DNA from: a virus
Virus genome (UHGV): UHGV-1359708
Reading direction: 5' to 3' (one strand)
DNA: 11,777 nucleotides
In this document: one piece after another, positions 1 to 11,777 of the stretch
How positions within the stretch are numbered: position 1 is the first letter of the stretch
Layout of the letters: each line of letters opens with the position of its first letter
Notes under the pieces: generated by a model
The model's input: the letters and a program-made list of their open reading frames with translations, nothing else
Databases searched by the model: none
What the model was told of the DNA's origin: nothing
Translations under genes and position numbers: made by a program

Positions 1-11
1 GAGGTGAATAA

Positions 12-1430
12 ATGCCGATTCAGCAACTTCCGCTTATGAAAGGTGTCGGCAAAGACTTTCGAAACGCCGACTATATCGACTATCTTCCAGTGAATATGCT
101 GGCTACACCCAAAGAAATCCTCAACAGCAGCGGATATCTTCGCTCATTCCCGGGCATTGCCAAACGTTCTGATGTGAACGGCGTATCGCGCGGCGTCGAG
201 TACAACATGGCGCAGAGTGCTGTTTATCGCGTGTGTGGTGGCAAGTTGTATAAGGGCGAAAGTGAAGTCGGTGATGTTGCAGGAAGTGGTCGCGTATCAA
301 TGGCGCACGGTCGAACATCACAGGCGGTAGGCGTTAATGGTCAACTGGTCGAGTATCGTTATGATGGCACGGTTAAAACAGTCTCAAACTGGCCTACTGA
401 TAGCGGATTCACGCAGTATGAGTTAGGCTCGGTCCGCGACATTACGCGCTTACGTGGGCGTTATGCGTGGTCAAAAGACGGCACTGATTCATGGTTTATA
501 ACTGACCTTGAAGACGAATCGCACCCTGACCGCTACAGCGCACAATATCGCGCAGAATCGCAGCCTGACGGCATCATCGGCATCGGAACATGGCGAGACT
601 TCATCGTTTGCTTTGGTTCATCAACGATTGAATATTTCTCCCTGACTGGTGCAACCACTGTTGGTGCTGCTTTGTATGTCGCACAGCCATCACTGATGGT
701 GCAGAAAGGCATTGCCGGGACTTACTGTAAAACGCCATTCGCTGATTCTTATGCGTTCATCAGCAATCCGGCAACGGGTGCGCCGTCTGTATACATCATC
801 GGCTCCGGTCAGGTGTCACCTATCGCCAGCGCGAGCATTGAGAAAATACTCCGCTCCTACACTGCTGATGAACTGGCTGATGGCGTGATGGAATCGTTGC
901 GGTTTGATGCGCATGAGTTGCTGATTATCCACCTTCCGCGCCACGTCCTCGTGTACGACGCATCTTCAAGCGCCAATGGTCCGCAATGGTGTGTACTGAA
1001 AACTGGCCTGTATGACGATGTGTACCGCGCTATCGACTTCATTTACGAAGGCAATCAGATAACGTGCGGCGATAAGCTGGAGTCCGTGACCGGGAAATTG
1101 CAATTCGACATCAGCAGCCAGTACGACAAGCAACAGGAACACCTGCTGTTTACTCCACTGTTCAAAGCGGATAACGCCAGAGTGTTCGACCTTGAGGTTG
1201 AATCGTCAACTGGCGTTGCGCAGTATGCTGACCGCCTTTTTCTCTCTGCAACCACTGACGGCATCAATTACGGGCGTGAGCAGATGATTGAGCAGAATGA
1301 ACCGTTCGTTTACGACAAACGCGTTTTGTGGAAGCGAGTAGGGCGAATCAGGAAAAATGTCGGCTTCAAATTGCGCGTTATCACGAAGTCACCTGTCACT
1401 CTGTCAGGCTGCCAGATAAGGATTGAGTAA
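12..1430 (+). CDS. Tail hub / head-completion protein, homologue of P22 gp10
   Basis: 472-aa ORF, the same length as P22 gp10 as I recall it. GAGGTGA Shine-Dalgarno at 1-7 precedes the ATG at 12. It sits directly upstream of a gp26-like tail needle gene and shares a TAATG stop/start overlap with it at 1428-1432, matching the P22 late-operon order 4-10-26-14-7-20-16. Assignment rests on synteny and length plus typical coding composition; no search was run. Confidence 0.85.
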
Positions 1431-2383
1431 TGGCGGATTCGAATCTCAATGTGCCGGTAATCATTCAGGCTACACGGCTCGACACATCAGTCCTTCCACG
1501 CAATATCTTCTCGCAGTCGTATCTGCTTTACGTTATCGCACAGGGCACTGATGTTGGTAACGTGGCTAACAAAGCCAACGAGGCCGGACAGGGCGCTTAT
1601 GATGCACAGGTCAGGAACGATGAGCAGGATGTCACCCTTGCAGACCATGAATCCAGAATTGAAGCTGCTGAAGCAACTCTCATCAATCATGAACATAGAA
1701 TTGCAGCAGCGGAAAGCACTCTTGCAGATCATGAAACAAGGATTACGGCTGCTGAAACAGAGCTGGCTGATCACGAGACGCGAATTGCTGCCAATGAATC
1801 TGAGTTAGCAAACCATGATGCGCGCATAACTCAGAATACAACCGATATCGACGCACTTGATACCAGGCTCACAGCGGCAGAGGGAAGTATTTCGACGCTA
1901 CAAAGCACAGTTGGTGATCACTCAACAAGAATATCTGCGCTTGAGTATGCCACCACGCGCAAGAAATCAGAGGTTGTTTACTCAGGGGTATCGGTAACAA
2001 TTCCGACATCGCCTACCAACCTTGTTAGCCTGCTGAAAACGCTCACGCCGTCATCCGGTGAGTTGGCACCATTCTTCGACACCGTTAACAACAAGATGGT
2101 TGTGTTCAACGAGAACAAAACCTTGTTCTTCAAGCTGTCGATCGTCGGGACGTGGCCCAGCGGAACCGCCAACAGGTCAATGCAGCTAACATTTTCCGGT
2201 TCTGTTCCTGACACACTGGTAAGCAGTCGTAATGCGGCGACAACAACCGACAACATCCTGTTAGCTACGTTCTTCAGTGTGGATAAAGACGGCTTTCTTG
2301 CCACAAATGGCAGTACGTTAACCATTCAGTCGAATGGTGCGGCGTTTACTGCCACAACCATCAAGATAATCGCGGAGCAGTAA
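1430..2383 (+). CDS. Tail needle (cell-envelope-penetrating needle), P22 gp26 family, with C-terminal extension
   Basis: The N-terminus [43 protein letters not shown]...[26 protein letters not shown] closely matches the conserved gp26 N-terminal domain as I remember it. It is followed by two-heptad repeats ADHExRIxAAExxL typical of the trimeric coiled coil. At 317 aa it is longer than P22 gp26 (about 233 aa), with a C-terminal Ser/Thr/Asn-rich segment of about 140 aa consistent with a knob domain as in Sf6/HK620-type needles. Confidence 0.9.
1640..1807 (+). repeat. Four tandem 42-nt (14-codon) repeats encoding [A/I][D/N]HExRIxAAExxL inside the tail-needle gene, plus a degenerate fifth copy downstream
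   Basis: Direct reading of codons: [14 protein letters not shown] / [14 protein letters not shown] / [14 protein letters not shown] / [14 protein letters not shown], then [10 protein letters not shown]. The repeats are conserved at protein level with many synonymous and near-synonymous nucleotide differences. Confidence 0.8.
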
Positions 2384-2838
2384 TGATTCAGTTCAAACCA
2401 ACGCGAAACATCGACCTGATCGAAGCAGTAGGAAATCACCCTGACATTATCGCCGGGAGCAACAACGGTGATGGATACGACTACAAACCTGATTGCCGTT
2501 ACTTTGAGGTGAACGTGCACGGGCAGTTCGGCGGCATTGTTTACTATCAGGAGATTCAGCCGCTGACATTCGATTGCCACGCCATGTACCTGCCAGAGAT
2601 TCGCGGCTTCAGCAAGGAAATCGGGCTTGAGTTCTGGCGATACATTCTGACTAACACCACTGTTCAGTGTGTCACATCGTTCGCTGCGCGCAAATTCCGC
2701 CACGGGCAGATGTACTGCGCAATGATTGGACTTAAGCGTGTAGGAACCATCAAGAAATACTTCAAAGGCGTGGATGACGTGACATTTTACAGTGCTACAC
2801 GCGAAGAACTAATCGAATTCCTGAATCACTGGAGATAG
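2383..2838 (+). CDS. Small virion-assembly protein in the position of P22 gp14 (function unknown)
   Basis: 151-aa ORF, translationally coupled to the needle gene by a TAATG overlap at 2381-2385. It lies between the tail needle and the first ejection-protein gene, which is the position of gene 14 in P22-like genomes. Assignment is by synteny only. Confidence 0.55.
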   Translation: MIQFKPTRNIDLIEAVGNHPDIIAGSNNGDGYDYKPDCRYFEVNVHGQFGGIVYYQEIQPLTFDCHAMYLPEIRGFSKEIGLEFWRYILTNTTVQCVTSFAARKFRHGQMYCAMIGLKRVGTIKKYFKGVDDVTFYSATREELIEFLNHWR

Positions 2839-2840
2839 CC

Positions 2841-3536
2841 ATGTTATATGCATTTAAGCTGGGCAGAAAACTGCGCGGCGAGGAACCTTATTGCCCTGAA
2901 AAAGGCGGGAAAGGTGGCAGTTCTGATAAAAGCGCAAAGTATGCAGCAGAAGCTCAGAAGTATGCCGCAGACCTGCAAAATCAGCAGTTCAACACCATCA
3001 TGAACAACCTGAAACCGTTTACTCCTCTGGCTGAGAAGTATGTCGGCAGCCTCGAGAACTTATCGTCTCTGGAGGGGCAAGGTCAGGCACTTAACCAGTA
3101 TTACAACTCTCAGCAGTACAAAGATCTTGCTGGTCAGGCTCGCTATCAGAGTCTGGCTGCAGCGGAAGCAACAGGTGGATTGGGTTCCACTGCAACCGGT
3201 AATCAGTTAGCAACAATCGCACCAACGCTTGGTCAGCAGTGGCTGTCTGGTCAGATGAACAACTACCAGAATCTGGCAAATATTGGTCTTGGCGCACTGC
3301 AAGGTCAGGCAAACGCCGGGCAGACATATGCCAACAACATGAGTCAGATTTCGCAGCAAAGTGCGGCTCTTGCCGCTGCTAATGCCAATAAACCATCAGG
3401 TCTTCAGACAGCAATTAGCGGCGGAGCTTCAGGGGCTATGACTGGCGCTGCTCTTGGCTCTATTGTTCCCGGACTTGGCACTGGATTAGGTGCGGCAATT
3501 GGCGGCGGACTTGGCCTGCTTGGATCGTTGTTTTAA
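2841..3536 (+). CDS. Ejection (internal virion) protein, P22 gp7-like
   Basis: 231 aa (P22 gp7 is about 229 aa). GGAGA Shine-Dalgarno at 2830-2834. Gln/Asn/Ala-rich body with a Gly-rich hydrophobic C-terminal tail (GAAIGGGLGLLGSLF) compatible with membrane insertion. It is the first of three consecutive genes matching the P22 7-20-16 ejection-protein order. Confidence 0.8.
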   Translation: MLYAFKLGRKLRGEEPYCPEKGGKGGSSDKSAKYAAEAQKYAADLQNQQFNTIMNNLKPFTPLAEKYVGSLENLSSLEGQGQALNQYYNSQQYKDLAGQARYQSLAAAEATGGLGSTATGNQLATIAPTLGQQWLSGQMNNYQNLANIGLGALQGQANAGQTYANNMSQISQQSAALAAANANKPSGLQTAISGGASGAMTGAALGSIVPGLGTGLGAAIGGGLGLLGSLF

Positions 3537-3545
3537 GGGGTAATC

Positions 3546-4934
3546 ATGGCTACTTGGCAAGGAACAAATGGCGGATTGTTGGCTGGTATCGGTGGCGTCA
3601 ACTCAAACGCTCCGAGCGTAAATGACATCGGCAATACGCTTCAGCTTATCAGGCAGAACAATGATATTGAGCGTTCAGGCGCTAACAATGTTGGGCTGAC
3701 TGCTTTGCAAGGCCTTTCAGGTATTGCGGGGGTGTTTCAGCAGGAAAAGCAGGCTCAGCGGCAGAAAGAATTTCAGCAGGCATACGCTAATGCTTATGCG
3801 TCTGGTGATCGCGGTGCTTTGCGTCAGTTGGCTACTCAATATCCAGACCAGATTGAATCTGTTCGTAAAGGCATGGGATTCATTGATGAAGACCAGCGCA
3901 ATTCTATCGGCACCTTAGCGGCTGGCGCCCGTCTTGCATCATCGTCTCCAGAAGCAATGCAATCATGGCTGCAAAACAACGCCAAGGAACTGACTCGCGT
4001 CGGTGTTGACCCTAATAACGTTGCTCAGATGTATCAGCAGAACCCTTCAGGATTTGGTGAGTTTGTTGATCACCTTGGAATGGCTGCTCTTGGTCCGATT
4101 GATTACTTCAATGTTCAGGACAAGATGGCTGGTCGTGAGATTGATCGCGGAAAACTTGCAGAGACAATCCGCAGCAATCAGGCTGGCGAGGCGCTAACAG
4201 CACGAGGCCAGAACATCACGATGCGCGGTCAGGACTTATCTGCTTCTACTGCGCGACGCGGGCAGGATTTGGCAATGCAGCGAGCGTCAACAAGAGGAAC
4301 TGCTGGGAATGATGAGCGTACAGTTCAGTTATCAGATGGCAGAACTGTAACGGTAGGCGGGAAACTTCACGGCGCTGGGGCTAATGCGTTCTACGAAGGC
4401 ATCGACAACGAGGGGAATATGGTTCGCGTTCCTGCCAGTTCAATCGCAGCGCCTGCAACATCGTCTGCATCAGCACAAAACTATGCCATGAAGAAGGATA
4501 TCGACGCGATCGCAAATGCAGACGCTTCTGCTCTCGATTTCATGACAGGAATGACAGGCGGTGCAGGTAATCCAGCAATTGGTGCTGATGTTCGCAGCCG
4601 ATTAACAGGAAAAGAGCAGCGCCAGTTATATAACTCAGCACAACGTATTCAGGGCAGAATGCAGAATCAGGGTGTGGCGGCAGCAAGGGATATGGGTGCC
4701 AGTGGTATTAACACCGTTGCAGAAGCGAAGATGTATTTTCAGGGGATGCCGCAGGTTGACTATTCAAGCCCGGAGGCTATGCAGCAGTCGATTCGTGAGA
4801 TTCAGGAATACACCAACAATTACAATCAACAATATAACGTTGATGTTGGTAAATCTCAGCGGCAGAAATCTCAACCTGCACAGGTATCACAGCCAGCAGC
4901 CAGCAGTAACTTTTCTTCACTATGGGGTGATTAA
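3546..4934 (+). CDS. Ejection (internal virion) protein, P22 gp20-like
   Basis: 462 aa (P22 gp20 is about 471 aa). AAGGGG Shine-Dalgarno at 3536-3541. Second gene of the ejection-protein triplet; Gly/Ala/Gln-rich composition typical of these proteins. Confidence 0.8.
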
Positions 4935-6931
4935 TGGCTAAAGCATGGAAAGATGTTATCGCCTCTCCACAGTATCAGGCGTTAGCACCAGAACAAAAAG
5001 CGCAGGCTCAGGAGCAATACTTCAATGAAGTCGTGGCCCCGCAAGCCGGAGAAAATGCAGAGCAGGCTAAGCAAGCTTTCTATGCTGCCTATCCATTGCC
5101 ATCTGTGCAGCCAGTGGAGACACAGCAACCAGTAGCACAGCAACAACCACAGCAAAGTGGATTTATGTCTGATCTTGGTGAAGCAGTGAAAGAGACTGGT
5201 CGCGGACTGGTGCAGGCTGGCGTGAACGTGGCAAACATACCTGCATCAGTTGCCGATGCTGTAACAAGCGCGGCGGCTTGGGCTGGCGGTAAACTCGGCA
5301 TTAGCGATGGTACATATCAACCAGCGCCACGAGTAACAACGCAGGGATTAGAGCAGGACTTTGGCCTTCAGCAAGGCGCGCTGACTCCACAAACTACAGA
5401 GGGAAGGGTATTTGCTGAAGCATTGCCTTACCTCACTCCTGCTGGCGTTGAGAGGGCGGCTGCACAGGCACCAACACTTGCTGGTCGAATTGCTCAGGGG
5501 GCAACTCGCCTTCTAGCAGAAAACGCAGTTGGATCACTTGCTGCAAATAGTGCGAAAGATGATGCGGAAGCACTCGCCACTGATTTAGGCGTTGGTGTAC
5601 TTGCTGGCGGTGCTATTAACGCTGCCGGACGTGGATTAGGTGCTGCTTATCGTGGCGTTCGTGGTGCTATTGCGCCAGAAGCGCAGCAGGCTATCAGATT
5701 TGCAGAGCGTGAAGGAGTTCCTCTGCACACCACAGACCTGTTACAACCAACTTCCCGCGTCGGAAAAATGGCGCAGACTACAGCAGAAAATATCCCTCTG
5801 GCTGGCACAAGCGGAATGAGAGCAACGCAACAGGAAGCGAGAAGTCAGTTGGTGCAGAGATTTGCTGATAAATTTGGTGAGTATGATCCAGCGGTTGTTA
5901 TTGACAGCCTTAAAGCGAAAACATCAGGAATTCGTCGTGCCGCCGGTAATCGACTGGAGCAGGTTCAGAATGCTATGGCTGGAGTAAACATTCAGCCTGC
6001 ACGAGCAATTCAGCAGATTGATACTGAGATATCTAATCTGCAGAAGCTTGGTAAGGTGGCTGATAACGAGACAATTTCAAAACTTCAGTCCTATCGTGAT
6101 GAGCTTGTTCGCAATGCTGGTCCTGATGGTCCGGTAAATCTGGATTTGAAGCAATTAAGCGATCTGCGCAGCCAGTTCAGAATGGACGTGAAGGGTGAGC
6201 GACCAGTGTTACCAAACCGTTCCGATGCTGCCATTCAGCGCGTTTACAAGGCAATGACCGACGATATCAATGGTGCCATTGGTCAGAATCTTGGCAACGA
6301 TACTCTCCGTAAATATCAGCAGGCCAATGCCGTCTACGCTGACGAAGCGGCTAAACTAAAGAATACCAGGCTGAAGAATGTTCTCATGAAAGGCGATCTG
6401 ACGCCGGAAGTTGTCAACAACATGCTATTCAGCAAGAACAAATCGGAAATTAAGACTCTGTATAACTCAGTTGGTCGTGTTGGCAGGGCGCAAATGCGCA
6501 ATGGCATTATTGGAAAGGCGATGGAGAAATCTGGAGGATCCCCTGACCAGTTCCTTCGGCAGCTTAACATCCTGCAAAACCAGACTGGCATCACATTTAA
6601 GGGGCAGGACGCTGCTTATCTGAAAGGATTGAAAAACTACCTGCAATCCACGCAGCAGGCTGCAAAAGCGGCAGTAACAACACCAACAGGGCAGCAAACC
6701 ATCCCGTTCATTATCGGGTATGGGACGGCAATGAACCCTGCAACAACTGGCGCAGCAGTAAGCTACGGACTTCTTACTCGCGCCTATGAGAGCGAGCCAT
6801 TCAGAAATGCAATGCTCAGAATGGCAAGCACACCACGCGGATCAACAGCGTTTGAGAAAGCCATGCAGCAGGCGCAAAAGGCCATTAACGCCCTGACTCA
6901 GGGGGCCAAGTCTGATGCGTTGTCAGAATAG
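4934..6931 (+). CDS. Ejection (internal virion) protein, P22 gp16-like
   Basis: 665 aa. TAATG stop/start overlap with the preceding gene at 4932-4936. Third and largest of the ejection-protein triplet (P22 gp16 is about 609 aa). Gln/Pro-rich low-complexity segment near the N-terminus (QQPVAQQQPQQSG) and Ala/Gly-rich central region. Confidence 0.8.
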   Translation: MAKAWKDVIASPQYQALAPEQKAQAQEQYFNEVVAPQAGENAEQAKQAFYAAYPLPSVQPVETQQPVAQQQPQQSGFMSDLGEAVKETGRGLVQAGVNVANIPASVADAVTSAAAWAGGKLGISDGTYQPAPRVTTQGLEQDFGLQQGALTPQTTEGRVFAEALPYLTPAGVERAAAQAPTLAGRIAQGATRLLAENAVGSLAANSAKDDAEALATDLGVGVLAGGAINAAGRGLGAAYRGVRGAIAPEAQQAIRFAEREGVPLHTTDLLQPTSRVGKMAQTTAENIPLAGTSGMRATQQEARSQLVQRFADKFGEYDPAVVIDSLKAKTSGIRRAAGNRLEQVQNAMAGVNIQPARAIQQIDTEISNLQKLGKVADNETISKLQSYRDELVRNAGPDGPVNLDLKQLSDLRSQFRMDVKGERPVLPNRSDAAIQRVYKAMTDDINGAIGQNLGNDTLRKYQQANAVYADEAAKLKNTRLKNVLMKGDLTPEVVNNMLFSKNKSEIKTLYNSVGRVGRAQMRNGIIGKAMEKSGGSPDQFLRQLNILQNQTGITFKGQDAAYLKGLKNYLQSTQQAAKAAVTTPTGQQTIPFIIGYGTAMNPATTGAAVSYGLLTRAYESEPFRNAMLRMASTPRGSTAFEKAMQQAQKAINALTQGAKSDALSE

Positions 6932-7040
6932 CTTCGCAAACACCAGGAACGTGCAAAAACCAACTATGTAGAACGCAATGTTCAACAGATCTCTTTGCAT
7001 AGACTCACCTCATAATTAACAAATCATAACTGACATTAGT

Positions 7041-7076
7041 GCAATGCCGGACAGGTTGCATCTTGTCCGGAATTGC
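7041..7076 (+). promoter_or_regulatory. Interrupted inverted repeat / RNA hairpin upstream of the tailspike gene
   Basis: GCAAT-g-CCGGACA (7041-7053), 10-nt loop, TGTCCGG-a-ATTGC (7064-7076). There is no downstream T-tract, so it is not a classical intrinsic terminator. A third TCCGGA copy at 7081-7086 overlaps the tailspike Shine-Dalgarno (GGAG at 7084-7087), so alternative pairing could occlude the ribosome-binding site. Confidence 0.4.
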
Positions 7077-7095
7077 TACGTCCGGAGCAAATTAA

Positions 7096-9276
7096 ATGAC
7101 AGACATTATAACTAATGTTGTAATTGGGATGCCTTCGCAACTCTTCACTATGGCTCGTTCTTTTAAAGCCGTAGCCAATGGCAAAATTTATATCGGTAAA
7201 ATTGACACGGACCCGGTAAATCCTGAAAACCAAATTCAGGTTTATGTGGAGAACGAAGACGGATCTCACATTCCCGTTTCGCAACCAATAATTATTAACG
7301 CTGCTGGCTACCCTGTATATAACGGACAGATTGCTAAGTTCGTAACCGTGCAAGGGCATTCTATGGCTGTGTACGATGCATATGGATCACAGCAGTTCAA
7401 TTTCCCTAATGTGCTGAAGTACGATCCAGATCAGTTATCAGTCATGTTAAATCTATCTTGGCTTCGAGGAATGAATGGATTTTTAGGTGGTGAGGTTTAT
7501 CCTAATAAAATTGGAATTGATGCAAAAATAGGAGACTTAATTCCCGAAGGTGTAAGATTCGTTAGGCTTGATGGCGCCCTTATGATGATGAGCACACCAT
7601 TATCATCACCATTGACAATTACCAGTTATGACTCAACTGTAATTAATGATAATATTGAACTTTACCCAATATCATTTTTTAATGAGGTTAATTCTGGTTG
7701 GAAAATTGCACAAAATGACGCTCAACTTAGTAGACTACTTCCACTATCTGGAAATATCGGGATCGCTTACTCTCCCGTAACTGTAGAAGGTATATTTAAT
7801 ATTCAGGGAGACATCCTCATAAAGCCGTTATTGCCAAAAGTGACGGTAGATTCCAGACAATTATGGCTCAGATCCCCACGGACATGGAACGAATCAAATC
7901 AAGAGTTTGACTATACTCCATATGATATACGCATTGTCGGTAATTTCTTGTTTGATTTTTATCGGCAGAATGCTTCATTTGACCCAGGGGTTGGTTTGGC
8001 CATGCAATCTGCAGGTACACTTGAGCTTTCAGGGTGTGAATTGCAGGGGGCATGGAATAGCAACGTAACGATGGATTATGGGAGATGGGTTCTTGCCGAT
8101 AATCTGTACTCACATGATTGTGGTCGTGGGAAAATTCAAGATCCAGATGGCAGCAACCGAACTGGCATGGCGATCATTGTTAATGACCCCACAGAGGCGC
8201 ACGTCCATCATATCCGTTGCAGAAACACTTGGGCATCATCTTTGTTCTTCTCATCACGTCGCCCAAACCGTACGCTTAATCTTATGATTCACGATGTGAG
8301 CATTAATACCTCTGGTGGTAACGGTTTGCGTATTCAGTCAGACGACCTTGTGAACGGTTATGGTGATGGCACAGCTATCACAAGAGTTAACATAAACGCC
8401 GTTACAATCAAAAACTGTGAAAGCCACGGTCTTCGAGGGAATTTCCGTAATGGAGTAGTTACTGGACTATATGTAGAAAGTTCGAACGCAGGTGTCGCAA
8501 TTGAAGGAGCTAGTGACGTATCCTACGATAACGTTGTTATTCGTAACTGCTCGCAGGGTTTGTTATGCCGCTTCTATCCGGTAGAAAACACAAGGATGCG
8601 TTTTTCTAACTTCTTGATATCAGGTTGCTCTGCTGAAGCTGTTTATTTTTTGAGAAACTCAGCCAATACCACGACTAATCTTGCCGACATCGAGTTTGAC
8701 GGCATTACGATACACGCACTTGCAAATGGTGCAAAAGGGTTTGTTTTCAACGGTGGGCCTGCTGCGGTGCCAACCACAGATTTAACATTAAAAAATGTTC
8801 GCATAGTAGGCGCTTACCCTAACACAGAAAATGGGCATTATATCGTCATCATTAACTGCCGCCACATAGAGGTTGATAATGTGAACTTGAGGGGGTGCAA
8901 TGGAAGCGCAGAATCTTATTTACAAGCACTAGCCACACAGAGTGTTATTGTTAACAGGCTGGTAGCTGTGCAACCATTCGGGACAGTTAACAGGCCAATA
9001 TATACAAATGGTAGTGGTTCTGACGCTATAGTGAACATTACGAACTGTGTGGCCCCTGACACAACCACAGGTAGTATTGGGTACAACCCTGTACCAACAA
9101 AACGTTATGAGGCTAACAACCAGTTTGCCAATAGCTCACAACCTCAGCAGTATCCATTTACCAATTCCGGTGCGTTACGCGGTGGAGACGTAAACACCCT
9201 ATCTACTAAGGATATTGCTAACATAGTGGCAACACTAGTTAACGACATTAGCAATGGCAAATTTGTTGTAAGGTGA
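7096..9276 (+). CDS. Tailspike protein: P22-type head-binding N-terminal domain fused to a divergent parallel beta-helix receptor-binding/depolymerase domain
   Basis: The first roughly 114 residues ([50 protein letters not shown]...[29 protein letters not shown].....NVLKYDPDQ) match the conserved P22 gp9 head-binding domain as I recall it. The remaining roughly 610 residues are unrelated to P22 and show repetitive N/G/V/I-rich beta-helix-like strands (for example [63 protein letters not shown]). GGAG Shine-Dalgarno at 7084-7087. Confidence 0.9.
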
Positions 9277-9278
9277 CT

Positions 9279-10640
9279 ATGATGGCGCGTAGAAACGCGC
9301 TATCATCCTGTACTTTCTTTAAAGATCGGGTAAAAATAGTCATTTTTACATACAATATTATGAATATTTATGAATCATTTTTTACTTATGTGCTACCTGC
9401 GTTGTATGCCATAACATTAATATATTTAAGTGCCGTGTCATTCAAAAAACATGGCGTGTCATTCAAATCTGTTGGGATGTTATTCCTTGTTTTTACTCAT
9501 TTTTTTGGGTATATATCGCTTCCGTTTAGAGTTGGGGCAAAAGTTAGTTCTGCAGAATATATGCCGTATCAATATATAAATGATGTGTCTACGTTGTCGT
9601 TTATTGGTATAGTTTTGTTTTATGTATTCTCTCATACAGCGGCAGGAAGAAATAAAATAACTTTTTCTGATAAATATTTTATTGGTAGCCCAAAATTATT
9701 TGTAAGAACAACGTTGTTTTTAAGTTTTGTTGGAATGATGGCTTTTTATGCTATAAACGGCATATCTTTTAATTCTGATGATTATGCTTTAAAGCTTGGC
9801 GGAAATGCTGGTAGTGGTGTTATTATAATGATAATGTCATCTTTTGTTTCTGCTGTTATAGTGTATGCAATTACATCTGACGATAAGTATGTGTTCGTTA
9901 AATCAATTATAATGTCATTGTTATTTGGGATGGCATATTATGTGCTTATTGGTGGCTCAAGAAATGTAATGTTTTCCGCAATGTTTATTGTTGCTCTTAT
10001 TTGTCACTCTAGAGGCCTAATTGGCATATTGAAGTTAATATGCATAGGCTCTGCGTGCTTAATTCTAATTGGTATAATGGCTATAGTGAGATACTCAGAT
10101 GTTGATATTTCAGAGTCTGGCTCTCTGTTTGGCATTATAGTAAGATATTTAGCTGATAGCGTATCTCCTATCAATTATCAGAGTATAGCTGTTAAATACT
10201 TTAGCAATGATCGCAATGTTGGTGGTATCTATTATTTCTTTACTCAATTTTCAGGGTTTATCCCAAGATTCATATGGCCTGACAAACCAATTGTCACAAT
10301 GAATAGCTCATATTACTTTACCGTGAGTGCTCTTGGTCTTAGCAATGGATTGAATATGGCATCAACTTTGCTTGGGTCATCGCTTGTTATTTTCGGAAAG
10401 TATTTTTTCTGGTGCTCATATGTTATCTCAGGCGTTGTTTTTAGATTTCTTGATAAAATCATATTGATGAGGAGAGTTGGCGTAATACAAATAGCTGCAC
10501 TTATGACAATGCCTTTTTCATTTTTTATGGCAAGGGAGAGCCTTGAATTCTTTTTATTTATTTTCTTAAAAAATATAATAACTGTATCATTTGTATATTT
10601 TTCATATAAGGCAATATACTATATATTGCCTAAAAAATAA
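9279..10640 (+). CDS. Polytopic inner-membrane protein, tentatively a Wzy-like polysaccharide (O-antigen) polymerase or other surface-glycan modifying enzyme; start uncertain (alternative ATG at 9360)
   Basis: Long ORF in conspicuously AT-rich DNA immediately after the tailspike stop (TGA at 9274-9276). AAGGTG at 9270-9275 precedes ATG 9279/9282; the first hydrophobic helix begins right after the in-frame ATG at 9360 (MNIYESFFTYVLPALYAITLIYL). By eye there are at least 10 hydrophobic helix-length segments separated by short basic loops, plus one larger hydrophilic loop (RYSDVDISESGSLFGIIVRYLADSVSPINYQSIAVKYFSNDRNVGG). Size, Phe/Ile/Tyr-rich composition, low G+C and location next to a tailspike resemble phage- or host-encoded Wzy proteins. 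There is no acyltransferase-3 type N-terminal motif and no accompanying gtrA/gtrB. Confidence 0.7.
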   Translation: MMARRNALSSCTFFKDRVKIVIFTYNIMNIYESFFTYVLPALYAITLIYLSAVSFKKHGVSFKSVGMLFLVFTHFFGYISLPFRVGAKVSSAEYMPYQYINDVSTLSFIGIVLFYVFSHTAAGRNKITFSDKYFIGSPKLFVRTTLFLSFVGMMAFYAINGISFNSDDYALKLGGNAGSGVIIMIMSSFVSAVIVYAITSDDKYVFVKSIIMSLLFGMAYYVLIGGSRNVMFSAMFIVALICHSRGLIGILKLICIGSACLILIGIMAIVRYSDVDISESGSLFGIIVRYLADSVSPINYQSIAVKYFSNDRNVGGIYYFFTQFSGFIPRFIWPDKPIVTMNSSYYFTVSALGLSNGLNMASTLLGSSLVIFGKYFFWCSYVISGVVFRFLDKIILMRRVGVIQIAALMTMPFSFFMARESLEFFLFIFLKNIITVSFVYFSYKAIYYILPKK

Positions 10641-10682
10641 AAAACCGCACGCGATAAGCGTGCGGAAGTTCTCATTTATTTT
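10632..10682. terminator. Bidirectional rho-independent terminator between the convergent cargo genes
   Basis: GC-rich hairpin CCGCACGC (10645-10652), loop GATAA, GCGTGCGG (10658-10665). It is flanked by an A-run on the 5' side (10632-10644), which gives a U-tract for the minus-strand transcript, and by a T-rich tail AAGTTCTCATTTATTTT on the 3' side. It lies 5 nt after the + strand stop (10640) and 7 nt after the minus-strand stop (10672-10674). Confidence 0.75.
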
Positions 10683-10989
10683 GCATGTATAGTAACTTAT
10701 TATCTTTTGTGCATTTTACTAATATTTTTTCCTCGCCCCTTGAAGCTATGAACTGGCTATGGCTGTTGAAATCTATGTTATGACCAGCAAAGTCTAGCGC
10801 TATCATTTTGAGGTTTGATATGCATGATGAATATTCTCTTGAGAAAGAAGATCTTAATTTAAAGTTGTCACCTGAAATACTTTGCGTATCATGCCCTTTT
10901 GAGCTTGATGACATAGGATAAAAAGAAATAACAATTATTGTTGTAATGATTATTAATATAATTATATTTAAGCATTTATCCTTATTCAT
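10672..10989 (-). CDS. Small signal-anchored or secreted protein of unknown function (about 105 aa from ATG 10989; 118 aa if the upstream ATG at 11028 is used)
   Basis: Minus-strand ORF in the same AT-rich block. From Met-14 the protein reads MNKDKCLNIIILIIITTIIVISFYPMSSSSKGHD..., that is, a short basic N-terminus, one roughly 20-residue hydrophobic segment, a Ser-rich linker, then a hydrophilic body of about 70 aa. The ATG at 10989 has an AAGG 13 nt upstream; the ATG at 11028 has no recognisable Shine-Dalgarno. No lipobox. Ends at the bidirectional terminator. Confidence 0.5.
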   Translation of the reverse strand: MNKDKCLNIIILIIITTIIVISFYPMSSSSKGHDTQSISGDNFKLRSSFSREYSSCISNLKMIALDFAGHNIDFNSHSQFIASRGEEKILVKCTKDNKLLYMQNK

Positions 10990-11047
10990 TTCCGTTTGCC
11001 TTGTAATGATGTGGTAAATTCGCAACATGGTTGTGCATAAAATTCAG

Positions 11048-11061
11048 TTAAGTATATCACC
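11048..11061 (-). promoter_or_regulatory. Candidate extended -10 promoter element (TGnTATACT on the minus strand) for the small cargo gene
   Basis: Reverse complement of 11051-11061 reads GGTGATATACT, which is TG, one nucleotide, then TATACT, resembling an extended -10 element. No convincing -35 was found. It sits appropriately upstream of the 10989 start. Sequence-pattern evidence only. Confidence 0.3.
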
Positions 11062-11180
11062 AACAAAAATAACGATCGATATGTCTATTCATGCATAATT
11101 TCTCTAGTTTGTTAGTGACATAAAACCAAGTATGTAACAAGATGTTTCCTGTAATTGCTGCAACGCGCTGTTATTGTTCT

Positions 11181-11777
11181 TTAATCAACCTTCCCATCAA
11201 GCCAGTCTGCCCACCACTGCATCATTTCTCTGCGTTTGTCGAGATACTGAGCATGGTTGTATATTCCACGCACAGATCCGCCGTTGGCATGTGCCAGTTG
11301 CACTTCAATAGCGTCAGCAGGCCATTCGTGCTCGTTCATAATTGTGCTGAATTCATGCCTGAATCCGTGACCGCTTTCCAGACCCTCATAGCCGATTTGT
11401 TTGATCACAAGCAGTACAGCGTTCTCGCAAATTGGCTTCTTCTTATCGTTGCGCCCGGCAAAAACAAACTCTGATACTGGTTTGGTGATTGAGCTTAGCG
11501 TAGTGAGAAGTTCAACTACCTGGTCTGACATAGGAACCACATGAATTTTGCGTCCCTTCATCACACTGGCGTCAATGGTGATAATCCTGTTTTCAAAATC
11601 GACGTTCTTCCATAGCATGGAACGAAGCTCTTTTGTTCTGAGGGCTGTGTAGCGTAAAACTTTGGTCGCAATGAGCGATACGATGCTTCCTGAAAATGTT
11701 GCCAGTGCTTTGTTAAATGCCGAGATCTGGTCGGCAGGTAAAAACGGGAAGTTCTTCTTGCGGTATCCCTTCATGGC
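11181..11777 (-). CDS. int: Tyrosine integrase, C-terminal catalytic domain (partial; the N-terminal part lies beyond the window end)
   Basis: The minus-strand ORF runs off the window edge; the ATG at 11774 listed in the ORF track is internal. It contains the hallmark catalytic elements of tyrosine recombinases in order: Arg in ...MKGRKIHVVPMSDQ..., H-x-x-R in ...HGFRHEFST..., and the nucleophile Tyr in ...VRGIYNHAQYLDKRREMMQWWADWLDGKVD (stop at 11181-11183). The C-terminal YNHAQYL..RR.MMQWWAD.LD tail resembles P4/CP4-57-type integrases as I recall them. Confidence 0.85.
   Translation of the reverse strand, partial: AMKGYRKKNFPFLPADQISAFNKALATFSGSIVSLIATKVLRYTALRTKELRSMLWKNVDFENRIITIDASVMKGRKIHVVPMSDQVVELLTTLSSITKPVSEFVFAGRNDKKKPICENAVLLVIKQIGYEGLESGHGFRHEFSTIMNEHEWPADAIEVQLAHANGGSVRGIYNHAQYLDKRREMMQWWADWLDGKVD

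Follow-up and report, generated by a model that had tools for sequence, protein, structure and literature searches.

The window analysed here, 11,777 nucleotides of viral DNA (UHGV-1359708), is an Sf6-like (P22-like) E. coli prophage. The segment 6700-7400, comprising the 3′ end of the gp16-like gene, the following gap, and the tailspike gene's 5′ end, shares 95% identity with Sf6; the 3′ end of the gp16-like ORF lies under Sf6 gene 13. According to the ORF list, the gp16-like gene extends to 6931 and the tailspike gene begins with its ATG at 7096, which leaves the 164-bp gap described in an earlier sequence-only reading of this DNA. In P22, the immI/ant moron occupies the same slot between gene 16 and the tailspike gene, inside the late operon; its mnt, arc, ant, sar, and sieA genes and its U-tailed terminators are all missing from the gap in the window. 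The earlier remark that immI is absent is therefore correct: 164 bp leave no room for mnt, arc, and ant, no such ORFs are present, and the combination of these genes with their operators that P22 carries between gene 16 and gene 9 is not found. The absence of immI from Sf6 was already known (Villafane, 2008, PMC2629481).

Sequence matches to related phages place two mosaic breakpoints in the gap, at 7001/7002 and at 7080/7081, and a hairpin lies between them. A third copy of the GTCCGGA motif forms the left edge of homology with the tailspike leaders of the HK620, CUS-3, and P22 type, in which the matches start at 7081-7089. On the opposite strand, a gene occupies the left half of the gap; the sequence-only reading had overlooked it. 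The coordinates of all features are listed in Table 1.

Table 1 Features of the junction between the gp16-like gene and the tailspike gene (positions are those of the window).
Feature	Position	Strand	Basis and remarks
gp16-like DNA-ejection protein gene (Sf6 gene 13 homologue)	4934-6931	+	ORF list; last gene before the gap
Small ORF, 25 aa, unannotated	6923-7000	-	converges on gp16 and overlaps the gp16 stop codon
Shine-Dalgarno GAGGTGA of the small ORF	7005-7011	-	4 nt before the ATG (7000-6998); read from the sequence
Candidate -10-like hexamer TATGAT	7023-7028	-	22 nt upstream of the small-ORF ATG
Stem-loop, 5′ arm GCAATGCCGGACAGG	7041-7055	+	sequence, folding, and comparison of relatives
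Stem-loop, loop TTGCAT	7056-7061	+	loop sequence varies between lineages
Stem-loop, 3′ arm CTTGTCCGGAATTGC	7062-7076	+	sequence, folding, and comparison of relatives
Third GTCCGGA copy with the overlapped tailspike Shine-Dalgarno	7080-7087	+	GTCCGGA 7080-7086; GGAG 7084-7087
Tailspike gene, 726 aa	7096-9276	+	P22 head-binding domain at residues 1-113

The inverted repeat lies exactly at 7041-7076, has two arms of 15 nt, and ranks among the top two local inverted repeats of the 11.8-kb window by strength. In its stem, 15 pairs are stacked, with G7046xA7071 as the only mismatch and with a single G·U pair, and its 3′ end is located 7 nt upstream of the tailspike Shine-Dalgarno (SD), over whose GGAG the third self-complementary TCCGGA is indeed present. 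The 36-nt hairpin by itself folds at -20.9 kcal/mol, and an 81-nt segment containing it folds at -24 kcal/mol and is more stable than expected by chance (z = -2.8). In the plus-strand RNA, the inverted repeat forms a genuine structured element. It shares with intrinsic terminators a G+C-rich stem (15 bp); a U-run after the stem is lacking, UACGUCCGGAG being found instead, and no T-run follows the stem on either strand. Scans for sigma-70 promoters and intrinsic terminators called nothing in the gap on either strand. The earlier opinion that the element is probably not a terminator, based on the missing T-tract, agrees with these results. An Rfam search of positions 6800-7250 with E values of up to 10 yielded noise only, the best scores (≤14 bits, E > 5) all belonging to implausible eukaryotic families, and no riboswitch-like match was obtained.

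When the locus was compared among relatives, the hairpin was found to be kept in about 100 loci of three diverged lineages (the Sf6, BTP1, and HF4s types), and its distance to the SD and to the ATG was constant across them. The 26 distinct hairpin variants in the approximately 103 loci have one common plus-strand fold, with energies between -15.7 and -27.3 kcal/mol and a single exception at -11.4 kcal/mol; the reverse complements are weaker, reaching only -6.5 to -22 kcal/mol. Relatives in which 11-13 of the 36 positions are changed nevertheless fold at -15.7 to -21.6 kcal/mol, whereas random mutation to equal divergence gave -6.8 ± 3.2 kcal/mol, a fraction of only 0.0002-0.009 of the trials folding equally well. 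The same divergence test applied to the minus strand was mostly non-significant. The repeat arms are thus conserved as a fold in all three types.

Covariation between the arms was found in part. In the hairpin alignment, 93.1% of the cells were paired compared to 88.5 ± 0.8% in shuffles, and the covariation score was 0.149 compared to 0.089, neither value being reached by any of 500 shuffles; both statistics are inflated by relatedness, since the covariation consists of one swap between lineages (pair 22-39, G-C or G·U exchanged for C-G or U·G) and one change in a single sequence (pair 21-40, A-U in locus L093). Compensatory changes exist at these two pairs of the main hairpin, but not in the alternative helices discussed below, and within the Sf6 type alone the covariation did not exceed that of shuffles. 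An internal mismatch occurs in 8 of the 14 Sf6-type hairpin variants. The alignment contains 61 G·U cells, distributed over seven pairs, compared to one A·C cell, and the G·U pair at columns 23-38 is retained in 26 of 27 sequences. The comparison shows that selection maintains the pairing of the hairpin and not its sequence, and that it does so on the plus strand only. The stem core is also the most polymorphic part of the gap (π of 0.235 versus about 0.05 elsewhere, Fisher p = 4e-4), which could mean weak constraint. Restriction-site avoidance and Dcm deamination were weighed as causes of this hypervariable CCGG core, but several of the changes are transversions.

The hairpin belongs to the tailspike leader of those P22-like phages that lack the ant moron, namely the Sf6, BTP1, and HF4s types. 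Leaders of the P22 type have a homologous sequence in the last ~15 nt before the ATG (GGAGCAAATTAAATG), and a shorter hairpin of 7-8 bp, about 17 nt before the SD, instead of the stem-loop of the window. A covariance model of hairpin plus ribosome-binding site (RBS), applied to P22, L, HK620, CUS-3, Gally, VSe13, E. coli W, and phiKp_30, matched the RBS flank and left the stem unaligned, and sequence comparison revealed no homology of the hairpin to the tMNT or tANT of HK620. Where the tailspike module had been exchanged (loci L010 and L011), the hairpin travelled with the left-hand module, so that its client may not be the tailspike. Among 5,426 E. coli genomes there were 331 matching places, with a median of one per genome, all of them homologous prophage junctions containing either the full gap or only its left part without the hairpin. 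Because the element is restricted to this prophage junction, an identity as REP/BIME or MITE was rejected. Two further ORFs in the region were also discarded: a plus-strand ORF at 7044-7115 (23 aa, starting inside the 5′ arm) has no SD, and its ATG is lost in the HF4s type (GCAACGC); a minus-strand ORF of 107 aa at 7036-7359 is not conserved, BTP1 having only separate ORFs of 41 and 56 aa on this strand.

The minus-strand small ORF in the left half of the gap has the product MQRDLLNIAFYIVGFCTFLVFAKLF, a peptide of 25 residues with a single hydrophobic span. Of the 111 loci that were fetched, 103 carry the ORF intact, in 35 protein variants of 23 or 25 aa, and its pN/pS is 0.28 in frame compared to 0.5-2.1 in the other frames. 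Homologues are present in phage L, BTP1, HF4s, and phiKp_30; a tblastn search located the ORF in nine phage records, in all of which it is unannotated. No family of Pfam, NCBIfam, or PHROG matched the peptide, and none of seven peptide variants was present in a collection of 15 billion proteins queried by exact look-up. In most contexts the ORF is preceded by an SD-like motif. The L, BTP1, and E. coli W types have GGAGGATTT-ATG; the motif of the majority Sf6 type, GAGATGA, is weaker, and Gally and VSe13 have no more than AAGG. The -10-like TATGAT stretch is invariant in the Sf6-type alignment and corresponds to TATAAT in BTP1; no convincing -35 element accompanies this minus-strand hexamer, and the consensus scan did not call it. 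As judged by sequence comparison, the small ORF is conserved, and with its RBS, hydrophobic span, and purifying selection it has the properties of a small membrane protein gene. We infer that it encodes a membrane peptide.

The same organization exists in phage BTP1, at the locus of STnc6030, a 786-nt 'antisense RNA' described as a superinfection-exclusion factor (Owen et al., 2020, PMC7067206). In BTP1 the homologous order is the gp16 stop, the minus-strand small ORF, a spacer of ~40 nt, the 36-nt hairpin, and the tailspike RBS, within a gap of 155 nt compared to 164 nt in the window; the window, being of the Sf6 type, is ~65-70% identical to BTP1 across the gap. STnc6030 corresponds to D23580 403942-404727, and both the BTP1 small ORF, with its ATG at D23580 404321-404319, and the hairpin are inside it. 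The STnc6030 promoter, TTGAAT-17-TTCAAT, lies 310 nt inside the tailspike gene. It is not conserved in the window, which has CTGATA-17-TTCAGC as the counterpart; the scan proposed another minus-strand promoter candidate at 7319->7291. The window therefore shares the architecture of an STnc6030-type locus, hairpin included, but not the tailspike-internal promoter.

STnc6030 excludes incoming BTP1 and has no effect on induction of the resident prophage; the escape mutations are all non-synonymous and located in gp16, and ORFs under 60 aa were not considered in that study (Owen et al., 2020, PMC7067206). The escape mutations fall within gp16 codons 583-595. This segment includes residue 589, which aligns with P22 Pro546, and lies 7 residues from residue 576, which aligns with Gly532, and these two P22 positions are sites of escape from SieA, the P22 inner-membrane superinfection-exclusion protein of 162-164 aa with three predicted transmembrane domains (Leavitt et al., 2023, PMC10461980). 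Like sieA, the small ORF is located immediately downstream of gene 16 in convergent orientation and encodes a predicted membrane protein, although with 23-25 aa and a single hydrophobic span the peptide is far smaller than SieA. The small-ORF peptide may be the true effector of STnc6030 exclusion. We tentatively propose, at slightly less than even odds, that the peptide of 23-25 aa is the real effector and, as a minimal counterpart of SieA, blocks gp16-mediated DNA delivery at the inner membrane, its gene being inherited as a single module together with the 3′ end of the gene that it targets. If true, this would explain the exclusion of incoming BTP1 without an effect on induction of the resident prophage, the escape solely by non-synonymous changes in gp16, and the position of the escape mutations in the segment aligned with the SieA-escape sites of P22.

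Taken as a whole, the 164-bp gap is best read as a compact two-strand module, with a static stem-loop of probable leader function on the plus strand and a peptide ORF on the minus strand, a reading to which we assign a probability of roughly 0.5. On the plus strand, we take the hairpin to be a static stem-loop in the late mRNA, where it would stabilise or insulate the leader of the tailspike gene. Once it has formed, its SD-complementary arms would be locked together, and the RBS is predicted to be mostly single-stranded in the window sequence: shuffling of either arm lowers the predicted SD accessibility from 0.66 in the wild type to 0.28-0.35. In the contexts of BTP1 and HF4s, the SD is predicted to be less accessible than in the window even with the hairpin formed, and the open-RBS effect may for this reason not be general. 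The most probable role of the hairpin is that of an intercistronic mRNA stem-loop, which may shield the tailspike RBS from neighbouring sequence. Protection of an mRNA end is a further possible task: the hairpin may cap the 5′ end of a processed tailspike mRNA or block the 3′ end of the upstream cistrons, and the AU-rich single-stranded stretch at 7001-7040, just upstream, could be a natural entry site for RNase E.

Intercistronic stem-loops set differential stability and processing in several operons, including papBA, puf, the malEFG REP sequences, and the RNase III sites of phage T7. With these the hairpin shares its location as a stable sense-strand structure between two cistrons of a long operon, the lack of a terminator tail, the AU-rich single-stranded neighbour, and the conservation of pairing over sequence; compared to a classical RNase III site it is short, with 15-17 bp. 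Under the peptide-effector reading, the plus-strand hairpin would keep the tailspike leader functional where both strands are transcribed.

The evidence on conservation also bears on the view that the hairpin is a functionless relic, that is, a recombination scar or 'boundary sequence' from loss of the ant moron, which persists because it is linked to the small ORF and to the tailspike RBS. The location of the hairpin exactly between the two breakpoints agrees with this view, as do the 'boundary sequences' annotated at the corresponding junction of CUS-3 and, within the Sf6 type, the lack of compensatory changes, the frequent internal mismatches, and the hypervariable core. However, neutral decay should affect both strands equally, and the structure has survived about 30-36% divergence in three lineages, far above what random mutation permits and on one strand only, so we consider a relic unlikely.

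We hold it similarly improbable that the hairpin serves as the sense partner of an antisense system, in which a minus-strand STnc6030-like RNA with the complementary hairpin would make loop-loop contact upstream of the tailspike RBS, loop meeting loop as in CopA/CopT and P22 sar/ant, and would lead to control of tailspike translation or to RNase III cleavage of the late mRNA in antisense-expressing cells. The homologous BTP1 hairpin (D23580 404362-404397) is inside STnc6030, which is abundant in lysogens, and the free variation of the loop sequences would fit a partner that is simply the complement encoded by the same DNA. On the other hand, the minus-strand hairpin is much weaker, with a stability mostly not preserved beyond chance, and full-length complementarity would make a special kissing hairpin needless. 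Over-expression of STnc6030 left the BTP1 yield on induction unchanged, and the BTP1 promoter, as described above, has TTCAGC in place of its -10 element in the window.

A DNA-level function was considered as well, in which a dimeric protein would bind the repeat as a palindromic operator or promoter element of the small ORF, over the -35 of a promoter with TATGAT (7028-7023) as its -10. The -10-like hexamer has the same spacing of 22 nt to the small-ORF ATG in both lineages, the P22 neighbourhood harbours the Mnt and Arc operators, and the symmetric G-C to C-G swap would also fit co-evolving half-sites. Yet the half-sites are persistently asymmetric, and the G·U pair retained in 26 of 27 sequences preserves RNA pairing and breaks DNA symmetry. 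No -35 is recognisable, the promoter scan called no promoter, no candidate repressor gene is nearby, and the sequence is unlike the Mnt and Arc operators. The symmetric half-sites, promoter, and cognate repressor gene of an Mnt/Arc-type operator are thus not found, and this function appears quite improbable.

The sequence-only reading had proposed mutually exclusive structures, one of which, formed by the 5′ arm with the third TCCGGA, would sequester the tailspike RBS; as a translational switch, this model was examined here with the 3′ arm as a further possible partner. The complementarity of the arms and the third copy is present in the window, and the drop in SD accessibility upon shuffling of either arm would be in keeping with an influence on the RBS. 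Equilibrium folding nevertheless gave a fixed main hairpin and not a switch: its pair probabilities are 0.99-1.0, compared to ≤0.0003 for the alternatives, so that the competing structures are not of comparable population. The main hairpin has -24.0 kcal/mol compared to -18.5 kcal/mol for pairing by the 5′ arm and -19.9 kcal/mol for pairing by the 3′ arm, and the cost of forcing them is 5.5 and 4.1 kcal/mol, respectively. Transcription order also favours the main hairpin, which is complete before the third copy exists. Neither alternative helix covaries, and each has a pair broken in all 13 sequences of the BTP1 and HF4s types. At hairpin pair 10-27, G-C has become C-G in these two lineages and the third copy is unchanged; since it did not follow the flip, the alternative helix is broken mid-way in all 13. 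In the Sf6 type, the third copy has C, T, or A at position 7083; C is present in only about half of the sequences, and only about half of them have the copy intact. By computation, the hairpin is a static structure, predicted with a probability of about 0.99 and as the first to form in transcription, and the switch model, with its sequestration of the RBS, is close to refuted. Equally improbable is a weak or factor-dependent terminator or attenuator replacing P22 tANT and setting readthrough into the tailspike gene: the hairpin is at the position of tANT in HK620, CUS-3, and P22, a region thought in P22 to modulate tailspike expression via termination (Villafane, 2008, PMC2629481), but none of the three lineages has a U-tract behind the stem (UACGUCC, UGUACC, and UGCGCC), the terminator scan was negative, and late transcription is antiterminated anyway.

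The hairpin represents an additional conserved cis-element in the late operon of a well-studied phage group, and it shows that the 'moron-less' junction between gene 16 and the tailspike gene in Sf6 and BTP1 represents an arrangement of long standing that has been under selection, not simply a scar left by a deletion. Of wider importance is the small ORF, which is conserved from phages of Shigella, E. coli, and Salmonella to a Klebsiella phage, is unannotated in the phage records checked, and lies within an RNA that has been published and reviewed (to 2025) as an exclusion factor without coding function. Should the peptide prove to be the effector, the open paradox stated by Owen et al. would be resolved, and phage exclusion would be exerted by a 23-aa peptide that targets an ejection protein.

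The coordinates and sequence assigned by the sequence-only reading to the interrupted inverted repeat between the gp16-like gene and the tailspike gene proved exact when the window was re-read. By strength, the repeat ranks among the top two local inverted repeats of the window, and its segment folds better than shuffled controls (z = -2.8); with the structure kept across relatives, this upholds its description as a structured RNA element. Its dismissal as a terminator also stands, since no T-run follows the stem and a scan of the gap revealed no terminator-like or promoter-like site. Rfam gave no match to the element. The other repeat of this strength (10598-10642; 21-nt arms, AGGCAATATA/TATATTGCCT core) falls where the wzy-like gene has its 3' end. 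Flanked by a T-run to one side and an A-run to the opposite one, it may act as a bidirectional terminator.

Coordinates of the features in the window and in the loci compared.
Feature	Position	Strand	Remarks
Hairpin arms	7041-7055 and 7062-7076	+	6-nt loop, one G7046xA7071 mismatch, one G.U
Third GTCCGGA	7080-7086	+	overlaps GGAG 7084-7087; ATG at 7096
Tailspike gene	7096-9276	+	encodes P22 head-binding domain
WzyE-like O-antigen polymerase gene	9273-10640	+	455 aa; PF06899, E 8.8e-19; overlaps tailspike stop codon
Integrase fragment	11181-11774	-	
Small ORF, MQRDLLNIAFYIVGFCTFLVFAKLF	6923-7000	-	25 codons; ATG at 7000; stop overlaps gp16 stop
Small-ORF Shine-Dalgarno GAGGTGA	7011-7005	-	
Sigma-70-like match TATACA-17-AATAAT	7291-7319	-	195-223 nt inside tailspike gene
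Small-ORF homologue, BTP1 (L058)	1637-1708	-	
Small-ORF homologue, phage L (L057)	1437-1508	-	
Short P22-type leader hairpin, phage L (L057)	2230-2260		
Short P22-type leader hairpin, HK620 (L003)	~1470-1490		
Short P22-type leader hairpin, phiKp_30 (L063)	1850-1870		

Positions 6700-7400 are 95% identical to Shigella phage Sf6 over gene 13 (the homologue of P22 gene 16), the gap, and the first part of tailspike gene 14. Three complete E. coli chromosomes match a 167-bp gap query (6932-7098) with 100% identity, and at least 80% of the query occurs in 141 of 5,426 E. coli genomes, at a prophage junction every time. Many P22-like phages (IME10, Gally, VSe13) have sequence in common with the window only up to 7001/7002, and HK620, CUS-3, N7, Sf101, and more only from 7081-7089 onward; the hairpin therefore lies within a segment of about 80 bp specific to moron-less phages. 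Directly upstream of the 7081-7089 point, HK620 and CUS-3 carry tANT, a terminator with a U-tail, together with an annotated "boundary sequence". The window does lack immI, but this was already known for Sf6, which is listed among the phages without the "ant moron" (Villafane et al. 2008, PMC2629481). The WzyE-like gene probably serves lysogenic conversion and is paired with a tailspike that departs from the Sf6 one in its receptor-binding part.

The mechanism first proposed for the repeat, a switch in which the 5' arm pairs with one or the other downstream copy in mutually exclusive structures, one of them sequestering the tailspike ribosome-binding site (RBS), is wrong. In the window, pair probabilities of the main hairpin were 0.99-1.0 in 81-, 131-, and 229-nt contexts, whereas both alternatives (5' arm or 3' arm with the third copy) had a probability of at most 0.0003 and, when forced, cost 5.5 kcal/mol (5' arm) and 4.1 kcal/mol (3' arm). 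In the order of transcription, the main hairpin is finished before the third copy exists. Neither alternative helix showed covariation in the relatives. After the flip of pair 10-27 the third copy is still C, so that the alternative helix is broken mid-way in 13 of 13 BTP1/HF4s sequences, and position 7083 is C in just about half of the Sf6-type sequences. When either arm was shuffled in silico, the freed arm paired with the RBS region and accessibility of the Shine-Dalgarno (SD) sequence fell from 0.66 to 0.28-0.35; in these predictions, the intact hairpin thus ties up sequences that, if free, would block the RBS. The effect shrinks or disappears in the BTP1 and HF4s contexts, so keeping the tailspike RBS unoccluded is a possible role of the hairpin, not a demonstrated function.

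The element was gathered from E. coli genomes, from pattern scans of IMG/VR, metagenomes, and GTDB genomes, and from phages BTP1, g341c, NM-3, BIS08P22, and HF4s. It occurs in about 103 loci as 26 distinct 36-nt variants of three lineages (Sf6 type, BTP1 type from Salmonella, and HF4s type), with a between-lineage identity inside the hairpin of ~64-70%. The variants have one common plus-strand fold at -15.7 to -27.3 kcal/mol, with a single exception at -11.4, and their reverse complements fold more weakly (-6.5 to -22 kcal/mol). Conservation with covariation, to which the sequence-only reading had looked for support, was found across the three lineages in the form of two compensatory pairs, but not within the Sf6 type alone, where 94.5% of cells are paired, no double-sided change occurs, and the pairing is not above that of shuffles. 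At pair 10-27, Sf6-type sequences have G-C or G.U where those of the BTP1 and HF4s types have C-G or U.G; pair 9-28 is A-U in a single sequence (L093). In an alignment of 27 distinct sequences from the three lineages (A4), 93.1% of cells were paired against 88.5 +/- 0.8% in shuffles, and the covariation score was 0.149 against 0.089 (0/500 shuffles reaching either value), statistics that are inflated by relatedness and driven essentially by one between-lineage event and one singleton. A divergence test was therefore added, in which the window hairpin was mutated at 11-13 random positions with a transition:transversion ratio of 2. The random mutants folded at -6.4 to -6.9 +/- 3.2 kcal/mol and real relatives of equal divergence at -15.7 to -21.6 kcal/mol, matched by just 0.02-0.9% of the random mutants. 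On the minus strand, the test was mostly not significant (4-57%), the exception being the near-perfect KBN10P-type variant. The strand asymmetry also shows directly in the cells, of which 61 are G.U, over 7 pairs, and one is A.C, with one G.U pair in 26 of the 27 sequences; this is the pattern of an RNA helix on the sense strand of the late operon and does not suit a DNA palindrome or an RNA from the minus strand.

No other part of the gap is as polymorphic as the stem core of the Sf6 type (its CCGG parts at positions 7-11 and 26-30; window 7047-7051 and 7066-7070): variation occurs in 8 of 10 core columns (pi 0.235) versus 36 of 156 elsewhere (pi ~0.03-0.06; Fisher p = 4e-4). The core is 4-5 times more polymorphic than the remaining gap in these prophages, with transversions among the changes. 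Position 7083 of the third copy varies similarly. Constraint may simply be stronger in the rest of the gap, or the quasi-palindrome may be prone to mutation; relaxed constraint and restriction-site avoidance could also be causes.

The element is a static, conserved late-mRNA stem-loop, 7 nt 5' of the tailspike SD, without a U-tail and preceded by a 40-nt AU-rich unstructured stretch. Intercistronic hairpins have mRNA-level roles in other operons. By analogy with these, the hairpin would most likely act at the mRNA level, where it may insulate the RBS and/or protect an RNA end after endonucleolytic processing. It is a conserved intercistronic stem-loop of a kind already known. P22-type tailspike leaders have a shorter 7-8-bp hairpin (e.g., GCCGTAGC-CAC-GCTGCGGC) ~17 nt 5' of the SD, also with plus-strand G.U pairs; a covariance model of the long hairpin plus RBS hit the conserved RBS flank at such loci, and the stem did not align. 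A hairpin just 5' of the tailspike RBS may be general among P22-like phages. At two loci (L010, E. coli 1916D6, 841-1263; L011, E. coli LD39-1, 775-1284; both minus strand), a P22-type tailspike gene is interrupted directly after its first five codons by an antisense HNH endonuclease gene, a different one at each locus, leaving the hairpin, RBS, and first codons as a stub (MTDII*). In L010, an RBS of its own serves the downstream tailspike gene, whose head-binding start is divergent, and the stretch fetched for L011 stops before any downstream tailspike gene.

The gap also holds a small, unannotated hydrophobic ORF convergent with gp16, and the homology block common to IME10, Gally, and VSe13 stops exactly at its start codon. 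Of the 111 loci fetched, 103 keep it intact, and the encoded peptides, of 23 or 25 aa, come in 35 variants. For both size classes, pN/pS is 0.28 in frame, compared with 0.5-2.1 when either of the other frames is read. Most upstream contexts have an SD-like motif before the ORF, although it is weak in the majority Sf6 type, Gally, and VSe13. Homologues are seen at the protein level despite much diverged DNA (no or weak blastn similarity), for example in phage L (MNRDLLNFAFLIFGIVVGRLLFA), BTP1 (MERDLLNFVFLIFGLVVGKLLFA), and Klebsiella phiKp_30. No family of Pfam, NCBIfam, or PHROG matched the peptide, none of the nine phage records in which tblastn found the ORF annotates it, and none of seven variants looked up was present in a collection of 15 billion proteins.

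In prophage BTP1, this position falls within STnc6030, published as an "asRNA" by Owen et al. (2020, PMC7067206). Expressed from a plasmid, STnc6030 blocked BTP1 infection completely and left P22 unaffected; BTP1 yield on induction was not reduced, which the authors flagged as unexplained, and they classed the transcript as non-coding on the grounds that it has no ORF of more than 60 aa (PMC7067206). A 2025 review still treats it as an asRNA, and no follow-up work was found in the literature searched. In D23580 coordinates, STnc6030 spans 403942-404727, gp16 402294-404261, and the tailspike gene 404417-406402 (PMC7067206 supplement). BTP1 has the architecture of the window, with a gap of 155 nt, and the small ORF (404250-404321) and the hairpin (404362-404397) both map inside STnc6030. 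The distance from its transcription start to the small-ORF stop is 478 nt, and Northern blots gave bands of ~480-500 nt (PMC7067206), a closeness that is suggestive only, as processing at the hairpin fits about equally. The BTP1 promoter of STnc6030 is not conserved in the window, where the minus-strand start candidates are a weak consensus match (7319 to 7291) and a -10-like TATGAT (7028-7023). Near the gap, the minus strand has no sigma-70-like match other than the former. Its partial conservation in relatives may reflect coding constraint alone, and it is a candidate start of an STnc6030-like transcript in Sf6-type prophages.

Four SNPs that escape STnc6030 (404041-404078) are non-synonymous and affect gp16 codons 583-595 (PMC7067206), and the SieA-escape residues of P22 are Gly532 and Pro546 (Leavitt et al. 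2023, PMC10461980). P22 and BTP1 gp16 are 35% identical, and these two residues align with BTP1 residues 576 and 589; the SieA-escape sites therefore lie in or next to the segment of the STnc6030-escape mutations, which is short, hydrophobic, and glycine-rich. The two studies do not cite each other in the versions examined. P22 sieA matches the small ORF in slot and orientation, being convergent on gene 16 right after its stop. The location of the ORF inside STnc6030, the shared escape segment, and the sieA-like slot, taken together, suggest as a plausible mechanism that incoming phage would be excluded by the peptide, through interference with gp16 at the inner membrane, instead of by antisense pairing, a reading of these sequence comparisons to which we give a little less than an even chance. 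The interest of the locus is raised by this hidden small gene and by its bearing on a published exclusion system.

What the first reader, a model, noticed from the sequence alone, without database searches (positions are those of the whole stretch)
7096..9276. Mosaic tailspike: conserved P22-type head-binding domain joined at about nt 7435-7445 to a divergent, lower-G+C beta-helix receptor domain
Residues 1 to about 114 are near-identical in pattern to the P22 gp9 head-binding domain as remembered, ending at ...NVLKYDPDQ. Immediately after, the sequence loses all similarity and G+C visibly drops. The new body has the repetitive short-strand pattern with conserved Asn/Gly/Val/Ile typical of right-handed parallel beta-helix depolymerases. 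The junction is the known module-exchange point of P22-like tailspikes. The receptor specificity (O-antigen or capsule type) is not deducible from sequence alone and may be uncharacterised. Its adjacency to a putative polysaccharide polymerase suggests the two are a matched receptor/receptor-modification pair.
Basis: partly seen in the sequence, partly recalled or inferred. Interest (0 to 1): 0.6.

Follow-up and report, generated by a model that had tools for sequence, protein, structure and literature searches.

The report
Mosaic prophage tailspike, uncharacterised receptor module
This is the tailspike gene of a P22-like E. coli prophage. A standard virion-attachment domain is fused to a sugar-cutting beta-helix also found in the unrelated phage G7C, and it sits next to a phage polysaccharide polymerase; this is an ordinary kind of mosaic whose target sugar is still unknown.

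Summary
ORF 7096-9276 (+) encodes 726 aa. Residues 1-113 are a full Pfam Head_binding domain, 95.6% identical to Sf6 gp14 but only 72% to P22 gp9. DNA similarity to other E. coli tailspike genes stops at nt 7440 (codon 115).

Two points need correcting:
- There is no lasting G+C drop. The head-binding domain is 41.8% and the body 42.6%; only aa 115-210 dips, to 34.7%.
- A second exchange point lies at about nt 7724 (aa 210), so the protein has three modules.

In 5,426 complete E. coli genomes, the same 27 carry both the body and the adjacent wzy. Of these, 24 also carry a galF-gnd wzx/wzy cluster present in only 67 genomes (O8 backgrounds where checked, including the ST410 reference strains). 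Its product is the most likely receptor, but this is inferred.

Verdict: a new member of a known kind, of moderate interest.

The parts
7096..7440 (+). Head-binding (virion-attachment) domain, aa 1-115, ending ...[10 protein letters not shown]
   Evidence: Pfam PF09008 covers aa 1-113 (E 6e-64). Identity is 95.6% to Sf6 gp14 (PDB 7sg7) and 72.3% to P22 gp9. DNA is 98% identical to the tailspike of 2020CK-00188 up to nt 7440 and then unrelated.
7441..7724 (+). Neck helix plus small beta-rich domain, aa 116-210. It is a separately exchangeable module with the lowest G+C in the gene (34.7%, GC3 23%).
   Evidence: AlphaFold2 gives a helix at 111-130 and strands at 133-205. Loci L004, L014 and L016 share window 7081/7213-7724 at 89-91% DNA identity, then drop to 45-50% protein identity. 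G+C.
7750..9114 (+). Right-handed parallel beta-helix receptor-binding, presumably enzymatic, domain, aa 219-673
8296..8505 (+). Best-conserved stretch of the helix, aa 401-470 ([15 protein letters not shown]...[13 protein letters not shown]...[12 protein letters not shown]). Candidate active site.
   Evidence: In alignment A1 of 42 homologues, N404, S406, G408, N409, G410, R412, D417, K439, N440, C441, S443, H444, R447, Y459, E461, N464 and E470 are invariant. The block aa 401-440 stays 65-88% identical in most subtypes whose flanks fall to 18-40% (40-42% in P0119/P0120). The catalytic role is inferred.
8176..9135 (+). Variable distal two-thirds of the helix, aa 361-680. It separates this subtype from the G7C-gp66 subtype.
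   Evidence: Identity to P0073-P0091 is 80-98% over aa 201-360 but 42-82% over aa 361-680, lowest at aa 521-560. The DNA match to L011 breaks at 8584-9139 and to L012 at 8715-9118.
9115..9276 (+). C-terminal tail with predicted helices (aa 674-726) and the TGA stop codon
   Evidence: AlphaFold2 gives helices at 678-681, 691-694 and 704-719 with pLDDT 42-70. This end is conserved again at the DNA level with L011 and L012.
9279..10640 (+). wzy: WzyE-family oligosaccharide polymerase, 453 aa, about 11 predicted membrane spans. It starts 2 nt after the tailspike stop.
   Evidence: Pfam PF06899 E 9e-19. NCBIfam ECA polymerase equivalog scores 70.8 bits against a cut-off of 510, so it is not WzyE itself. 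RefSeq uses the ATG at 9279 as the start (sequence). Hydropathy. Identity is 31% to the chromosomal galF-gnd Wzy of the main hosts.
10645..10665 (.). G+C-rich hairpin between the convergent wzy and small ORF, with a T-run on the minus strand. Terminator-like.
   Evidence: 8-bp stem with 7 G-C pairs, followed by TTTTTTATTT.
10672..10989 (-). Small ORF of 105 aa (118 aa if counted from the upstream ATG at 11028). One N-terminal hydrophobic segment, then about 80 aa containing Cys residues (two aligned in the 102-aa homologue). Travels with wzy.
   Evidence: 97% identical in L011 next to the same wzy. It is 34% identical (E 1e-8) to a 102-aa ORF beside a different 406-aa membrane protein in the P0120-type module. 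No Pfam, PHROG or NCBIfam match.
11181..11777 (-). Prophage integrase (IntS type), cut by the window end
   Evidence: Pfam Phage_integrase E 1e-39. In N273 the gene is annotated intS and lies next to tRNA-Arg.

Best explanation
This is the tailspike of a P22-like (Sf6/HK620-type) temperate E. coli phage. The steps below are marked as shown or inferred.

1. Attachment (shown by homology). aa 1-115 are the standard head-binding domain that docks the spike on the tail hub.
2. Modular build (shown). The head-binding domain is recombined at codon 115 to a neck plus small beta domain (aa 116-210). That module is joined at about aa 210 to a beta-helix body.
3. Shared body family (shown). The same body family is carried on several other adaptors, including G7C gp66, Ackermannviridae tail spikes, Enterobacter prophages and short 555-aa forms.
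4. Enzymatic action (inferred, about 0.7). By analogy with P22, Sf6 and HK620, the helix binds and cleaves a repeat-unit surface polysaccharide. This would bring the virion to the outer membrane. The most conserved rungs, aa 401-470 (D417, H444, Y459, E461, E470), would form the active site. Hydrolase and lyase chemistry cannot be told apart.
5. Receptor (inferred, about 0.45). The receptor would be the Wzx/Wzy-dependent polysaccharide made by a six-gene galF-gnd cluster (wzy, wzx, a 496-aa ORF, GT4, pssD, pssE). Where I examined the flank (N767 and strain 124) this cluster sits beside an O8 mannan locus, and it is also carried by the O8 ST410 reference strains.
6. Receptor modification (inferred, about 0.5). 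The wzy gene immediately downstream, possibly with the small convergent ORF, would repolymerise that repeat unit with a different linkage in lysogens. This would alter the receptor and block superinfection, as in epsilon15 and D3.
For: Architecture:
- ORF; Pfam Head_binding; PDB head-binding domains.
- Gene order gp10, needle, gp14, gp7, gp20, gp16, tailspike, wzy, int at tRNA-Arg.
- DNA junctions at nt 7440 and 7724.

Shared body:
- 68-69% identity to G7C gp66 and MK-13, and 64% to fGh-Ecl02.
- Homologues carry PF09008, PF18668 or no known N-terminus.

Active site:
- Invariant residues and the conserved block aa 401-440.

Receptor and modification:
- The body and wzy occur in the same 27 of 5,426 genomes.
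- 24 of these 27 carry the galF-gnd cluster, which is present in only 67 genomes. Fisher p = 4e-45, not corrected for clonality.
- Carriers span both cluster alleles (97% apart) and hosts from humans, sheep meat, wild boar, chicken and a monkey.
- O8 wzm/wzt alone is in 308 genomes.
- A Wzy cannot act on the ABC-transporter-made O8 mannan (established knowledge). The prophage Wzy is 31% identical (E 1e-37) to the cluster's own Wzy and unrelated to the O131 Wzy.
- P22-like prophages with 73-78% identical bodies keep a 98% identical Wzy 2 nt downstream.
- The temperate Enterobacter phage CobraSix has a 55% identical Wzy directly after its own, unrelated tailspike.
Against: - No biochemical data exist for any member of this body family. 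The papers I read treat G7C gp66 as a fibre or anchor for gp63.1 and report no activity for it.
- Three carriers lack the cluster: N273 is O131 and E94 is O180; E92, from the same source, is absent from both cluster hit lists.
- The host association is confounded by clonal descent. Many carriers are near-identical clinical isolates with the same cluster allele as the ST410 reference strains.
- The N273 copy sits in a decayed prophage, so carriage partly reflects vertical inheritance rather than host range.
- Related bodies lie next to an acyltransferase or next to nothing relevant.
- Strains with the same cluster carry other tailspike types: 2020CK-00188, MY203L1 and A10.
- wzy has no detectable promoter of its own. 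It follows a late gene by 2 nt, so expression in lysogens is unproven.
- Catalytic residues were not mapped on a structure.
Confidence: 0.55

Rival explanations
1. The tailspike targets the O8 mannan O-antigen itself, which is made by the ABC-transporter pathway. The neighbouring wzy would then be an unrelated passenger gene.
For: N767 and strain 124 carry an O8-type wzm/wzt locus, and the ST410 lineage whose reference strains share the cluster is reported as O8:H9 (PMC10786849). O8-specific tailspikes exist, for example AV101 TSP1 (PMC10791037).
Against: O8 wzm/wzt is in 308 genomes, yet 24 of the 27 prophage carriers fall within the 67 that also have the wzx/wzy cluster; the other three lack it, and N273 and E94 have no O8 locus there. 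manC of the O8 locus is a pseudogene in N767 and strain 124. Only G7C, MK-13 and fGh-Ecl02 hold a homologous body among 50,697 phage records, so AV101 TSP1 is probably unrelated, provided AV101 is in that collection. G7C's host is O22-like, not O8.
Confidence: 0.15
2. The receptor is a conserved Wzy-dependent glycan such as enterobacterial common antigen (ECA) or colanic acid. The WzyE-like gene would then remodel that glycan.
For: The polymerase's only family matches are WzyE, the ECA polymerase. Tailspike-body homologues occur in phages and prophages of Escherichia, Shigella and Enterobacter hosts. Three carriers have unrelated O loci.
Against: The NCBIfam WzyE equivalog scores 70.8 bits against a cut-off of 510, with 24% identity to true WzyE. 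A universal receptor would not explain confinement to 27 of 5,426 genomes, 24 of them within one rare O/K cluster. The distal helix diverges strongly between subtypes, which is typical of serotype-specific recognition.
Confidence: 0.1
3. The body is a non-depolymerising module. It would be either a purely binding or structural spike, as G7C gp66 is usually described, or a modifying enzyme such as an esterase or epimerase.
Against: There is no similarity to gp63.1 or to any SGNH domain. Charged and polar residues are strongly conserved on consecutive rungs, which is more typical of an active site than of a scaffold. In a P22-like virion this is the only tailspike gene in the late-gene block seen here, so it would have to carry out the receptor step alone.
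Confidence: 0.15

Closest known systems
Sf6 gp14, P22 gp9 and HK620 gp9 tailspikes (Lederbergvirus-type, Pfam Head_binding plus beta-helix endoglycosidase)
   Same: The N-terminal head-binding domain is 95.6% identical to Sf6 and 72% to P22. The gene position is the same, after the ejection proteins and before the conversion genes and int. The exchange point at the end of ...YDPDQ is the same. The body has a right-handed beta-helix architecture.
   Different: The body has no sequence similarity to any of them and at most 15% structural-alignment identity. An extra exchangeable neck/beta module (aa 116-210) is present. The C-terminus is predicted helical. Specificity and chemistry are unknown.
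Phage G7C gp66, C-terminal module (aa 464-1063); also the MK-13 and fGh-Ecl02 tail spikes
   Same: 68-69% identity over about 600 aa for G7C and MK-13, and 64% over aa 71-726 for fGh-Ecl02, including the neck/beta domain from aa 127 and the whole helix. aa 201-360 are 80-98% identical.
   Different: The N-terminal adaptor is of the PF18668/gp66 type in those virulent N4-like and Ackermannviridae phages. The distal helix (aa 361-680) is only 42-82% identical, so specificity may differ. I found no published receptor or activity for the gp66 module.
Seroconversion by polymerase replacement: Salmonella phage epsilon15 (tailspike gp20, beta-polymerase gp21, alpha-polymerase inhibitor gp22) and Pseudomonas phage D3 (iap, wzy-beta)
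   Same: A tailspike or conversion region encodes a phage Wzy plus a small membrane-associated protein. D3 is cited as the precedent in the E. coli O-antigen review, which only hypothesises such a case for E. coli (PMC7685785).
   Different: The epsilon15 gene details are from my own recollection and were not tested. There is no sequence similarity to those proteins. The small ORF here is 105 aa with a periplasmic-looking domain and lies on the opposite strand. No change of polysaccharide linkage has been shown.
Enterobacter phage vB_EclS_CobraSix gp25-gp26
   Same: A temperate phage whose tailspike is followed directly by a Wzy 55% identical to this one.
   Different: It has a siphovirus chassis, and its tailspike is unrelated in sequence.

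Membership tests
P22-like (Lederbergvirus-type) tailspike | N-terminal Head_binding domain (PF09008) | tested here: met
   213.7 bits against a cut-off of 24, covering profile positions 1-113 of 113. Matches PDB 7sg7, 2vky and 1lkt.
P22-like (Lederbergvirus-type) tailspike | Gene lies after the gp7/gp20/gp16 ejection genes and before the conversion/int region of a P22-like prophage | tested here: met
   ORF order. RefSeq annotation of the 99.4% identical locus in N273. Pfam labels of the neighbouring genes.
P22-like (Lederbergvirus-type) tailspike | Right-handed parallel beta-helix body | tested here: met
   [not shown]
P22-like (Lederbergvirus-type) tailspike | Homotrimer with endoglycosidase or lyase activity on O-antigen or capsule | not testable with these tools
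   Only conservation of D417, H444, Y459, E461 and E470 is available.
G7C gp66-type receptor module | Sequence homology across the C-terminal 600 aa | tested here: met
   68% identity, aa 127-726 against gp66 aa 464-1063.
G7C gp66-type receptor module | PF18668 (Tail_spike_N) adaptor that anchors to an N4-like or Ackermannviridae tail and binds a second spike | tested here: not met
   The N-terminus is PF09008 instead. PF18668 is found only in other homologues.
SGNH esterase tailspike (G7C gp63.1 type) | SGNH hydrolase domain, or homology to gp63.1 | tested here: not met
   The G7C match falls in gp66, not gp63.1. No gp63.1 chain appears among the PDB hits and there is no SGNH Pfam hit.
Defined CAZy hydrolase or lyase family (GH28, GH87, PL6 and similar) | Family signature motifs and catalytic residues | tested here: inconclusive
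   [not shown]
WzyE, the ECA polymerase (neighbouring gene) | Reaches the NCBIfam equivalog cut-off | tested here: not met
   70.8 bits against a cut-off of 510. It belongs to the broader Pfam WzyE family only (68.2 bits against 25).

The most novel reading that the evidence does not exclude
The tailspike, wzy and small convergent ORF form one receptor and receptor-remodelling cassette. It would be aimed not at the serotyped O8 antigen but at a second, Wzx/Wzy-made polysaccharide (a group-4 'K-LPS'-like antigen) encoded at galF-gnd in O8 E. coli, including the strains that serve as references for the high-risk clone ST410. By homology, that would give the first testable receptor class for the long-unexplained G7C gp66 module. 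It would also be a first documented case of prophage Wzy-mediated conversion in E. coli.
Probability: 0.3. Interest if true: 0.6.

Novelty: new member of a known kind. Interest (0 to 1): 0.4.

Why it matters
Exchange of tailspike modules at the end of the head-binding domain is textbook biology, so the mosaic itself is expected. Three things are useful here:
1. This receptor module is shared by temperate P22-like prophages, an N4-like phage (G7C), Ackermannviridae and Enterobacter prophages, yet I found no assigned substrate for it. A cheap experiment on this 726-aa protein would annotate the whole family.
2. Genome co-occurrence points to a specific candidate substrate: a little-studied second polysaccharide locus found in O8 strains, including the ST410 reference strains. 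That is relevant to choosing phages or depolymerases against that clone.
3. The linked prophage Wzy and its small partner would, if active, be a polymerase-replacement conversion system in E. coli. A 2019 review of E. coli O antigens only hypothesised such a system.

Tried and rejected
- **G7C esterase.** I first suspected the G7C hit was the esterase gp63.1. The annotation shows it is gp66, and no gp63.1 or SGNH match exists.
- **O131 as the common host serotype.** Only N273 among the carriers is O131.
- **O101/O162/O89 literature.** That locus is a different one, with wzm/wzt at galF-gnd.
- **AV101 TSP1 (O8-specific) as a homologue.** It is not among the phage hits.
- **CobraSix tailspike as a homologue.** It is not one.
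- **The 406-aa protein next to P0120-type spikes.** It has no family match and no BLAST similarity to either Wzy.
- **Promoter scan.** The number of sigma-70-like sites equals the shuffled expectation (16 against 16.9), so it gives no evidence for or against a wzy promoter.
- **K40 identity of the cluster.** I recalled that the galF-gnd cluster resembles the E. coli O8:K40 group IB locus (six genes; wzy, wzx, an unknown ORF, three glycosyltransferase genes). I could not retrieve a source, so this stays an untested lead.
Full report
**1. The object**

The window is the late-gene end of a P22-like prophage. Its gene order is gp10, a tail needle with a knob, gp14, gp7, gp20, gp16, the ORF in question, a polymerase-like gene, a small convergent ORF, and an integrase cut by the window end.

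A locus 99.4% identical over the tailspike-wzy segment (window 7096-10700) in E. coli N273 is annotated the same way. It lies at tRNA-Arg, next to intS. The ORF 7096-9276 (+) is intact and encodes 726 aa.

**2. Checking the observation**

- **Head-binding domain.** Residues 1-113 match Pfam Head_binding over the whole profile (E 6e-64). They also match solved head-binding domains.
- **Identity to known spikes.** Identity is 95.6% to Sf6 gp14 but only 72.3% to P22 gp9. 'Near-identical to P22' is therefore overstated.
- **Breakpoint.** The tailspike gene of strain 2020CK-00188 matches window 7081-7440 at 98% and then stops.
- **Frequency.** 969 of 5,426 complete E. coli genomes match some part of the 3.6-kb tailspike-wzy query, and the partial matches shown cover its 5' end. 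Only 27 continue into the body.
- **G+C.** The composition claim fails. The head-binding domain is 41.8% G+C and the body is 42.6% (p=0.82). Only aa 115-210 dips, to 34.7% (p=0.08). The significant steps are at the gene borders: gp16 50.9%, tailspike 42.5%, wzy 32.4%.

**3. A third module**

Loci L004, L014 and L016 share window 7081/7213-7724 at 89-91% DNA identity. Beyond that point they keep only 45-50% protein identity.

Residues 116-210 are therefore exchanged separately. In the model they form a neck helix (111-130) followed by a small beta-rich domain. The protein is a three-part mosaic.

**4. The body**

AlphaFold2, run with a 42-sequence alignment, gives a confident model for aa 140-680 (most blocks pLDDT >90). 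It shows a long run of short strands from aa 219 to 673, followed by low-confidence C-terminal helices.

- All of these are at 15% identity or less.
- No solved protein matches the body by sequence, even with a profile.

The beta-helix claim is confirmed. The fold does not assign the chemistry.

**5. Relatives**

Among 50,697 phage records, only three phages hold a homologous body: G7C, Shigella phage MK-13 and Enterobacter phage fGh-Ecl02.

The G7C match is to gp66 aa 464-1063 at 68% identity, not to the well-studied esterase gp63.1. The papers I could read describe gp66 as the fibre that anchors gp63.1, with swappable C-terminal alleles. They give no receptor or activity for it.

In the large protein collection the body occurs behind several different N-termini:
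- the P22 head-binding domain;
- the PF18668 gp66/TSP1-type adaptor;
- unrecognised N-termini of about 830-aa Enterobacter proteins;
- short 555-aa forms.

An identity profile separates three subtypes:
- **This subtype.** Members are 96-100% identical in E. coli prophages. The body is 86-87% identical on PF18668 adaptors.
- **The G7C-like subtype.** aa 201-360 are 80-98% identical, but aa 361-680 are only 42-82% identical.
- **A third subtype.** Overall identity is 45-50%.

The block aa 401-440 stays 65-88% identical in most of them (40-42% in P0119/P0120). D417, H444, Y459, E461 and E470 are invariant. I read this as a conserved active site flanked by variable recognition surfaces. That reading is inference.

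**6. The neighbouring genes**

wzy starts at the ATG at 9279, 2 nt after the tailspike stop codon. Its properties are:
- It belongs to the Pfam WzyE family.
- It falls far below the NCBIfam cut-off for the true ECA polymerase.
- It has about 11 hydrophobic spans.

A strong hairpin at 10645-10665 separates it from a convergent 105-aa ORF. That ORF has one N-terminal hydrophobic segment.

The small ORF travels with wzy in L011 at 97% identity. It also has a 34%-identical counterpart beside a different 406-aa membrane protein in prophages carrying the third tailspike subtype.

The Wzy has few relatives:
- 55% identity in the temperate Enterobacter phage CobraSix, directly after that phage's unrelated tailspike;
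- 39% or less in Vibrio.

**7. Is it a matched pair?**

Evidence for:
- The body and wzy occur in exactly the same 27 genomes.
- P22-like prophages whose body is only 73-78% identical keep a 98%-identical Wzy at the same 2-nt spacing.

Evidence against a necessary pairing:
- A G7C-like body in Enterobacter hormaechei prophages is followed by an acyltransferase.
- A copy of this subtype in a siphovirus-like contig is followed by SSB and ERF genes.
- P0069 has no such neighbour.

The position after the tailspike is the usual conversion-gene slot. [quoted passage not shown] The pairing is thus a lineage feature, compatible with receptor modification but not proof of it.

**8. Which receptor?**

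I examined the O-antigen loci of the carrier strains.

- **Exceptions.** N273 is O131 and E94 is O180. E92, a second bovine isolate with the same strain-name series and genome size, is absent from both cluster hit lists.
- **Main pattern.** N767 and strain 124 carry a six-gene wzx/wzy cluster at galF-gnd, plus an O8-type wzm/wzt mannan locus whose manC is a pseudogene.
- **Rarity of the cluster.** It occurs in 67 of 5,426 genomes, as two alleles 97% identical to each other.
- **Overlap with the prophage.** 24 of the 27 prophage carriers are among those 67, and they cover both alleles. Fisher p = 4e-45, uncorrected for clonality.
- **O8 alone.** O8 wzm/wzt is in 308 genomes, so the prophage tracks the wzx/wzy cluster much better than it tracks O8.
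- **Clone.** The cluster-bearing genomes include SCEC020026 and AMA1167; the former is the O8 reference strain of ST410 clone B4/H24RxC (PMC10786849).

A Wzy cannot act on an ABC-transporter-made mannan. The prophage Wzy is 31% identical (E 1e-37) to the cluster's own Wzy and unrelated to the O131 Wzy.

Together these point to the cluster's product as both the receptor and the polymerase substrate. I put this at about 0.45. The reasons for caution are:
- clonal structure among the carriers;
- three exceptions;
- a decayed prophage in N273, where the head genes are deleted;
- other tailspike types in strains with the same cluster.

**9. Comparison with what is known**

This is a P22-type tailspike by its defining features: head-binding domain, genomic position and beta-helix. 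Its receptor module belongs to the gp66 family but lacks that family's adaptor.

The polymerase plus small-protein arrangement works like the epsilon15 and D3 conversion systems. The epsilon15 details are from my own recollection. D3 is cited in PMC7685785, which only hypothesises such a case in E. coli. Nothing about that function was tested here. A phage-encoded Wzy that polymerises capsule units is documented in Acinetobacter (PMC9241936, listed).

**10. Verdict**

The mosaic is real and sits at the stated junction. The beta-helix is real, and no characterised tailspike aligns end to end.

The compositional argument is wrong, and the architecture has three parts. It is a new member of a known kind, with moderate interest (0.4). 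The interest comes from an uncharacterised, widely shared receptor module and a concrete, testable candidate receptor in a clinically relevant lineage.

Noticed in passing
window 9279-10640 (+), 10645-10665, 10672-10989 (-): A WzyE-family polymerase starts 2 nt after the tailspike stop, with no terminator in between. A strong hairpin and a convergent 105-aa ORF with one hydrophobic segment follow. The small ORF has a 34%-identical counterpart beside a different 406-aa membrane protein in another tailspike module (L016), which suggests a conserved two-gene conversion unit.
   Followed up: partly
L008:3922-9800 (E. coli N767); the same cluster in 67 of 5,426 genomes: A six-gene galF-gnd wzx/wzy cluster (wzy, wzx, a 496-aa ORF with no family match, GT4, pssD, pssE) sits beside an O8 wzm/wzt mannan locus whose manC has an internal stop. 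Its product is not identified. From memory the layout resembles the O8:K40 group IB locus, but this is unverified.
   Followed up: partly
L006 (E. coli N273, NZ_CP189521.1 1441307-1468911): The N273 copy of this prophage is decayed. The replication genes abut a truncated gp4, so the lysis, terminase, portal and coat genes are missing. N273 has also switched to an O131 O-locus, and its wzzB is a pseudogene.
   Followed up: partly
window 1430-2383 (+): The tail needle is the long 317-aa form with a C-terminal knob (PHROG 'tail needle knob', E 7e-136). RefSeq calls it 'tail needle knob protein' in N273. From memory this is the Sf6 type rather than the 233-aa P22 gp26 type.
   Followed up: no
window 6932-7095; compare L012, L013, L014 at 3350-5900: Only 164 nt separate gp16 from the tailspike here. 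Related prophages carry an immI-like block (Arc/Mnt-type repressors, Bro-N/antirepressor) at this position. The last 15 nt before the ATG are conserved together with the head-binding domain.
   Followed up: no
[not shown]
   Followed up: no
L004 (MY203L1), NZ_CP195143.1 (A10), L005 (2020CK-00188): Three strains with the second allele of the same galF-gnd cluster carry other tailspikes. MY203L1 and A10 share the aa 40-210 modules; MY203L1's body is 50% identical and its gene abuts an IS1, and A10's is flanked by an IS3-family transposase. 2020CK-00188 has an unrelated 815-aa body at argW with no conversion gene.
   Followed up: partly
window 7036-7359 (-): A 107-aa ORF lies antisense to the head-binding domain coding region. 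It has no supporting evidence and is probably spurious.
   Followed up: no

What the first reader, a model, noticed from the sequence alone, without database searches (positions are those of the whole stretch)
9277..11030. AT-rich cargo island between tailspike and integrase: a convergent two-gene membrane module (candidate seroconversion or exclusion system)
Downstream of the tailspike stop, base composition shifts abruptly to a much lower G+C (by inspection, not computed) than the structural genes. The block holds exactly two genes in convergent orientation sharing one bidirectional terminator: a roughly 430-455 aa polytopic membrane protein and a roughly 105-118 aa signal-anchored protein. 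This is the position where P22-like phages carry lysogenic-conversion cargo (gtrABC in P22, oac in Sf6), but the content here matches neither: there is no GtrA/GtrB pair and no acyltransferase-3 motif. Established precedent exists for phages whose tailspike targets O-antigen to carry their own O-antigen polymerase plus a small inhibitor of the host polymerase (Salmonella phage epsilon15, Pseudomonas phage D3). A large Wzy-like protein plus a small membrane protein next to a receptor-specific tailspike fits that logic, but in an apparently different gene arrangement and protein set.
Basis: partly seen in the sequence, partly recalled or inferred. Interest (0 to 1): 0.85.

Follow-up and report, generated by a model that had tools for sequence, protein, structure and literature searches.

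The report
Phage-borne sugar-chain polymerase conversion module
A P22-like E. coli prophage carries, right after its tailspike gene, its own surface-polysaccharide polymerase plus a small unknown periplasmic protein, which probably re-link the host's sugar repeat units so that the lysogen no longer shows the receptor the phage used to get in.

Summary
Bases 9277-11180 are 32% G+C, against 51% in the structural genes and 42% in the tailspike. They hold two convergent genes around one hairpin.

The large gene (true start ATG 9360, 426 aa) is a Wzy-type repeat-unit polymerase of Pfam family WzyE. It is not the ECA polymerase orthologue. It is 32% identical to the host's own polymerase in a galF-gnd Wzx/Wzy locus. 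That locus is present in 24 of the 27 E. coli genomes that carry the module, and in 67 of 5426 overall.

The small gene (105 aa) founds a rare, unannotated family. Every relative lies next to a phage-borne polytopic polymerase-like gene of a different family and a tailspike with a homologous receptor-binding domain. In E. coli these relatives occur only in hosts with the same galF-gnd locus.

The layout parallels the Salmonella phage epsilon15 and Pseudomonas phage D3 conversion units (polymerase plus inhibitor), but without sequence similarity.

Best reading: a polymerase-swap lysogenic-conversion module. The small protein acts on the host machinery, most likely as a polymerase inhibitor. That role is inferred, not shown.

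Verdict: new variant of a known kind, moderately interesting. The module sits in the ST410 high-risk clone.

The parts
7096..9276 (+). Tailspike, 726 aa. It has a P22-type head-binding domain (aa 1-113) and a receptor-binding domain (aa ~115-726). The receptor-binding domain belongs to the same mobile block as the two cargo genes.
   Evidence: Pfam Head_binding, E 6e-64. The receptor-binding domain is 70%, 50% and 50% identical to tailspikes in L003, L008 and L015, which sit beside related modules. Its DNA is found in exactly the same 27 E. coli genomes as the module.
9279..9306 (+). Intrinsic terminator hairpin just after the tailspike stop. It separates late transcription from the cargo.
   Evidence: 12-bp stem followed by a T-rich tail. 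Free energy -20.1 kcal/mol, z -4.6.
9360..10640 (+). wzy-like gene: a 426-aa polytopic repeat-unit polymerase of the WzyE Pfam family.
   Evidence: PF06899 68.4 bits (cut-off 25), but NCBIfam ECA-polymerase equivalog only 72 bits against a cut-off of 510. Motifs GGxR, RY, SP and F..P..W..P..N are shared with true WzyE. It is 32% identical to the host galF-gnd polymerase and 39% identical to a V. cholerae polymerase inside a wza-wzb-wzc glycan locus. The AF2 model has pTM 0.81 and is all-helical.
10645..10665 (.). Hairpin shared by the two convergent genes. It is a canonical terminator for the small gene and non-canonical for wzy.
10672..10989 (-). Small gene, 105 aa. It has an N-terminal hydrophobic helix (signal anchor or signal peptide), a disordered linker, and a roughly 55-aa helix plus four-strand domain with two invariant cysteines. 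It is the proposed modulator or inhibitor of the host polymerase machinery.
   Evidence: No Pfam, NCBIfam, PHROG, PADLOC or PDB match. Exhaustive searches found only a handful of relatives. Each relative is adjacent to a polytopic polymerase-like gene and a homologous tailspike. AF2 pLDDT is about 88 over aa 50-100. Invariant residues are C56 and C93.
10990..11180 (.). AT-rich spacer between the small gene and int. It is the presumed promoter region for the small gene.
   Evidence: G+C 0.34. No ORF, no Rfam hit. The promoter is not demonstrated; the promoter-like scan is no better than shuffles.
11181..11777 (-). 3' part of the prophage integrase intS, marking the prophage end next to tRNA-Arg argW.
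   Evidence: Pfam Phage_integrase, E 1e-39. The annotated context in strain 124 is intS-argW-yfdC.

Best explanation
The island is a lysogenic-conversion (polymerase-swap) module that travels together with the tailspike receptor-binding domain.

Proposed mechanism:
1. The phage adsorbs through its tailspike to a Wzx/Wzy-dependent surface heteropolysaccharide. This polymer is encoded at galF-gnd in a subset of O8-typed E. coli: a six-gene locus wzy-wzx-orf-GT4-pssD-pssE, possibly a K-type or LPS-linked polymer.
2. In the lysogen the phage-encoded WzyE-family polymerase polymerises the same undecaprenyl-PP-linked repeat units in the periplasm, probably with a different inter-unit linkage.
3. The 105-aa periplasm-facing small protein acts on the host side of the machinery, most likely by inhibiting the resident polymerase or uncoupling it from Wzz.
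4. The converted polymer therefore replaces the native one, and the cell is no longer a receptor for this phage and its relatives.

What is shown: the polymerase family assignment; homology to the host polymerase; linkage of the module to one host glycan locus and one tailspike type; and the obligate neighbourhood of the small-protein family with phage polymerase-like genes.

What is inferred: the substrate, the changed linkage, the inhibitor role and the exclusion phenotype.
For: (1) Polymerase identity.
- Pfam WzyE 68 bits against a cut-off of 25.
- Conserved GGxR, RY, SP and PxxxWxxxP motifs shared with true WzyE.
- Homologues sit inside Wzx/Wzy loci: V. cholerae wza-wzb-wzc-wzy-... and E. 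coli galF-wzy-wzx-...-gnd.

(2) Host link.
- 24 of the 27 module carriers have that galF-gnd locus, which only 67 of 5426 genomes have. Fisher p = 4e-45, although the genomes are clonally non-independent.
- One of the three exceptions, N273, is the same clone with an O131 locus recombined in.
- O8 wzm/wzt occurs in 308 genomes. The three carriers without the galF-gnd locus lack O8 where checked (N273 and E94; E92 was not inspected). The module therefore appears to track the Wzx/Wzy locus and not O8.
- The host polymerase is intact in strain 124 and annotated as a polymerase in the other carriers listed. It is 32% identical to the phage one.

(3) Small protein.
- Its only relatives (P0011, P0013, P0015, P0016) lie directly upstream of a 392-406-aa polytopic protein of another family. 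That protein has weak Wzy_C and TIGR04370 hits and a precomputed PF13425 hit. Where the pair is intact (L008, L014-L018) the genes overlap by 4 nt or are 1 nt apart.
- These pairs are convergent on tailspikes whose receptor-binding domains are 37-50% identical to this one.
- The E. coli version of this second module occurs in only 2 of 5426 genomes. Both have the same host galF-gnd locus (p = 1.5e-4).
- So the small protein is constant while the polymerase family changes, and it tracks the host glycan type.

(4) Precedent.
- The layout equals epsilon15: tailspike, then convergent iap-wzy.
- D3 and epsilon15 use a polymerase plus an inhibitor (PMC4815439).
- Acinetobacter prophages carry wzy genes that override the K-locus polymerase (PMC13228068).

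(5) Other support.
- Island G+C is 0.32, close to the host glycan locus at 0.30.
- Tailspike receptor-binding-domain DNA and the module co-occur in 27 of 27 genomes.
- The module is kept even where the prophage is degraded or the tailspike is cut by IS3.
Against: - There is no experimental or structural evidence for activity, substrate or linkage.
- The small protein has no similarity to epsilon15 Iap, and fold searches gave no informative match.
- Two relatives of the polymerase occur without the small protein. CobraSix has an unrelated tail fibre and only 29-aa and 51-aa hydrophobic ORFs. In L003 the tailspike receptor-binding domain is 70% identical, but only a 45-aa ORF follows, with non-significant similarity to the helix.
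- E92/E94 carry the module in an O180 host.
- The phage and host polymerases belong to the same family. A hypothetical inhibitor would therefore have to discriminate between 32%-identical proteins.
- Many carriers are one clone (ST410), so the genome counts overstate independence.
Confidence: 0.65

Rival explanations
1. The polymerase part is right, but the small protein is not an inhibitor of the host polymerase. It could instead be an accessory partner of the incoming polymerase, for example coupling it to host Wzz or WaaL or setting chain length. Or it could be an unrelated periplasmic superinfection-exclusion or moron protein that merely hitch-hikes in the same mosaic block.
For: - No similarity to epsilon15 Iap.
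- It has a folded, disulfide-capable periplasmic domain rather than a bare transmembrane peptide.
- In the window it is a separate, convergent transcription unit.
- Polymerase homologues exist without it.
- Small stand-alone phage proteins that alter O antigen by unknown routes exist (Gnarl proteins, PMC12373910).
Against: - It accompanies two unrelated polymerase families and is translationally coupled to one of them (4-nt overlap in L008). That argues against a dedicated subunit of a single polymerase, and also against pure hitch-hiking.
- Every known family member is next to a polymerase-like gene.
Confidence: 0.25
2. The WzyE-family protein acts on enterobacterial common antigen (ECA) and not on the galF-gnd polymer. 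It would change ECA polymerisation in the lysogen.
For: The best Pfam and NCBIfam hits are the ECA polymerase models. ECA repeat units are available in every E. coli.
Against: - The score against the ECA equivalog is 72 bits against a cut-off of 510, and identity to true WzyE is 22-24%.
- The closest relatives are polymerases inside heteropolysaccharide Wzx/Wzy loci.
- ECA is universal, so it cannot explain the near-exclusive association with one galF-gnd locus.
Confidence: 0.05
3. The island is inert cargo: a captured fragment of a glycan locus with no current function in the lysogen. It would be kept only through linkage to the tailspike.
For: G+C is like that of O-antigen loci. No promoter is demonstrated. 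The family is rare.
Against: - Both ORFs are intact and at least 99% identical across 27 genomes in several prophage backbones that are themselves only 96-98% identical.
- The module is retained where the prophage is degraded or the tailspike is disrupted by IS3.
- Catalytic-type motifs are conserved.
- An analogous second module evolved with the same small protein.
Confidence: 0.05

Closest known systems
Salmonella phage epsilon15 conversion unit: gp20 tailspike, gp21 O-antigen polymerase (Wzy-beta), gp22 alpha-polymerase inhibitor
   Same: - A polymerase gene and a small membrane-protein gene lie immediately after the tailspike, behind a terminator.
- The host keeps its own polymerase.
- The type-B relatives (L008, L015) have exactly the epsilon15 order: small gene, then polymerase, convergent on the tailspike.
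   Different: - No sequence similarity of either protein.
- The epsilon15 polymerase is annotated in its record as O-antigen ligase family; here it is WzyE family.
- Epsilon15 Iap is 66 aa with two transmembrane helices and no folded periplasmic domain.
- In the window the polymerase is co-directional with the tailspike and the small gene is convergent.
- The host is E. coli and the phage is P22-like, integrated at argW.
Pseudomonas phage D3 serotype-converting unit (Iap, Wzy-beta, Oac)
   Same: The logic is the same: inhibitor plus replacement polymerase, giving a new inter-unit linkage and resistance to superinfection (PMC4815439, PMC12373910).
   Different: - D3 Iap is a very short peptide reported to mimic Wzz (Taylor 2013, cited in PMC4815439). 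The protein here has a folded periplasmic domain.
- No O-acetylase is present here.
Acinetobacter baumannii prophage-borne wzy genes (wzy1Ph, wzy2Ph) that override the K-locus polymerase
   Same: The prophages carry both a tailspike depolymerase and an alternative Wzy. The wzy genes move between prophages, and the resident Wzy is suppressed by an unknown factor (PMC13228068).
   Different: Different genus and different polymerase sequences. No candidate suppressor gene has been identified there; here a conserved candidate sits next to the polymerase.
WzyE, the enterobacterial common antigen polymerase
   Same: Same Pfam family and shared motifs.
   Different: - Only 22-24% identity, far below the equivalog cut-off.
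- Encoded on a phage.
- Associated with a heteropolysaccharide locus and not with the wec cluster.
gtrABC and oac cassettes of P22, Sf6, SfV and related phages, at the same tailspike-int position
   Same: Same genomic slot and the same presumed purpose: receptor modification after lysogeny. K-12's own argW remnant is recalled to carry a gtr-like cassette next to intS; this rests on my own knowledge and was not checked here.
   Different: The chemistry differs: polymerisation rather than glucosylation or acetylation. No Gtr or acyltransferase domains are present.

Membership tests
Wzy-type repeat-unit polymerases, Pfam WzyE family (PF06899) | Profile match above the curated family threshold over most of the protein | tested here: met
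   68.4 bits against a gathering score of 25; aa 10-399 match profile positions 10-406 of 447. PGAP names the same protein 'WzyE family oligosaccharide polymerase'.
Wzy-type repeat-unit polymerases, Pfam WzyE family (PF06899) | Conserved residues shared with a bona fide WzyE | tested here: met
   Invariant G198-G199-x-R201, R244-Y245, S269-P270, F297, P302, W306, P310, N315, D365 and R392 in an alignment that includes Salmonella WzyE. Their catalytic role was not tested.
Wzy-type repeat-unit polymerases, Pfam WzyE family (PF06899) | Polytopic inner-membrane protein with a large loop between helix bundles | tested here: met
   The AF2 model is all-helical with pTM 0.81 and a less confident region at about aa 245-350. 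Hydropathy gives about 10-12 hydrophobic segments. Topology was not determined experimentally.
Wzy-type repeat-unit polymerases, Pfam WzyE family (PF06899) | Relatives encoded inside Wzx/Wzy-dependent glycan loci | tested here: met
   V. cholerae P0004 lies after wza-wzb-wzc, followed by glycosyltransferases. The E. coli galF-gnd locus has a 32%-identical polymerase next to wzx.
Wzy-type repeat-unit polymerases, Pfam WzyE family (PF06899) | Polymerase activity on Und-PP-linked repeat units | not testable with these tools
   Needs LPS or capsule profiling and linkage analysis.
WzyE proper (ECA polymerase orthologue) | Score at or above the NCBIfam equivalog cut-off, and location in the wec cluster | tested here: not met
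   72 bits against a cut-off of 510. The gene lies in a prophage between the tailspike and intS.
epsilon15/D3-type polymerase-swap conversion unit | Phage-encoded polymerase in addition to an intact host polymerase for the same pathway | tested here: met
   The host WzyE-family polymerase is intact in strain 124. 24 of 27 carriers have the host locus, and PGAP names a polymerase under the match in those listed.
epsilon15/D3-type polymerase-swap conversion unit | Small membrane protein encoded next to the polymerase | tested here: met
   105-aa gene at 10672-10989. Its homologues are always adjacent to a polymerase-like gene.
epsilon15/D3-type polymerase-swap conversion unit | Sequence homology to the known Iap or Wzy-beta proteins | tested here: not met
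   BLASTP against epsilon15 gp21 and gp22 found no significant match. The D3 proteins were not compared.
epsilon15/D3-type polymerase-swap conversion unit | Small protein inhibits the host polymerase; the new polymer has a different inter-unit linkage; the lysogen resists the phage | not testable with these tools
   Functional assays are required.
Gtr or Oac seroconversion cassettes | GtrA/GtrB/GtrC-type or acyltransferase-3 domains | tested here: not met
   No such Pfam or NCBIfam hits for either protein.
Known anti-phage defence systems (PADLOC) and PHROG families | Profile match | tested here: not met
   No hits.

The most novel reading that the evidence does not exclude
The 105-aa protein founds a new class of phage-encoded, periplasm-facing protein inhibitors or re-programmers of a host Wzy/Wzz machine. 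On this reading it is specific for one host glycan type rather than for the phage polymerase. It forms a three-part mobile cassette (tailspike receptor-binding domain, inhibitor, interchangeable polymerase) that moves between podovirus- and myovirus-type prophages. It would also silently change the surface polysaccharide of 'O8' strains, including the pandemic ST410 B4/H24RxC clone.
Probability: 0.35. Interest if true: 0.75.

Novelty: new variant of a known kind. Interest (0 to 1): 0.6.

Why it matters
- Polymerase-swap seroconversion is textbook for Salmonella epsilon15 and Pseudomonas D3. For E. coli, a major 2019 review only hypothesises it (PMC7685785).
- Here is a concrete E. coli candidate with a defined host glycan locus, a defined tailspike and a conserved candidate modulator. 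The question therefore becomes directly testable.
- The candidate modulator also offers an answer to an open question in Acinetobacter: how prophage wzy genes silence the resident polymerase (PMC13228068).
- About 39% (26 of 67) of complete E. coli genomes with this galF-gnd locus carry one of the two modules, among them many isolates that appear to belong to the carbapenem-resistant ST410 lineage. In-silico 'O8' typing may therefore miss a phage-driven change of the exposed polysaccharide, which matters for phage therapy, vaccines and serotyping.

Tried and rejected
- PDB sequence searches with both proteins: nothing.
- Foldseek of the polymerase model against the PDB: no match with E below 1.
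- PHROGs, PADLOC and Rfam: no hits.
- Phage GenBank records: only Enterobacter phage CobraSix has a polymerase homologue, and none has the small protein.
- IMG/VR: only the same module plus five CobraSix-like contigs.
- Kapi1, another argW P22-like phage that modifies O antigen through an unidentified gene, does not carry this module: no match in the phage collection.
- Promoter scan: no better than shuffled sequence.
- P0012 and P0014, weak hits to the small protein, are repetitive or coiled-coil proteins and were rejected as compositional matches.
- The 45-aa ORF after the L003 polymerase resembles only the hydrophobic helix (E 0.64) and is not accepted as a homologue.
- Rejected readings: a Gtr or Oac cassette, a defence system, and ECA polymerase orthology.
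Full report
**Context**

The window is the right arm of a P22-like prophage. It carries homologues of gp10, the tail needle, gp14, gp7, gp20 and gp16. These are followed by a 726-aa tailspike with a P22 head-binding domain (Pfam E 6e-64), the island, and the 3' part of an integrase. In complete E. coli genomes the same block lies next to intS, tRNA-Arg (argW) and yfdC.

**Observation**

- G+C falls from 0.506 (structural genes) and about 0.42 (tailspike) to 0.324 across 9277-11180. It returns to 0.47 in int. No 1.7-kb window upstream of the island is below 0.416.
- The island holds two convergent ORFs.
- A 12-bp hairpin with a T-rich tail (9279-9306) follows the tailspike stop, inside the 5' extension of the long ORF. 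All homologues start at the residue equivalent to ATG 9360. The polymerase is therefore 426 aa (9360-10640).
- The small gene is best read from ATG 10989 (105 aa), as in PGAP and in homologue P0011.
- The shared hairpin 10645-10665 is stable on both strands, but a canonical U-run follows it only on the minus strand.
- No Gtr or acyltransferase domains are present. Rfam finds nothing.

**The large protein**

- It matches Pfam WzyE (PF06899) at 68 bits against a cut-off of 25. It matches the ECA-polymerase equivalog at only 72 bits against a cut-off of 510. It belongs to the family but is not the orthologue.
- An alignment with Salmonella WzyE keeps GGxR (198-201), R244-Y245, S269-P270, F297, P302, W306, P310 and N315 invariant.
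- The family around it is small (8 clusters at E below 1e-5):
  - A 62% relative lies directly after a tailspike in metagenomic contigs (L003).
  - A 55% relative lies directly after the tail-fibre gene of Enterobacter siphophage CobraSix.
  - 32-39% relatives occur in Vibrio cholerae. The one whose context was inspected (39%) follows wza-wzb-wzc and precedes glycosyltransferases.
- The AF2 model is confident (pTM 0.81), but no solved structure matches it.

**The host link**

- The module (at least 99% identical) is in 27 of 5426 complete E. coli genomes, always chromosomal.
- In strain 124 the galF-gnd interval holds wzy (WzyE family, 413 aa), wzx, a 496-aa ORF, GT4, pssD and pssE. This is followed by gnd-ugd-wzzB and an O8-type wzm/wzt mannan cluster.
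- The host polymerase is 32% identical to the phage polymerase. The whole locus has the same gene set and order as the V. cholerae locus.
- The six-gene locus occurs in 67 genomes, in two variants about 97% identical. 24 of the 27 module carriers have it (Fisher p = 4e-45, inflated by clonality).
- There are three exceptions:
  - N273 shares colanic-acid proteins with strain 124 but has an O131 locus recombined in. This is an O-locus switch after lysogeny.
  - E92 and E94 carry the module and a 99%-identical tailspike. E94 has an O180 locus. E92 was not inspected.
- O8 wzm/wzt is in 308 genomes. Every carrier of the module either has the Wzx/Wzy locus or, where checked, lacks O8. The association therefore appears to be with the Wzx/Wzy polymer and not with the O8 mannan.
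- DebRoy et al. note that O8 carries wzx/wzy genes at this position 'directed to form a capsule' (PMC4732683). The target may thus be a K-type or LPS-linked heteropolysaccharide.
- Many of the locus-bearing genomes appear, from strain names, to belong to the ST410 lineage. One of them, SCEC020026, appears to be the B4/H24RxC reference strain '020026', which is typed O8 (PMC10786849).

**The small protein**

- It has no match in Pfam, NCBIfam, PHROGs, PADLOC or the PDB.
- An exhaustive HMMER scan of 1.84 billion representatives and a profile search of 5.8 billion proteins found only four relatives: P0011, P0013, P0015 and P0016. Two further weak hits are compositional.
- Every relative has the same neighbourhood. 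The small gene lies directly upstream of, and co-directional with, a polytopic protein of 392-406 aa where intact, and convergent on a tailspike. The two genes overlap by 4 nt in L008 and are 1 nt apart in L014-L018.
- This polytopic protein is unrelated by BLAST to the window polymerase. It gives only weak Wzy_C and TIGR04370 hits plus a precomputed PF13425 (O-antigen_lig) hit.
- The tailspikes have either P22 head-binding or Tail_spike_N adaptors. Their receptor-binding domains are 37-50% identical to the window's.
- This second module occurs in only two complete E. coli genomes, A10 and MY203L1. Both belong to the 67 genomes with the same galF-gnd locus (p = 1.5e-4).
- The small protein and the tailspike receptor-binding domain are therefore the constant elements. 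Both track the host glycan type, while the polymerase is interchangeable.
- The tailspike receptor-binding-domain DNA occurs in exactly the 27 genomes that carry the module.
- The backbones differ (96-98% identity, some degraded, one tailspike cut by IS3), while the module stays at least 99% identical.

**Structure of the small protein**

- The AF2 model has a helix at aa 3-23, a disordered linker at aa 25-42, and then a helix (53-65) packed on four antiparallel strands (71-104), with pLDDT about 88.
- F23, P25, the SSF motif (47-49), Y53, C56 and C93 are invariant.
- The two cysteines and the N-terminal hydrophobic helix fit a periplasmic, membrane-tethered or secreted domain.
- Whether the helix is cleaved could not be decided.
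- Fold searches gave nothing informative.

**Mechanism**

The layout reproduces the Salmonella phage epsilon15 unit: tailspike gp20, a terminator, then the convergent pair gp22 (alpha-polymerase inhibitor) and gp21 (polymerase). There is no sequence similarity to either epsilon15 protein.

In D3 and epsilon15 an inhibitor blocks the host polymerase while a phage polymerase makes a new linkage, which excludes further infection (PMC4815439). In Acinetobacter, prophage wzy genes override the resident polymerase by an unknown route (PMC13228068).

The most economical reading here is the same logic with new parts:
- The phage polymerase re-polymerises the host repeat unit.
- The small protein acts on the host machinery.

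I put about 0.9 on the polymerase assignment, about 0.65 on the conversion model as a whole, and about 0.4-0.45 on the specific inhibitor role.

The main counter-evidence:
- Polymerase homologues occur without the small protein (CobraSix, L003).
- The module occurs in an O180 host (E94).
- Nothing functional has been shown.

**Novelty**

- PGAP already names the polymerase, so the gene is not unseen.
- I found no paper describing a phage-borne Wzy conversion unit in E. coli. The 2019 review only speculates on one.
- The small-protein family and its three-way linkage with tailspike type and host locus appear undescribed.
- This is a new variant of a known kind of system.

Noticed in passing
window 7096-9276; L003 1-2166; L008 7626-10079; L015 7588-9591: The same tailspike receptor-binding domain (37-70% identity) is fused to two different virion adaptors: P22 Head_binding, and Tail_spike_N of TSP1/Gp66 type. 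It is therefore shared between podovirus-type and myovirus-type prophages.
   Followed up: partly
window 9273-9359: The long GTG ORF (455 aa) and PGAP's 453-aa call include the tailspike terminator hairpin. Homologue N-termini indicate ATG 9360. In E94, PGAP picks a shorter start and there is extra sequence between the tailspike and wzy.
   Followed up: partly
L001 (strain 124, NZ_CP048344.1 1441602-1455465): In this genome the prophage upstream of the tailspike has a different organisation, with an Arc/antirepressor region and pseudogenised gp10 and lysis genes. It nevertheless keeps tailspike, wzy, small gene and intS intact, which suggests selection on the cargo.
   Followed up: no
NZ_CP091016/18/20 (STEC306-308), about 1.60 Mb and about 3.50 Mb: These genomes show two places for both the module and the tailspike receptor-binding domain. 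That means two copies of the block in one chromosome (a double lysogen or a duplication).
   Followed up: no
[not shown]
   Followed up: no
L012 (N273, NZ_CP189521.1 1800001-1835000): This is the same clonal background as strain 124, but the galF-his region is replaced by an O131 sialic-acid-type locus and wzzB carries an internal stop. The lysogen has undergone an O-locus switch.
   Followed up: partly
L010 18162-19577 (strain 124): The manC-type gene of the O8 mannan cluster has an internal stop, so O8 mannan synthesis may be impaired in this strain.
   Followed up: no
L010 9484-10974; L006 12448-13944: A roughly 496-aa ORF with only a faint asparagine-synthase-like hit is conserved at the same position in the E. 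coli and V. cholerae glycan loci. It may be an amidotransferase acting on a uronic acid.
   Followed up: no
L002 8330-8571 (CobraSix); L003 3603-3740: Tiny hydrophobic ORFs (51, 29 and 45 aa) lie convergent to the polymerase homologues, where the small gene would be. They could be Iap-like peptides or chance ORFs.
   Followed up: partly
L021 7874-10491 (E94): Beyond intS there is a MazE/PemK toxin-antitoxin pair and a P2-family capsid gene instead of argW-yfdC. The prophage sits next to another mobile element there.
   Followed up: no
window 7036-7359 (-): A 107-aa ORF lies antisense across the tailspike start. It has no support and is probably spurious.
   Followed up: no

What the first reader, a model, noticed from the sequence alone, without database searches (positions are those of the whole stretch)
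9279..10640. Wzy-like polytopic membrane protein encoded directly after, and possibly translationally coupled to, the tailspike
Seen in sequence: the tailspike stop TGA (9274-9276) sits inside AAGGTGACTATGATGG, so an SD-like AAGGTG and the ATG codons at 9279/9282 overlap the tailspike terminus; an in-frame ATG at 9360 starts directly at the first hydrophobic helix. The protein has many helix-length hydrophobic segments and at least one extended hydrophilic loop rich in Arg/Tyr/Asp, an architecture characteristic of O-antigen or exopolysaccharide polymerases (Wzy) and O-antigen-ligase-like proteins. If it is made from the late transcript together with the tailspike, the timing would differ from classic conversion genes expressed in the lysogen. 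Which start is used, and whether an internal promoter exists, is unresolved.
Basis: partly seen in the sequence, partly recalled or inferred. Interest (0 to 1): 0.75.

Follow-up and report, generated by a model that had tools for sequence, protein, structure and literature searches.

The report
Prophage-borne Wzy polysaccharide polymerase gene
The gene after the tailspike of this P22-like E. coli prophage is a real Wzy-type sugar-chain polymerase that probably re-links a host surface polysaccharide, a known kind of phage "serotype conversion" gene, but it most likely starts 81 bases later than proposed and is not coupled to the tailspike.

Summary
The sequence observation is correct. The tailspike stop (9274-9276), AAGGTG, ATGs at 9279/9282 and 9360, and a polytopic membrane ORF ending at 10640 are all there.

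The protein matches Pfam WzyE (PF06899) at 68 bits against a cut-off of 25. It has about 11 predicted TM helices and a periplasmic loop of about 100 aa carrying invariant Arg/Lys. Its polymorphism is 11 synonymous to 4 nonsynonymous sites. RefSeq already names it "WzyE family oligosaccharide polymerase" in 27 of 5426 complete E. coli genomes.

The coupling idea is not supported. ATG 9279/9282 lie in the stem of a terminator-like hairpin (9279-9306, -22 kcal/mol), and hairpins follow the tailspike stop in three related phage contexts. All relatives begin at or just after the residue encoded by ATG 9360.

New context:
- The gene always travels with this tailspike's receptor-binding domain.
- It has phage-borne relatives in two other phage backbones.
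- Its non-phage relatives all sit in wzy-wzx-GT4-Alg14/13 clusters.
- 24 of 27 carrier genomes, mostly O8 and apparently ST410 (my inference), have exactly such a cluster between galF and gnd, with a 32%-identical host Wzy.

Likely role: an alternative polymerase for that K-antigen-like unit, that is, lysogenic conversion. It is a new member of a known kind, of moderate interest.

The parts
7096..7440 (+). Tailspike N-terminal P22-type head-binding domain (virion attachment)
   Evidence: Pfam PF09008 Head_binding, 213.7 bits, residues 1-113. About 93% nucleotide identity to Sf6 and related phages.
7450..9276 (+). Tailspike receptor-binding / presumed depolymerase domain, inherited together with the wzy gene
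   Evidence: 70% identical to the L004 tailspike, which has a different N-terminal anchor (PF18668). 68-69% identical to the C-terminal part of G7C gp66, to Shigella phage MK-13 and to Enterobacter phage fGh-Ecl02. Full-length copies occur in exactly the 27 E. coli genomes that carry the wzy gene.
9279..9306 (+). Terminator-like hairpin directly after the tailspike stop, followed by a T-rich tail to about 9320. It contains ATG 9279 and ATG 9282.
   Evidence: 12-bp stem with 6 G-C pairs. Folding of 9262-9325 gives dG -22.2 kcal/mol, z -4.5, with 0 of 200 shuffles as stable. Analogous hairpins follow the tailspike stop in L004, the CobraSix group and G7C.
9360..10640 (+). wzy-like gene, most likely coding region: 426 aa, WzyE-family (PF06899) repeat-unit polymerase. 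The longest ORF starts at 9279 (453 aa).
10645..10665 (.). G+C-rich hairpin between the convergent wzy gene and the minus-strand ORF; a likely bidirectional terminator
   Evidence: 8-bp stem with 7 G-C pairs. TTTTTTATTT follows on the minus strand; on the plus strand the hairpin is preceded by an A-run and followed by T-rich sequence.
10672..10989 (-). Small orphan ORF (105 aa; 118 aa if started at 11028) with one N-terminal hydrophobic helix. Candidate partner or inhibitor, but weakly supported as a gene.
   Evidence: Annotated as hypothetical protein by PGAP. No Pfam or PHROG family. No homologs outside its own cluster. 6 nonsynonymous and 0 synonymous polymorphic sites. No similarity to epsilon15 gp22.
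11181..11777 (-). 3' part of the prophage integrase IntS (argW-targeting), marking the prophage end; it defines the tailspike-int moron slot
   Evidence: Pfam Phage_integrase 136.4 bits. 95-96% nucleotide identity to the Sf6, HK620 and CUS-3 int genes. intS lies next to tRNA-Arg in strain 124.

Best explanation
ORF 9360-10640 encodes a Wzy-type polymerase of undecaprenyl-diphosphate-linked repeat units. It belongs to the WzyE/PF06899 branch of the SEDS-like superfamily. It is carried as a low-GC moron in the tailspike-integrase slot of a P22-like (Sf6-like) E. coli prophage.

Shown:
- It belongs to this family, and it is under purifying selection.
- It is inherited as one unit with this tailspike's receptor-binding domain.
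- Every non-phage relative examined lies in a wzy-wzx-(498 aa)-GT4-Alg14-Alg13 cluster.
- Most carrier genomes hold such a cluster between galF and gnd, with their own 32%-identical Wzy.

Inferred:
- In the periplasm, the phage enzyme takes the repeat unit made by that host cluster. This is the K-antigen or K40-like polymer of O8 strains.
- It joins the units through a different linkage from the host Wzy.
- The lysogen then displays a polymer that the linked tailspike no longer binds or cleaves. This would be lysogenic conversion and superinfection exclusion, as with epsilon15 and D3.

Translation most likely starts at ATG 9360. The hairpin at 9279-9306 is the terminator of the late (tailspike) transcript, so the gene probably needs its own promoter, which I could not identify, or terminator read-through.
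For: Family:
- PF06899 68.2 bits against 25.
- tblastn finds bona fide WzyE at 24% identity, E 5e-9.
- About 11 TM helices and a large loop, with invariant R201, R244, Y245, R303, W306, K309, R392 and E393.

Real gene: 11 synonymous against 4 nonsynonymous sites, and intact in 28 of 30 copies.

Moron: 32% GC against 50%, in the same slot as Sf6 oac.

Substrate inference:
- Relatives P0004-P0008 and the E. coli host Wzy all lie in syntenic wzy-wzx-GT4-Alg14-Alg13 clusters.
- The host 496-aa protein is 46% identical to the Vibrio 498-aa protein.
- The phage Wzy is 32% identical to the host Wzy, E 6e-38.
- 24 of 27 carrier genomes have the host cluster, against 67 of 5426 genomes overall.
- The O8 galF-gnd wzx/wzy genes are said to form a capsule (PMC4732683).

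Linkage to the tailspike:
- The same 27 genomes, at 30 places, carry both.
- In L004 the pair is 70% (receptor-binding domain) and 59% (Wzy) identical, behind a different virion anchor.
- CobraSix-type siphoviruses place the gene directly after their tailspike.

Start codon and terminator.
Against: - No biochemical or genetic data exist. The linkage made, and even the substrate, are inferred from homology and co-occurrence.
- The co-occurrence statistic is inflated by clonality, since most carriers look like one O8 lineage.
- Three carriers lack the host cluster: N273 has an O131-like locus, and E92/E94 have an O180 locus. In E92/E94 the gene has a 10-nt 5' deletion.
- No convincing sigma-70 promoter lies between 9306 and 9360, and there is no Shine-Dalgarno before ATG 9360.
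- No credible inhibitor of the host polymerase was found. How the phage enzyme would prevail over the intact host Wzy is therefore unexplained.
- The specificity of the tailspike domain is unknown.
Confidence: 0.6

Rival explanations
1. First reader's model. The protein is made from ATG 9279/9282 (453 aa) by termination-reinitiation at the tailspike stop. It is therefore produced with the tailspike from the late transcript during lytic growth, not in the lysogen.
For: - AAGG lies 5 nt upstream of ATG 9279, and the stop and start are 2 nt apart.
- A ribosome terminating at 9274-9276 would melt the hairpin.
- PGAP calls 9279 in most genomes.
- The frame is open from the tailspike end to the conserved ATG in both the window and L004; my rough estimate is about 0.14 and 0.09 by chance.
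- ATG 9360 has no Shine-Dalgarno, and no promoter is evident.
- Q-type late antitermination (established for P22 and lambda) could read through the hairpin.
Against: - The extension is not conserved beyond the hairpin-encoded residues.
- L004 has no ATG and no SD at the equivalent position, and its AGA TAA replaces AGG TGA.
- The CobraSix group has an in-frame stop, a canonical terminator and a conserved 95-nt intergenic region.
- Five K/R residues in the extension would sit on the periplasmic side of the predicted N-out topology (inference).
- PGAP itself calls 9360 in isolate J31 without any sequence change there.
- A lysis-only polymerase has no obvious benefit. The gene is also kept intact in degraded prophages that have lost most late genes.
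Confidence: 0.2
2. It acts on enterobacterial common antigen, as a second WzyE, or on the serotype O antigen, rather than on the galF-gnd K-antigen-like unit.
For: - The only Pfam and NCBIfam matches are the WzyE models.
- ECA units are also GlcNAc-initiated and contain a uronic acid (textbook knowledge).
- Every E. coli makes ECA, so this could explain persistence of the prophage in the O131-like and O180 hosts.
Against: - The score against the WzyE equivalog model is 70.8, against a cut-off of 510.
- Identity to true WzyE is only 24% over 60% of the protein, against 35-39% to capsule-cluster Wzys.
- The O8 O antigen is ABC-transporter-dependent and needs no Wzy (PMC4732683).
- All six non-phage contexts examined belong to the GT4-Alg14-Alg13 cluster type.
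Confidence: 0.12
3. Inert cargo: a hitch-hiking or decaying gene of defective prophages with no present function.
For: - E92/E94 have a 5' deletion.
- No promoter or RBS is evident.
Against: - 11 synonymous against 4 nonsynonymous sites over 1281 nt.
- The reading frame is intact in 28 of 30 copies.
- Relatives of 55-59% identity are kept in two other phage lineages in the same position.
Confidence: 0.08

Closest known systems
Salmonella phage epsilon15 conversion module (gp21 beta-polymerase and gp22 alpha-polymerase inhibitor)
   Same: A temperate podovirus carries a polytopic O-unit polymerase gene immediately next to its tailspike gene, separated from it by a terminator. The expected logic is the same: change the inter-unit linkage of the very polymer the tailspike attacks.
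   Different: - gp21 is an 'O-antigen ligase family' protein with no detectable similarity to this protein (hhalign probability 0.4%).
- gp21 is convergent to the tailspike and co-transcribed with a 66-aa, 2-TM inhibitor. Here the gene is co-directional with the tailspike, and no credible inhibitor is present.
Pseudomonas phage D3 (iap, wzy-beta, oac)
   Same: A phage Wzy replaces the host polymerase's linkage. The Iap peptide blocks the host Wzy (PMC12004945).
   Different: - A different Wzy lineage and a different host.
- D3 needs Iap, and no Iap-like peptide was identified here.
- The predicted target here is a K-antigen-like unit in strains whose O antigen is ABC-transporter-made.
Acinetobacter baumannii prophage-encoded Wzy (K127, KL58 derivatives)
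   Same: A prophage wzy outside the K locus determines how K units are joined, as judged from the titles and abstracts of PMC9241936 and PMC13228068. This is the closest analogy to a capsule-type target.
   Different: A different genus and Wzy family. No linkage to a tailspike receptor-binding domain was found in what I read of those papers (abstracts only).
WzyE, the ECA polymerase of Enterobacterales
   Same: The same Pfam family (PF06899), similar length and a polytopic architecture. It is assigned to the SEDS superfamily (PMC10030265).
   Different: Not an orthologue: NF002820 scores 70.8 against a cut-off of 510, and identity is 24%. It is phage-borne, not in the wec operon.
E. coli O8:K40 his-region K40 cluster (Amor & Whitfield 1997; Amor et al. 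1999, J Bacteriol 181:772, cited)
   Same: From memory, this is a six-gene Wzy-dependent cluster: wzy, wzx, a serine-adding enzyme and three glycosyltransferase genes. It lies next to the O8 mannan genes. That matches the host galF-gnd cluster seen in carriers, which is the predicted substrate source.
   Different: I could not read those papers or obtain the K40 sequence, so identity of the host cluster with K40 is not tested. The phage gene is a 32%-identical paralogue of the cluster's own wzy.
Sf6 oac and P22 gtrABC conversion morons
   Same: The same genomic slot, between tailspike and int/att, in P22-like phages (Kapi1 paper). Low GC, and the role is modification of the receptor polysaccharide.
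   Different: Those add acetyl or glucosyl side groups. This one would change the backbone polymerisation. The Sf6 oac gene is on the opposite strand, with its own annotated promoter.

Membership tests
Wzy-type repeat-unit polymerases, WzyE-like branch (Pfam PF06899) | Profile match above the curated gathering score | tested here: met
   68.2 bits against 25, covering residues 37-426 and profile positions 10-406 of 447. The host and Vibrionaceae relatives also match.
Wzy-type repeat-unit polymerases, WzyE-like branch (Pfam PF06899) | Polytopic inner-membrane protein (about 10-14 TM) with a large periplasmic loop carrying conserved basic residues (RXnG-type motifs) | tested here: met
   About 11 helices in the hydropathy scan and in the AlphaFold2 model. 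Loop 245-350 carries invariant R244, Y245, R303, W306 and K309, with R244-X14-G and R285-X14-G motifs. Topology was predicted only, not mapped.
Wzy-type repeat-unit polymerases, WzyE-like branch (Pfam PF06899) | SEDS/Wzy-like fold | tested here: inconclusive
   [not shown]
Wzy-type repeat-unit polymerases, WzyE-like branch (Pfam PF06899) | Encoded with wzx and glycosyltransferases of a Wzx/Wzy pathway | tested here: met
   Met for every non-phage relative examined. This copy is phage-borne, but 24 of 27 host genomes supply such a cluster.
Wzy-type repeat-unit polymerases, WzyE-like branch (Pfam PF06899) | Polymerase activity on Und-PP-linked units | not testable with these tools
   Needs genetics or biochemistry.
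WzyE proper (ECA polymerase, NCBIfam NF002820 equivalog) | Score at or above the equivalog cut-off, and location in the wec operon | tested here: not met
   70.8 bits against a cut-off of 510. The gene lies in a prophage between tailspike and intS.
Wzy_C / O-antigen ligase (WaaL) family, PF04932 | Profile match | tested here: not met
   No PF04932 match at E up to 1. No similarity to epsilon15 gp21, which PGAP names as that family.
Phage Wzy-based seroconversion modules (epsilon15 / D3 type) | Temperate phage carries a wzy next to its receptor-binding or att-int region | tested here: met
   The gene lies between tailspike and intS of a P22-like prophage integrated at tRNA-Arg. The position after the tailspike is the same in L004 and the CobraSix group.
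Phage Wzy-based seroconversion modules (epsilon15 / D3 type) | Small membrane peptide that inhibits the host polymerase | tested here: inconclusive
   One small TM ORF (10672-10989, minus strand) is adjacent. It is an orphan, shows 0 synonymous and 6 nonsynonymous polymorphisms, is absent downstream of the L004 gene and is unlike gp22.
Phage Wzy-based seroconversion modules (epsilon15 / D3 type) | Lysogen shows altered inter-unit linkage and resistance to the phage | not testable with these tools
   Requires LPS or K-antigen chemistry and adsorption assays.
   TGA at 9274-9276, ATG at 9279, AAGG at 9270-9273.
   The extension is not conserved and relatives start at M28 or later. A hairpin lies between the genes in all lineages.

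The most novel reading that the evidence does not exclude
The tailspike receptor-binding domain and the WzyE-family polymerase form a mobile two-gene cassette, pairing 'recognise and cut the polymer' with 're-link the polymer'. The cassette moves between unrelated phage backbones (P22-type anchor, gp66/TSP1-type anchor). In the O8 E. coli lineage that carries it (apparently the ST410 high-risk clone), it remodels a K40-like K-antigen/K-LPS rather than the serotype O antigen, and does so without an Iap-type inhibitor. This would also assign a receptor to the uncharacterised C-terminal domain of G7C gp66.
Probability: 0.35. Interest if true: 0.6.

Novelty: new member of a known kind. Interest (0 to 1): 0.4.

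Why it matters
Phage-encoded Wzy polymerases are a classic but sparsely sampled route of serotype conversion (epsilon15, D3, some Acinetobacter prophages).

This one would add three things:
- a WzyE-family example, in P22-like coliphages and in Enterobacter siphoviruses where it is still annotated 'hypothetical';
- a case where the polymerase is inherited together with the tailspike domain that targets the same polymer;
- a predicted hidden modifier of a capsule-like antigen in O8 E. coli (apparently the multidrug-resistant ST410 lineage), which in-silico serotyping by wzm/wzt does not see.

It matters for phage-therapy host range and for K/O typing. It also offers a natural pair of 32%-identical Wzy enzymes acting on (probably) one substrate, useful for studying linkage specificity.

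On annotation, most RefSeq records probably start the gene 27 codons too early.

Tried and rejected
- PDB sequence searches with the protein and with the family profile gave no hits.
- Foldseek against the PDB and BFVD gave nothing significant. The afdb50 library was unavailable.
- PHROGs has no family for the Wzy or for the small ORF.
- An alignment-based word-index search added only one relative.
- A GTDB genome scan found none. A metagenome scan found only identical or CobraSix-type copies, so there were no extra lineages to settle the start codon.
- The promoter scan gave chance-level counts (16 found against 15.9 expected) and nothing convincing between 9306 and 9360. Manual inspection found only weak -10/-35 pairs.
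- Polymorphism could not test the start codon: there are no substitutions in 9277-9359 among the copies.
- The E92/E94 10-nt deletion takes both candidate starts out of frame with the gene body, so it does not discriminate between them.
- The K40 papers could not be read, so 'K40-like' rests on memory plus gene order.
- The idea that the small minus-strand ORF is an Iap or gp22-type inhibitor was rejected as unsupported.
- The Kapi1 conversion genes are unrelated; an acyltransferase-like gene occupies that slot.
- Rfam found no RNA family in the window.
Full report
**Observation**

The window is the right end of a P22-like (Sf6-like, Lederbergvirus-type) prophage.
- It holds virion and ejection-protein genes, then a tailspike at 7096-9276 with a P22 head-binding domain (Pfam PF09008, 213.7 bits).
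- ORF 9279-10640 follows on the same strand.
- After it come a small minus-strand ORF and the 3' part of intS (Phage_integrase, 136.4 bits; 95-96% identical to the Sf6, HK620 and CUS-3 int genes).
- GC content drops from about 50% in the phage backbone to 32% in the ORF and 31% in the small ORF. This is typical of a horizontally acquired moron and of wzx/wzy genes.

**What the protein is**

- It matches Pfam WzyE (PF06899) at 68.2 bits against a gathering score of 25, over nearly its whole length.
- The NCBIfam equivalog for the true ECA polymerase scores only 70.8 against a cut-off of 510. It is therefore a member of the family but not an orthologue of WzyE.
- tblastn still detects real WzyE at 24% identity (E 5e-9).
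- There is no match to the Wzy_C/WaaL family, and none to epsilon15 gp21.
- Hydropathy and an AlphaFold2 model (pLDDT 82.7, pTM 0.85) give about 11 membrane helices.
- A loop of about 100 residues (245-350 of the 426-aa form) holds the invariant residues R244, Y245, R303, W306 and K309. R201 and R392/E393 lie at other predicted periplasmic helix ends.
- Conserved arginines in large periplasmic loops are the hallmark of studied Wzy enzymes (PMC12004945).
- Foldseek found nothing in the PDB or BFVD, and no sequence or profile search found a Wzy or WzyE chain in the PDB copy.
- The gene is under purifying selection: among six other E. coli copies there are 11 synonymous and 4 nonsynonymous polymorphic sites.
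- RefSeq (PGAP) already names it 'WzyE family oligosaccharide polymerase' in 27 of 5426 complete E. coli genomes.

**Start codon and coupling**

The two upstream ATGs form the 5' arm of a 12-bp hairpin, 9279-9306. It is followed by CCTGTACTTTCTTT and was flagged as terminator-like. It folds at -22.2 kcal/mol (z -4.5), and in the minimum-energy structure the AAGG is also paired.

The same arrangement, tailspike stop then hairpin, occurs in every related context:
- L004: GGCGCGC-AACAA-GCGCGCC, then ATTTTGCTTT.
- Enterobacter phage CobraSix and five IMG/VR relatives: GGCGGC-loop-GCCGCC, then a T-run.
- After the homologous receptor-binding domain of G7C gp66.

Further points bear on the start:
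- All family members align from the methionine encoded by ATG 9360, or a few residues later.
- The CobraSix group has an in-frame stop 8 codons upstream and a conserved 95-nt intergenic region.
- The 27-residue extension has no counterpart except where it is encoded by the hairpin itself.
- The SD-like AAGG is just the tailspike's last Arg codon plus its stop. L004 has AGA TAA and no upstream ATG.
- The extension carries five K/R residues, which would sit on the periplasmic side in the predicted N-out topology (inference).
- PGAP itself is inconsistent. It calls 9279 in most genomes, 9360 in isolate J31 with no sequence difference there, and GTG 9390 in E94.

I put about 70% on 9360.

Several points count against me. 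ATG 9360 has no Shine-Dalgarno, and I found no convincing promoter. The frame is open through the hairpin in two lineages. A terminating ribosome could melt the hairpin. From memory, wzy genes are known for poor ribosome-binding sites, so the missing SD is not disqualifying.

**Context that suggests the function**

1. Linkage to the tailspike.
   - The receptor-binding part of the tailspike is found at full length in exactly the same 27 genomes, at 30 places, as the wzy gene.
   - In metagenomic L004 a tailspike with a different N-terminal anchor (PF18668, gp66/TSP1 type) carries a 70%-identical receptor-binding domain. It is followed by a 59%-identical Wzy.
   - In CobraSix-type temperate siphoviruses a 55%-identical gene, annotated hypothetical, follows an unrelated tailspike.
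2. Non-phage relatives.
   - Every one I could place lies in a cluster of the form wzy, wzx-like (380-397 aa), an optional 498-aa protein, GT4, Alg14-like and Alg13-like.
   - These were V. cholerae, Photobacterium damselae and three metagenomic types, at 33-39% identity. One of the metagenomic contigs ends before the glycosyltransferase genes.
   - In the two genome contexts the cluster sits behind wza-wzb-wzc.
3. The hosts.
   - Strain 124 has exactly such a six-gene cluster between galF and gnd. It lies upstream of an O8-type mannan ABC-transporter cluster.
   - Its 496-aa protein is 46% identical to the Vibrio one.
   - Its own Wzy is 32% identical to the phage Wzy.
   - This host wzy occurs in 67 of 5426 genomes, and 24 of the 27 prophage carriers are among them (hypergeometric 4e-45). 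Many carriers appear to be one O8 lineage, so the number overstates independence.
   - That lineage is probably ST410. I infer this from shared strain names with PMC10786849; it was not MLST-tested.
   - The exceptions are informative but anecdotal. N273 has had galF-his replaced by an O131-like locus. E92/E94 have an O180 locus, and there the phage gene carries a 10-nt 5' deletion.
   - From memory, the gene order matches the K40 cluster of E. coli O8:K40 (Amor & Whitfield; reference seen, paper not readable).

**Mechanism proposed**

- The phage Wzy most likely takes the Und-PP-linked unit made by the host galF-gnd cluster and polymerises it through a different linkage from the host Wzy.
- This would alter the polymer that the co-inherited tailspike recognises.
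- That is the logic of epsilon15 and D3. In epsilon15 the tailspike, a terminator, a Wzy-like gp21 and the inhibitor gp22 lie side by side.
- Family membership, selection, linkage to the tailspike domain, synteny of relatives and co-occurrence with the host cluster are shown. Substrate, linkage change, exclusion phenotype and expression in the lysogen are inferred.
- A gap remains: I found no credible inhibitor of the host polymerase.
- The adjacent small ORF (10672-10989) is an orphan with one hydrophobic helix and no family. Its polymorphism is 0 synonymous to 6 nonsynonymous sites, and it has no counterpart in L004.

**Rivals**

- Coupled late expression from 9279: about 0.2.
- Action on ECA or the O antigen instead: about 0.12. 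The O8 O antigen is ABC-transporter-made, so it is not a Wzy substrate.
- Inert cargo: about 0.08.

**Comparison and novelty**

- Phage-encoded Wzy conversion is known from epsilon15, D3 and A. baumannii prophages (PMC9241936, PMC13228068).
- I found no paper in the searchable library describing a Wzy in P22-like coliphages or this tailspike-wzy pairing. The protein has no PHROG family, and its CobraSix homologue is 'hypothetical'.
- The subfamily is small: 127 clusters at E up to 1e-3 among 1.84 billion representatives.
- I file it as a new member of a known kind.
- Its most interesting aspects are the co-transfer with a tailspike receptor-binding domain across phage backbones, and a probable hidden K-antigen modifier in an apparently ST410 clinical lineage.

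**Verdict**

The Wzy interpretation is supported. The coupling and late-timing speculation is not supported, though not excluded. The finding is of moderate interest.

Noticed in passing
window 10672-10989 (to 11028), minus strand: Small low-GC orphan ORF (105/118 aa, one N-terminal hydrophobic helix) between wzy and intS. It has no family and no homologs outside its own cluster. All 6 polymorphic sites among E. coli copies are nonsynonymous. PGAP annotates it in some genomes and not in others.
   Followed up: partly
window 7450-9276; L021 (G7C gp66) 1501-3300: The tailspike receptor-binding domain is 68-70% identical to the C-terminal part of G7C gp66, to a tailspike of Shigella phage MK-13 and to one of Enterobacter phage fGh-Ecl02. 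The specificity of gp66 is not known in the papers read. The host association here suggests the O8-associated galF-gnd polymer as a candidate receptor.
   Followed up: partly
L013 (E. coli E94) 7080-7102, equivalent to window 9358-9367: A 10-nt deletion between direct repeats TTATGAAT removes ATG 9360 and puts both candidate starts out of frame. It is found in the two O180 strains that lack the host wzy-type cluster. PGAP falls back to GTG 9390.
   Followed up: yes
L012 (E. coli N273) galF-his region: A carrier with the same backbone as the other human O8 carriers has the whole galF-gnd-O8 region replaced by an O131-like sialic-acid O-antigen locus, with wzzB a pseudogene. It still keeps the prophage tailspike and wzy.
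   Followed up: partly
L002 (STEC308): STEC306-308 carry two copies of the tailspike-domain and wzy pair. One copy lies next to ybhB/bioA with no integrase and only a gene fragment after the wzy.
   Followed up: no
L018 (isolate J31), L001 and L013: RefSeq start calls for the same gene differ: 9279 in most genomes, 9360 in J31, and GTG 9390 in E94. J31 has no sequence difference in 9277-9359.
   Followed up: yes
[not shown]
   Followed up: no
L001 (strain 124) 3100-9700: In strain 124 (an O8 carrier) the prophage is a remnant with several partial late genes. It still keeps the arc/mnt/ant immI-like region, the tailspike, the wzy and intS. The window's own prophage has no immI region between the gene-16-like ORF and the tailspike.
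   Followed up: no
L014 (CobraSix) 6880-7000; L023-L027 3860-4000: The CobraSix-type phages share a conserved 95-nt region between the tailspike terminator and the wzy. It has promoter-like elements (TTTACT, 16 nt, TACAAT) that are absent from the window.
   Followed up: partly
window 11142-11474, plus strand: A 110-aa ORF antisense to intS, probably spurious.
   Followed up: no

Follow-up and report, generated by a model that had tools for sequence, protein, structure and literature searches.

The minus-strand gene analysed here, from UHGV virus genome UHGV-1359708, is a real and conserved gene with its own transcription signals, and a P22-like prophage inserted at argW carries it in a low-GC cassette for surface-polysaccharide conversion. 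From the company this gene keeps in three lineages, we infer that its small membrane protein is the leading candidate for the role of shutting off the host polymerase in serotype conversion. Below, the window is the whole 11,777-nucleotide stretch of DNA that was analysed.

The list of open reading frames gives a 118-codon frame on the minus strand (10672..11028). The coding sequence is most likely shorter, running over 10672..10989 on the same strand, with a TGA stop codon at 10672-10674 and a product of 105 amino acids (MNKDK...MQNK). The start at 10989 is favoured over that at 11028 because the homologue at locus L010 begins at the aligned ATG, with no in-frame upstream extension in the sequence alignment, and because the 105-residue form is the one annotated by PGAP (WP_040073225 / WP_033813222). 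This L010 homologue, P0003, is 45% identical. The additional upstream codons, MLRIYHIITRQTE (10990..11028, minus strand), align with a region of L010 that has no in-frame ATG without a stop, and they probably form a 5′ UTR. The predicted transcription start lies near 11044, only about 15 nucleotides upstream of 11028, and inspection of the sequence found no Shine–Dalgarno sequence for a start at that position. The Shine–Dalgarno sequence of the small gene is itself weak. PGAP annotates the gene unevenly, as it is present in some genomes and absent from others with identical DNA. By a rough estimate, the chance of a frame this long in the region at 30% GC is about 5%. We consider it a real gene, and not a chance frame, because homologues at 35–45% identity keep its length and architecture.

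The gene carries signals for separate expression at both ends. Upstream is a promoter block of about 56 nucleotides (11034..11089, minus strand), largely conserved with the L010 lineage (lineage b), that holds an extended −10 element, TGaTATACT (TG-a-TATACT), at 11051-11059 on the minus strand. A simple −35/−10 scan did not report this element. The 21-nucleotide core of the promoter, ATTTTTGTTGGTGATATACTT, is identical upstream of the 45%-identical L010 homologue, and the block is conserved while the coding sequences of the window and L010 are only 55% identical at the nucleotide level. Downstream, a terminator scan and RNA folding place an intrinsic terminator at 10636..10665 (minus strand), where a hairpin (10645-10665; 8-bp stem with 7 GC pairs, −17.7 kcal/mol, z = −4.6 against shuffled sequences) is followed by a U-run. 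This terminator lies 5 nucleotides past the stop codon of the polymerase gene, wzy, which is on the opposite strand. The T/U-run is on the minus strand, so the hairpin is first of all the terminator of the small ORF. An Rfam scan of the whole window returned no match. An initial annotation, made from the letters alone, had described the ORF, its architecture, the terminator, the extended −10 element and a convergent Wzy-like neighbour, all of which are present in the sequence. Its suggestion that the gene is expressed separately agrees with the gene having its own promoter and terminator, while the longer ORF that it reported, starting at 11028, is probably wrong given the L010 start and the PGAP form.

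Residues 1-6 of the protein make up a short N-terminus, after which come a single, strongly hydrophobic helix (about 7-24), a linker that is variable (25-45) and a 60-residue domain that is conserved. The putative transmembrane or signal-anchor helix, LNIIILIIITTIIVISFY (codons 7-24; 10918..10971, minus strand), is predicted both by hydropathy and by AlphaFold, which models a helix over residues 3-23. Its best 19-residue window, CLNIIILIIITTIIVISFY, has a mean Kyte-Doolittle value of 2.66. The helix is hydrophobic in all three lineages, with an invariant F23 and P25 at its end. The hydrophilic part, some 80 residues in all, has a predicted fold. AlphaFold2, run with the alignment, gives a pLDDT of 87-91 across residues 50-100, and the folded domain (codons 46-105; 10675..10854, minus strand) is predicted to be one helix and a four-stranded antiparallel sheet. 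Its invariant columns are S47, S48, F49, Y53, C56, L60, D66, F67, F74, N75, F80, A82, C93, K95, N97, K98, L99, Y101 and Q103. The two cysteines, Cys56 (10822-10824, minus strand) and Cys93 (10711-10713, minus strand), probably pin the domain with a disulfide bond.

Hydropathy and the cysteine pair together suggest a bitopic inner-membrane protein with a cytoplasmic N-terminus and a periplasmic folded domain; the positive-inside signal is weak. It had first been proposed that the protein is either anchored or secreted, with a short N-terminus, a single hydrophobic segment, a Ser-rich linker and a body facing the periplasm. These features stand, but cleavage and secretion do not fit well. The hydrophobic core is long, at 18-19 residues, and no small-x-small signal-peptidase site is conserved after it (the three lineages read FYPMSSSS, FFPAITKP and FYPKSADE), so a membrane anchor is likelier than a cleaved, secreted protein. 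A bacterial lipoprotein was also considered and rejected, as Cys6 precedes the hydrophobic segment and is a Gly in lineage b.

The protein family is very small. An exhaustive all-against-all HMMER search, covering 1.84 billion representatives, found only two lineages besides that of the window (lineage a), one at 45% identity (P0003) and one at 35–38% (P0007 and P0005). These homologues keep the length, the N-terminal transmembrane helix and 22 invariant residues, both cysteines among them. Two other HMMER matches, P0004 and P0006, were rejected as repetitive, low-complexity proteins. Scans of Pfam, PHROG, NCBIfam and PADLOC gave only noise, with no PADLOC or PHROG match at E <= 1, a profile search against PDB sequences found nothing, and no fold family was matched. 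Two scans of species-representative genomes found no relatives, tblastn gave no match at E <= 1 among 50,697 phage records, and scans of viral contigs returned only a near-identical copy.

In the window, the small gene is convergent with wzy, with 31 nucleotides between them. This neighbour (9273..10640, plus strand) encodes a WzyE-family polysaccharide polymerase (Pfam WzyE, 8.8e-19). Its true start is uncertain, as PGAP uses 9279, 9360 or 9390 as alternatives, and a hairpin is found near the start of the gene, at 9279-9306. Before it lies a P22-type tailspike gene (7096..9276, plus strand; Pfam Head_binding, 6e-64), whose product is 68-69% identical to G7C gp66 and to the tailspikes of phages MK-13 and fGh-Ecl02. 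On the other side, the ORF list and the annotation of identical loci identify the 3′ part of the prophage integrase gene intS (11181..11777, minus strand), at the right prophage end beside the tRNA-Arg gene argW. The GC content is 29.6% in the small gene and 32.4% in wzy, against 50% in the phage backbone.

The other two lineages have a related arrangement. In lineage b (L010) the small gene overlaps a 392-residue O-antigen_lig/Wzy_C-type gene by 4 nucleotides and is convergent with a myovirus-type tailspike gene. In lineage c (L012-L016, L023 and L028; L017, a short contig, breaks off where the polymerase gene begins) a 406-residue polymerase gene follows the small gene after 1 nucleotide, its product being 48% identical to that of L010, and the tailspike gene with which the small gene converges is of the P22 type. 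Both lineages thus have the small gene directly upstream of a Wzy_C-type polymerase. No complete E. coli genome contains the lineage-b module. Across all three lineages and two phage morphotypes, the HMMER homologues are found beside a polymerase gene and a tailspike gene and in no other context. The link to a phage polymerase that was suggested at the outset is much strengthened by this, and the family-library and PDB-sequence searches bear out the accompanying remark that the protein resembles no recognisable family. The WzyE-type polymerase of the window has no detectable similarity to the polymerases of lineages b and c, while the receptor-binding part of the tailspike is about 50% identical between the window and these lineages. 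Since all three lineages share homologous small proteins and tailspike receptor-binding domains although the window's polymerase is unrelated to the other two, we suggest that the small protein acts on something of the host and not on its partner polymerase.

A candidate for the host component is found in the chromosomal galF-gnd cluster, which encodes a WzyE-family polymerase to which the prophage polymerase is 31% identical (E = 1e-37). This host wzy is present in 67 of 5426 complete genomes. It is carried by at least 23 of the 27 lineage-a lysogens (E94, E92, 90-1 and N273 were not seen among the carriers) and by both lineage-c E. coli. The prophage polymerase is therefore homologous to the host Wzy, the hosts mostly have the matching cluster and a tailspike gene adjoins; by gene content, this is what would be expected of a prophage cassette for serotype conversion by polymerase replacement.

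Small membrane proteins that inhibit the host polymerase are known to accompany phage wzy genes (PMC4815439, PMC12004945). In epsilon15 the order is tailspike, terminator, then the polymerase and a 66-residue 'alpha polymerase inhibitor' on the opposite strand. The inhibitor, gp22 (NP_848230), is likewise a small membrane protein in a conversion cassette beside the tailspike gene. The inhibitor-polymerase layout, convergent with the tailspike, is that of lineages b and c; in the window, unlike in epsilon15, the small gene is convergent with the polymerase gene and not co-transcribed with it. The proteins also differ in build, gp22 having 66 residues, two transmembrane segments and no soluble domain, compared with 105 residues, one transmembrane segment and a 60-residue domain with a cysteine pair here. 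BLASTP gives no alignment between the small protein and gp22 at E <= 100, and there is no similarity between the cassette polymerase and that of epsilon15. In D3, the small membrane protein Iap, encoded beside a phage Wzy, disables the host Wzy, after which the phage polymerase sets the linkage (PMC4815439, PMC12004945). Iap is a 31-residue peptide said to mimic a transmembrane segment of Wzz, and it acts through the Wzy-Wzz interface (PMC12004945). Compared with Iap as described (about 31 residues, a single transmembrane segment), the present protein has three times the length and, in addition, a periplasmic domain that is conserved. An additional conserved short hydrophobic ORF, which could be a hidden Iap-like peptide, was sought in the three cassettes and none was found. 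With D3 Wzy-beta but no Iap, polymer of both the host type and the phage type is seen. In D3 and epsilon15 the phage polymerase is of the Wzy_C/O-antigen-ligase type, a family other than that of the host enzyme, and the same is true of lineages b and c.

Two further comparisons are useful. Wzz and WzzE sit in the inner membrane, have a periplasmic domain and act on the periplasmic face of Wzy, which resembles the role proposed here. However, Wzz has two transmembrane segments, a large coiled-coil periplasmic domain and 325 residues in this host, compared with one segment and 105 residues in the small protein. There is no significant BLASTP alignment to the host WzzB, although short transmembrane segments are poorly comparable by sequence. 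The identity of a Wzz co-polymerase was rejected on the single segment, the length and the lack of a Pfam or NCBIfam Wzz match. The second comparison is with gtrABC of P22, oac of Sf6 and hyp24 of Kapi1, which occupy the same slot between tailspike and integrase, often on the opposite strand and with their own signals. Several of these P22-like morons are O-antigen conversion genes (PMC8787464). None of them is homologous to the small gene, and the implied chemistry also differs, being replacement of the polymerase in the present case and not glucosylation or acetylation.

The reading that we prefer, though with slightly less than even confidence, is that the small protein is a bitopic periplasmic inhibitor of the host Wzy, an analogue and not a homologue of epsilon15 gp22 and D3 Iap. 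In the lysogen, the gene's own extended −10 promoter would drive expression of the protein. On the periplasmic side of the membrane, the protein would then bind to the chromosomally encoded Wzy, or to the complex of host Wzy and Wzz, and disable it. The prophage polymerase would take over, joining the same repeat units by a different linkage, and the altered polymer would no longer be a substrate for the phage's own type of tailspike, leaving the lysogen resistant to superinfection. The small protein would in this case be the functional counterpart of gp22 and Iap on an unrelated and larger architecture. Several observations speak against an inhibitor. The known examples are short and wholly hydrophobic (31 residues with one transmembrane segment and 66 residues with two) and have no folded periplasmic domain. 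The coupling to the polymerase gene in lineages b and c equally fits a subunit or cofactor of the phage polymerase. Finally, the phage polymerase of the window is a homologue of the presumed target and so would need to be immune. A more specific proposal, which is possible but which we regard as doubtful, is that the protein represents a new class of Wzy-type polymerase inhibitor, with a disulfide-stabilised periplasmic domain on one transmembrane segment and a specificity for the WzyE-family polymerase of the E. coli/Enterobacter cluster. The amino-acid excess among lineage-a polymorphisms (8 nonsynonymous and 0 synonymous changes in the ORF) might then reflect ongoing tuning against variants of the host or phage polymerase.

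The close coupling of the genes raises the alternative that the protein is an accessory subunit of the phage polymerase, binding the enzyme or the lipid-linked repeat unit and setting the linkage, the chain length or the access of Wzz. The small gene is always accompanied by a polymerase gene, the 4-nucleotide overlap and the 1-nucleotide gap in lineages b and c are typical of partners made in a fixed ratio, and the predicted folded domain of the membrane-anchored protein would face the periplasm, where polymerisation takes place. Nevertheless, a subunit is unlikely, as it would have to serve two polymerase families of no detectable similarity and is encoded in a separate, convergent transcription unit in the window; moreover, the protein bears no resemblance to the Wzz co-polymerases, and characterised Wzy enzymes work without such a subunit (PMC12004945). 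We think it distinctly unlikely that the gene is an independent moron that is merely linked to the cassette and acts, for example, in superinfection exclusion by blocking DNA entry or in another envelope process. The interval between tailspike and integrase is a moron hot spot in P22-like phages, and the small gene has its own promoter and terminator. The excess of nonsynonymous polymorphism, significant when compared with wzy (p = 0.0006), could reflect an arms race, and a non-homologous gene of Kapi1 in the same position had no effect on LPS (PMC8787464). On the other hand, the family is confined to the polymerase-tailspike context in three lineages and two morphotypes among 1.84 billion representatives, and the lack of PADLOC or PHROG matches also counts against a moron of this kind. 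Prophages in decay, in which IS elements have broken the tailspike gene or others, still have the small gene and that of the polymerase intact. The pair is kept in remnants that can no longer make phage, and this retention also favours the reading as an inhibitor. It is also improbable that the protein blocks or modifies another periplasmic step, such as WaaL ligation, side-chain O-acetylation or glucosylation, or Wzz length control. It would then be analogous to a third component of the epsilon15 and D3 systems, in which conversion involves more than polymerase replacement (PMC4815439), and the action of Iap at the Wzy-Wzz interface (PMC12004945) and the cassette context, which is the same as for an inhibitor, are in keeping with this. 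The 60-residue domain has no catalytic-looking motif, making an enzyme unlikely, there is no similarity to known modifiers and nothing singles out a particular target.

That the frame arose by chance in AT-rich moron DNA, or is a gene in decay there, is the remaining alternative; it is highly improbable and close to refuted by sequence conservation. It would account for the inconsistent PGAP annotation of identical DNA and for the weak Shine–Dalgarno sequence. The 8:0 polymorphism ratio is compatible with neutrality (p = 0.11), and with relaxed constraint in lineage a. The initial annotation had counted frame-disrupting variation in related prophages as evidence against the gene, and frame-disrupted copies do exist (P0002, P0005 and P0008). 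Each of these, however, is either a rare variant confined to a single contig or part of a degraded island, while intact copies are found on hundreds of contigs; the contigs of lineage a number roughly 320. Between lineages, dN is 0.56 and dS 2.0, a dN/dS of about 0.27, and within lineage c the ratio is 0.22. The identities at the three codon positions (0.55/0.69/0.40 between lineages) follow a coding-type pattern. Homologues at 35–45% identity keep the length, the transmembrane helix, the cysteines and the motif blocks; the folded domain is predicted confidently, the promoter is conserved and the terminator is well formed.

Polymerase replacement with an inhibitor is a classic form of lysogenic conversion, and Salmonella epsilon15 and Pseudomonas D3 are the only cases in which it has been worked out. 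For E. coli, a 2019 review of the O-antigen only speculated about an inhibitor and a second wzy (PMC7685785). Here a complete candidate cassette of tailspike, polymerase and small membrane protein is found in E. coli and in Enterobacter hormaechei, a host of lineage c. The E. coli carriers include many genomes with an O8-type wzm/wzt arrangement, as described for ST410 B4/H24RxC (PMC10786849), and the WzyE-type host polysaccharide cluster is common in the ST410 clone. If the more specific proposal of a new inhibitor class is true, the small protein would be the first such inhibitor in E. coli, and the periplasmic face of WzyE-type enzymes could be probed with it as it stands. If our preferred reading is true, its soluble domain would make it a ligand of a Wzy enzyme that is tractable for structural work. 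An inhibitor would also account for possible errors in the surface polymer predicted when these strains are serotyped in silico from the chromosomal cluster, and would be relevant to phage therapy and to vaccine targeting of the ST410 clone. If the protein is not an inhibitor, its family is still one that lacks annotation, and the very specific association with this genomic context needs to be explained.

The ORF, hydrophobic segment, Ser-rich linker and hydrophilic C-terminal part described in the initial annotation were all recovered. So was its view that the small protein belongs to no recognisable family: no curated family was matched in Pfam, PHROGs, NCBIfam, PADLOC or the PDB sequences, and a word-indexed search returned the protein's own 90% cluster only. 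An exhaustive HMMER search over 1.84 billion representatives yielded two true relatives, P0003 (107 aa, 45% identical, E = 1.8e-15) and P0005 (113 aa, 38% identical); two more matches were rejected as repetitive false positives. A profile search added P0007, an intact form of the P0005 lineage. The three lineages, which we call a (the window), b (P0003) and c (P0005 and P0007), share their length, an N-terminal hydrophobic helix of 18-19 residues ending F-[YF]-P, a variable linker and then a conserved block with 22 invariant positions, two cysteines among them.

In comparisons between lineages, dS is saturated (2-3) and dN is 0.56-0.78, with identities by codon position of 0.55/0.69/0.40; within lineage c, dN/dS is 0.22. 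These substitution patterns show that the small ORF encodes a protein and has long been under purifying selection, and a non-functional ORF is essentially excluded. The main sequence of lineage a is intact on 320 contigs, and lineage c, in E. coli and Enterobacter hormaechei, on over 150, so that intact copies number in the hundreds. Frame disruption in relatives, which the initial annotation had named among the findings that would refute its reading, does occur (P0002, P0005 and P0008), but these frameshifted forms are single-contig variants or copies in degraded islands. In the decayed lineage c copies of Enterobacter cloacae GS1 (L011:10001-10342 and 10628-11563) and of a second locus, L018, the transmembrane helix of the small gene has been lost by frameshift, and the adjoining polymerase is truncated to 311 aa or in fragments.

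Variation within lineage a was assessed over ORF 10672-10989 in 13 near-identical copies, the window and 12 others (L001-L009, L020-L022). The small ORF has 8 polymorphic sites, all of them nonsynonymous and seven of them singletons, and the 191 nt upstream have none. Nonsynonymous and synonymous counts are 8 and 0 for the small ORF, 9 and 20 for the polymerase gene wzy, 5 and 48 for the integrase gene intS, and 39 and 46 for the tailspike. This nonsynonymous excess has p = 0.0006 against wzy (Fisher) and p = 0.003 against singletons in the neighbouring genes; with eight sites, no difference from neutrality was seen (p = 0.11). Its cause may be a loosening of constraint in domesticated remnants, or else diversifying selection. 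S48Y in XH2172 alters an invariant residue, the window copy has a private I16T in the transmembrane helix, and the protein's cluster holds further variants.

The small gene, its own promoter and its own terminator are real. The extended -10 element proposed earlier is present (TGaTATACT, 11059-11051), and it is more than a consensus match, because the promoter core ATTTTTGTTGGTGATATACTT (21 nt) and about 56 nt around it (11034-11089) are kept upstream of the lineage b homologue, whose coding sequence has only 55% nucleotide identity to the small gene. Between lineages a and b the promoter block (11034-11089, - strand, against L010:9915-9970) is thus more conserved than the coding sequence, which suggests a further regulatory site besides the -10 element. 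The -35 region of the window contains a GATC (Dam) site that is missing from L010. At 10645-10665 a hairpin with an 8-bp stem (-17.7 kcal/mol, z = -4.6) forms a strong intrinsic terminator. It had been taken as shared with wzy; its U-run lies on the minus strand, so that it terminates the small gene first of all. A start at 11028 was not borne out, as the homologue starts at an ATG aligned with 10989, with no in-frame extension upstream, and the 105-aa form is likewise the one annotated by PGAP. Only a weak Shine-Dalgarno sequence precedes the start (AAGG, 11-14 nt upstream), a possible reason for the inconsistent PGAP annotation, in which the gene is called in some genomes but missed in others whose DNA is identical.

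The window itself is the right arm of a P22-like prophage. Genes for virion and ejection proteins come first, then a tailspike with a P22 head-binding domain (7096-9276, +), a WzyE-family polymerase gene (wzy, 9273-10640, +), the small ORF (10672-11028, -, in its longer form) and the 3′ part of intS (11181-11777, -). Of 5426 complete E. coli genomes, 27 contain near-identical DNA, usually beside the tRNA-Arg gene argW, and no sequenced free phage was found with it. In STEC306-308 (L002) the right-arm module lies elsewhere in the chromosome, adjoining ybhB-bioA, and in E94 (L007) it adjoins a MazEF pair and a P2-type prophage; either, therefore, phages of differing integration specificity carry the cassette, or it has been rearranged. 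The GC content is 29.6% in the small gene and 32.4% in wzy, against 50% in the phage backbone, and values so far below the backbone are typical of polysaccharide genes. A further hairpin (9279-9306, +), with a 12-bp stem followed by a T-rich stretch, begins 3 nt past the stop codon of the tailspike gene and overlaps the longest wzy ORF at its 5′ end; the PGAP start of wzy varies by genome (9279, 9360 or 9390).

The small gene was found only in prophage cassettes in which a polysaccharide polymerase accompanies a tailspike with one type of receptor-binding part. In lineage a it is convergent with a WzyE-type polymerase gene, 31 nt away, and the tailspike has a P22-type head-binding adaptor. In lineage b (L010, a myovirus-type prophage with an 813-aa tailspike) it overlaps by 4 nt the gene for a 392-aa polymerase of the O-antigen-ligase/Wzy_C type. 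In lineage c (L012-L016, L023, L028) the polymerase, of 406 aa and 48% identical to that of L010, follows after a 1-nt gap, and the tailspike is P22-type. The pair converges on the tailspike in lineages b and c. This is the gene order of Salmonella phage epsilon15, in which a 66-aa 'alpha polymerase inhibitor' gene and then a polymerase gene converge on the tailspike gene, although the epsilon15 proteins have no sequence similarity to those described here.

Similarity between the window polymerase and those of lineages b and c is undetectable, whereas the receptor-binding parts of the three tailspikes are about 50% identical even though their N-terminal adaptors differ. The small protein thus tracks the receptor specificity of the tailspike, meaning the host polysaccharide, whichever polymerase family it is paired with. 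The receptor-binding part (7441-9273, +) is also 68-69% identical to the C-terminal part of gp66 of N4-like phage G7C and to tailspikes of Shigella phage MK-13 (host S. boydii 1) and Enterobacter phage fGh-Ecl02. Its occurrence behind other N-terminal adaptors indicates one module moved among podo-, myo- and Ackermann-type phages.

The cassettes sit in hosts with one particular Wzy-dependent cluster. In strain 124 the galF-gnd locus is a Wzx/Wzy cluster whose WzyE-family polymerase (L026:2078-3319) is 31% identical to the prophage polymerase (window 9279-10640; E = 1e-37). This host wzy is present in only 67 of the 5426 genomes, yet in at least 23 of the 27 lineage a lysogens, against a chance expectation of about 0.3, and in both complete E. 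coli genomes with lineage c (A10 and MY203L1). The lysogens E94, E92, 90-1 and N273 were not seen among its carriers. Several hosts have only a prophage remnant (strain 124 has many pseudogenes), with polymerase and small gene still intact. A second cluster in strain 124, of the O8 wzm/wzt type, lies between wzzB and his, an arrangement described for ST410 B4/H24RxC (PMC10786849); strain ZYB62 has the galF-gnd cluster alone in the region examined. The mannose-1-phosphate guanylyltransferase gene of the O8-type cluster in strain 124 (L026:13162-14577) contains an internal stop, so the polysaccharide actually made may come from the Wzy-dependent cluster.

AlphaFold2, run with a small alignment, predicts a transmembrane helix (residues 3-23), a disordered stretch (25-42) and a confidently modelled domain of one helix (53-65) and a four-stranded antiparallel sheet (pLDDT 87-91 over residues 50-100). 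The invariant Cys56 and Cys93 lie in the helix and third strand of the model; the two may form a disulfide, which would place the domain in the periplasm. The initial annotation had allowed for an anchored or a secreted protein. No signal-peptidase site after the long hydrophobic core is conserved across the lineages and there is no lipobox, so a type II membrane anchor is more likely than secretion.

In the known systems of phage polymerase replacement, the host enzyme has to be disabled by a small membrane protein. In epsilon15 this is gp22, and in D3 it is Iap, a peptide of 31 aa that reportedly mimics a transmembrane segment of Wzz (PMC4815439, PMC12004945). By analogy, our best single hypothesis, drawn from genomic context and held tentatively, is that the small protein inhibits the host Wzy (or the Wzy-Wzz complex). 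Gene position, independence from polymerase family, co-variation with host specificity and the lack of another candidate all fit it; no other conserved small hydrophobic ORF was found in the cassettes. In gp22 and Iap there is no counterpart to the predicted folded periplasmic domain that forms the conserved part here, so the small protein would bind host Wzy at the periplasmic face and not solely within the membrane.

The tight coupling of small gene and polymerase in lineages b and c would also suit a cofactor of the phage polymerase, but such a cofactor would have to serve two unrelated partners. An exclusion protein carried as an unrelated moron fits poorly with the exclusive association with polymerase-tailspike cassettes. 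Action on another step of polysaccharide assembly is a further alternative to inhibition of the host Wzy.

Polymerase-replacement serotype conversion is a known kind of phage system; for E. coli such a cassette is treated as a possibility (PMC7685785), and the literature searched holds no description of one. The small protein belongs to a family that is new and unannotated, and it is built differently from the two known inhibitors. The gene and its genomic association stand on firm ground and concern hosts of clinical relevance, and in-silico 'O8' typing may misdescribe the surface of strains like 124.
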